Shown in pieces: positions 1-64,000 of a stretch of DNA of 64,000 nucleotides. Origin of the DNA: Vermamoeba vermiformis. Lineage: Eukaryota. Below the pieces are notes generated by a model. It did no database searches and was not told where the DNA came from. It saw nothing but the letters and a program-made list of their open reading frames with translations. Location of the stretch: NCBI GenBank assembly GCA_045837725.1, contig JBEWZL010000127.1:62001-126000 (forward strand). The letters run 5' to 3'. Position numbers and translations under genes: made by a program. The first letter of the stretch is position 1; each line of letters starts with the position of its first letter.

Positions 1-1990
1 ACCAAATGGAATCAGCAAGCACAGCTGAAAAGAAATCTAGACGAGAGGTATGCTTGGATCATGGTTATTTTTGAAAGATCTGAAATTTATCGTTAATCCG
101 TTCTTCAGAGCTTGCACGAAAAAGCCACCGTGTTCTTCGATAAATTGAAGCGCAGATTGTCTTTGAAGAGTCTTAGACCAAAAGAGGCAAAGAAGAGCGT
201 AAGTAACTCTTTCGAGTTAATTAGTAGTCGTACTAAGTACATCCGCAGACCAAAGTGTTCGGAGAGCCGTTGCTTTCTGTTCTTGTTAACCAACGTCGTT
301 CTGGTATCTTCGAAGATATTCCTTACCTCGTAAACAGATGCTTGCACCATTTACTTCCGAAATATGGTACGTTTTTTTACTTTTTGATCCGACCAGATGC
401 TCATCTCCAAACAGTTGGCGAAGAGGGCTTGTTTCGCGTCTCTGGCAATCACGAGGATTTGAATAACCTCAAAACAGATATCGATGAAGGTATGTTCATT
501 ATTACCTTTTGCAATAGCACTTCTAACGATGCTCGACAGCTCGTCAAGTGGACTGGGATCAGATCAGCAGCCCTCACTTGGTTGCATGTTTGTTAAAGCA
601 GTATGTCAGAGAGCTTCCTACACCCCTCATTCCTAATGGCAAGGAAATGATGGAGGTAATCGGTACGTTGCGTGCTATTTTCCAACCGAACGTAAACTGA
701 CCCTAATACAGGCACCGAAGACGCAGACATCAAGAGACAGCGCTTGTTCGATGCAGTGTCCAAGATCCCTCCTCCCGAGTTGGCTGTTCTGCGTCGTTTG
801 GTCGAGGGCTTTGCTAAGATCCACGACGCAAGAGACCGCAACAGAATGGATGCGCACAACCTTGCTCTTGTCTGGTCACCCACTCTGTTCAGATTTGATG
901 AGCAATTGACTCCCGAACAACTGCTCAAGAGTGCACACAACAATGTGCAAGCTGAAGTGATTGAAGCATTGATCCTCGATCATTCCTTCTACTTTGTCCC
1001 TCGCCCTGAAGAGAAGGCATTCGCGGACCTGCAAGCCAATCTCACACTCGAATCAGCTCTGTTCGATCAGTTAGATGACAGCGAGACAGAGACCGAGTTC
1101 AAGAAGCGCCGTAGAATGAGTGTCATGACTCTTGGCATGTCTTCTCCGCGATTCAGCGATGCAGGACTTCCTAGGTATGCATTGGTTGCTTTTCTGATAA
1201 CTTAACTAACGATTTGACAGCGAACCTTCACGAATGTCGATTGATGGTTTTGCATCTCCACGTATGACTGACGAAGCTTCCATGAGCGAAACTTCAGCCC
1301 GAGGACGAAAGCGAAGAAAGCTTGAACGTCAAACCTCCGAGAAGAGAATTCGTGGTACTGTTAAAATGATCTACTACACTGAAAAGAAGAGATCTCTTTA
1401 TGATTACTTCCAGTACGTACACTAGGCCTCGTCTTAAAACTAGCAACTAACAATCTGTACAGACGAGCTTCTTGTTTAGAGAATGCACAAGTTTATGCTG
1501 AGGGTGCCCTCTCACTTGAACAGGCTATGCAAACGCTACAAGGCTGCTCTATTTTGTACCGAAGCATAAAGAAGAATGGCAAGTATGAGGTAAGCGTCAG
1601 TGGCGAGACTAAGTCGGAGTCGAAAAACGCTTCCAACAAGCCAGCGTAGCTCAGTTGGTTAGAGCGTTGGATTCATAACCCAGAGGTCGTGAGTTCGAGC
1701 CTCACCGCCGGCAGTAATTTTTTTTGCTTTTTGTCCAAGCGACCTTTCTTTTCGGCAAGCTTTCAGTATCTTATTCTAGGCAATGCAGACTAATATATTC
1801 TTATTAACCGAACAATTTATTGCAGAGCGCCAAAATTAATCACAAACAAGAGGCGGAACTGAAGCATCACCTCATATGCAAGAAAACTGGTCAAATTTAT
1901 GGACCTATCGTTGTTGTAGCAAGAGAAGACGGTATTATGGGCGTAATTGGCCATGACAAGGACTTGATCCGCAAGATCCTTTTCGATTGA
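1..1990 (+). CDS. RhoGAP-domain protein, 5' partial, multi-exon, with a C-terminal extra domain
   Basis: RhoGAP motifs VFGEPL, EEGLFRVSG (arginine finger), LVACLLKQYVRELPTPL and NRMDAHNLALVWSPTL. Splicing introns 1414-1462 and 1590-1825 extends the frame to TGA at 1988-1990. Confidence 0.9.
1595..1748 (+). repeat. Left arm of ~155-bp inverted repeat (tRNA-Met cassette with flanks); partner at 2982-3136
   Basis: cgtcagtgg..taagtcggagtcgaaaaacgctt.caacaa-[tRNA]-gtaattt..gctttttg.ccaagcgacctttc matches the reverse complement of 2982-3136. The tRNA body is identical and the flanks differ at a few positions. Confidence 0.97.
1640..1713 (+). tRNA. tRNA-Met(CAT), elongator type, inside RhoGAP intron 1590-1825
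   Basis: Cloverleaf: acceptor GCCAGCG/CGCCGGC plus discriminator A, D-arm GCTC/GAGC, anticodon loop TTCATAA, T-arm GTGAG-TTCGAGC-CTCAC. G1-C72 and a TTC T-loop indicate elongator rather than initiator. A T8 run (Pol III terminator) follows at 1718-1725. Confidence 0.93.
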
Positions 1991-2047
1991 ACTTCTGGTT
2001 GGCATTGGACGCCACTCAGAGGTTGCTTGTATCGTACTGTAGATAAA

Positions 2048-5000
2048 TTATTCGCTATTTTCCATAATTTCCTCTAAGTGGGCCAAGGCTTCTTCTAACA
2101 ATTTGATCTCGAAGCGGTACAGGATCTTCTTGCGTGACATGTCGCAATTACATCGCTGAAAAGTTGTTGGTTAGTAACGTAGAACAAATTCCGAGTAAGT
2201 GGAGGCTTAATACGTACACCCTCTGCATGGCTCAAACAGAATGAGATGGCGTTGTTGCAGTCACAAACGACACCGCTGACGTAACAGTCAAAGCCACAAA
2301 TGTCACATTGTTTGCACTCCTCTTTCAGTTGTTTTGTAGTCAAAGGAACAATGCGCGTGATGCCAGCCTTCTGAAGTCTTTGTCGATCTTCACGTTCCGA
2401 TTTCAGGATGCGTTCTAGCTCGGTCTTGATCCTTGGTCGGAAGTCTGCAAGATCGTACGGTGCAATTTGCTCCGTTTTCTTTTCTGAGCCGTCCTCATCT
2501 TCGCTTGCAGTATCGTCACTTGACTCAGCTTCTTTAATGAGATCTAATGCAGCAGAGATGACAAACTCCGCGTGTGGGAACACAGAACTGCGCTTGAATC
2601 TGTACATTTCGACTGCTGTGCGGCCCTGTTCTATCCAATCGGGCAGAGCGAAGTTGACACTTTCAGCACAATTGAACTGATAAAAATTGTCAGTCGTGTC
2701 TCTCAACATACACGAGTTGTCAAAAGATCTTACTCCTTGGTTGAATCCAGCGTGATAAGCATTGGGGAAGGTAATAACGAACTCGCCTGCATTCTGAATT
2801 GTACGCACGACTGGAATGCCGTTGGCTTGTAAAATACGCGGGGATAACATGGTGATCAGCATGTGGAGCAGATTCGGGTGCTTCTCAAACAGATCTGGCA
2901 TAGTCTGCTTCATTACTTCCTCAAATTTGGCAGCGTAGCGACCAGAGACACCATACCTGCAAGAATAATCAGCACAGAAACGAAAGGTCGCTTGGGCAAA
3001 AAGCAAAAAAAAATTACTGCCGGCGGTGAGGCTCGAACTCACGACCTCTGGGTTATGAATCCAACGCTCTAACCAACTGAGCTACGCTGGCTTGTTGAAA
3101 GCGTTTTTCGACTCCGACTTAATGTCCCCACTGACGACAACGGTAACTTACCAGTTCTTCGGCTTTCCCATGTGCACGTAATTGATGCTGTATAGCAGAT
3201 TGTCTTCGGTGTGCCAACAGAAGGAGCTGAATAGCATTCCCACGTACATCATCGGTCGTGTTACTCCGGAGATGTTTTGTCGCAAGTGTTTGAGGGCGGA
3301 GACATACGGCAGATTGTTCAAGTTCCAACCACTTTTTGCCATTGCTTCAGCGGTGGCATCTCTGATGAATTGACCTTTGGTTTTCAGTGCTCTGGCACGA
3401 ACGGGCTCTGCAGCGCTTTGAGTGTCCAAAGGGAAACCAGAGCAGCCGTGCTCATGGACGTCGACATCCGAACCATAATAAACGACGACTCTATCGTCCG
3501 TGCCTTCGACAATTCTCCAGTATTCTTTTTCTACAATGTTTGGATCGACCCAATCTTTGACTTTCGCTTGCTTTCGTACTTGCTTCTTGAACATTTTGTC
3601 GTTATCGTCGTCCTCATCATCGGACTCTTCAGATTCATAAGGAACTCCAAACCAGTTGCACTCGAATTGTCTTGCCATTCGCTCGAATTGAGTTAAAGTG
3701 TATTGCTTGCCCATGTCATAACCGTACTCTAACTCTTCGCGTTCTTCTTCGGTTGCTTTGACGCACTTTTCACATAACCATTCGCCTTTAGGAACTCGAG
3801 CTAATGGCGGGTCCATGCAGTGAATGTGAGTACCTCTGTTGCAATTATTGTCACAAACGACCAATTTGTCCGGTCTGTCTCCACGTCCGCAAACTGTGCA
3901 CGTGACATCTTCGATCGTGGCTTTCAAATTATGACCAAATGATTGCAATTTGATATCTTTCCAATCGCTGGATGTCATTGGATGAGTGCGAGTGCCATAA
4001 CTTTTAATTCCACGTGCGCCTGAAAATGACAATTGCGTTGCTTTTGGTTTCGTGTCACGTTCCTTCACTTGCTTTGGCTTTAATCGTTGTCTCTCCTCGT
4101 ATATTGCATCAGTGTCGTTGATTTCTTGTAAAAAACCTTCCATTTCCTTTTCATTCTCTACAAAATCTTTCAAGCAGTTTTGATAACTACGTCGCAAGGT
4201 AGCAATAACAGTTGAATTGCAATATGGTAATCGAAGGCCTGTTGCGACGTCATTCCATCGATTATCATTCTCAACCTGTAATAAAATAACGTTTTAGACT
4301 GAATTCTGTGGATTATAAAAACTGTGGCTTTACCTTATCAAAACCTCCGATATTACGAATCTCTAAATGCAAGCGATATAAATCCACTTCAACGCCGTCT
4401 ACAGTGTATGTCTTGAGAGTACGCTTGCCTTTTTCTTCGAGCATAAATCGCTTCAATCTTTTGTAGAAGATCACGTTGTGGCCTCGTCGTTTTTGCATTT
4501 GGTGAACGTTCTGTGCCTTGGTAACGAACTTGAATTTGTTTGGGTTCACATTCTTGAAAAAACATTCAGTATCCCATTGGCCTCCGTCTTCTTTCTTTGG
4601 AGGAACGATGCGGCAAATCCCGTACGGCTCGACTAGATGAGCAATGCTTTTGACATATCTAACAGGATTTGCAAACTGTTCTGGCGTTGGATAGAACACT
4701 GGGGCTTCCTTAATATCGAATAGCGGGTCTATAGAAATTATTTTCAGTCGAGTTTCAAATTTCATTAATCATAATACCGAGCTTTTTTGACAATAAACCG
4801 AAAATATTATGGCCTGTTTTAAAAAAGTAAATATATTTACCTTCTTTTTTGCCTTGGGTCTTTTGATGAGCTGAATTCTTTGGGGTGTTATTGATCGGAT
4901 TTGAAGTTCTCGGGATTCGGCATGGGCATCCACCCTTTCAGCTGTCAAATCTATTGTTTCCACTTCATCTTTTATATTAACAACTTTTCGGCGCTTATTG

Positions 5001-5089
5001 GGACCTGTTTCTAAACCCTCTTCGCTTTTTCTCTTCGTCGAAGATCTTGTTTGATACCCTTGAGGGTAATTGAGTATTTCCACATCCAT
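2048..5089 (-). CDS. KDM5: KDM5/JARID1-family histone H3K4 demethylase (JmjN-ARID-PHD-JmjC-C5HC2 zinc finger)
   Basis: JmjN APVFYPTPEQFANP..GICRIVPP, ARID VDLYRLHLEIRNIGG, PHD CTVC..CDNNC..H..C..WLCEKC, JmjC FCWHTED...YHAGFNQGFNCAESVNFA with the Fe ligands intact, and a C-terminal CDIC..C..CDC..CLSH finger. Confidence 0.95.
2982..3136 (-). repeat. Right arm of tRNA-cassette inverted repeat
   Basis: Reverse complement of 1595-1748 with a few substitutions and indels in the flanks. Confidence 0.97.
3018..3091 (-). tRNA. tRNA-Met(CAT), identical copy inside KDM5 intron 2957-3151
   Basis: Exact reverse complement of 1640-1713. It lies in an intron (gtaagt...ttgcag) that splits the JmjC W codon in KPKNW|YGVSG, and is followed by a T9 terminator. 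Confidence 0.93.
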
Positions 5090-5205
5090 CGGACGAGAAA
5101 AGAATTGGCCTATTTTTGTTGAGTTGTGGTAATGTGCTGTTATAGTGTTGCGGGTTGAATTATTGAGTTCCGTGTGTGCGACTTCGTTTTTTTTCTGAAA
5201 GCACG

Positions 5206-6892
5206 ATGCCATTCATGAAACACGGCAAGGTACACGACTGCAAGGCGATGGACTTGAAATAGTAATACTACTACTACGCCTGCACTGCTACTGGGGTCAG
5301 AGAGTTGCACACCCCGAAAACGATGAAGCAAACCTTGATAGCTATGAAGTCGCGCAGAGAGGCATTGCAACCGCTCTGTGTACAAGCGAGAAGCAACTCG
5401 TATCATAGTCCGGCTATTAAACAAAATTCTGATGACAGCTCCTAATTTGGTTAACTCAGACGAAGGACCTCCTTTCTATTGCGATAAATGTGCAAGAGTT
5501 TCCATTCGTACTGAATGTATTATAAGCAGTCGTCTGGCAAGGTAGGTTCTCTTGTTTGTTCAAGATTTTCCGCCCATGGGGCTGATTTATTCTGTCAAGA
5601 GCGATATTTTATCCAGCAGTCTGTTTGTTCGTGCACTGATGACGCAAGCTAGCTGGAGTATTAGTCCTCGCATTGGCGAGTTCACTAGGGAAATAGTACC
5701 CGTGGAAGAGATACAGACCTTCTACTGCTTGGATCAGGTGGCCATCCCTGACGATAGACCCTACGCGTGGAGCAACACAGTTGCAACCCTGGACGGCGTT
5801 ATCGGGTATATAATTTAGAAAATTATTTGATCATTAAATGTTCTCTTAGGAGCCTAATTATTAAATTCCAACGTCATAAGATCGTGACAGCGTTTTCGAA
5901 GTTTCTAGGTCAAACTAACCGTATCTTCTAGAACTCGAGAGCCTGGAACTACAGGCGGTAAAGAAATATCCTTAGGGCACATCCCTTACAGTGGATCAGG
6001 TTCAGATTGGCGTATTTTGAACGCAGGCAAGTTTAAACAAATATCGCTAGCCTGTTGACTGATCAATTTTCTTTATCAAGGATGGGCGCACGCAGACGCT
6101 GTTCTAGCTTCAGGCGCCGAAGTGCGTGAAGAGCCTGACGGTTGCGTGTTTTACAACCAGTTCGATGATCTGCAACAGTTTCGTGAAGAAGTGCTCAAAC
6201 GAAGCAAATACCCTCTTAAAGTTGTAGTTACTAGGACTGGCGATTTACCTTTAACTCATCCACTATTTGTACATGCACCTCTGCGAAAAATCCTCGCGAC
6301 AACACAAAAGGGCGCGACAAGTCTGTTTGAACAGGCGAGAAAGCTTTTAAATATGCAAAGGTAAGCTTAAACAAGTATTTAAGAGCTATGCTTATGGATT
6401 GTTAGTGCGAGCGAAGAGGAACTTCGAACAACAATTGAAAACAAATGGCTGACACGATTAATGATTTTTGAAGACAAACACAGCGGTGTAGATTTAGTAG
6501 CACTGCTCAAACACTTGCGACAACACGAGGGTGTGAGATATTTGGTACGGAGATTCGAAAGTTACTAATCGATAGACCATTAACCGATATTTAACAGGAC
6601 GTCTCTTGCGGCTCGTCAATGATTTCGCAATTAATTAAGCTGTAAGGCATCTCACATTTAATGTAGAAATGGCTAACAATGTTATTATAGGAAACTATTA
6701 GACGAATACCGTATGACGAAGAGCGGCTGCGTCTTAGGACATTTCAGCACGACAGGACAGCCTCGCGTCCTTCAATTTGATCCCAACCTCGGTTTTGGTT
6801 TGGACAACTCACCGCTATTACACTTCAAGGCTGTCAGGATCTACGGCGAACATCACATGTTTGTGCGAGGAGTGTGGCAGTATCGCCATTGA
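5206..6892 (+). CDS. RibD C-terminal / dihydrofolate-reductase-family (pyrimidine reductase-like) protein, multi-exon; start uncertain (ATG 5206, 5432 or 5639)
   Basis: Exons give RPYAWSNTVATLDGVIG, ADAVLASGAEVR, PLKVVVTRTGDLPLTHPLF, VDLVALLKHLRQHEGVRYL and LLDEYRMT. These match the RibD_C pattern RPYV..N.VSSLDG / ADAILVGAGT.R / VVTRSGDL / VDL..L..L..GV..L / LVDE..LT. TGA at 6890-6892. Confidence 0.75.
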
Positions 6893-6929
6893 AAGTACAT
6901 TTAATACATAAAGTTAGCTTGATATCAAC

Positions 6930-8272
6930 TCACTGCTGACTGTCAATGGACTGGTCGAGTGCTGATTGGCCCGTCATGTCTTCATCTAAAATCGAAACAG
7001 CACTCCCGCCACTGTCTTGAACTTGTGATGACTCTTGCGAGGACGGGAACTCAGCGAGAATGTCATTGTCCCCTGCGTACCACTTGCAGTACTCTTTCAG
7101 TGACGTGATGTTGAAGCGTATTGCAATTGAAAATATCTGCTCGAGATTGTCGACGGTCAACTTCTGCGCCAATTGGTTGGCGCACAACATAATGCAGTTC
7201 TCTGTCGTTAGTTAGAGTTGATTTAAGTCGCAATCAAGACGTACCTAACAAGTAGCAATGCGCGGCATTAAGAATGTCGATGAGACGAGGCACGGAGAGC
7301 AGTGGCAGCGAGGGAATTGTGTCCGCGTAAATGTAATCGAGCAGTGCTTGCAGCGTGGTCGCAGACACGTCCTTCAATTGAATGCTGGCATTGTGTGCTT
7401 CTTTCATATTGTTCGTGAACATGGCTGCGAATACTGGAGAGCGCAAAGCGAGCACTAATCGATGCGCGTGAAATTTGACCATCACGCGCAGGATCGTCGT
7501 CACTCGGTGCTTCAAAACAAATGTCTACTAAGTGACCACTCTTTCTCATATTACCGAAGAACTCTAGTTGCTGCCTATAAAAGCAATTAGATCAACTTTT
7601 GGGCTATTTAAGCACGTACTTCGCGGCAGGATCTGTTTCGCTGGGTTGAGGCAGTGGAGGTGGTGGTCGGAGGAATTCATTTCGCAAGCTCCACGACAAC
7701 TTGATCCTAATATAAGTCGTTAGTCGCTATCGCACAGGCTTAGTCCGCGTACTTGTAAACTGACTGCACAATTTCCATAAAGCCACCTTGGCCATGACTC
7801 CTGTCTTTAATCTAGCAGATATTATTGAGCACATGTTACGTATAGTTAGGAGATAAGCTTACGTGCTCAATTATAACGTCCCACTTTTGGATTTCCTCTT
7901 CTAGGTAGCAAAACGATTTGGATCTGGAGCCTTTAGCGTGGGAAACAATTTTAATAATTTTGTAAATATTAGAGATGTCTTAATTTACCGATTCCGCGAA
8001 GCATAAACGTTGCAGATCGGAGTCCTCGGCCTGCACATTTTCGAATCTCTTCCAACAATTGCTTGCTCTTATCTAAAACGCGTTCTTGCAATTGTTTTGC
8101 AGAGAAAAAATCGTCAAACCACTCTAGTTTCTATGACAAAGTTTTTAGTAGCTGTAAGACGTTGTTCTTTTTGACATCTCGCGTTAAAAATCAAATTTTT
8201 GGGTACCTTTTGAATATCTAATGTGGGTGATGTTAACACGGATGAATTAACGATCTGTTGTACTTCTGCCAT
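6930..8272 (-). CDS. BTB/POZ-domain protein, multi-exon
   Basis: FHAHRLVLALRSPVFAAMFTNNMKEA...LLDYIYAD followed by a BACK-like segment (LTVDNLEQIFSIAIRFNITSLKEYC). Start inferred at MAEVQQ (8272). Confidence 0.85.
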
Positions 8273-8477
8273 CGATAAATTATTAAACAACAAATTTCTC
8301 AGAAATTGCTCGTTACTAAAATTAATGGCAGCTTTATTTTACATGATTGTACAGTGGCGGTAATACTTACTAATGGAGTACTTAAACTCAATCAGCATTT
8401 TACGCACCCAATTAGTTGGTTGCCACAGGGGCGTGGGCTTGTGATTTTTTGTGGGAGGCTTTCTGTTTTCATATTGG

Positions 8478-10853
8478 TTAGCACAGCTTTGGGTTAATAA
8501 TAATGCCAAGACTTACTCTTATAGTGGAGGCAAAATTGGTCACGTGAGCGAAGAACTGGTGAGGCTTGGTGTCTACATCTTCAGCGTAGAAACTAAGTGC
8601 TTCACTGTAGCGCAACAACGCTTGTTTGTATTCGCTTTGAATAGCATTGAATATCTTGTTGGCTTCATCGAGGAAAGGTTTCATGACTTTGATGAATTGT
8701 GCGCCCTCTTCAGGAGCGTTGACGATGATATTGGCCGATGCGTTTTCTTTGTCACCGCCGAGCTTTGTCTCATAATAGCCCAGTTCTGCTTGAATCAGTC
8801 GCAGTGTCGTCTCAATCTTGCTGAGTTCGTCGGCAATGCATTCAGGAGCCACTGAAAAAATGTTAGTGTTATACATAGAAAAGTTTGTCAGCCAATGACT
8901 TACACTTGGCTGCTGCGTCGAGATTCGGCATCTCTTCTTCAAACTTGAGCAGTTCAGGCTTTTGTTTGTTGAGCAAGTCAATCAAATAGTCCAACACGGA
9001 CACTTTGCCGTCCTTGCCTTTGGTGTCTCCAAGTTTTGTGAGCGTGTCAAACTTGAATGCCTTGGACGAGAGACTCGTGCCTCTGTTGAGTACATTGCCT
9101 AACGACCAAATCGTCTTCAAGATCTCTCGGAATCGAGAGCTGTTCTTGATTTCATCGCTGGCCTTGGTGAGTGATCGAATGTTCTAAAACAAATATTAGC
9201 AAGGCGATAATTACATTGTTGTTAGTACTCACGAGACGCAAGAAGTCAATGGTGGTGGCAAACTGATACTTGAATAGCAAGAGTTGGATGCGATTCTCAA
9301 CACGTGGCACATTCAAAGTCTCCAAGTAGAACTTGTCAGCCACACTGAGTTGTGATTTGTCGCCGCGGTACGAGATCAAGTCCTTGCGTTCAGTGTCGGA
9401 CAGCGGGAACATGTACGAGAGAGAAATCAAGTTCTCGAGACTCAACACATCAGTGTTGCATTCAACGAGGGCATTCTTAATGTCGTTTGTTGACATTTTG
9501 AAGCGAGATAATAAAATTGAGGTGTTATTGGTACGACGAAGATCGAGCAGACTGTGCACTTGTTGACGCTTGGTCGGTGTTCTGTTGACGTCATTTCTGC
9601 CAGCAACTGCAAGAGGATATTAGCGTCATTTCAGTGAAAGTTAAAAAAGGGAGTACCTTTGACGGGAGAGATGGAGAATATGGATTCGAGTTCGTTTTCA
9701 TTAATTTGCAGTCTGTTGGGACTGTTCTGCGGGCTGTTTTTGTTCTGCAGACCGTACCAAAATGACTTCTCGTTGATTTTGTCTTTAGAAATGGCACTCC
9801 AATGCAACGCTCGCAATTTCTTCTTGTTGCCAGGAGGCGTGCCTGCCAAGCGAGCGCCGGGGGGAGGAGGGGGTGGAGGTGGTGCACCAGCCATTGGTGG
9901 AGGTGGTGGCGGTGCTGGGATGCCGCTGAGAGCAGATCTGGAAGGAGCACGTGGCGGTGATGAAAATGTCTCGTTGAGCAAATTGAAGTTACTCGAAGCT
10001 AAGCGTCTAATTGTAGGCTGCAAATCGTGTCCAAAAGTGAAGTGAATTAACGACGACTCCGCATCCACTCGTTGAAGAATAATTCTGTTCTTCTCCCACG
10101 TGTAGATTTCATTGGGTTCGAGCAATTTGAAGTCAAAAAACACTTTTCCTGCATTGGAGCAGTTTCTGAAAAACATGAGACCGTTGGCCATCTTCATCTT
10201 GGTGAAGTTTTCGACGGCGAAAATAAGACTTTCGGGATCCAAATAGCCGCGCTAAGAAGCATGTCAGTAAGCATGACGTCACTAAATGAAACTTACCATA
10301 ACATAAGTAGGTTGATAGTCTTCAGTTGGGACAGGGATTGAAATTTTGCCGGCTAAAAAACTAGATTAGATCCAATTTTGAGATGAGCTCGTAAATAGTT
10401 ACCTAACGTGACTTCTTCCCTGCGTCGACATAATCGCGTTCCCTTATCTGTTACATAAGGTGCATCCTCTTTTAACTCGTCAAGCGAATGAATCGTATTT
10501 GTCTGGCGAATATTTCATTAACAATTATACGTTGCAACTCCACCCGGGGTATTACATACCAATAATATGTCTGGATCACTATCATCGAGCGGATAAATAG
10601 GAAAGCCCTGCGAAAGCAACTCAGGGTCGCTGAGTACACCTATACAAGACGGATTAGAAATTAATTCAATTAAAATATTGTTTTGTTAATTACCAGCATC
10701 GATTAATACACCAATTTCACCATGATATCGTCTAGATTTTCTTGTTTTTGGTTTGGGTGTCTCCAAAGGTGCAGGAGATGCAGCCAAAGTTTTCTTTTTG
10801 GATTGCTTGTTCTTTTTTGTGAAGTATTGACGAACGGTAGCTAAAAACGACAT
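8478..10853 (-). CDS. Formin (short FH1 poly-Pro plus FH2) with an unrecognised N-terminal region
   Basis: PPPPPP..PPPPPPPP, KKLRALHWSAI (lasso), LLDLRRTNNTSILLSRF, GNVLNRGT...AFKFDTLTKLGDTK and VLDYLI, all FH2 hallmarks. Confidence 0.93.
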
Positions 10854-10977
10854 TTGGATCTGTCGAGGAACAATTAACTACTGGTCCGTAGTATCTCTTT
10901 TGTAACCTGTCGTGCGATAGAAATTAGTTCTGTTTGCTTTGTGTCAAAAAATATTTAAACGGACTAGCCGTTACGGA

Positions 10978-10989
10978 TTTGGCGCGAAA
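10978..10989. promoter_or_regulatory. E2F-like site TTTGGCGCGAAA upstream of the formin gene
   Basis: Matches TTTSSCGC on both strands, ~125 bp upstream of the formin ATG. Similar CGCG/CCCGCC motifs lie upstream of other genes (~28591, ~59990). Confidence 0.35.
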
Positions 10990-11172
10990 ACTTCCCGTTT
11001 GTCGTTATGCAGTAAAGGTCTCATTAGTTTAGGCAAACATTAACCGTAGTAGTGGGTTTGGATTACGTATTAATAGAATTAATCACAAGCGCAAGTTTGA
11101 GTGATTTTACAAGATGCACATCTGTCTGAAAAAACTTTATGAGTTGATAGAATGTATATTACAAGTAAAAAA

Positions 11173-14100
11173 TTAAGCAAATTGTTCAGCATAGAACTCG
11201 TAGAGCATCGGTGTTTGCTTGAATTTTCGGATGAAGTCTTCCACCATCGCACGTCGAATAAGAGGCCTAGCAGAAGGTTCGTTAGAAATACTGTGACATT
11301 TATATTGACATGTCATTGCACTTACGGCTTAGCAGTCTCGCGCTCTCGTTCGAGAATAGCACCGTTGATGGCAGTCTGTCGAATCAGCGTGGCAAGAGTG
11401 TGACGCGTGACGACATTCTCGTCAGTCAATGGACCGAGCAATGAGCGCTGTGCAAAGGTAAGTAACGGGCCTAGATATAGATAATAAAGGAGGTACTTAC
11501 ATCTTTGTCGTACAAGATGCGCACGCGGTAGAGTTCATTGTTGAGCGGCACAACGAGCAGCTTGATGGCAGCGCGGAAGTGATTGGCGAACACGAGGTCG
11601 TTGTATTCAGTGATGTTCTCCATCCAAATGATCAAGACACGGTCCAAATAGATCAGATTGCGCTTGTGTTCTTGATCGCTATCGAGTACATCGTGAGTTC
11701 GGGCCTAATAAATCATTCTAACCTGGTGACTTACGTGTTGTGCAATGTCGGCATCATCGTGGCCACGTGGAACACGACTTCAGTGCTGTAAGTAGCGTGA
11801 TAACGAGTGGTAGGACCAGTGACATCCGGTCTCAAACCACCCTTGAAGCCAACGTGTTTTTGCAAGTCAATTTCCCAGCCGAGATTGTTGATGAAGTTGT
11901 GGTACTCCAACGAACAGTCCTGAGGCTCTTGAACGAACAAGTCGCGGTCTGACTTCTTGCCGCGCTTCCAGTACAAGACACCAATGGTGTAGCACTCACG
12001 TTCAACAGCCATGTCGAGCTGTTGGAAAGCGTGGCTGAAGTTCTCGTTGATCTTGATGCCGCTGAATCTGTCTCGGATGTTGATCTCCAAGAAACCAGCG
12101 TGACTCAAGAACAAGCGAGTCGGAGTGCTGTCCAGCGAGGTGTCAATGGAGGGCAGAGCTGGTTGACGCATAGTAACGTCGCAGTCAAGACTAACAGTAG
12201 GATTAATGAAAAGTTGGGCAAACCAAAGAGCTAAATGTACATACCCGAATTTGCGTTGTTTGAGCACATTCTTCTCTTGTTCAGTGCGCTCCTTAGCCTT
12301 GCGAGTGATCATGTCGTGTTTGCGACGCTCTTCTTCGCCCAAAAAGCTGAACAGATCTTCCAAGAACATGGGGTCAATGGGTCTAATAGATGTCAGTAAA
12401 ACGCTTAATTAGCCTTGGCCTGTTCACGTACTCAGTGGGAGGAGTGTCTAAGATGTTCTTGTTGTTCTCTTTGGGCACGTAATTCGAGGCGGCATTTTGA
12501 GGTTGAGGGAACTTCAAGTTCATGTTCCACGCGTATTTGCCAGTCATGTCACGAGTGATGGCAGTGACCTTGAAGTTGCCGGTGCCTATGAGAAGCATTA
12601 AATGAGGGTTCATTCAGCAATACAGCACTACTCACCAGGATCTCTTGGGTGTCTGATCAAGCTGAGAATGTTCGTGTCGGACACGTAGACAGACAGCGAG
12701 GAGTCCTGAATGCTCATTAGCAAGGGCTGCAATGAAGGAAAGATAGCTTACCTTGACGTTGTTCAAGACTTGGAGTTCATTGGCCTGACTGCTGACAGCG
12801 GTAGGACCAAACTTGCTCATCGGGAATGTGTCGAGCTTGGTCAACAAGTTCAAAATGAGCATCTCGGAGACTTCACGAATGGCCTGGGTGGGATCGAAGT
12901 AATACTGCTCGTTGCTGACAATCGCTTGAGGAGCACCACCGCCACCACCTTGCTGTTGGAGTTCAGCACGTTGTTGCGTCAAGGTTTGAATTTGTTGCGA
13001 GTTCATTGGCAGCACACCTTTGCGGCCAGTGAGACCAATCTCAGCGATCTCAAACACGCGGTACAACAGGCCCTTGTTGTCTTCGAGAGGACCGACTTCG
13101 TTCTGTTGCTTTAACAACCATTGACCTTGCATGGCCCATTCACCAATGCAGTTGTAGCAATTGATGATCAAATCTTCGTCGAGCTTGCCTTCTTTGGCTT
13201 GTTTCTTAATTTGAAGTTCCAAGTAGTTGCACAACTCGCGCACAACAACAGCGGCGACCTCCTGTAAGATAGATCGTTAGTCTATTTAAGATAATAGCTC
13301 TCAGACGACGTACAGCGTTGTCTTTGGCCAAGTGAGGGTACAGCTTGGCAAGGTCATAGAGAGCCTTCAGAGCTGAAAGAATGACAGTAGTGGTCCAGAC
13401 TTCAGGCTGCGAGGTGATTTTTTGAATGAGAGTGGTGATGTACGCTTGAGGGAAGTGATTCACGGCCTCGTGATTGACCGACTCGTAAATGAACTCCAAG
13501 CACAACCAAATCAAGAGCTTCTTGTTTTCATCATCGGGCTCCTTACGCAAGTTGCCTAAGAGCACATCTCGAAGTTTTTTCAACTGATGGAAGGTTAGGT
13601 CAGTTTGTCAACAAACTTGAGATCATTATACGTACGTCTTCGTAAGTGTTGTAACCCAAGGGCTCGATGAGATGTTTAGAAGCCTTGAAGCCAGCAGTCT
13701 TGTAAATAGGGGGCAAAGTAAGCATGTAGCTAGCAATCTTGTAACAAGCACGGCGAAGGTCGTGAGCTGGAGCCTTAATGCGCTCAAGACGAGACCAGCC
13801 AGGCTCTACCAACACACGTTGAATAGAATTCAAATACGCAGGGAGAAGAATGCGCGAGCCCTTAAGTTCTGAGGGGAAGAGGGCAGTGCTGGCACGAATA
13901 ATAACGTCCATCAGAGAGTTGTCTTGTTGGATACCCTAATACATCATTAGCTTGGCATTTATGCTATAGTTATTCGTACCATTTCAATGCCACGGTAAAA
14001 TGAGGCCAAGTACTCGGGCAAGAAGTCCGTGTCACTCTTGCCAGTGAACAAAGCCAAAAGTGATTCAAAGGCTTCAGCTTTACCGCGCTCGAAGCCAGGT

Positions 14101-15977
14101 CTGTAGATGTTGGCAGCATCGAGCAAGAATTCGCCAAAGATGTGCAAAATAATGTTGCCATCAGGAGGACGAGGAGTCTAAAAGTGACACGTGTCAACGA
14201 TCAAATACCAAGAATAAAATCACTTACATTCTCGCCGAGTCTGTTCTTGCCAACAGCGAGGAACATTGACACGAGATTGCGAACACCTTTCATGGCTTCG
14301 TAGTAGATGTCTGGTTCAGCGAGCTGTTCCAAGTCTCCTAACAAATCTGTTCGTGAAGTTAAGGACAAATAACGATCAGTGCTAGTACTGCTCGTCTATT
14401 GGCCTTAGATAATCGTGAAAAAGGATACGCAACAAACGGTACCAGGCGTAAGTGATGTACTCGGACTCTAAAATCATCGGCAAGTCACTCGGACCCAAAC
14501 TAAAATACGGTGTTGGTACTTCGCGCGTGGAATATCTTCACTGGTACTTACATGGCGACGTTGATCTTGGGGTCCTTGCTGACGTACAAGTAACGCAACA
14601 GGGCATTAGTGAATCCGTTGCAAGTGAAGTTCCACTGCATGATGACAGGAATGCGGTGTCTCCAAGTCATGATCAGTTCTTTCAACTTCTTCCACATCCA
14701 GTCGTCAGTAGTACCTGATCTGATCCACAACGAAAATAACACCTAATTGCGCATATTTAGAATCAGTAAAGTGATGTCAGAAAATAATCCAAAAAAATCT
14801 ATTTTGACAGATCTTCAAATGTGAATTCCACCGTAAATTGTTACGAAGATCGAATCAACCATACAAGTCCATTATAGATGTAGGTCATATTAATTAGCTT
14901 GTATAATCGTGTTGACTTTACCTTGATGAGTTGCGGGCACAACATGGTCGCTAGCGGTGATTGATCTTCAGGGGCTTTGAGCAAATGGTCGCAAATACCG
15001 AGAAGAATTTTCAACATGGTGTGCCAGGCTTCGAGAGTGAATTTAGGACCGAGTTCACGGCCTGCTGACTCAAAGATCTCGAGCACCGTTGAGCACAGTT
15101 TGGCGTGGGCCTCTGTCACGGGTGTTTTACCAACTGCAGGGCGAGGGCTGAATAGCAATGAGAAGTGCTTGAATATTTTCTGTAATAGGACAGCATTAGT
15201 TTAGGCGAGACAACCATTTCAATTCGGTCCAAAAATAAACAATATTCAGGGTCATAAGAACGTGCGTTTATAGAACAATGTGGGTTAAAAATAAATGTAT
15301 ATCATGCCTCGTTGATATGGATGAATGAGAGGCATTATTGCAATAATGAAAGGAAAATTCAATTTCAGATGCGAAGTTCCAAATTGAAACATGATAGAAT
15401 TAAATACGCTAAAGTAAATTTAGAGAAACGAATAATTTGTTTTGGTTGAACAAATAAATGATAATAAAGCAGTTTGGATTTGTTTCGAAATTTTGGGGCT
15501 CTACATACCAAATAAACGTATTCTTCTTCAGCCATCACAGGCAATGGTCTACGACCCAAATCATGTTCAAATAACCATCGTCTATATAAGTCCGTCACTT
15601 TGCTGATAATAGGTGCATCCTCAACATCCAAACCGAAGGCCTGTCCGACAGTCTCCATAATTACTTTGACGTGCTGAGAGCTTGTCAATCGCATAGTCGC
15701 CTCTGGGTCATTTAATAAGTGCTCTACGCAGTCTCTGGCCATATTTCGGCGGATCTCCTTCGGAAAGGCCAAAAATACACCAGATTCTGCATCAATAAAT
15801 TGTTAGTGATATAAAATAAATTATTACACAATTTAATAATTAATATGTGCACAAAGGCATCATTTATCTCGAGTATGAATTTTGGTTAAAATTTAAACTG
15901 TCACTTGTTGGATGTGCCGACAACTCACCAGGATCGGCCTGAATAAAGCCGAGCTTAAGAATCCAATCTAGAAACAT
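11173..15977 (-). CDS. RALGAPB: Ral GTPase-activating protein beta subunit-like (C-terminal Rap/Ran-GAP domain)
   Basis: N-terminal MFLDW...VIMETVGQAFGL, FKHFSLLFSPR, WRHRIPVIMQW, PDGNIILHIFGEFL, LFPSELKGSRILLP. C-terminal RapGAP-like IGVLY..FINNLGWEIDLQKHVGFKGGL..EVVFHVATMMP. Confidence 0.88.
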
Positions 15978-16109
15978 GTTTGTATCCCTAGATGTGTGGT
16001 GCTTCGATATCGGTCGCGCATAAAATTGAAATTTGGTGGATGTCACAATTTCTTGCCAACAAACAAAAAAACAACCACAGCTTGTTATATTTATTCGTAG
16101 TAATTAATA

Positions 16110-18293
16110 ATGGCTGCACAGTGGTTCTGGAAAAACGATCAAGACAAGTGGGTGCCTTATGACGCCAAAGTTAGCGCCAAGATCGAGAAAGAATATAAAC
16201 TGGGCCGCAAGAGCTGTGCTGTAGATGACGAGCGCTTCGTTGATATTCTCAACTTGTTGCAACGGCGCAGAGATGATATCTCCAAGTGCAGATTGGTCAA
16301 GCGAGAGGAACCTTTGCCGCTCAGCGAGTACGTGTTTTTATTGCTGGGCGATAAGCTTATGGACACTTGGGAGGACGATATTACTAAGCATGGTGGATTA
16401 ATTACTGAATATCTCACTGATAAGGTAGATCTGAATTCGAATTATTAAAAATATTTTTATTAGAAATCAAATGTTATCAGTAATCATCAATCATACTAAT
16501 GCATTATTTTTAAAATTATTTTCAAGCTATTCTAGCTTCGAAGGAGTGGATTCGACGAATTTTACTTATCTTTTCTGTTAAGGTCACGCACGTTGTAGTC
16601 GTCAAATCAGAAGTCAAAAAGCATAACAAGAAATTACAAGAAGCCCAAAAATTGAGCAAACCAATTGTAAACGAAGACTATTTGCATCAGATCATCAAAA
16701 CAGATTTGGGCGGGAACGACACGGACCCTGGAGATTTCGAAGTAGTACGTGCATATTGACTCCCGAGATAGATTTTAATCGATTTGTTTAATATGGCGTT
16801 CTAATTCCTTTTTCGCGCAGGAAGTCGAGGAAGAAGGTCAGCAGCCGAGTCATAAGACGCCTTATTGATCATCTCTAACTAACACTTTACAGTCGTGAAG
16901 ACCAAGCCCAAAGCAGCGAGCAAGTCAGATGTCGATGCGATGGAAGTGGACGAACAAGACGGACAAGCAGTTGACAGCAAGAAAGCCACCATTGATTTGG
17001 CGAAATGTACGTGAAGAGAGCTCAATGCTCTATAATAGTCTTATATCACTCACATGCACTCTCTAGGCCCAGCACGCATCAACAGCAAGTGGATGGGCAT
17101 GCACAATCCCAAGCAAGGCAAAGCAGTCTCGTTCGTGTTCATTGTGACACTCGTCACTGCCACTGGTCGATTCATGGCCTGTGCCTCATGGCCCACTCGC
17201 AAGGGTCTGCAGTTGCATTTGCAGGTACTATAATTGCACGCACACTATATATATTCTAATTACTAGTGAAAATGTCATTTTTTTTGGATCGCGTGTTCTC
17301 TGCCATGCAGATCTGACACAGCAGTATTTACCATAATTTCCTATAGGGTAATATTAAGCCAGACTGGTCATTTGTATTGCACGCGCTAGATCCGAGTGTT
17401 GAGGAGACTACTTGGACTGGAAAAGTGAGCGAGAAGTCTATCAGCGGCAACATTGAGGGCCTCGAAGGACCAGCTGCATTCACCCTCAGTCCCACGACGA
17501 AAGATGGTATGTCATATTTACTTATATATCTAAATTAGGCAATTAGAAATAGATATCTATTATTTTGTTATCCGTTGAAATCTTAGCCTTTTAAAGCAAG
17601 TGCCATGCAAATTTGACATTTTAGTCGCGTGCACCTGCACGTTAACTAACAGAAGTATTGCGTTGTTTGAATTCACTTGTTATGATGCTCAATGCAAATC
17701 TATTAATACTGCCTTCTGTCATATTAATTGATTAATTACGTACGCGTCTGTAATGTTTCCAATTTGACACGAAGCACATCCCTGCTTCAACCAGCAGATC
17801 TGATAGTGTTTTCGACTGACCTATATATTTACTTATACATGACAGAGATAATATGCATTAAAAGTTCCTTGCAAATCATTTTGTTGTTCGAAAAGTCATT
17901 GTGAATTAAACTGGCGCGTGGCGAGGTCTAACAAAATTTATGTATTTAGAGCCCGCATCTCTGGCATTCTTGCAGCCCAATACAGTCGTCAAGGGTGTTA
18001 TGATGCAAGAGTACCCCTTCGACTTCACAGTCTCGAAGAAACAAGCCACGAAGAACAAATCCACGGTGGAAGGCACATTTGTGTGGCCCACCATCTCGAA
18101 CAACAAAACAGCGGTCGAAGGTACATGCGACGGAGCTACATTCGAGTTTGGCGAAGTCAAGCTGTTGGAGGGCAATGACGTGCAAGTGCCGGTCAGTTAC
18201 GTCGGCAAATACAACAGCGCATCCAAGTCAGTGTCGGGCACTTTCAAGAGCGATGACGGCGATGCGCAAGGTCGATTTGAGTTCAGCGTGTAA
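16110..18293 (+). CDS. WWE + BRCT protein with two C-terminal beta-rich repeats
   Basis: WWE: QWFWKNDQDKWVPYDAKVSAKIEKEY..VDILNLLQRR. BRCT: ITKHGG...VTHVVV...AQKLSKPIVNEDYL. Then two modules containing SWPT/VWPT..G...SG. No PARP catalytic domain seen. Confidence 0.8.
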
Positions 18294-18742
18294 TTAATAT
18301 GAATATGTGGTAAATAGTTCTTTCAAATTATTCCTTGGCGCGGATGGGGTAAGGCCCGGAAGACCACGACCAGATCTCCGTTTGGACCACACAATTTACA
18401 AATCGATAGCTATTTTTGGCGTAAGTAACATTATGATCTGCTGTCATCTTTAATTACGAATTTATTTGTCCGGTTCGGAGGTTTCCTTTTTAGAGAAAGT
18501 CGCGCGATCTACATGCCCTAAATACAATCGCAACGTGAACAAATAGTAAATTTAAAACCTACAAGGTAAGCACAACAGCTAACTGCAATGCGATCAAATC
18601 TTGAATGATTTTCTGAAATTGAACGAATTTTATGGAGATTTAGACATTTTTAAGCTGCAGAAACTTGGTCTGAGCTCAATACTTTCTTTTAGGACGTAAG
18701 AAGAGGTGCAACGTACTTAAATTTCTACGTAATTGTTTCGCA

Positions 18743-20230
18743 ATGGACTGTCTACCCTCTGAATTGTTGGTGCAGATCGTGTCCGAACTGGATGACAACA
18801 CGCAGCTAACAAACATGAGGCTAGCCAGCAGAGAGTGGTATAGAGCGCTGAATAGAGATGGTAAGATATTTATTCATGCCAATCGGTGATCATTGGACCG
18901 ATTCGGATCAATTCAACCGTCAAGCGGGTTCCGAAATATCGAAATTAAGCAGACAAATAGACACCCCTTGACAATCTAGAATTATTAGCATTATTACTTT
19001 ACATTTTTAATGCTGCAAAATCGGATCCCGAATTAATTAACAAATGTTAATTTGTATTATCTTCAGAATTTTGGCGCTTACTCTGCGAGAAGGTATATGG
19101 TCCATGCCGACAACAATTATTGACCTATGGTTCGTATAAGAACATGTTTTTACAACTTGGTAAGTAAAATCAATTTCGCATCTGTTACGCGACTTTGGAT
19201 AAATATCAACGTCTTCATTAAATAGAGACATCTGGAATATACATGGACTCGAACAATCCTGATAATCCTACTCTTGCATTGCCTGAGCAAACCAGAGCGA
19301 ATCTGACCTCTGGATTCACCCTCAGTTTCTGGATTTACTTGTTCAAAGACGTTGTGCACGAGAATAGACAACATAACTCATACAGAACCCTTGTTCAATC
19401 GCCCGGTCTATTCTCTCTTTACTTACGGCCTTATGATAACAGTGTAGTGTTGATCGTGCCTGATCCTGAAAGCGAATCTGGTGTACGCTATGTAAGATAC
19501 TCAAATAGTGGAAGGTCTGACGCTAATACACTCTTCATTTAGAAAATCAATACGTGGCAAGAACTAGTGCCCTTGCAATGGAATCACGTTGTATTCTCTT
19601 TCGATGCCGCTTCAAATCGTACTTTGACACGTGTCAACGGTGTGTCAGACACTGTCATCGATCCAAATGTCAAACAACTGCTGTTCAAGCGCTGGGACAC
19701 GCGCATTCAACAAGCTGGCACCGCTCCGTTGCCGCGTAGTGAGGGCATTCTTCGTTCACTGAAAATTCTGTCCCCTCACATTGACGCCGAAGAGCCGCTC
19801 TTGACACGCAGCAAACCTCGCGAAATCTTGACTCCTCAAGAGCGCACTGAGAAGGCCCGCACAATTATGGCTACACAAGAAGCAGGTATTGTCGTTCTAA
19901 TGCTATATACACTCAAGACTCACGTGCGTGACAGTTGAGTTTTCATTCGGTGGTGGCTGTTGGGTGTGTGACTTGTGTCGTCAAGGTGTGATTAAGAAGG
20001 TGCACTACGACTGCACTGAGTGCTCGCTCGATGTCTGTGGCCAGTGCTGGAAGAAGGCTGTGTGGACTGTGCCTTACGATCGGCATGTAAAATCTCAATT
20101 CGAGTACATGCAATCTGACCTCTTGATTAGTGGCTGCCAACACACGCTGTTCTATCAGTTAAAGAATCCTCGTCAAGTAATTTGTGACATTACTTCTCGT
20201 GATCCTGCGATAGCAGTTAATATTGAATAA
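18743..20230 (+). CDS. F-box + concanavalin-A/LamG-like + ZZ-type zinc-finger protein
   Basis: MDCLPSELLVQIVSEL..MRLASREW (F-box), FTLSFWIY...VPLQWNHVVFSFD..VNG (LamG-like), CDLC..HYDCTECSLDVCGQCW (ZZ-like). Confidence 0.8.
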
Positions 20231-20354
20231 AATGAATGAATGAATTAACCGAAAATTTGTTCAAGAGCGCTCCAAAGTCGAGTGCTACTCTTAGTGAGGA
20301 ATTTGTGATGCTTAAGTTGGAGTAGTTTCTTTGTATTTATTTGGATGTATACAT

Positions 20355-23300
20355 TTAACGTTTTCCTTTGTTGATCTCGTCATACGTGTCCTTCACAATG
20401 CTGTAACCGCGGCGCATGAGCAACAATGAGAAGAAAGCAGCTGGGACCCACGGCACCCAGGTCTTGACTTGCATGAAGTACGGTACGATGAGTGGCCAGC
20501 ACATCCACAACAAACTGATGGGAATTAATGTCAAGTCACCAACAGCTCCAAATTTGTGCGTGAAAATTGTTGCTTTGCGCAAGAATCCTCTGTTGGCGTT
20601 GAACATCATAATCGCTTTGGCGACTAAAAACTTGCCAAATGACGCAATGGCACGCCAGAGCTTAACGAGCACGTTCTTTACGGTACCAAACACGACCTTC
20701 AAGCCCTTGTAAATGACTCGCAAGACGGCGAGCACCACGCCTCTGAAGAAGAACGCCAAGACGTCACGCGTCATGTAGGCCATCATTACATAGCCGAGGA
20801 ACGGATTGTAGTGCCATCTAGCGTGACAGAAGCTGCATCAATAATAATGTTAGACCAAATTTTGGAATTCACGGTTGTCACGACTTACTAGGAGTATGTG
20901 TTGAACCACACCAGTCCGTGGTTGACACAGTTCACAATCAAGAGGACGGCCAGTGCGGGCAGATAAGTCAACCACCAAGTGCAATAGAACGCAGCGAACT
21001 GATGCAACTTGTAACACATCCAGCTGGTGACACATGTTAGAATCGCTAGTTAAATGCAGGCACTGAGTACTTACAAGAATCCAACCACTTCAGCGCCAGC
21101 GTACGTTGTGAATAACAAACTGCGCACAAAGCTGAAGAGTCCAAGACGAATGCCGCCAAGGCGAATTAAGTAGAGTACAAGAGCACCTAACAATTGAATC
21201 AGTTCGTGCACGGCTGCGGTCCAATCAACGTGACTTACGGGCATAGATTTGAATGATGAGCAAGTCTGCAGCGAGCACAACCAATACCGTCAGCAAGATG
21301 CCATAACAGTATGAGTGAGCGTTCCACCAGCTCAATGGACCCAAGAACTCGGGCAGAGTTCTACCTCCAGTCCGCAGAATGTCCAAGGTCAACGGCATTG
21401 TAGTGCGGTCATAGCGAGCAATGGAGATGACCAAGGCTCGATTGTACATAACGAAGTATATCATCGGGTAGAAGAGGACTCCCAAGAGCTGTATTGTGTG
21501 GTGTGAGAAGAGGTCGAGAACAACATTCTTGCTGCGTACCTTGAATGGAATGAGGAAGAAGTGGTGAATATGCTTCCAGGCCTTGAAGTGCTCATCGCTA
21601 ATGAGGTAATCGTAGCCTCGGCGATAAGTGTACAGCTCCTCATCGACGCCCATGCCTGTCACTAACTCGCCGTAGAAGACACGGAGATTGCTGCCTTTAG
21701 CTCGTTTGAGCTGATCTCGATTGAAGTCCTTCTCGATCAATGCTTGCCACAGCGAGTCATCGTCACTGACTTGCTTCAAAATCTGATTGCAGAATGAGAG
21801 ACGAGCCAGTGCTTTGGCGGGCAAGTAAGTCATAATCTGTCAAGTGTTAGCACGATATAAAGACAACAAGTCCTTTTCATACCTGAAGAATGACTTCCTG
21901 TGGCACCGCATCAAACAAATTCACGGTTGGTTCAGACTTGCGGAAGAGTCGTGCAAAAATGCGGCGTAAAGCGTCAATTCCAAGCAACTTGGACACGATA
22001 CTCTTATTTTGACTTCTGTAGCGGCGATAGAAAGCCATGGAACGGGAGATGAACGAGTAGATCTGATTGATTGTCGCGAAAATGAAGAGAATCTGTGCGA
22101 TCAACAAGAAGTCGAACAGCCAGTACTTGAATTGTTTGAAGACTGCTTTGTGCTTTCGTGGCGACTAAAACGAGTGTCAGTCATTGTTGCACGCGATATT
22201 GGTATCAGTACCTGTTGCAAGGCTTCGATGAGACGAAGAGATCGCCACAATGTAGCAACAATAATCGAGCCGAGAATGAAGCACACGAGATCTGCTGGGC
22301 CATAGGCAAAGTGACGCAGGACGAGTTTTCGTGCGTGATAGTTGTTGTGTGCCTTGGACACTTGCACGAGCATGATAGGCAGTCTCCAGAAGAATATCAA
22401 CGAGAGGACGAAGAACGGCAGAACAGGCAAATCTTTCACCCAATGCACGAACTCCTTGTTAACGGCTGTCAGGACCTTTTGGTACGTCAAGCCCTGGAAA
22501 CGGCGTTAATATTTTGTCTACATTGCCTCGTTAGACTTACGCTCTTAGCGTATTGACGAATGCGATTGATGGTCGGGATAATGCGCCACAGCGTGCCAAT
22601 GAGGACCACTGACTCTAGCAACAGTCCAAAGTCTCGCAGTGACAAGTGCAGCTGAACGATTACTTCGAGACGACGGTCCTTGGCGTTAGTGAGCTTGAAG
22701 GCACGGTATATCAAGTACACTAATCGCCACGGGGCCAGAACAGTAAGTACGGCAAGCACAAGATAGCTAATGTCGAGCAACAGTTCCTTGAATTGAGTCA
22801 TCACTAAGCCTCTCCATTGCTCGTAAGTGTTTTTCTGGACGGCTATTAGCACGGCACAACGTTGTAATTAGTAAGTAAACATACGCTGTCCATCAAGTAT
22901 TTGAAAGCGATCGGTGCACGCCACAACAAAGTCAACGAGAGCAATGCAAAAGGCACGTCAACTAACAAGCCACCGAATGCAGAGAACATCTCTTGATACA
23001 ACTCCATCAACTCGTCACGAGTTCGCTTCTTCTTTTCAGGATCTTTGATGCGCTGCAAAGATGTTAGTAACTTTATAACTCGTGCACGTTACACTTACTT
23101 CAATTTCAGCCTTCAATATCTTCCACACTTGAGCACGACGCCAGCTCAGCAACAAAATAATGAGCAACACTGCACAAGGTACGTCCAAAAAGACGAGGGC
23201 GGCTTGTTTGGACAATTGAAGTCTACGTCTCCAATACGATTGAAGCTGTGCACGGTTAGTCACATGAAAGTGTACTTTAACTTGTGTTTTTGTTACTTAC

Positions 23301-26300
23301 AGTAGCGACCTTCTTTCTGTAAATAATGAAGCGCCAGTGGAATATAATGATGAACACGAATAAGACCGCGAATGGAATGTCAATCAACAGCTCGAAAAAT
23401 GCATAAAAGACTGCAACGTGAGGACCGATGTTCAAATCAACAGAGAGCATCAGCTGATAATAGTTCAACTTGCTCAAGGCCTAGTAGGAGGGTTATTATT
23501 AGCAACGTGTTAAAAATGACGTATTTGCACGTACTTCTTTCATACGACGAATCATCTTTGGTGCTTTGAATCCAGTCACAAGCACGACAATGGCGCACAG
23601 AGCTGCCGGAATATCAACGAACAAGAGTGAGAACTGCATTAGCGCGACACCTCTCTTGTCGGAGTTGGTGCTGATCTAGATTTTCAGTTAGAACTTGTCA
23701 AGTACTAAGTGACGGTAACACTTACCGATTTGAGCTGGTGGTACATGACCTTTGAACGCCAGAGCAGAGCGAAAACGATCATCGTCATAATAATGAAGGG
23801 CAAGTCAACGATGGTCAAACCAAAGAATTTGAAGATGACACCGTGCACCTTCAGTCCCTTCTTATCTTTCAATGACGCTTTCATTTCACTTCTGTGCCAC
23901 AACAACAGCGTGACGATGACGTAAGCTACGAGTGCAAAAATGTCCAAGAGAAGCGAGACTAGTTGTTCCATTGCTATAAATCTCTTGTCATTAACCGTCT
24001 TTGCAGCTGCCAATTCTTGATAAAGCTCGCGAGCTCGCCAGCCAGTGCAAAATACGATTAACGAGGCGAGCATGAATGGCAAGGACAGCAAGGCTTGGAA
24101 GAAGTGCTTGCACACGATGACGTGCACCATGAAGTCGGTGTGTTTCTAATTGATCATTAGTACTCACTTAAGTCCGATCCAATGACTTACATCGAGCTCC
24201 GTTTCATATGGTTGCACGTGCCATCTGGTCAACTTAATGAAACCAAGACCTAACACCATGGGCACATCAAAGATAAGGCAACAGAACATCTCGGTGACGA
24301 AGAAGCGTTTGTCTTTGATAATAGCAGCCTGCCGCAGAATGAGTACCATCACGATAATCGAAATGGCAGATAACTTACCGCTGTGACTTTCTCTCGTGTG
24401 CGCTTGAATCTATAGACTGTAATTGCGAGGATGAAATACATAACGAGGAAGGGGAAGTCGACAATTGAGCTGAAAAAGTGTCTGAGGATTGTGTCCTGTC
24501 GCGGGCGATAGGTCAAGTCCTTTGTGTCTTTCTGCACTTCAGCCAATCTCCACGGGTTCAAATACAAGCAGCCAAGAGCAAACGTCACGAGAGGATCCAA
24601 CATGACGCAAACGAAGAAGGTGCGGACAAGGTAGTACTGTTGTTCATCGCTCTTGCCCTTAATGCTGGCACGGAAATCAGAACTGCGCCACGAGAGCACG
24701 ATCACAACTGTTTGCAAGATGATTGGCATGTCACGAATGGTCCACCAGAAGTGTTTGAAAATGACCTTCTCGCGTTCTAGACCGGATTTGAGCTACCAGA
24801 TTGTTTCGTTAGTGGAACTATAGAGACACTTTATTACACGTACCTGCATCTCATTGCGCATACTCTTCAAGTGCCACACAAATAAGGCGACAAACAAGCC
24901 AGCAACGAGCGAAAGTACATCAAGAATAATGCAAAGGAACTGCTCCAGGACGATTGTTCTTCTTTGCCAGTTATCCACAGCCTAATGTTTTCATTAATAA
25001 AAGGAATCAGTTAAGATGATAGACTAACCTGTTTGAGTGCCTTGTATTGCGCCACTGTTCGCCAAGTCAAGCTGTTAACGAGCAACAGCAAAAAGAAGGG
25101 CGTGTCGTACAAAGTACATAGGAGACCGTGATATAGCTCGACATTGTATTCCATTTCGCTAACGGGCTGAGGATTGGCATCGTTCGGATTTACTGGTACT
25201 CGCACTACGGGGAGATGCCAGCGAGTGATGTATAAAATAGCGTGCACAACTGGCTTGGGAATATCGAGCAGCAAGAAAGCCAATTGTTGGAACACGAACT
25301 TTCTGCGTTTACGAGAGTTAATTTCCTATTAAACGTTAGTCCGTGACGAAATCATATTGCGTTATGCTACGTACAGTGCTCAAGAACTTGTACACTTTAA
25401 CGGTCCGCCAAGAGATCAACAGCAAAGCGGAGACTATAATGGCAGGCAAGTCTAATATGGTGATGAACATGAACTCAATCAGCTTCAGATTCCTATCGAA
25501 CTGCGTCATATTCTTGGTCTCTTCTACCATCATGCGATAGTTCCAGCGAGTAATGAATATAAAGATGTAAGCGACAATAGACAACACATCGGTTATCATC
25601 TCGAAGGCGTATCTATAAACGATCTTCGTGCGTCTGTGTTTCATAGTTTCCTGCAATTAAATTAGCACATTTTTGAAGAAATTTGGGACTTACTTTTTCA
25701 AGATCAGCATTCATTCGCTTAAACTTGTAGAAAGCAATTGCTAGAAGCAAGTACAAAACTATTGTTGGCAGGTCAATGATCTGCCAAATGAAGTACTTGA
25801 GAGTGGTTGCGTGCCACTCAATGCCCTTCTTGTCTTTGATTCTCGTCATGTACTCCTTTGCGTGCCATCTCAACACGTAGATGAATACGAACATCACAGC
25901 GGCAGGAATATCAAACAATCCGCTGAAGAAGTGGTCCACCGCAAGAACTCGTCGCTCGTATGCTGTTGTTGCCTGTGAAGGATTAATTGATTAATTACTG
26001 TACTACTTAGAGGTGCTGATTACGTACGGCTTTGAAGCGCTTGTAAAGTGAAGGCAATCTCCACACAAATAAGATCGATACTACGCCCAGTAAGACAAAA
26101 GGCAAGTCGTAGATCCATTGAGCGAAGTGCCATAACACCAACCCACGTCGAGTGGATGAAGGTTGCTATTGAAGTGTCAGACACGACATGCACAATTCTG
26201 AAACAGTACTTACAGTTACAATATCTTTCCACAAGGCAGGGGCTCTCCAAATAGTTATGGTCATCGGAATGATGAGCAGGTACACCGGTATGTCTAGCAG

Positions 26301-27208
26301 TACTTTGAGCGCGACGTAGATGGTCTCTGCTCGTTGTGCCAGCTCTCCGTGCTTGTCACTAACAGCTCTGAGTTCGTTGTATCTCCAATAAGTAATAAGA
26401 ACTACGAGATAGAACGGTGCAACGAGCCAATCAATGAGCGTGAACATGAGCTGATGCAACACGTGCTTTCTGTAGCTCGTGATGCGTGTCTTGTTCGGCC
26501 ATTGAAAGAGGTGTCTAATTCTGATTACTAGTGCTGCAACCACGAGAGTTAAAGCAGCGGTAAGGAGATCCAATTGAGCGTCCCACGACGAGTACCAGTA
26601 GCGAACCCTGGATGGAGTTAAAAATTTCGAATTTTACACAAGTGTAATTTGTGCGTACCAATCAATCTTGTTAAGCTTTAGCTTCTTTTGGCCGAAGTGT
26701 TGAATGCCAAAGAAACCCGAAATCATTCCCGAATAGAGAGCTAAAAATAGAATTCAAAAAACTTTCGTTCCTTAACCGTTGCAAGTTAACTTACCAATGA
26801 CTGATGCAATAGTGCTGATCTTTTGTACGGTATCACTTTCATTATGCGATAGACTGTTCGCTAGATTATAAACTCCGTACCCTTGCAAAGCAACCCACGG
26901 CCAAAATGCCACAGAAAAAATCCACCTGTATTAATCTTATTAGAAGAGGATATAGTATGTACCAATCGATCAATTAAAGTTGAAAATAAATTCAAGATAT
27001 TTTTGAGATTAAATTTGAATTACCTGAATATGCCTAAAAGAGCATATGTCACTCCATAAGACTGAAATACTGAGTGTAATAGCACCGGCTCGGTAACTTT
27101 AAGGTATAGATATGTTGGAAGTGCACATGCTGACAAGACTATCATCAGGATCGCCCTGCTGAGAAAGTAGGGAATTTTAAGGACCTTAAGGACAATAGGC
27201 TCCTCCAT
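20355..27208 (-). CDS. Very large multi-exon membrane protein with ~27 hydrophobic repeats, an internal F-box and C-terminal TM segments
   Basis: Consecutive minus-strand exons encode a repeated R..V..HF...L.D.P.(hydrophobic)..WR unit. F-box LFDAVPQEVILQ|IMTYLPAKALARLSFCNQIL...LWQAL lies at ~21740-21920. Start may be 27208 or 27328. Confidence 0.8.
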
Positions 27209-27539
27209 CTTGTCTGTATATCGTTCTACAGTTGCATGTGGTCTATATTTTAAGTTGAAAGGTGTTTTGGGGACAAAACCCAATTTATCTGAAACCGCCG
27301 AAAATTCAGCTCGGGAATTCTGACGCATTCAACTGACGTCGACTGTCTACTAATAGGCAACATGTTATTATGTTCAATAAATATATTTACATTATACTTA
27401 TTACAAGATTGCGAGCTCAAGGCTTAAACGGCAAGACTAGATGGGTTGCTTAAATATCTCGGGAACTTCCCTGATACCACGTGGCACCAATGCCAAAATA
27501 GCCGATTAAGCAAGCGCTACTATACATCATGCTGGCTAA

Positions 27540-28531
27540 CTACTTGTTCGCCATTTTTCTTCTAAATCGTTCAAAAGCAATGCTGTCGGTGGCGTTATCG
27601 GATAATTGATCGATGGTCTTTTCCTTTGCTAGAATTCTGGTCAGTGCCAACATCATCTAAGGACTGGTATATTTTGACCTACCAAACCTCGGCACCACGT
27701 CATCTTGTTCTTGAACCTGTTTCTTGCCTCCTTCCAGTAGTTTTTGTCTCGCTCTTTCAGTCTCTTCAATATTCTGTTGCTTGTAAATAGAAGGCAGCTC
27801 GACCTCTTGTACTAGGCCTGCGTTGTGGCTTGTCGAGTTGCCATCGCTCAGTACTCTGTCAGCCTCGATCTCGCTCGTGTAAGCCCTCTACGAAATCGCT
27901 ACGTTAGATCGGGCAAAAAATTAATTAAAGCATTACTTACACTCGGTCTAGGTGTCTCCGTCGATGTACTTTTAATATCTTCCTTGCTCACAAGTCCACC
28001 CTGATTGCTTGCCAGTCTTTTTTCGATGTACTCGTGCCTTTCGGTAATTTAGACATTACTGCTCAAATTAACGCGCCAAACGATGTTACTTACATTTTAA
28101 GTTCTAGTCTATCCACAATATCAGCTTGTGAGGTGAACTGCTCGCCTAAACTCTGAACTGACTCGTCTTTTTTCTTGGCGGATCCAGAACTTCCTGGCTC
28201 AACCGCTACTTCTAAGCCCTTATTTCGCAATCGAAATTGTTGAAGAATTTTTGTTTCTTCTAACCGCTGCCTAAAGAAACAGTCAGCGGAGTGAAAAAGA
28301 AAAGAAAAAGCAAATAAATTATCTAAATTTTATCTGCGTATTATTTTGATGGGAAAGAACTAGAAGATAATGTTTATTATTAAATTCCTCCAGAAAAATA
28401 TTTTGTGAATTATTTCGAATTTCATACTTGATCAGTTCAGCTTCCTCTTCATGATCCTCGTCTGTCTCCTCGCGCTTACGCTTTCTGAACTTCTTTTTTT
28501 TATCTATCTTCGCGGCTGTATCGTCACTCAT
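27540..28531 (-). CDS. C9orf78: C9orf78/Tls1 (HCA59)-like splicing factor
   Basis: KKKKFRKRK, LEETKILQQFRLRNKGL, QFTSQAD...EYIEKRL, EVELPSIYKQQNIEETERARQKLL and C-terminal NATDSIAFERFRRK match the family pattern. Confidence 0.8.
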
Positions 28532-28662
28532 GGTTGCTGCTTTGAACAAAATTCAGTAATGACGTCACAACGATCGGTTTACTTTTTGACACGCGCGCGA
28601 AAAATTAAGATTACTATTTATTTAAATAAAAAACTAAGATACTCGACATGATATTAGCACGT

Positions 28663-29650
28663 TTAAGCTTCGTGAGGTTTAACGGCGCTGTCGAGACCAG
28701 CTTGAGGGGCCAGGCCTTGACCGACCAGACCGAGCTTCTCTTTCTTCATTTCAGTGGGCCACATGATGCGGTAGAACAAGTGAGCAGAGGCAGCTTGAGC
28801 AGTGCCAATGACCAAAGGACCTACAACAGGCACAGACATGATAGCAGCGAAGGGCAAGTAGAATCTTGACGCAAAAGATATGAGCATAAAATTTCACGCG
28901 AAACCAACAACGGTAACTTACCCTAACATAGGCCAGCGCTTCTCTCTGTACAATCTGCGCTGCTCTTCGTAGCCCATGCGCTTATAGTGACGAGTGTAAG
29001 GGCTCATCATATTCCAGCAGAGTTGTTCGGCAGATACGATAAATTGACCGAGCGGGGCCAACATGCCGAACACGGGAATCCAACCAAGAGCTAGCAATGC
29101 CATCGACAACCATGACCAGTGCCATTTAGTGCGCCTGTTCGTGCGTGAGTCATCGGAGGATCTTTGTCTCAATTTAGTTTGAATCGAATCTCTCATTCGT
29201 GAGGACAAAGGATTGTCGAGGACCTTCAATTCGTCCAAAAAGATGTTGTCGAGCACTAAGGGGTTCTTAGCTCGTGTCCAGTTCAAAGCCCAAATTGGCA
29301 ACAGGGTGAAGATCTGGATGATGACACCTGGTGCTAGCATGAATAAGCCGAATACTATCGGCGAGAAGAAGATGCAGGCCAATGCAAATCCACCGAGGAG
29401 AATGGCGTATTGTTTGCCCCAAGCCCTAGCACGCAAAGTTAGTATCAAGTTCGACGATCAAGCTGCGGACACGTGACACTTACTTGAACAGCCTTGAGAA
29501 CAGCTGTCTAAGCTCACCGTTGGTGAAACTCGATAGGGTGCCATTGAGGGCGATCTTTGCGCCAGTCAGCATTGATTTCATAGGGTATTCTGAGTTGATG
29601 TAACCCTTGTCCGAAAGGAACTTGCGGGTATTACTTTTTACGTAATCCAT
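28663..29650 (-). CDS. Multi-pass membrane protein, EI24/CysZ-like
   Basis: Several TM helices with LGWIPVFG, a short loop ending in PMLG, and SVPVVGPL..AQAASAHL, as in EI24-domain proteins. Confidence 0.6.
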
Positions 29651-30417
29651 TGTTGTTTTAATCGATAGAAAATAATATTATTGAATTTTGGACCAGAAGG
29701 AAGCTATAAAAAGGGACCAGAAACGTGCCAAGGTAATTTTCAATCAAATCTCAACTAAATTATAGAAGCAATTCAATTGGACGCAGAAGATTATTTATAC
29801 TTGCCATATTGAATCGTGTGACAGTACTGAATTTTTTGTGTCTCAAAATCTGCGCTGAACTCAAAATTGCAACGGCTACCTCGTTTTGGTGGGATGTTAA
29901 GCTTCACGGCGTGCGTTAACAAAGATATTGATTTGATCGTTATGGCTGAATTTCACGGTGTATTATTAACATGTGGTTGTGGTTATGCGCTGATATGGTC
30001 AAAAGATTGTGCGGACCTGCAGACACGTTGACTTTTTTTTTCACCCGTCACTTTAACTTCAAATTGGTTTGCTGAACAACCATCCATGAACAAACCGTTA
30101 AAAAGAGAAGATTGTAGTGTAGTATATTTATCAAAGTAATAGTTGAGAACTTTAACCGGTTGCAGGAACAAGATCAAGTTAAGCGAAAAGGTATTTTTGT
30201 TTAAATATTATTGTATTAGTGTTATTATAATATAGAGCAATGGGTGCAGCTCTTGTATTACAAAAAACGTTTAGGAATTTTTAGAGAATTATTGCGAGTA
30301 GCATAATTAACTTTTTGACCTTGCGCTAACGCTTGTAATTTTGCAGAACATCGAACATCATTTGAATAGAATATTGAAAGTATAGAAGCAAAGGAAAACG
30401 TCAATCGTTTCGCAACC

Positions 30418-33400
30418 ATGCGAAAAAATTCGATCAAGGAGGTCTCGCAATTATGCGAGGGCTCTCCGACGAATAGGTATGACAATTTATATTGTTGTAT
30501 CGCGATTGTTTACACGTACTTTTTAGCTATTTAATTGCTGAAGAAAAGACCTGGATCACTCACGAGACTTGGATCGACGAAGAAGAGACCACCCGCCGAA
30601 GTCTATTAGTAAACAATAGTGATTTATATAATTTAAAATCCGAAGCACAAAAGTGCGAAGATGAATGGCAGCGAAAAGGACAGGAACGCTGCATCCAGAA
30701 GCGGTTACTGATCGCGAGCGCGCTTGGTCTTGAAGACGCAGTCGAGCGATTGGTTCAATCGGGTGCCGATCCATGCTTTAAACAGAACAAGTTCGGATTC
30801 AGGTACGCGGCTGTCTATTAATATAAATTTCTCTAAAAGGAAAGACTGGCGGTTCGTGATCTGCCAATGTTTTTCAAACTTTTTCTAACTCGTATTGACG
30901 TACTTTACAGCGCACTGAACTTTGCCGCAAGTACGCGACAACTGGTGTCGTTGTTGAATTTAATGAAGAAAAGGAAAATCGCGGATGTGGATGCTTCAAT
31001 TGAAAGCTCCAAGTATCAGTACAACCCCTTAGATCTGTTGTACATTGAGCTCAGTCATAGATTGTATGACAAACACGACGACGACATACATTTGAGTGAG
31101 TTATTCAGCTTTGGCGATGGCTCTCACTTCCAGTTGGGTCACGGTGATTCGATGCCGCGACAAATTCCTAAAAAGGTTAAAGCCCTCGATGGCGAGGACA
31201 TAGCCGTGCTCTCATGCTCTGACGTGCACTCTGCCATTCTCACTAGCAATGGCAAGTTGTACACATGGTACGTGAAACAACCAGCGCAATTATGGTCGAG
31301 TGGACTAACCTTTCACTGAACAGGGGCAAAGGAGACATGAAGACGCACGAGTTCTCCAAGCTCGGTTACGAAGACGTGGCAGTACAAGTAACGCCGCGTC
31401 AGATTATGAACAGCGTTACTTGCGTTGATGTCGCCACGAGCAACAATCACACAGCTGTTGTGACCAATGACGGTTCATTATTCACTTTTGGTAAGCTTTT
31501 CTGCTGCTTTAGTGTCCGGTAGAAGGGTCATAATAATTTTCTAATTCAGGTCAAGGAGCTGATGGCCATCAGTTGGGTCACGGCAAGGCAGAACTCGAGT
31601 CACCTATCAAACGAGTTCTCGCTCTCAAGACTAAGGTGGTCACTAATGTTGCGTGTTCTGACAATCACACGGTGTGTCTGACGAGTGACGGACAAGTCTA
31701 CACTTTTGGACGAGGCTCTCATGGACAGCTGGGCCACACTTTGTTCCAAAACGAACATACCCCGCGATTGGTACGTAAATTTATTTGTTAACTTAATGAT
31801 GGGGCTAATTGATACCTTAGGTATCCTCTTTGACCAATCTTATCGTCAAATCAATTAGCTGTGGCCCGAACATGACAGCTGCACTCACGGAGCACGACGA
31901 TGTTTACTATTTTGGCAATGGAAATCCTCGTCCTGAACGAGTGGTGTTCCAGTTCTCAAATGGTCAGACTGGCTACGTGAGCATCTTCCGCAAGTGCAAG
32001 ATTAAACAAGTGGTGTGCGATGAGAACCACATCCTCGTGTTGACTACCTCAGGCGAGCTCTATGTATTCAATCCAAAGGACATTCGCAAATCTACTGGCG
32101 GTCAGCAGCCAGCGCGATTGTTGAACATCAACGAGAAGAAGATTGCGTACGTGGAGGCCAACAATAACCAAGCCGTGGCCTTAAGTGAACACGGCGAAGT
32201 TTATCAGTGGAGTCTCACGGACGATGACAAAAAAGTGAAGCCACAGCGCATTTTGCTTGGCTGGCGCGTCAAGAAAATTAAGCGCAGCAAACAGCACACA
32301 CTGTTAGTGGTTGATAGAGCACTGCCAGTGTCTCACCGGATGTTCCAAGCCGCTTGCAAGAGCCTTGTAGAGCCTGACGAGGCATCAGCAGACCTCGAGC
32401 CTCAGTTTGCTGATTTGAAAGTCTCTTCAGGAGACTTGCCTGAACTAGACAAAGACGAGGAGTTATTAGAGATTGAAGATCTGGAAAAGCGTTATGGAAG
32501 TCCACGCGAAGAAGATGTTGAATACGACATTCCAGAGATCTCTCGCAAGTCTTTGATTGAAGATTTGACCGATCTGTTGGACGACAAGGCCACAGCTGAC
32601 GTCGCTTTTGTGATGGCACCAAAGCCTGTTGAAGGAGATGCGTCACCATCGTCAGATCAGATTGCTGTAGTTCAAGCTCATCGTGTCATCCTGTCACGTC
32701 ACCCACACTTTGCAGCGTTGTTCAAAAACAACCAACAGCGATGCGATCGCTTGAAGACACTACTGCAACGAATTCCAACCAACCAACTGGGCATAGACCG
32801 AGACAAGGCGACTGTTCTCTTGGTTGAAGTTGACACGAAAGAAGATGTCGAGGCATGCCAGTGCGCGATGATTGCACTTGTCAATTATCTCTATGGCAAT
32901 GAACTCAATATGTTCTGTGCTCGCAAAGGACTCTCCAAAGAGCTTAAGAAGCAGATCAAGAAGCAGCTCTTGGACCTGGCCATTCAGTTCAATGTCAGTC
33001 ACGTTATGAAGTCGCTAGGCCATCACGTGCGTGGCACTCAATACGTGGAACTGGCACCATTGACTGAGCATTTACGACATCAACTCAATGCTGCTAATAG
33101 CAACCAAGCTGGCAACTTGGCAGACTTGAAGATCATCGTTGAAGGGCGTGAAGAGGTCAAGGCTCACAAGTCCATTGTGTCGACGCGCTGCCAGTACTTC
33201 AAGATGTTGCTCGGAACAGAGTACAGCCATTACAAAGAGAGCTCATCAGGCCTCATTGTCATGGAAGATATTCCGCGTGAAACTCTGTTACACGTCCTCG
33301 AGTTCATTTACACTGGCCAGTTGCCTGCCAAGCTGACAATCACGCAGTTGATGAACATGATCATTGTGGCTGATCGATTGCTGCTGACTCAATTAAGCAC

Positions 33401-34743
33401 AATTAGTCAGATTGAGGTGATGAAGCAATTGGCTATTGAGAATGTCACCTCCTTGTTGGACAATGGTTTGATCTTCGGTTTGAAGTGGCTCATCAAAGGA
33501 TGCCTCGACTTCATTCTGCGCAATGTGGAAGTGATGATCCGCACGGACTGTTTGCCGTCATATTTATTTAACACCGACAATCAGTCTGCACGCCATGACG
33601 AAGAGGAACCACGTCATTTGGCGGCTAAAGAACTGACAGACGAAATAATACAACGATGCAAAGACGAGCCTTTTGAATTTTTCACGGTTGAACACAAAGA
33701 ATACATTCAAAAGTTGTTGCAAGAGGTTATTGAAGAGTTAAAGGCTTCCCCAGCAAAGAAACAACAAAATGTTAACAACAATGTCAATGGCAATTCTAAC
33801 AGCGGCAAGAAGAAGAAGCGGAAGAATAGCATGCCCAATGTCCAGCCTAATGTCCAGTCACAGCCCAGTCCCACGACCAGCATTCCAATTGAACCCAAGC
33901 TTACCGGCCAATCACCTATGAATTGCGTCTACCCCACCAAACAGCCTTCAAACTCCACCACGCGAATCTCCAACGAACGGCACATCGCGTGTACAGTCCA
34001 CTCCGCCCTTGAGTCCTACACTGCCCTCAACACCTCCTACTAAAGTGCCAGCCTCACCTCCCACTCCATGGGCCGCGAACACGGTAGCCTCGCCCCCTCG
34101 CGGTCCCTCCTTGCTCGACATTCAACGCGAGCAGTCCAAAACACCACAGCAGAACAAGACCCAGTCCACTCCTGTGCGCAAACAACCAGCCACTGCAAAG
34201 ACTAATGGGCACTCACCTACTGTCAAGAGCAACGCCAATTCACCGATCAATCGCAGCGGCGGTGATGTAGTTATTGTGACCAAGCCGCGCAAAGGCAATG
34301 CCAAACAACCAGCGAGTCCGACATCGACTTCGGGCGAGTTAAACAAGTCTGCCGAGACAAAGAGCAGTCCTTGGGGCAAGCCTACTAACGCCCCTAGTGC
34401 TCCTCAAAGTGCTGGTAAAACTTCACTGGTAGATATTCAGCGCGAAGAGCAACAGCGCAATGGTAAACCTAGTACGAACAGATCTGCCAACGGAGGAAGT
34501 GTCTGGAAACCACCACCAAAGCCTTCTAGCAACTTGACGCGCATTCAAAATGAAGAAAAGAAGAAGAAAGACCGACCAGGCCAAGGATCGGGCGTGTTCA
34601 AGTCGTTGAAAGAGATCCAAGATGAGGAAGAAGCGGTTGCACAGATCGCACTGTTTTATCAACAAAATGGCTTTGATGAAGTTACGAGCATGAAAATCGC
34701 TCGTGGCGAGATCATAGCACCCGATGAAGAACTGTATAAATAA
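30418..34743 (+). CDS. IBTK-like protein (ankyrin-RCC1-2xBTB plus low-complexity tail); apparent +1 frameshift near 33921
   Basis: Ankyrin LLIASALG..VERLVQSGAD, RCC1 FSFGDGSHFQLGHG and YTFGRGSHGQLGH, BTB VQAHRVIL and VKAHKSIVSTRCQYF. Tail motifs SLLDIQREQ and KSLKEIQDEE are typical of IBTK. Confidence 0.85.
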
Positions 34744-34812
34744 AATTAATTTCTGCGGCCAATAATAATTGTGCAACGGTTTTTTTTGGCTTTTTTATTT
34801 TCCACCCAAATA

Positions 34813-35916
34813 ATGGGCAACAACTACTCTCGCAGTGATTTGTTAAATGTTGGAACTACAGTTGCTGAGGCAGCCCTAGATCTGCCTCGCCCTACTGGTA
34901 GTGCCACACCTTTGATACTGGAAATGTTGCCCGTTGAATTGTGGGAGCTCATATTTTCATTCTGCGCGGATAAGACACTGGCCATTGCAGTGCCTCGTGT
35001 TTGTAAATTCACTCGCGAGTTGGTGCATCCGAACTGTGGAATTTGGAGGGAGAAATGTAAATCCAAGGGCATCACTTCCATTGGAAGTTCAAATTTGACT
35101 TGGAAGAGACGGTATTTTTCTAGTAAGTATTGACAGTTAATAATTATGATTTGCTCTAGTACGTCGTAGGCCAAAATTACGAATTCCAAATTTAAATTGC
35201 AATTTAAATTATTTTAACCCAGCCTAACGCTTTACTTTCGTCTAAATATTAAAATAATATTTTCAGTGCTCTTCAAAATGTTTCCGTTGCTTGGCTTTGT
35301 AATTGGTTCCTCGACGTACAAACAACTCACCGATCATTCGGGCTCAACTGCCGGTAATTCGGGCCAATCGCGTTACGTGACCATTGAAAAACATAACTTC
35401 TGGGTGAACGAACAAAGCATATTTACGCACATGTATATTGCGAGAGGCATCTACCCGATCCCACCGTACGCCATAATCTCAATTTATATTATTAATACTG
35501 ATTGCCTAATTAGGGAATGGGAGGCTTTTGGAATCACGTGGAACAGATCGTGGCTCGCTTACAAAGAACTTTTTAAGCAATGGAACGGAAATTTCGAAGT
35601 CGTGACTGCACCACATTACCGAGACTTCCAAAACAAACCTTGTTTTTCCGCCCGATTGACAACTGTAGCATGTGACTCGGACGATGTGTGCTACATGGTC
35701 GATCTCAATTTCAATTATTCCGAGGGTAAGACGCCTTTGTAACTCTAGTTTTACTGACTACTTGTGGCAGGCAAAGAAGATTCACCGAACACGCTGTACA
35801 GCATTTCAATCTCCTCGCACAATTACATCGCAGCGAAAGACTACAAACAAGTCTACAAGGCACAGAAGATCATTGACAAGCCGGCACAGTTAGATCTGAA
35901 TAACATTGCTAAGTAA
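34813..35916 (+). CDS. F-box protein
   Basis: LPVELWELIFSFC..VPRVCK..IWREKC. MGN start (possible myristoylation). Spliced to TAA at 35914-35916. Confidence 0.8.
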
Positions 35917-35958
35917 ATGTCGCTCAGTTGTTTCACCTTTAAACCACGAATAGTCCTA

Positions 35959-38900
35959 CTAGACTTGAGGTTTAGTACAAAGCTTGACAAGTGTCTGTTG
36001 TTCTTCGGGACTCAGTGCGTTGAATGCATCGGTCTGCTTCACCTTGGAAAATTGAGGCACGAGCAGATCGAGACAAAACGATTCGAGTCTGCCTGCTGAG
36101 TAGAACCGTGCTACTTGCCACACATACGCTACGGAGTCTATGTCAACTTGTTTCTCGATAATACCTTCACATTTTAGCTGTCGTACATTGCATCAGTCAA
36201 AAAGTTGCGGCACCCGTAATCGGATCTTACCTTCAGTCGTTGAAGATTGTATTCGCTTGCTAATGGCAGCACATCGAGCGCTAGATTAACATCCACGTCT
36301 ATATCGTCGGTGTAGATGAACTGTAGTGTTGCAAGAAAGGCTTCGAACGATATTTCATCGCGGATCTCGAGCCTTTGCATTTGACTTTCTTTCATGCCAC
36401 CAGTTAACATTAGCCTAATCGAGTCAAAGATTAAATAAGCATTTATGCTGATAAGTTCTCTTGCCTGAAATATTCTGAGTTAGCACACAGAATTGCTTTG
36501 TGAGCTGCAATTTCTTTGTTGCCAAGAAGCAGCTTGATGTCACTCCATCGACCAGCTACTGGCATATCATTCGTAATAATACTACTCGATGAGTCACCAT
36601 CGACGGCCTCTCTATTCTTCACAATCTTTCGTTCGATTAATTGGCTCATGTCGGCAGATAAAATGCTCGGAAGTGACACGATTGAGCCAGGTGGTACCCG
36701 TGCTCTTGACTCGTGTAAAATCTGTTGCAGTTCAGCGCCGTTTAAATTGTCTGATAGGACTCGGCTAGTATATAAATAGACCAGTAGGGCATTGATTTGT
36801 TGCGATGTGTAGTCGGACATGTCGATGACAGGCAAGGATGGACCGGTGTGATTTTGTTCGGCAATTAAGATCTTTTTGAACAATAGCTCTGATCTTGTAC
36901 TCAATATTGCTACAGAAAATAAGAATTAGTAAAGGCTTGGCTCAGATCTAGCCTGAAGAAAAAATATTGGGATCCGAATCCAGCTCCAACGTGACAGAAC
37001 CATTATGCTGGCATTATAAACGTACCTTTATGCGCATAAATGATCTTTTCATCACTTGTTTTAATCAAAATGTCGCTGAAAAATTTTTGGTTGTTGATCA
37101 GCCGCGACATGTTTTCGCCAAGTACGGAGCTCAAAGATCCTGAACAACGAAATTTAATATAATGATACGGACTTAATAACATTTGTGGCATAGTGGTTGT
37201 GGAGTATTTACCGTGGACGGCAATCGAGGTCTTTCCACCAGCAGCAATTTTATCGATGCGCTTGTTTATCGGGATGAGTGAAATCTATCAAATCGAGTTA
37301 TGTAATTAGTGTTTACTAAATTTAATCGAGAAGACGCTTTTAACAAACCTCTTCAACAAATCCAGGATCGTTTTGTCCTGTTTGACCATATTCGCCTACT
37401 CCAAAGCCATACACTTGTCCTACATCTAAATCATGAGGTACGTTAGTACGAAGGTCAATTAATGGTCTAGCTGACCTGAAAGCAATAAACAGTGCGTGGA
37501 TCCAGTTACCATGTCCACAATATTGAATTTTTTCTTAGCCGCTGGCGTGTCGTCTAATTGAACTTCTTGAGGAGCTCCTTTAGCCATAGGATACCCTCCC
37601 CATCTAGAAATAACAAGGCAAGTGAATTCTATTTTCTGAGGTGGATTTGTAACGGATTCGTGAGTACTTACGTAAAGACTCTATTGCTTGTTCTACATGC
37701 AGAAAATCTGAACCCGGCACGCACTTGCCTCACGACCTCATCTGGTTGCAAAATATTCACCAGATCGACTTGCGTGGGCAGATCCACTTGTTGCGTCGTT
37801 GAACTCTCAATGCATTGTTGATAATCGTTTCTGCCCCAAGCATATACAACTCCCTTATTAGTCACTAATATGCTATGTTGCTCGCCACAGTCAATTTGAG
37901 CCACGCGAAGACCAATCAAAGATGCTACGGGTGCTGGAAGTCTCGGATCTGACTCTGTATTCGCTTCAGCTGGCCTTCCAAGTCTTCCAAACATAGGATT
38001 GCTACACGAATATTAGTCACTACGGCTATCAATATTGAAATCAAGTATGCAGATACAGATCCGAATTCAATTTCAAAAATCGATGGTCAAGCGTTCAATT
38101 AAACAACATAATTTTATCAATTGTATTTACCATATATATTATACGTACCCCCAAGTATATAGAGTGCCATCAGAGCCTAAAGCTAGCACGTGGGCGCCAC
38201 CGGATGCGATGTCAATAATGTTGACTCGTTTTAGTGGCTTAACAACAGCAGGTTCAGACAATACGAGTGTGCCATATTTATCACCGTGCCTTAGTGTACC
38301 CCACATAATTACATTGCCCGTATCTGTTAGTGCACAACTGAACGAAGATCCGCAGCAGATCTTGGTGACGTTTAATTGCTGCAAAGAGGTCATTAAGCAG
38401 GGCGATCCATTGTCCTTAATGGTACCATCACCTAGTTGATAATTGACGTTCTGTCCGCTGCAAAATACTCTGCCTTGATCGGTCAAAAACACGTTGTGAT
38501 CTGCGCCACACGCGACTTGAACGACAGTGCGGCCTAATAGACCAGTAAAGAGTTCGGGCTTGTAAAATGCTTCTTTGTGGAATAGGCCCCATACATACAC
38601 TCGTCCTGAATCTTCTTCGGAATCAACTGCGAAAATAAGAAAATCAGATCTGAAATTCAATTTATCGTTGAAAGTCATGAATTATTTAATCGTGGAATAT
38701 GTTGAATTATATAACATGGTGGTATAAAGAAATGAATTAGAATCCTAAAGTATTGAGATTTTTACACTAAAAATATCTACGGCCTACCTGATTTAGCGTC
38801 TGCATCGTTCTTATTAGTTGTATTATTTACAGTAGTATTTACATTGTTATTGGTTGATTCTAATATTACTGCAGACTTTCCAATTACAGACGCTAACCGT

Positions 38901-39079
38901 AGTCCAGATGGGCGTTCATCGCCATTGCTTGCATTCTTATTATTAACATTTTTATTATTTATACTTTCAGCTGCATTATTAGCGCTAATGGGCTCGTAGA
39001 TCGCTGAAAAGAATGTTTGCTGTGATGACACGCGCGAGATAATGCCTTGCAGCCATAGATTGAACTGGTTTCTATCCAT
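35959..39079 (-). CDS. RCC1-repeat + 2xBTB protein
   Basis: VACGADHNVFL..GRVFCSGQNVNYQLG, CGEQHSILVTNKGVVYAWGRN. BTBs FSDILIK..YAHK and WSDIKL..AAHKAILCANSEYFR|LMLTGGMKES. Confidence 0.9.
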
Positions 39080-39258
39080 CGCGTGCTTATTGCGCTCGAT
39101 AAATAAGCAAACGGACAAAGCTACGGTAGGGAGGTCAAACCGACAGACCGACGGCTTATAGGTCTTCAAAACCGAAGTCCGGTTATACGCCTCCCCGTAC
39201 GATACCAATTTCTTCTTCAACTCATTGGCTATTGAACAAAATACCACAATTAATAATA

Positions 39259-40480
39259 ATGAAACGCAAGTCAGAATATTCTAATGGTTTGTAACTCTGT
39301 AAACCACCAGCAATTTACTGATCGAATTTTTCTTCTAGACAGTTCAATAACGAAATACCCCCGGAATACCAAAGACACAACGGTACGGTTCATAATATTA
39401 TTTTTAAAATATTTATTTGTTTATTCGTAATTTTACAATTTTGATTTTTAATTTTGACACTGCCAACAGAGCTCGATCGAGTTAAATGACGTCGAGTTAC
39501 CTGATGATATGTGGACCGAGATATTGAATATCTTAGCAGTATCCATAGTACCAAAGGTTCCAGTCATCAGACTTGCATTTGTTTCTTCCACGTCGAAACG
39601 AATCTACGCACTATGTCGCAGAATCAAAGAGAGAGCCAATATTCTGCAAGTTAAAGTAGACGCAAGATCATTTTATGAAGACTTTGCAGCAAATGGCCAC
39701 TTGTCACTATTGCAATATGCTCACGAGAACGGCTGTGATTGGAATGCAGACACTTGCTCTTTAGCGGCACTGAATGGGCATTTGGAGTGCCTCAAGTATG
39801 CACATGAGAATGGCTGTGAGTGGAATGCAAATACTTGCTCTTTAGCAGCATGGCATGGGCATTTGGAGTGTCTCAAGTATGCACATGAGAATGGATGTCA
39901 GTGGAATTCAAATACTTGTTCTACAGCAGCACGGAATGGACATTTGGAGTGCCTCAAGTATGCACACAAGAATGGATGTCAGTGGAATGCAGACACTTGT
40001 GCTGCAGCAGCAGTGAATGGGCATTTGGAGTGCCTCAAGTATGCACATGAGAATGGCTGTGGTTGGGATTCAAATACTTGCACTTCAGCAGTAGTGAATG
40101 GACATTTGCAGTGCCTCAAGTATGCACATGAGAATGGCTGTGATTGGAAACCAGACACTTGCTTTTTAGCAGCATGGAATGGGTATTTGGAGTGCCTCAA
40201 GTATGCACATGAGAATGGATGTCAGTGGAATGCAAAGACTTGCTCTTCAGCAGCAGAGAGAGGACATTTGGAGTGCCTCAAGTATGCACATGAGAACGGC
40301 TGTGAGTGGAATTCAAATACTTGTTCTCTTTGGCAACACAGAATGGGCATTTGGAGTGCCTCAAGTATGCACACGAAAATAAATGTGTATGTGAGCATCT
40401 TAAGTAAAGTAGCAGTGATTTGTGGTTTACTTTTCATAAAATGCCTCAAAGCAGTGACTTTTTTTATGCTTTCAAACTGA
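39259..40480 (+). CDS. F-box-like + 27-aa ankyrin-like repeat protein (GHLECLKYAHENGC type); last repeat frameshifted
   Basis: Two small 5' exons splice in frame to give MKRKSEYSND..ELPDDMWTEIL, followed by ~8.5 repeats. A 2-nt insertion near 40326 shifts the last repeat; the corrected stop would be 40405-40407. Confidence 0.85.
39695..40386 (+). repeat. Coding tandem repeat, 81-bp unit, ~8.5 copies
   Basis: gggcatttggagtgcctcaagtatgcacatgagaatgg recurs every 81 nt. Confidence 0.95.
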
Positions 40481-40634
40481 CACATACATACTTAACCAAA
40501 ACCTGTATTGGGTGGTGAAACTTTGGATTGCTGCTAACATATTTCCGTGCTATGTTCTTGTGCATATAGTATAACGCTGAGTCAGGAGTTTTTTCGCTGA
40601 ATTATTTTCGTTTTTTACCGAAGGAGCACACGAG

Positions 40635-42240
40635 ATGTCAGAACATTCACCGTCACACTCTGAATCCTCAAGCGAGTCCGCCAAGGAGCACATTATTATC
40701 AATAGGCTCGATAATGTCAGTGAAAGCGAAGAAGAAATGTCAAGCAGCTCGAGTTCCACGCCCGATCCCGACAGCGAATCCAAACTTACGCCCGAAAATT
40801 ATTTAATTGCAGATATTCTAGCAGGTGTTACTATGGCGGTATGGAGATAATATTATTACAGCTTATTCAAACAATTTAATTTTTTTTAAAGATTTTCAAT
40901 AAGGCGACGGAGCAGAATACGAAGCATTTTCGGCATTATATTCGAAGGTAGCTTAGAATCAGTAACGATACAGTAAATATTAATGTAATCGAGCAGGAAG
41001 GACAACAGATCTGATTTTAGAATGAAAGAATACTTGCCCGGTAAGTTGATTTAACGTACAAAGAGTTGTTACGGTGCTAATATTGCAGTAGATGTATATT
41101 GTCAGCTACGGGAGCTTTTCGGGTACGCGCCCGAAGAGATAGCGGTAAGTTCAAGTGGAATTGCGGGTTTTGACCCGATCGGATCTTAACATTTCCTTTT
41201 TTAGAAATCGTTCGAGTTCGATTCGACGATGAGAATGAAGAAATCAGCAGCCAAGGGTGGTGCTATGTTTATATTTACCAAAGATCGGCGATTTATCATC
41301 AAAACTCTGTTTGCTCATGAAAAAAATGCGCTGGTGCAGATGAGCAGCGACTATTTGAACGTAAGCCCGAAACTAAAATTATGTTAAATACTAATATATG
41401 CTTAGTACTTTAAACGACGACCTCACTCGCTGATCAATCGGTTTTTGGGCCTATTTAGAATTAATAGAGGACGTAAACCGATGTACATAGTCGTTATGAA
41501 CAATATTTTCTACAAAACTAGGAGCTTAGATGAGATTTACGACCTCAAAGTAAGTTAATATATAACATAAGGAGTTATGTATTAATTATTTGTAGGGAGC
41601 TGTTGTTAATAGAAAAACAAAAAATCAAAATTTATTGAACGACCCGAACCACATCCGGTTAGACATGGATCTGAACGGCAAAATATTTCATATAGGCAAT
41701 CTCAAATCAACTTTTGATCAACAAATCAAACGAGACGTCAAAGTAAGTCTTAAAAAGAGTTTTTGAAGTGATAAAAAATATTGACGTTGGATGCGTAGTT
41801 CTTGGCCAAGCACAACCTGATGGACTACAGCCTATTGGTCGGGGTTCATCGTATAGTTGAAGGAGAGCAAGTACTGTCACGTGAAGCAACAGTCGACACT
41901 CAAAAAGATCGTGGCAGGTTGTCAACGTTCCATCAAGATGAGGGTGGACTGTTGACGCCCGTCAGCGAAGGCACGACACGAGAGCTGTATTACATTGGCA
42001 TCATCGACATATTACAGAGTTACAACGCCGAGAAACACTTAGCGCATTTTCTCAAGTCGATGAAGTACAATCACGTAAGTCCTAAGATCTCGATCAGATC
42101 CGCGAGATCTCGTTTTGTTTTTTTTTTTGCGATTACGAGTGTCTAACGCGTGCTTTATATAGAAAAAAATATCAACAGTTGAGCCCGAGTTTTATGCACA
42201 AAGGTTCAAAAAGTTTGTGAATACTGTTGTGCAGGATTAA
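40635..42240 (+). CDS. Phosphatidylinositol-4-phosphate 5-kinase family protein, many small exons
   Basis: FRMKEYLP, SAAKGGAMFIFTKDRRFIIKT, SLINRFLGL, VVMNNIF..IYDLKGA, HNLMDYSLLVGVH, YYIGIIDILQSY, ISTVEPEFYAQRF. Confidence 0.92.
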
Positions 42241-42519
42241 TAGGGCCGTAGTGACCTTGATTTAATAGCGCTTAATGTGCTAATGATGTATTTGTATTAT
42301 TTATTATTATGCCTGTAAATATAGCGGCATTTCTGAACACCACTGCTTTATGGTCGTAAAACATGCGCGGAGCTGCCATAGAACGCTTTACAAAGATTCG
42401 CTCCGCTCGGTCATGACATTGATTTACTGTATAACATTAACATTTTTGACATGAGATGTCATCCGGGCACTATGATGGTTTTTAAATAATAACAGTTCAT
42501 TTTATGATAACAATTCGAG

Positions 42520-43377
42520 ATGGAACCACCACCAATTATATATGATACAACACAGTATATAGCTACGGCGACAGGCAATATAATTAGCAGGCAGAGCAAG
42601 TTAAATGGAATTGATAAAATAAGATTGAGCGGAAAGGTAAACCACATCCGTTTAATTGTTTGCTTTAATTTTTAAAAACTGTAAATTATCAAATTATTTA
42701 TATTATTCGTATTTAACGTTACTAATATTGATACAAGTAATTTTAAAATTATGCGTAATATTATTGATATTAATTTTGATTTTATTATTGCAGTGTATAT
42801 TAGAAGAAGGTGTAATTATAAATGGCGAGCAAACAGACATTACAATAGGACGTTATTCATCAGTGGGCAAAAACACGACAATTAGCCCGAGTCCAAAATT
42901 ATTTAAAGGGTATGTCTCGGTATCATTCCGTGTTATTCATATTAAATAATTAATTTAATTATTATTTTCAGTGAAATGACGTATTTTCCATTGAGAATTG
43001 GCGATCACGTTAGAATTGGCTCAAATTGTGTTATAAAAGCTTTGACTATCGGATCTAACGTTCAGATTGAGGACGATTGTGTTATAGTAAGTATATTAGT
43101 ACCTTATCAAGCTTAAAGAACCCAATTTTCCATTGTTTTTAGAATTTGATTCGAATCTGATCTTCGATCTCAATTTCAGGATGCCAATTGCGTGCTTAGC
43201 GATTGTTGCGTCGTTAAAAAAGGCTCAATATTGGCACCAGGTACAGTAGTGCCGCCTTATACTGTTGCATCGGGCCAGCCTGCACGAGTCAATGAAGAAT
43301 TGATTGAAAGTTTCAAACAGTACCAGCAGATCCAGACGATGGGTTTTTATCAGAGTTGGACGCTGAAAAAGAGCTAA
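42520..43377 (+). CDS. DCTN5: Dynactin subunit 5 (p25)
   Basis: YIATATGNIISRQSKLNG..IRLSGK, IGRYS, YFPLRIGDHVRIG, IGSNVQI, LSDCC, TVVPPYTV.SGQPA (left-handed beta-helix, p25 signature). Confidence 0.9.
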
Positions 43378-43502
43378 TATTACGTCTTAAGAATGATAAT
43401 AAATTATTATTTTTGTCAACAGTATTCTTGAAGAATATAACAGACCTAAGAATACCACAAAAAGAATAAGAACCGATCCGAAACTTTTTTTCAATTAAAC
43501 AA

Positions 43503-43877
43503 ATGTCTACGACATTGAGAGCCACATATTATTCAAAAACTAACACCGCGATCATTATTGTCGCACTATTCGTCGCTGTTCTAACAACGTTCAATCTGTT
43601 TTCTGGATTTACTTCTGCTTCATGCGACATCTGCGACTGTAACTACGCGTCAATGCTGATTTATGCCGTACTGATACTATCATATTCGACAATCATTATA
43701 TCAGTCCTTGCCAAATGGTCCTTAGAGTGCAGCAAAGCCGAAGAAGATTGTCAAAGTTGCGGCAAGATCCCGTCGTTAATTTTGACCTTAATCTCTTTTG
43801 CTACGTGTATTTCCGGCGTATTATTATTCTTTATATCAATTGAAGCTGTGTATAACTGTACTTTATTGCCTATATAG
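43503..43877 (+). CDS. Small Cys-containing three-TM membrane protein, unknown function
   Basis: Intronless 124-aa ORF with three hydrophobic segments and CxxC pairs in the loops. Confidence 0.55.
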   Translation: MSTTLRATYYSKTNTAIIIVALFVAVLTTFNLFSGFTSASCDICDCNYASMLIYAVLILSYSTIIISVLAKWSLECSKAEEDCQSCGKIPSLILTLISFATCISGVLLFFISIEAVYNCTLLPI

Positions 43878-43973
43878 GCAATAAACATAAATTCTAACAA
43901 GAATTTTTCAATGATAGATCTCATCGCATTAACGGGCAGTTCATGGCCACATCTGACTGTACCAAGAATATTT

Positions 43974-45028
43974 TTATTTCTTGGCTCGTTGACCATATTC
44001 AGGTATATTTTTTAGGCATTTCATGCAACCCCTATGCTTATTCGGCAGGTCATAGTGAGCTTTACACAGCACTCCTCCATGACAGACCTCGCACTCGTTA
44101 ACACATCTCGAACAAACTTGTTGGCACTTGTTGTCGCATATTTCCGCGCACCTAAAACAGCACAGTGCATTGCAATCGATGCACAGTCCATATATAGAAT
44201 GCTCTGCTTCGCGGAAACAATAAAACAAGCCACATCCGCAGAAAATTCCTCCGCCTCCTTCGTTACATTCAGTGCAGTAGTTGTCGTAGCCTCTACTCAC
44301 TCTAATCTTGCAATGTCGACATAATTTTGACAAAGTAATCGTACCTCGCCATTCAGGAAAGGCGACACGATTGAGGTAAGTAAAATAGTAGCGGATTTGG
44401 CCAAATTCTTCGTATTCATTCGGCACGACTATATTAGCAATATTATTAGAGACATGTGATACTACTTATTTATGAACATACTAAACAAGTTCTCTAGTAT
44501 TCGATTGACTTGAATAGTTTTGATCGTAGAATCTTGGTACAGATCTGGATAGACTCTGATAACTCTGCCATCTGTGTAGTACAATTATTATTAACACATA
44601 TATGATATTATAGCATCATTCGCCTTACCCATCTCCATGTGACTCCAAACAGTGTTTTTACAGAACACGCACGTTGGATCGGCACCCCAAAACTTGTCAA
44701 AATCAACGCTGAAGCAATTCAACGCCTCGTACCATAGTCTATATAAATATCTTCTTTGCTGTGCTATTGACGTCTCGTTGGTCTTGTGTAATAATTTAAT
44801 AAAATATTTTATGCTGCAATTGCTTTATTTTCGACTTACGGTTATTCTAATTGCTTGCAAAATTGACCTAGGGCATCCTATTAAATTTTCAAACCCTAGA
44901 ACAGCGATTCCAAACTTGATTTTCTCGATCTCGTCCAAAAAATCGATTATTAACTGCCACAACTCGAGTGGTAGTGTTATTGAGCCAATGTCATTATTTT
45001 GATTGTCATTATTTTCATTTACTTCCAT
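43974..45028 (-). CDS. F-box-like protein with Cys-rich C-terminus
   Basis: LPLELWQLIIDFLD at the N-terminus and many CxxC motifs in the last exon. Confidence 0.7.
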
Positions 45029-45124
45029 TACTAGTTAATACAATATTTCATGAGTTGTTGTGGCATCGTTTGCGAAGCTAAAATTTTTGTTAAAAACATC
45101 CCGCCCAGCGGTTGACATTAATAT

Positions 45125-47952
45125 TTAATTATTATTATTAGATACATGTACATTACTAACACCTTCAATAATATCCCTCGGACTCTCATCCAGGATGTTC
45201 TCATTATCTCTCGGACTTTCATCGTCTGCACCCTCGTCACCCTCGTCATTGTCGTCACTTTTCACGCCCTCCTCATTCGCGTTACTCTCTTGTTCTTGTG
45301 CGCTGGCTGTGGGACCGACGGCATCGAAAGGATTATTGGCCTCAGCTGGCGGAGAATGATCTGCAAAGAGCCCGGGATAGTGCGCTTGTCCGGGGACAAG
45401 TTTTTCCGCAGGGAACGATTTGTGCGCGTGATTGATAATGACACCGAGCGAGGCTGCAAAATGACACGTGTCAATAGCTCGAATGACGTGTAGTGACAGT
45501 GCTACTGACCTTTGACCTCGCCAGTCATGAATCCAGACATGTCGCACTCAGACACCACGGCGTAATCGAGATGCACTAGCGGTGAGGCCTCGTGCAGAAT
45601 TGTCGCTGGAATGGTCTCTGGCACGTGAAGCGACACTTCGCCGAACACCCTGGTGGCATTAAAGTAAGTAGAGTACGCTTGCCAAAAAAGGAAAGTGTCA
45701 ATCGTGCACGTACATTCTATTGGGACCGAGCGGGAATTCAAGGCCTTCTTTGCCATCCAGTACCGTGATCAGTTTCGGCAATTGAACGACGTGCGTGCTG
45801 TTGCCTGCGAACACTTTCAAACGACCCACGAGAAATATGGACATCTTTTTCACATTGTACTTGGACTTGTTTTCAATGCTCTAAAGTCACGTTAGTCACA
45901 TTGTTACATTAAACGATTGACTTACGAATTGCATGCGCTTGGGCTGGCCTGCAATAATGACACTTCCTTCAGCCATCGACGCCTGATCCAATGTTAGGGT
46001 TGCCAGAGTGTCAAAGTGAATACTTACAGTGATTGACACGACTTGATCATCGCGCTTATTTAGCTTCTTATCGTTGAGCATGAGCACTGGATCTTTATTC
46101 AATGCAGTGTAATTGATGTGGACTTTGAACGGCAAGCGTGAAATTTCATCCTTATGACCGCTGATTTGCACGAGACCTTCGCAGTAGTAATAGATTGATC
46201 CGTTAATATGGCTAAAGCTCGGTGGCAAATCTTTGGGCAGTGTAAATGAGATGGGCCACACATGACTGCCCGGCTCGTTCTAAATGACACGTTAGACACG
46301 TGACTTGGGGTCAATATTTTACGGACTCACCTTCTCTAATGTCAGTGGTATTGTGTGGCTGAAGAAAGGGTGGACTTGTTTAAATACTTTTGTCTTAGTT
46401 GCTCCTGCAAGAGATTATTGGTCAGTAATTGGTCCTCGTGAACAAGGCACCTTTCAACGTACTGTTTCTTCGAACAATTTTCGTCCAATACGATCTTTCA
46501 CTTCCTGCTATCTTCAAGCTGATGCCTTTGATATTATGAACAGTACCAATATTATACACGACGAGGCCAGTCATCAACTGGATGACACGTGTCAGCGGAT
46601 CCATCGTAGCAAAAACTGATCAACAACGTACCTCTCCAGGATAATAGTCCTTCTTGTCTAATAATATGCGCATCATTGGCAGTTTTTGATTGGAATACAG
46701 TTTGGGATTGGCGGTGACATTCACTTCTTGGAATTGATACGCAATGTGTAACTTGCTCGTGCCCTGTCACGTGTTAGTTGTTACAAGTTGAATGAACATT
46801 CGCTTACAGAGAGGCTAATGTGTTCATCGTAAATCTTGAATGGCTCGGCTGTTGAAATATCCAGTTGTGTTTGGCCAAGCAACACATTTGCTTTGACAAC
46901 TCGATGATCCTGAAGGCAACACGTCAGCTTAGTTGTGTCTGAATCGTCTGAAACTTACCCAGACACATATATTCAACGGAACTAATGTGCTCGATATTAC
47001 AATAGTGAATTCTTCAAACCACTAAAGAAGGCTTTAATACGTGTTTCGTGCACTATTCGCTGCTCGTACTTTTGGATTCGTGTTCTTAGCGCACGGATGA
47101 GTAGACAAGTGCGGTGATTTCTGACCACCAAATGGTCTTGCTAGTCTGAATCTAACCATTGGATCGATATCTGATTGGTGAGAGCAGGTCAGTCGTTGAC
47201 ACGTGTCAAATTGAAAAAATGAATGGACGTACGTTTCGTGTCCTCAGGTACTGTTAAATCACTAGCCTCGATAACTTTAAGCCATAATATGCCTTCTTTC
47301 TCTGGATAATCGCTTCGTATCTAAATTTCCGCCGTTGATAAATAACTACCGGATCTAAATTTGAACGTACGTTTTTCTTGATACTGAAGAATGACTGCAT
47401 CTTATAGTGCGCAAATAATTCTTTTTGACTAAGGACGTATTGAAAGAATGCCTCTAAGCCTTTCTTACGCTCATTGATGATTTCGTCTTTCGACTTGAAC
47501 AATGTAACTTTGCTTGGAAACTCTGGATACTTGTATTTTGGGAATTTTTTGATTAACTATGTTGTTGGTGTTAGCTTCGAATAATAGAGAAGGTTAATTG
47601 AAGCATGCTTGCAACGTACCCAATCTTTGACATCTGACAGCGTTTTATATCGATCTTTTACTTGCCAGCTAAATCAATAAATTATTTTAAAATACGACAT
47701 TGATAGCAATTAATTTATACAGATTTCTAAAGTCATCTTTTTAGCTGCATAAAGAAAAAATTAAGTTATTCAGCGTACCTTTTTCCTTTGTATGTGAGAT
47801 CAAATACGTAATTCTGTAATAGAAAAATTAAATGATTATTTTTGAAGTAATAAACAGCGCGTGGGAGTCGTTCTTACAGCATAGGATTTGTCGTTGGGCG
47901 GATGTATTGTTTCAGCTGATTGACATTTGACTACAATAGTATCGTTATCCAT
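45125..47952 (-). CDS. PX + C2 + arrestin-N/C domain protein; 3' end uncertain
   Basis: PX WQVKDRY..YPEFPSK..INERKKGLEAFF, C2 GILWLKVIEASDL..DPMV..NTNPKWFEEF..ICVWDH..LLG, arrestin GISLKIAGSE and WPISFTLPKDLPPSF..GSIYY..VPETIPATI. Confidence 0.82.
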
Positions 47953-48099
47953 TGTTGTGCTTGATTGAAACAAGTATAGTAATGTTCTACCAGCAGGGAA
48001 CCACCAAAAATTGATGCAGAAAAGTTTTGACCAGACCACAAAAAAAGTTGTCGATCTGACTTCACCAAACAATTTTATTTCCAATCTTATAGCACCACA

Positions 48100-48503
48100 A
48101 TGAGCAAAAAGTCGTCTGAAGAGTGCGTCGAGTGCTTGAGATTTTCAGGCACGGCCTTGATGTTCGTTGGAGCCTATTTAGCTTACGAAGGGCGAAAGTT
48201 GCCAACACCGAGCCGTAGAATGACAACTTATGTAGTTGGTGCTTCTATTAGCTCATTTGCATTGTGGGGTGCGTGGATCCGACCTTGGATCACGAGCGTA
48301 AGTTTTTTTAAAACAGAATTAACTAGAAAATATTTCAGTAAATCCGCTATTTTATTCTAGATAGTATTTTTACAATATCGTAAGCATTTTAAAAATAATT
48401 TTGGATTTTTCTACGCTTGAATTTCGATGGTGACGTGGATCCATTCCTGAACTCACTCTCTTGTTTTTAGAAATATCGCGGCGTACCTCCTCTTACTATG
48501 TAA
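48100..48503 (+). CDS. Small two-TM protein, DUF4536/DMAC1-like
   Basis: ECVECLRFSGTALMFVGAYL resembles the CxxC-R...SG...G.GY pattern of DUF4536. Final exon KYRGVPPLTM*. Confidence 0.55.
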
Positions 48504-48615
48504 ATACTCTTGTAAATGCTTGACTTAAATGTAGTCCCTTTGTAAGTAAACAGATGAAATTCAAACAATCCCGTGATCTCAAGATCCTTAAGTTTAACAA
48601 AAAAAGGTTGGTTTA

Positions 48616-51600
48616 TTAGCGCTTATTCAATTGCTCGCCCAGTCTTTCGAGCATTTCTATTAATTCATTGAACGAAGGGCGCTGCGAATGATCATTTTTC
48701 AAGCAGCGCTCCATGATCAAGTAGAACGGTGAGTCATCAGGAATATCTCCGGGCTTTTCACCCGTTCTGCGCACGTCTAAGAATGCCCATTGACCCAGTG
48801 ATGAATAGGCATCGAAGGGCTTCTTGCCTGTGCTCATCTAAGCAAAGAGAATATTAGATCGAGTACTTGATCTGGTAGTCGGTTGAACTTACTTCATACA
48901 AACAAACGCCAAATGAATATACATCGCCTTTTTGTGAAAATTTCTGGTCGCGAATCATTTCGGGTGATTGATACAAAGGACTGCCTTGAATATTTTTCGC
49001 TACGAGAGGTAAGGTTCCGTTCAGTGAATTGCTCGTTCAATGAAACGCTTATAAAGTAAATTTTACCTGAGAATGTCATGCTCGAGTCCATTGATCTACT
49101 CACACCAAAATCTGCGATTTTGACGCATACAGGAGCCTGTCAACATGTCAGCAAACGGTCCGTGAGACAACAGTCCTTTCTTACCGCGGAAGTCATTGCG
49201 ACAACAAGCAAGTTCTGCGGCTTTAAGTCCAAGTGCAAGAAGTTGTTCTCGTGTAAGAATTGCATGCCGACACAGACGTCCATTGCTATTTTTAGGATCA
49301 GGTCATTCGGCAAAGGTTTGCCCTTCAGGTAGTGGTCCAAACTTATTGAATTACATTAGCTTAAATAATTATAACCGCATTATATGGTACCTCTTGTTGG
49401 GGACGAACTCAGTGACAATGCACGAGTGATGGGGCTCAGGTGGATTCGAGCAGCAGCCAATGTATGATACGATGTTCGGATGTGGCGGCAGCACTCTATG
49501 AATTGGTTATTAACAACGTTGTGCTTTAAAGGTGTGATGTTTAACGTACTTGAGAATGTGCCTTTCTTGCTCAAAGTCTTCTTTGAAAAAGAATGCTTTA
49601 ACAGCGACTGTCAAGCCGCGCCACCTCGCTCGATGCACGCTGCCAAAACTGCCCTCACCAATCTTCTGATCGAACTGAATTTCACTGAAATCTAATTCTT
49701 CAGTGAAATTACTTTCGAACTTCATGGTGAAGAACAGCAATGATTGGATTGGTCCGTCAATTTCAACGAAAATTAATTTGTGTTGTTTTGTCGTGCCTCG
49801 AAGTGTCAACTTTGCGGTGACAGTGACGGGTTCCTGAAGATCGATTTAGTTTCCTTATTTGGTAAGAGACTATTAGCACAGTACCTTCTTCACAGAGACG
49901 GTCTGCGGAGAAAAGCTCAAAGTGAACGGTTGATGCGGATCGTCCATCGTCGGGAATTTAAAGATCAACTTTTCATCTTTCGATTGCAGTGTAATTGTAT
50001 CGGTTAGTTCTTGATGCACAGGGAACTTCTGACCCTTCATGTTGAAATCCAAATTGAACTTCGAGATCTGGCCGGACCCGTAAAAAACAAACCCTCGCTG
50101 ATTTAATAAATATTCCTTACCTTAATATCAGAAGCTTTCAGATTAGTATTGGAGCCAAACAATCCCTTTTTCTTTTTCTCCGTTTCTGCAGGTCGTCAAT
50201 AATGTTATTGCTCGATGGTACTACATTGTACGTACTGGCTTGCAATATGGCATCTAATAAGGCACTCTCTTGCACAAGTTGGAATGTCTTCGTGCTGAGC
50301 TGCAACAAAACTTCTTCGAGTTTCTTGCCTGACTCTTCAGTGAACGCCTTTTTGTGCATCCTAAACGCGGGGTCAACACGTGTTAATCCTCGGCGAAATT
50401 TCAATACTTACAAACTCAAGAGCGTCACGGCTATTCATTGAAAATGTTAGTTAAGGTCTAAATACTACATGGCACAGCGACTTACCTTCAGATTTCTTGT
50501 TGAAATCAATTTTCTTCTGTTCCTCGTCGTCCATCGCTGAAATACTTCGTAGTCGATGAGGACTCACATCACTAACACTGCTCGGACTCTTTTGTGGCGT
50601 ACTACCACCACTGCTAGTCACTGGATTATTGATGCTAGGAGTCATCGTTGTTGTGTTAGACTTGGTTTTGAAGTAGTAAACACTCGCTGCAGCCACGAGA
50701 CCCAAAAATACAATTTGCATGAGAGACGAGAAAAATCCACTTGAACGTGCTTAATACAAACAATTAGAAATGTCATTAGTACTGTTCTTTAGCGTACCTT
50801 GCAATGACGTTGTGATCAGATTGGTCTTGTTATCGATCAGAACTTTGTTGTAAAATATTGAAATGTTGCACGGTCCCGCGTGATCAGTCGTGAACTGTAG
50901 ATTAACAGAGCCGTTGTGCATCAAATCGACTGTCATTCGATCGACTCTCAAGTCTTGGTTTTGTTTGTTTTTCAACTGAACTGTGAACATGTCACGAAAC
51001 TGCGCAGGAAGTTTGTCGTTCTTAAGATGAATAATATTGTCGTAATTGTCCTTCATATTGATAACGGCTTGAATGTTACGACCATTTGCATCTAATAACT
51101 CAATACTGCTTCTTTTTAGCGTCAATTTGAGTTCCTTAAAGAGATCTGGATCAGCATCCACGAAGAGTAATGCTTATCGTATTATAATATTACCTGGTTC
51201 TATGGTCAATGTTCTAGCTAGATGATGCGAGTCTTCACGATAATAAGGTACATTGCTCGATCCAGCTTTGAAGTTGACCAAATACCGTCCGCTTTTATGC
51301 AGCTTGTAGTGCACTTTGTACTCGAAATCTCGCACTTCTATTTTTGTCTCGTCGAGCGAATGCATGCTCTTACTATTGATAGTACGGGTGAGTATAAACC
51401 AAAGGAAGTTTGATTGAAATTACCATTGGGCGTCAAGGCATTTAAATTCTATATTAGGCCACAAACTACTCGATGGCGAACATAGCTTTCCTTCTTTATC
51501 GCGTGTTTCAATGTAAAATACTCCGCTGGATCCAGCGGCCACTGAGTAAAATTCGTCAGTAAAAATTTTTCAGTAGGTAATTAATTTAAACTTACGTTTT

Positions 51601-52016
51601 TCTATGCCAGTAATAGTATAGCTTGCGGGACATGATTTGTTGGCAAATATTCCGCTCCACCAAATTATCAAAAGGAGGAAAACTGCTCCAAGACCGATCT
51701 GAATTTTTTGATCTGACACGACAGCCTTTTGAACTGTATTAAATATTTCTCGTGCCTTTTGCTTTAAATCTTCAGTATTCGATGATTCTGCACCATTTTT
51801 AGAATTTCTGTTTGAATTTTGATTTTTTGTTCCAGTTTTTGATTCTCTGGGGCTGTTATTTGAAGTCTTCTCCTCAAAAATTTGTGTTAATTTATTTACA
51901 TGATTTCCTACAATTATAAAATCGTGGGTTAATTAGGTAATTAAAATCAAATATATTTTCAAAACAAAATCTTTACCTTTCGGGGACTTAACGTCGTCCG
52001 AACCTCGTTGACTCAT
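48616..52016 (-). CDS. Two-TM receptor-like TKL protein kinase with filamin-type Ig repeats
   Basis: [16 protein letters not shown], filamin-like [16 protein letters not shown] and [40 protein letters not shown]. Kinase [39 protein letters not shown]. Confidence 0.88.
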
Positions 52017-52171
52017 ATTAAATCATTAATAAACGACTATCGTCTGCTTTTTTTTGTCTTGTGTTTGGATTCACTGCACAAAATTGATTTTTAATAACAA
52101 ACGGACTTAGAAGCAATTCTTTGCGATGAAAGGCACAAAAAATTGTATTTAAATAGCGTTGTTTATTTGAT

Positions 52172-54251
52172 TTACGCTACGCGAGTTCGTGAGGTGTCGC
52201 GAGTACAAGGCGGCATGTAAACAACCAAACTTTGATTCTTACTCGGCCAAGAGCCATAGCATAGGTCTGAAAAATAGAATGATAGGGCCTCTATGATTTG
52301 GTTCATATGAGAAACTAGTGCTTTGTCCTTGGATTGAATTTTCTTGCGAATCAATTCGACATCGATCTGGAAAACTCGCTTGACTGGAGACAGACAAGAC
52401 GCAGGTGAGGTATCCATATCAGTTACTTCCTGTATACCATATGAATTACAATTAGGACGGCGTTCAAACTCGTCTTCAAATTCTTTGACGAGATCGACCA
52501 AGATCTTAGCAACGCCACTGCTCCAAAGTTTCAAATCAAAGCTCCATTCAAATCCTACTATTCTCTTCTCAGGCCATAGTCGTGCCAAGAATTTGACTTC
52601 TTCGGTGGACAATCCATTGTTGATGTTGAGCCGCTGCAGATTTGGACATCCAAAAAGAATTTCCAAACTGAGCTCATAAGGATCGAGAATAGTATCACCA
52701 CTAGGCTCTATTAACATATCGAGGCTTTCGAGCATTGGACAGGCACGAGAGACGAATCTGACTTTGTCGACATACAGATCGCAAATCCAGAGTTCAGTCA
52801 GCTTAGGACACAAGCCCATAAATAGCGAGTTAATATGACCACTCTCGACCATGACTGTGTGCAGTGTTCTTGAACAGATATAGAGCTCTTGACAGCGCAG
52901 ACCAAACGAAGTAAATGACTCCAAATTTGGCAATGTGTTCAGCAGATTGCTTAGATGATAGCCAATCTCCACATCGACGAAGTTCAACTACAATATAACA
53001 TTATATATACATACTTGAGTGATATTGATCAAATCAATTTTTCGGTGTATGTCGGATGTACTTACAGTCAGCGACTTAAGATTTTTCAAGGTGTTTACGA
53101 TGCACATTGATTGATGGATGTAAAAGCTGCCCAATGAAAGCTTTTTCAATTGAGGATACAGAGTCGATACAGCTCTTAATTGTAACGGGCCTAATATCGT
53201 CGGTTCATCGCTGCCTTCAAGATCGCCAAGTTGAATTTCTTCTACGGCCGAATTAGCCGCTATAATATTGCTCGTATTATTGGTGTTTGCGTGCGGAACA
53301 GGCAAGTACTCGTGACTTAACGAGATGTAGTTCAGTTTTGGTGCTCGTCGATGCCAAACTTAGCACTACTTCTCTATTGATAGTTTCGCATCGATCGATG
53401 ACTAGTGAAGTTAATTGACTAGGATTGATAGCCTCTACGTGTTCGGGTAATATAGGGTATGTTTCTAAGTGCAGATCCGTCATCTGGGTCCAATGCGATA
53501 TTCTTGAAGTTAGATCTGTTTCTTCATTCAGTGAATCGAGTTCTACCTTCTTTATCGGAGCTTTCCGACTAATAAAGAATTTGTGCAAAGTATTGCTTTC
53601 AATGGTGACGTTCTTCATTATTAGCTGCGTTACGTTCTTCAATTTGAAGTAACTTGAGTAATTGACCACGCAATCTCTGAGATCGATCTGACGTAAATTC
53701 TCGCAAAGTTTGATGTCTAGTAGATCGAGGAAGTGAGGCGAGCTGTGAAATCGGTAGCGTGGCAGTATTAAGGATCTGATCGACTTCGGGAAGTATCGGA
53801 TCATTTGAGAATCGCTCGGATCATCGATAGCCAGTTCTCGATCGATAAACATGGCGTCTTTATTAGGGTGGTTCTTCATTAGGTGCATTAATTTCTGCGT
53901 GTAATGAGCTGGCACTTTGATTCGCTGGATCTTCGGGCACGATCTGTCAGAGCATGCAGCATTAGTGACATTGCCTTATTAATAGCAGTATAAAATTTTT
54001 CCAATGCGCAATATTAATATGTTATTATATTTCTTGCGTTCTATCGAAATTTACCTAAAACAGATCTCCAACAAAGATGAAGTAAAAGGTTCATTCACGG
54101 TGACTTCAAAGCTCGTAAAATTGGTCATATAACTCGTAGCTACTGAATTCATCCATTTGCTTACGAATCGCATTTCGATTAACTCCCACCACGACCAAAC
54201 AACTTGATCGAGGATGCCGAATTGTAACTCGAGCGGTAGTCGTTCAATCAT
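52172..54251 (-). CDS. F-box/leucine-rich-repeat protein; apparent +1 frameshift near 53351
   Basis: LPLELQFGILD..MRFVSKWM, and LRRs CENLRQIDL, CPKLTELWI, CPMLESLDM, CPNLQRLNI. Confidence 0.82.
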
Positions 54252-54716
54252 GCATCTGTTTAATATTATTTTATTAAATGCTCAATCGATATGATAGTGG
54301 CCGAATTAGACTTACAGATCCACAGGCCAGCAGTCATCGTTCGACGCGCAAATTTTTCGCTTTTTTCTTGCAGGCTCGGGCATTGTTGCGTTCAATTTCG
54401 TAATTAAATCATCGATTAAGCACCTACAGTCGTTTAGGAGCAAGGTACTATGCGACTCTAGTAATACAACTGAAATACATAATAATTTTCATCGAATTTT
54501 TCTAAATTTAGAACTTAAATATTTCGAAATCTAAATATCAAAATTATTGCGGCAAGCTATGTAAGTAGATGGCAAGTGTTACCCGACGCAGCGTTATTGT
54601 AATTTTCTGCGGTCATAATTTACGGACTGATCTGATTTTTAAAACAGTAGAATACAGGTTTATAAAAAGTTAAATAAAACAACGAACGTATTTGCTAAAA
54701 GACAAAATAAATGAGC

Positions 54717-55794
54717 TTATTTCTTACTGTGCATCGATTTAGCGTGACCGCAACTGCCACAGACTGCGGGAGCAGTTCTCGTTGCCTGTGTCTTTTCGAC
54801 CCAACCAGTACACTTGCAGCCCCCTGTATCAGTAGCATTAGTATTATTCCTATTGTAGGTACCGGTGGCAATATGCCATAGTACATACAAGTGCAGTTCA
54901 TGGACTCGTGGGCCTTGGCCATAGCCGCCTTTTGCTCGTCGGTCAAGTCATCTTTCTTCGTGCCAGAAGACTTAAAAATGCATTAATAGTCTATAAGACA
55001 ACATATTTGTACAATAAGATATATAGCATCGAGTACTGGTGCTAGAAGGGCTCTCATGTACATTAGAGACTTACACCGCCTTCAGCTGCTTGTTTGGCAG
55101 CACTCTCTTGTTGCGCCTTCTTCATGGCAATGCTTGCTTGTTGATTGAGCTCTTTGTAGCGTGCTTCTTTCTCGCGCTCTGCTTTCAATCGTTCTTTGTC
55201 CTGTTAAGGGGTGTTAGTCAGCCTAGTCGGTAATTGGTGCATCCAGGCTGGCTTACTTGTTGAGCTTTCCAATCGGCGTCTTGCAAAGACTCTCCTCGGC
55301 GATCCTTTTCTTTTCGCTCTTCGGCGCGGCGTTTGATTTCCTCCTCTAGCAAAAATAATTTTAGATCAACATTATAATTAGAAATATTTTTAAAATCAAC
55401 GCTTGGTCGAAATATTTCGCGCTTCAAATTCTATTATAATTACCTTCTTTTCTTCTTCGTTCTTCTTCAGCCTGCTTTTTCTTAAGCTGTTGCTCCTCGT
55501 ATTCACGTTCAGCTCGCAATCTTTCTTGCTCAGCTCGACTGAGATTCGCAGTATTAACTGGCGCAGGGGCAGAATTTTGCGCGGCTGCTTTTTTGGCTTC
55601 TTCCTATTGCATGTAATTAAGTACTGTGGTTGAACATCGCATCTGAAATCAATGATTGATTTTTTATCGGTCATTGGTCAATGACAAATTACCTCTTGTT
55701 TTCGTTTTGCCTCACGCTCTTTCATTTCTTCCTCGCGCTTTTTTTGCGCTGCCATAATCTCTTCAGGAGTTTTCTTTACGATTTTGAACGACAT
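54717..55794 (-). CDS. Lys/Glu-rich coiled-coil protein with C-terminal Cys/His zinc-binding motif
   Basis: Spliced exons MSFKIVK..KKREEEMKERE.. end in CTWGCKC...CGSCGHAKSMHSKK*. Confidence 0.7.
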
Positions 55795-56378
55795 CCCGGA
55801 AATTCAATTTCGCTAGGTAGCTTGAGGTTGATTGTTAACAATATAAAAATTGAGCCTTATTGTAATTGTGTTTACAGAGCGGCAGATAAAATAAAAGAAA
55901 ATAGAAATCACAAAATCTCTTTTACGCGCCCTGATGTACAAATATCTTCGCCTATAATCCAACAACGAGCACACGAAGTAGTTACTATACGCATCGTCAT
56001 TGACATGTATGTCCTATTGCATCAGGCTAACAGATCATGACCGCGGTTTAGGTGAAATCGGTGCTCAATTGAACAGCCGATTTTGTTTCAAAGGCATATT
56101 TAAGAACTATGATATTTTATAATAATAAATTACACATGCTCTGTCAACGTCTTGTTGCCTTCATTTGAAAGGAAAAAAACAAAAATTCAAACTAAAACTT
56201 CTTTTTGTTAACCGCGAACTATCAACCACCAATTAGTGCAGGCAAGCTGCCACTAGCTAGGTAGGCGAGGCACAACAAAGAACTAATATTACCAAGTATT
56301 ACCAATAATGACTTTGCTAATTTTCCAACAGTATTTCCGCGAACCACAAAGCCTTATTATAAACAGAAGTCAAATATT

Positions 56379-59300
56379 ATGGAAGAAATAAACGAAAAAA
56401 AGAGAAAAATAGATAATGATGAATCAGAAGTGCATCACCCTCACAAAAAGAGAAGGATCGAGTTCGATCTGTCAACAAACATTGATCTGCCTGCAGAAAT
56501 AATGCTAGAAATATTCGAAAAATTATCTCCTGTTGATTTTAAATCTAGTTTGGAGGTTTGCAAGTACTGGTATGAATGCTCGTCAAATTTTCTCGGATGG
56601 ACGTTGGTGGGCGATGCTGATTATGGCTTGATTCTCAAATCAAATGAAATTCCTACTTACGATGCCTGTCTGGCCGATGTGCCATATTCTACTTCACAGA
56701 AGGGCTCACCCTATATTTCCTACAATACCTACCTCAAGCCTTTCTCCGTTAAATGGACTGGATCACGTACACGTAAGTTATTTTCGAAATCAAAAACGTG
56801 CTTTAATAATAACACTCCTACGTGAAGTACAACTCGTAACCGAACAAGGAACCGTTGCTGCGTCTGTTGATGTCTCTCGGCGACAAGGTCCCGTTGAAGA
56901 TTATCTGAGCGATAACGAAGCAGTCCACTGCCCCGAGTGGAGACTCGAAGCGCAGCCATATAACATTGTTAATTCGAGGGCTAATACTACGAGTCGTTCG
57001 GTGATTTTGAAGCTTTATGTCAACGTTCGAGCGTAAGTATTATAAAATACGTCATTACTGAAACCTCATTAATTTGTTCTTCTCAGTCTCGAGGCTGCTG
57101 TAATTCAGGACAAAAAGTTTCCAAAAGTCGAACTCGTCTTCAAATATGCCCTCAGCAAAGAAGTGTCGCGAGTAATTAACAAAGAGGGCCAAAGATTCAA
57201 AAAATTGACGACCGCATTAATGCCTTATGTACGTCACAGTTAATTACGAATACACGACTAATGTCTAATTCGTTAGATGCCACCAAAAATTGAACCGCCC
57301 CAAGGTCTGAAAGAAGGCTTCAAGTGGCACAGATATCAGCTCGAGTGCATCAGTTGGATGAAGTCCATTGAAGACAACGTTGACAAAGGTAAGACAAGTC
57401 GATTATAACTATCCTATTACTGACTATTACGACAAAGAGTTCAAGTACTGTGATTTGACGCCGTGGCGAGCATCACGTGCCAATTTGTTGTTTGACTTGC
57501 ACAACGAAAAGATTCTCACACCAGAAGCAGTCGATGATTACATCGGAACATTCAAGTCTCGTGGAGGTGTCCTTGCAGATGCAGTGGGACTTGGCAAAAC
57601 ACTTGAGAGTACGTGGCCTTTGAATTTCAAGTTAATGTACGCTAACACGTGACAGTGATCGGATTAGTGTTGGCCACACAAGATAAGTCATTGCCAGAAT
57701 TTGATGAAAACGGTCTGTTCAATACCAAGGCCTCTCTGAGTAAGTGAAGGCGCCTTTACGAACCTTTTTCGGTTGCTTCTGACTAACTCTCGGCAGTCAT
57801 TTGCTCGAGTCACATCGCACTACAATGGGCCTCTGAGATAGCCAAGTTCACGGACTTGAAGGTCACTCAGATAACAACGATCAAAGAAGCAACTGAAGTG
57901 ACGTACAACGATATAATCGCCTCAGGTAAGTGACAGATGTCATGCCCACGAAATTAATTATTGACGTCACTCGTTGCAGATGTTGTTATTGTCACGAATC
58001 CAATGTTAAAAAACAAGCAGTTTTTATCGCTTGGCTGTTCTAAAGCCATCGTGTCGCTTGCACCAAAAAGTTTGAAAACTCGAGCCACGTACTTGGACGG
58101 TCACTTAGAAGTAAATTCCACTTTAATAGGGAGCATATATTTGGAGCTAACGAATGATTCTTATAGGACGTGAAGAAGAAAAAAAACAAATTGCAAGTCA
58201 CTGGCCCACCACTCGACAACTTTCACTTCAGACGTGTCATAGTTGATGAAGCACACGAACTCTTCCTCGACAGTTTTACTCTTGGTACGTGCATTTGGAT
58301 TATTCTATTCACACATTGAAATAACCATTCGATAGCGTTATTGGTCAACCAAACTAAAGACTACAGTTGGTACGTAAGTGCGACGCCATTCCCGTCAGAG
58401 TAAGTACCAATTACTTCCGAAGTATATTGTTACGAGAGTGGCTAATGTCTATTAGTGGCTTGCTCGAGGCAACGAAGAAGTTCTTGGGCGTGTGGACTCC
58501 GGACTTTACATTAGGCAAGACTACCGCTGATTTGTACGAGAGGTAAGAAGAAACGATGACACGTGTCAATGTACTAATTTTTGCAGTTACGTCGAAAATG
58601 ATTTGATCATGAACAATCTGGTTTGGCGCAACACCAAAGAGAGTATTCAAGACGAATACGACGTGCCTGATTACGAAGAGGAAGTTGTGTGGGTCGATTG
58701 TCATCCGATTGAAGCTCTGTGCTACAAATGTAAGCCTATTAATTAATTACTATGGTACGCACTATTAACTCTTTAAACAGACGCCAATGTAAACAGCATT
58801 GAATATTTGACCAATTTGAATCGTTTGAAAGACGATCGTATCTATTGGATTGAAGTAAGATAAGACCCTTCGCACTCTCGTACGGAGGTAATTATAACTT
58901 GCAATTCTTACAGAACAGGATGAAATGGGGAAGAGCACTCGATAGAGATTCGCAACTGCTCAGTGAATGGAAGCGTGTGGTAAGGACGAATATATTAGCG
59001 TAATGGTAGTCTCTTTGCACGATTTATTAACGCGTTAATACATCAGCCTTACGTAGTCACGAAAAGTTCACCCAAAAAAGATCAAGAAGAGTTGAAAGTT
59101 CTCCAAGAGTACGGCAGCAAATTAAACACGATGCTCGAATGGTTGAAAGAGCGCATTGCAGAAGATGAGTCGAACAGATTTTTATTCTTTTCGAAGGTAA
59201 AAATATTTAAATTCAAAAATAGCACCGATTATAGAATGCAATATTGACACCCGTTTCCAGAGTAATGGCAATTTAGCGCGTCTGTCAAGATTGCTGGAAG

Positions 59301-59840
59301 AAAATAAGATCTCGGCTGTCAAGTTCGATGGGTAAGTTCAGTGCATATTTTTCACGCGACATTAACAGCTAACGAATCTGCGGCTAGTACTGTGACCCAA
59401 AAGGCCAAAGGGCTGAAGCAGTTCAAAGAAGAGAACGTTAAAGTGATGTTGCTGAGTCTCGTCAAGTCAGCGTCAGGACTGAACTTGATCGAAGCCAATT
59501 ACATCGTGTTGATGGATCCCATGATAGGTTCAGTCGAAGAGTCACGTGCATATGAACTGCAAGCATTGGGCAGAGCTCATCGTCAAGGACAAGACGAAAA
59601 AGTCAAGTTGATGAGGTTCTTAATGAAAAACACATTCGAAGAAGAACTTTACAACCGCAACAAATCTAACGGCAGAGGTAAAAAAATATCTCAAATTTTT
59701 CACGTAGCAAACGTGTTATTAAGATGTTCGATCAAGATTCAGAGGACCAAAAGGCTTCATTACAACGCAGTGGCAGTGCCCTTCAGTTGTTGGCCAGATC
59801 ATCGAGTGCTGCATCGTTGCGTCAAATGATGGAAAAATAA
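56379..59840 (+). CDS. F-box + SNF2-family (Rad5/16/SHPRH-like) helicase, copy 1
   Basis: F-box LPAEIMLEIFEKL..VCKYW, YQLECISWM, GGVLADAVGLGKT (motif I), RRVIVDEAHE (II), WYVSATP (III), SASGLNL, QALGRAHRQGQ (VI). Confidence 0.9.
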
Positions 59841-60028
59841 TCGGATCCGTTAACCCGCTCAAAAGAAACCTCCACCAGTTTTGTTATTATTAAACGGTAA
59901 ATTTCTTATATCATACTACTTTTACATTCGAACGCAGGGTGGCGCCAACTTCACGAGCGGTTTTTTGCAGTTTACGACAAGTTTCAGCTTTTCCCGCCGA
60001 ACTTTCCAATTTTTTACTGCAATTCAGC

Positions 60029-63000
60029 ATGGAACACAACAATAAGAAACGTAAACTTGACAGTGATGAATCAGAGGTGCATCACCCGCACAAAAAGAGA
60101 AGAATCGAGTCCGATCTGTCAACGAATGTTGTTCTGCCTACAGAAATAATGCTGGAAATATTCGAAAAATTATCTCCCAGTGATTTTAATGCCTGCGCGA
60201 AGGTCTGCAAGTACTGGTACGAATGCTCGTCAAATAATCATCAGTGGATTTACTTTGGCGAGGCTCAATACGAACTAGATCTGCGAAAAACCGAGCGAAA
60301 ATTCTACGAATCTCTTCTCGCCGACATCCCCCACCAAGTATTTGCCAAGAAATCAGTCTGTGAGACCAACTATCAAAAACCATTTTCAGTGAACTGGACC
60401 GGATCTGCATGTACGCGCCATTTTCAACATTTAACAATAATTACTTATTACTATTATTATAGTGCAAGTCATGAACGAGAAGGGTACTATTGCCACGTCC
60501 GTAAATTTCCCTTTTGGCCCGAAGTGCAATGTCAATGTCATCACAGAGTATTTGCGCGACAATATCTCCGTGAACTGTCCCGAGTGGCGAATTGATGCCT
60601 ATGCCTGCACAACATTTGACTCCTCATTTAAGACGACTAACCACTACCTCACGTTTAAACTCTACATCAACGATAAAGCGTAAGTGGATTCACATCCGCG
60701 ATCTGGCTAACGGAATTTCGTAGTCTTCAGGCCGCAGCAAATAGTGGCACCATCAGGTCATTTCCAAAATTAGAACTCATCCTCAAGTTCGGAGTCACCA
60801 GCGATGTGTGGGATTTGATCGACACTGAAATTCTGAAGTTTAAACAACGTACTAACGCACGCATTCCCTATGTACGTTATATCACCTTGTAGGCGAGTCG
60901 AGAACTAACTTGCTTCATTAGATACCGCCAAAGATGAAGGCACCCAAAGGTCTGAAAGAGGGCTTTACAGTGGCACAGATATCAACTCGAGTGCATCAGT
61001 TGGATGAAGTCCATTGAAGACAATGTTGACAAAGGTAAGACGAATCGATATAACTATTCTATTACTGACTGCTACGACAAAGAGTTCAAGTACTGTGATT
61101 TGACACCGTGGCGAGCATCACGTGCCAATTTGTTGTTTGACTTGCACAACGAAAAGATCCTCACACCAGAAGCAGTCGATGAATACATCGGAACATTCAA
61201 GTCTCGTGGAGGTGTCCTCGCAGATGCAGTGGGACTTGGTAAAACACTTGAGAGTACGTGGCCTCTCTCGTTAACTTTACATGCCCACTAACACGTGACA
61301 GTGATTGGATTGGCGTTAGCTACACAAAGCCGTAATTTACCAGAATACGACCAAAACGGTTTATTTAACACTAAGGCGTCGTTAGGTAAGCACTGGTGTG
61401 CTGTAATCGTATTCCGTTGAGTAACTAATTGTTCCTCATGCCAGTCATTTGCTCGAGTCACATCGCACTACAATGGGCCTCTGAGATAGCCAAGTTCACG
61501 CAGCTGAAAGTCACACTCGTAACAAGTGTCAAAGAGGCAACTGAAGTGACGTACGGCGATGTGATTGAATCTGGTATGTGACACGTGTCAAACACAACAT
61601 CAAGATGAAGCTAACCTGCACGACCAGACTTTGTTATCGTCGCGACATCGCTATTCAAAAACAAGTCCTATTTGTCGCTTGGTTGCGCTCAGAACATTGT
61701 GTCTCTAAGTCCTAAGCTGTTGACAGTCCGTTCTAATCACCTGGACAGCAGCTTAAAGGCACGATATTGCATCACAAGCATACGAACAAACTAACGATCT
61801 ATTTCCTAATTAGGAAGTGAAGAAAAAGAAGAACAGGCGTAGTATTGCTGGTGCTCCGCTCGATCACTTCCATTTTAAGCGAATTATTGTCGATGAAGCG
61901 CACGAAGTGTTGCTCGATCACTTCATTCTCAGTAAGTAGACGCCTTTACTTAGTAACCAGAATGACCTTATTTTAGCTCTCTTGACGAGACAAGCCAAAG
62001 ACTACTGCTGGTACGTTAGTGCCACGCCATTCGTGTCAGAGTAAGTACAATTGCACAGCTAGATTAGTCATTATGCCTGGCCACTAATTATTGTTGCACA
62101 GTCGGTTGTTCGATTCTGTGAAGATTTTTTTGGGCATTTGGCCTCCCGACTTCAAACTTCAAACAACTCTCGCTGATCTATACGAGCAGTAAGTATATAT
62201 ATATACATTTACCATATTTCTCACGGTTCACTTTGTCGCTAGTTACGTGGAGATGGATTTGATCATGAAACATCTCGTTTGGCGCAACACCAAGGAGAGT
62301 ATTCAAGACGAATATAACGTGCCTGATTATGAAGAGGAAGTCGTGTGGGTCGATTGTCATCCAATTGAAACCAAGTTCTATCAGCGTAACAGTACGACGA
62401 CTGATCGATCGACAACATTAGTGTCTTTAACAAAGTTCTAACTAAGATTCATCAGGCATCAATTGGCGAGATGGCCCTCGTTATTTAAATATACCGTTGG
62501 ATAGTTACAAAGACGATGAAATCTACCATTTGAAGGCAAGTCCGAGGTTTTCAGTTCAAAATATTTAATAATGTTTCGCAACGGCAGAGATACTACCCCC
62601 ATAAAACGAAGGAATTGGAAGCATGGTACTCTGTGGTGCGTAATTAATTATAGGTTATCGCTTTGATTTTGACACCTGTCATTTTTTTTGCAGCCGTACG
62701 TTCTGAGCTGCACGAACATAGCGTACAAAGAATTGAAAGTGCTAAACGAATATGGCAGTAAATATGCAAAGATATTAGCTTGGTTGGAAGAGCGAATCGA
62801 AGAAGATGAATCCAACCGATTTTTGTTCTTTTCAACGGTACGAAAACTCCTCTCGACAATGACTCTAATTGAATTATTTTGACTAGGAAAACACATCGCT
62901 TTGGCTATTAGGGCAAATGTTGACTGAAAATGGCATTTCTTACTCAAAATTTGACGGGTAATGTGGTGAAATTACGTAAAAATATGCTGACGCTTTCAAG

Positions 63001-63442
63001 CAATGTGACCCAAAAGGCTAAAGGCCTGAAGCAGTTCAAAGAAGATAACGTCAAAGTGATGCTGCTGAGTCTCGTCAAGTCAGCGTCAGGACTGAACTTG
63101 ATCGAAGCCAATTACATCGTGTTGATGGATCCCATGATAGGTTCGGTCGAAGAGTCACGTGCATATGAACTGCAAGCATTGGGCAGAGCTCATCGTCAAG
63201 GACAAGATCAGACCGTACGTTTAGTTAGATTTGTGCTGAAAAACACATTCGAAGAAGAGCTTTACAACCGCAACAAATCCAACGGCAGAGGTAAAATAAT
63301 ATCACATAGCAAACGTGTTATTAAGATGTTCGATCAAGATTCAGAGGATCAAAAGGCTACATTACAACGCAGTGGCAGTTCCCTTCAGTTGTGGGCTAGA
63401 TCGTCGAGTGCTGCGTCGTTGCGTCAAATGATGGAAAAATAA
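60029..63442 (+). CDS. F-box + SNF2-family helicase, tandem copy 2; +1 frameshift at ~60967 (possible pseudogene or assembly error)
   Basis: Same exon structure and motifs as copy 1. GGCTTTACAGTGG versus copy 1 GGCTTCAAGTGG adds one base and gives a premature stop near 61015. Confidence 0.85.
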
Positions 63443-63665
63443 TCGGATCTGTTGGTCAAGAAAAACTTACGCTAGCTTTTATTATTATTAAACGATAAAA
63501 TTTCTCATATTATACTACTTTTATATTCGAATTCAGGGGTGGCGCCAACTTCGTGAGCGGTTTTTTGCAGCTTCCGTTGCAACTTTTCTTTTTGTTTCTG
63601 GCCTTGCTCAGTTAGCAGGCTGTGCTTGTTTAAAATATTAGAAGCACAAATAATATTTATTTTGA

Positions 63666-64000
63666 ATGGCGAGCGTATTAATTGAGAAGCTTGCTCACAA
63701 GCCACAACTCCAACCAAATCCACTATGCGACAGGAAAATATCAAATGACAATAATATTAAGAATAACAATGACGGCCAAAATAATTGCGAATTATTGGAA
63801 GTGATTGCGGATTTGTTGGTTCAAAGGAAAATTACTGAAAATCGTATCTCACTCCAAATTAAAGAAAAAAAAGGCAATAGTACGCATTAAATCTCATAAC
63901 TAGACGCAATTTAATTAATGAAATTATATTTTAGGGTTGGTGATTGGAGATCTGGCGCGTAATTTGCATTATGAAGTTTGGTGGCACGATAATAGGCGAG
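63666..64000 (+). CDS. 5' part of a gene of unknown function, running off the window
   Basis: ATG ORF with an Asn-rich stretch, intron-like gtacgc...ttttag, then an open exon to the window end. Confidence 0.45.

Follow-up and report, generated by a model that had tools for sequence, protein, structure and literature searches.

Two adjacent, convergent genes each contain, within a single intron, an identical and intact tRNA-Met(CAT) gene, and the sequence that the two introns share extends beyond the tRNA on both sides. Both introns are spliced, and the shared block carries no transposon marks. It is probable that an ordinary tRNA-Met gene underwent a short-range, inverted duplication at the DNA level and was retained in the introns of a compact locus.

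Two tRNA genes within spliced introns

ARAGORN detects two tRNAs, and no more, in the window (the whole 64 kb stretch of DNA that was analysed). Both are tRNA-Met(CAT), and they are identical at 74/74 nt. Against Rfam RF00005, whose gathering score is 29, each reaches 62.6 bits with the full model (1-71) aligned; in that alignment the cloverleaf contains two non-standard pairs, A4.C69 and A31.C39. In copy A the A box is placed at 1647-1658 and the B box at 1691-1701 by comparison with the known consensus, and in the Rfam alignment the D-arm and T-arm at these same positions agree with the consensus for tRNAs. A run of T residues terminates Pol III, and such a run follows closely on each copy (Table 1). 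Judged by its sequence, the homology block has every part of a Pol III unit (a region upstream, the A and B boxes, and a terminator of T8/T9), and both copies would be expressed by Pol III.

Each tRNA has the same orientation as its host gene, and begins at position 51 (A) or 61 (B) of the intron. The host on the forward strand has a Pfam RhoGAP match at 696-1202 (E 3.1e-11); it is covered by spliced RNA contig pieces of run X3, and its reading frame is unbroken across intron A. Exon translations of the gene on the other strand match the Pfam domains JmjN, ARID, PHD, JmjC, and zf-C5HC2, and the presence of PHD/ARID/JmjC in the nearest ESM Atlas clusters confirms its assignment to the KDM5/Jhd2-type family. 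Only 57 nt separate the stop codons of the two genes.

The evidence for splicing is one RNA-derived contig of 3101 nt from run X3, which represents a related strain and a separate study. This contig spans 1256-5128, including the KDM5-type gene. At intron A it skips 236 nt with GT..AG ends (joint 1587>1824, cut +2), and at intron B it skips 195 nt that read CT..AC on the forward strand (joint 2953>3149, cut +3). Since the contig omits exactly 1590-1825 and 2957-3151, with GT..AG boundaries, both are real spliced introns. Two further RNA runs, X16 and X17, cover few bins and bridge neither intron, and in none of the runs does the tRNA of this organism appear as RNA. Intron B divides the JmjC Pfam profile exactly between positions 34|35, with no exon sequence missing. 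Thus the X3 contig, and for intron B also the continuity of the JmjC domain, place the tRNAs wholly within intervals that the spliceosome removes.

The two introns are unusually long for this locus. The seven other RNA-verified introns in 1-5300 measure 46, 50, 57, 58, 61, 62, and 112 nt (median 58), so that intron A is 4.1 times and intron B 3.4 times the usual length. The earlier note on this DNA had described identical, host-sense tRNA-Met(CAT) genes within introns about four times as long as usual, in unrelated, convergent RhoGAP (+) and KDM5 (-) genes. Each of these points is borne out by the tRNA searches, the X3 contig, the length measurements, and the Pfam matches.

Table 1. Features of the tRNA-bearing locus, in window coordinates
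Feature	Position	Strand	Remarks
RhoGAP host gene, 3' part	1..1990	+	runs off window start; stop codon 1988-1990
Intron A (RhoGAP)	1590..1825	+	236 nt, phase 0, GTAAGC...TTGCAG; holds tRNA copy A
Homology block A	1595..1755	+	161 nt = 45-nt upstream flank + tRNA + 42-nt downstream flank
tRNA-Met(CAT) copy A, elongator-like	1640..1713	+	ARAGORN; Rfam 62.6 bits
T8 run, Pol III terminator-like	1718..1725	+	4 nt past tRNA copy A; read from sequence
KDM5/Jhd2-type histone demethylase host gene	2048..5212	-	stop codon 2048-2050; 5' limit approximate
Intron B (KDM5-type gene)	2957..3151	-	195 nt, phase 2, GTAAGT...TTGCAG; holds tRNA copy B
Homology block B	2975..3136	-	162 nt; 15 nt of intron 5' of block, 18 nt (2957-2974) 3'
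tRNA-Met(CAT) copy B	3018..3091	-	ARAGORN; Rfam 62.6 bits
T9 run (A9 on + strand)	3005..3013	-	4 nt past tRNA copy B; read from sequence

The shared block and its copying

The upstream flanks of the two copies agree at 41/45 positions and the downstream flanks at 39/42, with one indel in addition (an extra T in the T-run); one of the upstream differences is C/T, 7 nt before the tRNA. Counted from the first base of the intron, the block begins 5 nt further on in A and 15 nt further on in B, and it ends 42-43 nt past the tRNA, which is about 30 nt past the T-run and 70 nt (A) or 18 nt (B) before the acceptor. It accounts for 83% of intron B. The 3' tails of the introns (20 nt in B, compared with 72 nt in A) are not homologous: 177/2000 shuffles score as well, and so do 12 of 51 other pattern-defined intron tails. 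A global alignment had hinted that homology reaches the 3' splice site of intron B, but the resemblance is not above chance. The blocks form an inverted repeat with arms 1266 nt apart, and a third copy is absent from the 64 kb window.

These measurements agree with much of what had been claimed for the block, namely that homology extends about 45 nt upstream of the tRNA from a point 5-15 nt past the donor, that the 3' splice regions are unrelated, and that the copies form an inverted repeat. The shared unit is indeed larger than the tRNA; its size, put previously at about 155 bp, is 161/162 nt. The short distance of 5 nt between block A and its donor, together with the sense orientation of both copies, could hint at targeting. 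Two sense copies are expected by chance in one case out of four.

On each side the homology extends farther than a Pol III transcript would, and the template of the copy was therefore DNA. A retrocopy of a Pol III transcript is ruled out by the 45 nt of homology upstream and the approximately 30 nt past the T-run, and the earlier argument against retroposition of a mature tRNA holds on the same grounds. What we infer of the copying mechanism, and of which copy is the older, is as follows. The two copies would represent an ordinary nuclear gene for an elongator-type tRNA-Met, each a self-contained Pol III unit in which the upstream sequence of about 45 nt is the place where TFIIIB would sit. 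Either copy may be the parent of its partner, or a third copy nearby may have given rise to both. The event would have been short-range, inverted, and at the DNA level; templated double-strand-break repair and a replication template switch are candidates. There is almost no other neutral DNA at this locus, where the stop codons lie so close together, and thus the copies persist within introns. An insert of about 160 nt would be harmless only if it is spliced out.

Intron B requires something more than insertion. With the block removed, 33 nt of this intron remain (15 + 18), fewer than in the shortest RNA-verified intron (46 nt), so that simple insertion fails for B. An added step may be replacement of intron sequence, later shrinkage, or creation of the intron.

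The copies are not very recent, for their flanks are 8% apart. Substitutions occur at 7/87 positions of the flanks and at 0/74 positions of the tRNA (Fisher one-sided p = 0.012). Divergence of the flanks around an unchanged tRNA points to selection on both tRNAs, perhaps aided by gene conversion.

Mis-joins during assembly can yield inverted repeats, and one copy might in principle be an artefact of that kind. This is exceedingly improbable. An artefactual copy would be identical to its source, whereas the flanks differ at 7 positions and by one indel, and in an RNA contig from another study both introns are independently defined by exon-exon joints. In addition, DNA contigs of a related strain (run X1) cover 30/30 bins of 1-5300, including both blocks, and one of them crosses from the interior of block A through the unique tail of the intron into the next exon (1707-2152).

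A single RNA contig crosses the locus; it is collinear with the window and contains no inversion isoform. Inversion would pair a phase-0 donor with a phase-2 acceptor and the reverse, with early stops, and thus no design for exon swapping is apparent.

Mobile elements, intron gain, and coupling to the host genes

The same block is found in two unrelated introns, in sense in each, 5 and 15 nt from the donor, and intron B consists almost entirely of it. Such features might be expected of a mobile element that colonises introns with a tRNA gene as its cargo (introner-, MITE-, or SINE-like), inserting preferentially in sense near the 5' end of an intron; the earlier note had named a tRNA-carrying mobile or intron-targeting element among its candidates. 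An element of this kind is nevertheless unlikely. There are no TIRs (621/1000 and 957/1000 shuffles score as well). The note had also proposed looking for TSDs, and none is significant, shuffles being as good in 189/2000 cases for A and 1986/2000 for B; the candidate pair GGTAAGC/GGCAAGC around block A is thereby rejected, and block B is without a TSD. Both splice sites and the branch region lie outside the homology. The folds of the introns are ordinary (z -0.32 and -1.0 against dinucleotide shuffles), with no extra structure joining the flanks. Homology that extends 45 nt upstream and beyond the T-run does not fit retroposition of a Pol III transcript, and no third copy occurs in the window.

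SINEs are Pol III-promoted, tRNA-related, dispersed sequences that are often intronic. A SINE copy begins at the Pol III start with a degenerate tRNA-like head, continues into a body of unrelated sequence and a tail, and lies between TSDs. In the present case, by contrast, the tRNA is intact, the terminator follows it directly, and homology continues past the transcript on both sides; with no TSD, a tRNA-derived SINE is rejected. Transposition of a whole intron by reverse splicing is likewise rejected, as only the central 161/162 nt are shared and the branch and acceptor regions are unrelated.

Introners share with the present case the occurrence of one sequence in the introns of unrelated genes, in introns longer than regular ones (PMC3609843, PMC9860276). 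Copies of introners range in number from tens to thousands, provide or generate splice sites, and are often marked by TSDs, TIRs, or stable folds (PMC3609843, PMC9860276); the fungal introner-like elements are described as reaching hundreds of copies, with stable predicted structures (PMC3609843). Here two copies are seen, and the cargo is an intact tRNA gene. The shared sequence stops short of the intron ends, so that the splice sites are not supplied by the block, and a TIR, a TSD, and a special fold are all lacking.

The X1 contigs bear on the number of copies. Depth in the block bins (1463 and 987, compared with roughly 500 in neighbouring bins) is raised two- to threefold, and other tRNA-Met loci are present, as a mobile element might require. 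The raised depth is expected in any case, since it adds up contigs that the two copies have in common with each other and with further tRNA-Met genes. At 1636, 2994 (2 records), and 3025 loose ends mark additional tRNA-Met-like loci, whose homology covers the whole tRNA, a portion of it, or the tRNA with about 24 nt of 3' flank, and thus less than the full block. No loose ends are listed at the outer borders of the block, which is weak evidence because Logan contigs break at repeats. The loose ends are what would be seen in a gene family whose flanks are losing their homology. In a metagenome scan a 20-nt word from the upstream flank gave one match (L001), a chance match to an unrelated coding region without a tRNA. 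A 45-nt word from the tRNA gave 0 matches in prokaryote genome contigs and 0 in viral contigs, as expected for a eukaryotic gene.

It is very unlikely that the tRNA-Met unit colonises introns, inserting copies of itself, in sense, within the first few nucleotides of short spliceosomal introns and at times forming almost a whole intron, as in the KDM5-type gene. If it did, tRNA families would spread by way of introns in a compact genome, and the supply of tRNA might follow transcription of the host genes.

Alternatively, arrival of the block may have created intron B in a KDM5-type gene that previously had no intron at this site. The 33 nt of intron B outside the block, fewer than in any RNA-verified intron of 1-5300, would be explained in this way. 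The donor, a branch-like CTGAT, and the acceptor of intron B are all outside the homologous block, however, and JmjC positions 34 and 35 abut with nothing lost between them. The splice signals of intron B thus come neither from the block nor from an intronised exon. An older intron that lost sequence during or after templated repair is simpler, and gain of intron B seems improbable.

Since both copies are in sense, the host transcripts contain the tRNA. It is conceivable that the tRNAs are coupled to their hosts, either because RNase P/RNase Z free them from Pol II pre-mRNA or from the excised intron, processing from Pol II introns having been suggested in the earlier note as well, or because the folded tRNA serves as an intronic splicing enhancer. 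For C. elegans, PMC4999229 mentions that tRNAs might be released from introns. In human reporter assays intronic tRNA-like sequences boost splicing most when they lie 50-100 bp past the 5' splice site (PMC7722341); the tRNA starts at positions 51 and 61 fall within that range. The nuclear intronic mitochondrial-derived tRNAs (nimtRNAs) of mammals resemble the present genes as tRNA-shaped intronic sequences, but they are of mitochondrial DNA origin and reportedly are not processed as real tRNAs (PMC7722341), whereas the genes here have the look of functional tRNA-Met genes of the cytosol. Both copies keep the full Pol III terminator and the conserved upstream region, neither of which would be needed for release from an intron, and sense orientation of two copies has a chance of 1 in 4. 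A coupled function is unlikely.

Relation to nematode tRNA genes and significance

Short-range duplication of an ordinary tRNA-Met gene, the reading preferred here, has its closest parallel in nematodes, where nested intronic tRNA genes are already well known. In C. elegans 44-47% of tRNA genes are nested in introns, and 56% of those are in sense, according to PMC4999229. As described in PMC4999229 and PMC3342880, Caenorhabditis has intact Pol III tRNA genes within spliceosomal introns, about half of them in sense, and its tRNA families turn over by duplication, the internal promoter allowing a small duplicated piece to survive. The present locus differs in that the host introns are very short (median 58 nt), so that the unit quadruples the intron length and fills 83% of intron B, and in that the two copies form an inverted repeat across neighbouring convergent genes. 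Among the titles and the beginnings of abstracts consulted, this arrangement was not found described for a short-intron, fungus-like genome, although a description may exist.

If the ordinary reading is right, the locus provides a clean, RNA-verified case of growth of a tRNA family in a compact genome with short introns. A self-contained unit of about 160 nt would have been copied over a distance of about 1.3 kb and would survive only where the spliceosome removes it. With two sense tRNA genes inside housekeeping-type genes, the locus is also a natural test case for interference between Pol II and Pol III. If instead the block proves to exist in many copies confined to introns, or to have created intron B, the dispersal of tRNA genes would be linked to intron gain.

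tRNA genes in introns of two convergent genes

A RhoGAP gene and a KDM5/Jhd2-type demethylase gene converge with only 57 nt between their stop codons (window 1988–2050). The demethylase is recognized by its JmjN, ARID, PHD, JmjC, KDM5 C-helical, and zf-C5HC2 domains in Pfam, and an ESM Atlas result is concordant with this identity. When four public runs were compared with window positions 1–5300, both genes proved to be traversed by a single 3101-nt contig from a related strain (X3). Because this contig lacks every intron of the region, it must derive from RNA, and because it spans both genes, their 3′ ends probably overlap.

Two joints in the contig, 1587 to 1824 (236 nt skipped, GT..AG) and 2953 to 3149 (195 nt skipped, CT..AC on the forward strand), correspond with offsets to intron A of the RhoGAP gene (1590–1825) and intron B of the demethylase gene (2957–3151). 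These match exactly the coordinates proposed in an earlier note made from the sequence alone, and both intervals are skipped in RNA. Intron B falls between JmjC profile positions 34 and 35, and no profile position is lost. Seven other introns skipped by RNA contigs measure 46, 50, 57, 58, 61, 62, and 112 nt (the 62-nt length is from RNA run X16). Relative to their median of 58 nt, introns A and B are 4.1 and 3.4 times as long, in keeping with the fourfold excess claimed earlier.

ARAGORN finds exactly two tRNA genes in the 64-kb window, both tRNA-Met(CAT), one in each of these introns. Each scores well beyond the RF00005 gathering score of 29, and the two agree at 74 of 74 nt, bearing out the earlier report of an identical gene in both introns. 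In the Rfam alignment each forms a full cloverleaf in which two pairs are non-standard: A4.C69, part of the acceptor stem, and A31.C39, at the base of the anticodon stem. For a functional tRNA, it is somewhat unusual that an acceptor-stem A.C mismatch is retained in both copies. G1:C72 is present and the T-loop is normal; by tRNA identity rules, both genes are presumably of the elongator, not the initiator, type. Four nucleotides 3′ of each gene lies a T-run (T8 in copy A, T9 in copy B), and the intact promoter and terminator anatomy suggests that Pol III may transcribe both copies.

As the earlier note held, each tRNA reads in the sense direction of its host gene, beginning at position 51 of intron A and position 61 of intron B. 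Mammalian intronic mitochondrial-type tRNAs are described as enhancing splicing best 50–100 bp past the donor (PMC7722341). By analogy, the tRNAs might act as splicing enhancers; alternatively, RNase P and RNase Z might release them from the introns that contain them. We consider both possibilities improbable.

Elsewhere in the window, the 81-nt period of a tandem repeat corresponds to 27 residues, below the usual ankyrin repeat length, and a tandem duplication of ~3.6 kb contains a gene with F-box and helicase C-terminal domains.

Coordinates and supporting evidence for features of the locus, the remaining window, and the metagenome match
Feature	Position	Strand	Evidence or remarks
tRNA-Met(CAT) copy A	1640–1713	+	ARAGORN; Rfam RF00005 62.6 bits
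tRNA-Met(CAT) copy B	3018–3091	-	ARAGORN; Rfam RF00005 62.6 bits
Homology block A	1595–1755, 161 nt	+	Pairwise and global alignments, repeat finder concordant
Homology block B	2975–3136, 162 nt	-	Pairwise and global alignments, repeat finder concordant
RhoGAP host gene	stop codon 1988–1990	+	Pfam on exon translations
KDM5/Jhd2-type demethylase host gene	stop codon 2048–2050	-	Pfam on exon translations
Intron-free ORF, 723 aa	31872–34043		RCC1-like repeats and BTB/POZ domain
ORF, 323 aa	39509–40480	+	Ankyrin-repeat family match
Tandem 81-nt unit, ~9 copies	39635–40408		Within 323-aa ORF
Tandem duplication, ~3.6 kb	56391–59976 and 60038–63576		Blocks 79–96% identical
Match in metagenome contig L001	1910–1929		Only metagenome match; 3.2-kb contig, adapter-like ends, no tRNA

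Extent and origin of the shared block

Homology between the introns extends past the tRNA genes on both sides. The upstream flanks are identical at 41 of 45 positions and the downstream flanks at 39 of 42, with one extra T. Substitutions thus affect 7 of 87 flank positions but 0 of 74 tRNA positions (Fisher one-sided p = 0.012), which argues that the copies did not arise just recently and that the tRNA part has been kept constant. The earlier idea of a copied unit larger than the tRNA stands, although its size, put at ~155 bp, was underestimated. The blocks do form the inverted repeat described there, with arms 1266 nt apart, and the repeat finder detects no third copy within the 64 kb. Similarity reaching the acceptor of intron B, hinted at by global alignment, is equalled by 177 of 2000 shuffles and by 12 of 51 other pattern-defined intron tails; it is not above chance, and the 3′ splice regions are unrelated, as first noted. 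By frame reading, inversion between the arms would pair a phase-0 donor with a phase-2 acceptor and the reverse, with early stops; no inverted form appears in the single RNA contig spanning the locus.

A mobile or intron-targeting element, as the earlier note proposed, is unsupported. Terminal inverted repeats are absent: when the first 45 nt of the block are compared with its last 42 nt, 621 and 957 of 1000 shuffles do as well. The best candidate target-site duplication at block A is equalled by 189 of 2000 shuffles, and there is none at block B (1986 of 2000). The donors, branch-like motifs, and acceptors of both introns all lie outside the block, which therefore carries no splice signals of its own; this also rules out reverse splicing as a route by which an entire intron was transposed. 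A SINE-like retrocopy of a Pol III transcript is likewise excluded, since homology covers 45 nt upstream, the flank already cited against retroposition, and ~30 nt beyond the terminator. Fungal introner-like elements are reported to occur in large numbers and to fold stably (PMC3609843); introns A and B, in contrast, show no greater fold stability than their shuffled versions (z −0.32 and −1.0).

The shared block most likely represents a complete Pol III transcription unit that was duplicated at the DNA level, in inverted orientation, across ~1.3 kb, perhaps when a double-strand break was repaired from a template or when replication switched templates. Spacer DNA is so scarce that a ~160-nt insert can survive solely inside an intron; the compactness of the locus thus explains the nesting without targeting. 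Both copies would lie in sense by chance one time in four. Outside the block, intron B retains 15 + 18 = 33 nt, compared with 46 nt for the shortest verified intron here, a remainder that plain insertion leaves unexplained. The incoming copy may have displaced part of a resident intron, or the intron may have shrunk later. That the copying event itself created intron B is doubtful, because the intron's splice signals fall outside the block and the exons lost no sequence.

Related loci and other nested tRNA genes

DNA contigs of a related strain, ~2% diverged from the window (X1), cover 30 of 30 bins, blocks A and B included, and one (1707–2152) runs from inside block A through the unique intron tail into the next exon. 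Others diverge into unrelated sequence at 1636 (one record), 2994 (two), and 3025 (one), implying that the strain has further tRNA-Met-like loci; what these loci share with the block is the whole tRNA or a portion of it, or else the tRNA together with ~24 nt of 3′ flank. None of the loose ends listed falls at an outer block border. Tentatively, the pattern agrees better with a gene family whose flanks are losing their homology than with a uniform element, the evidence being weak because contigs break at repeats and only a minority of pieces is seen. At window position 1666, a third locus in X1 differs by G>A. Paired contig variants occur at several places (3135–3137, 1287, and others) with depths summing to the local total, as at 3135/3137 (232 + 248 of 481), which suggests two haplotypes or a two-strain mix.

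The prokaryote and viral contigs scanned gave no matches. The metagenome match to a 20-nt word of the upstream flank is attributed to chance, as it lies in an unrelated coding region that contains no tRNA.

In C. elegans, 44–47% of tRNA genes are reported to be intronic, 56% of those in sense; the intronic share does not exceed what the genome's intron share predicts, and nested tRNAs are influenced by host promoters (PMC4999229). Nested tRNA genes are also described as turning over rapidly by duplication, aided by internal promoters (PMC3342880). In a limited literature collection, no title or abstract opening described a fungus-like genome with short introns in which tRNA genes are nested in this way. 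Intronic tRNA genes are already well documented, and the present pair is another example, in a genome of very short introns, with the added curiosity that both copies reside in adjacent convergent genes.
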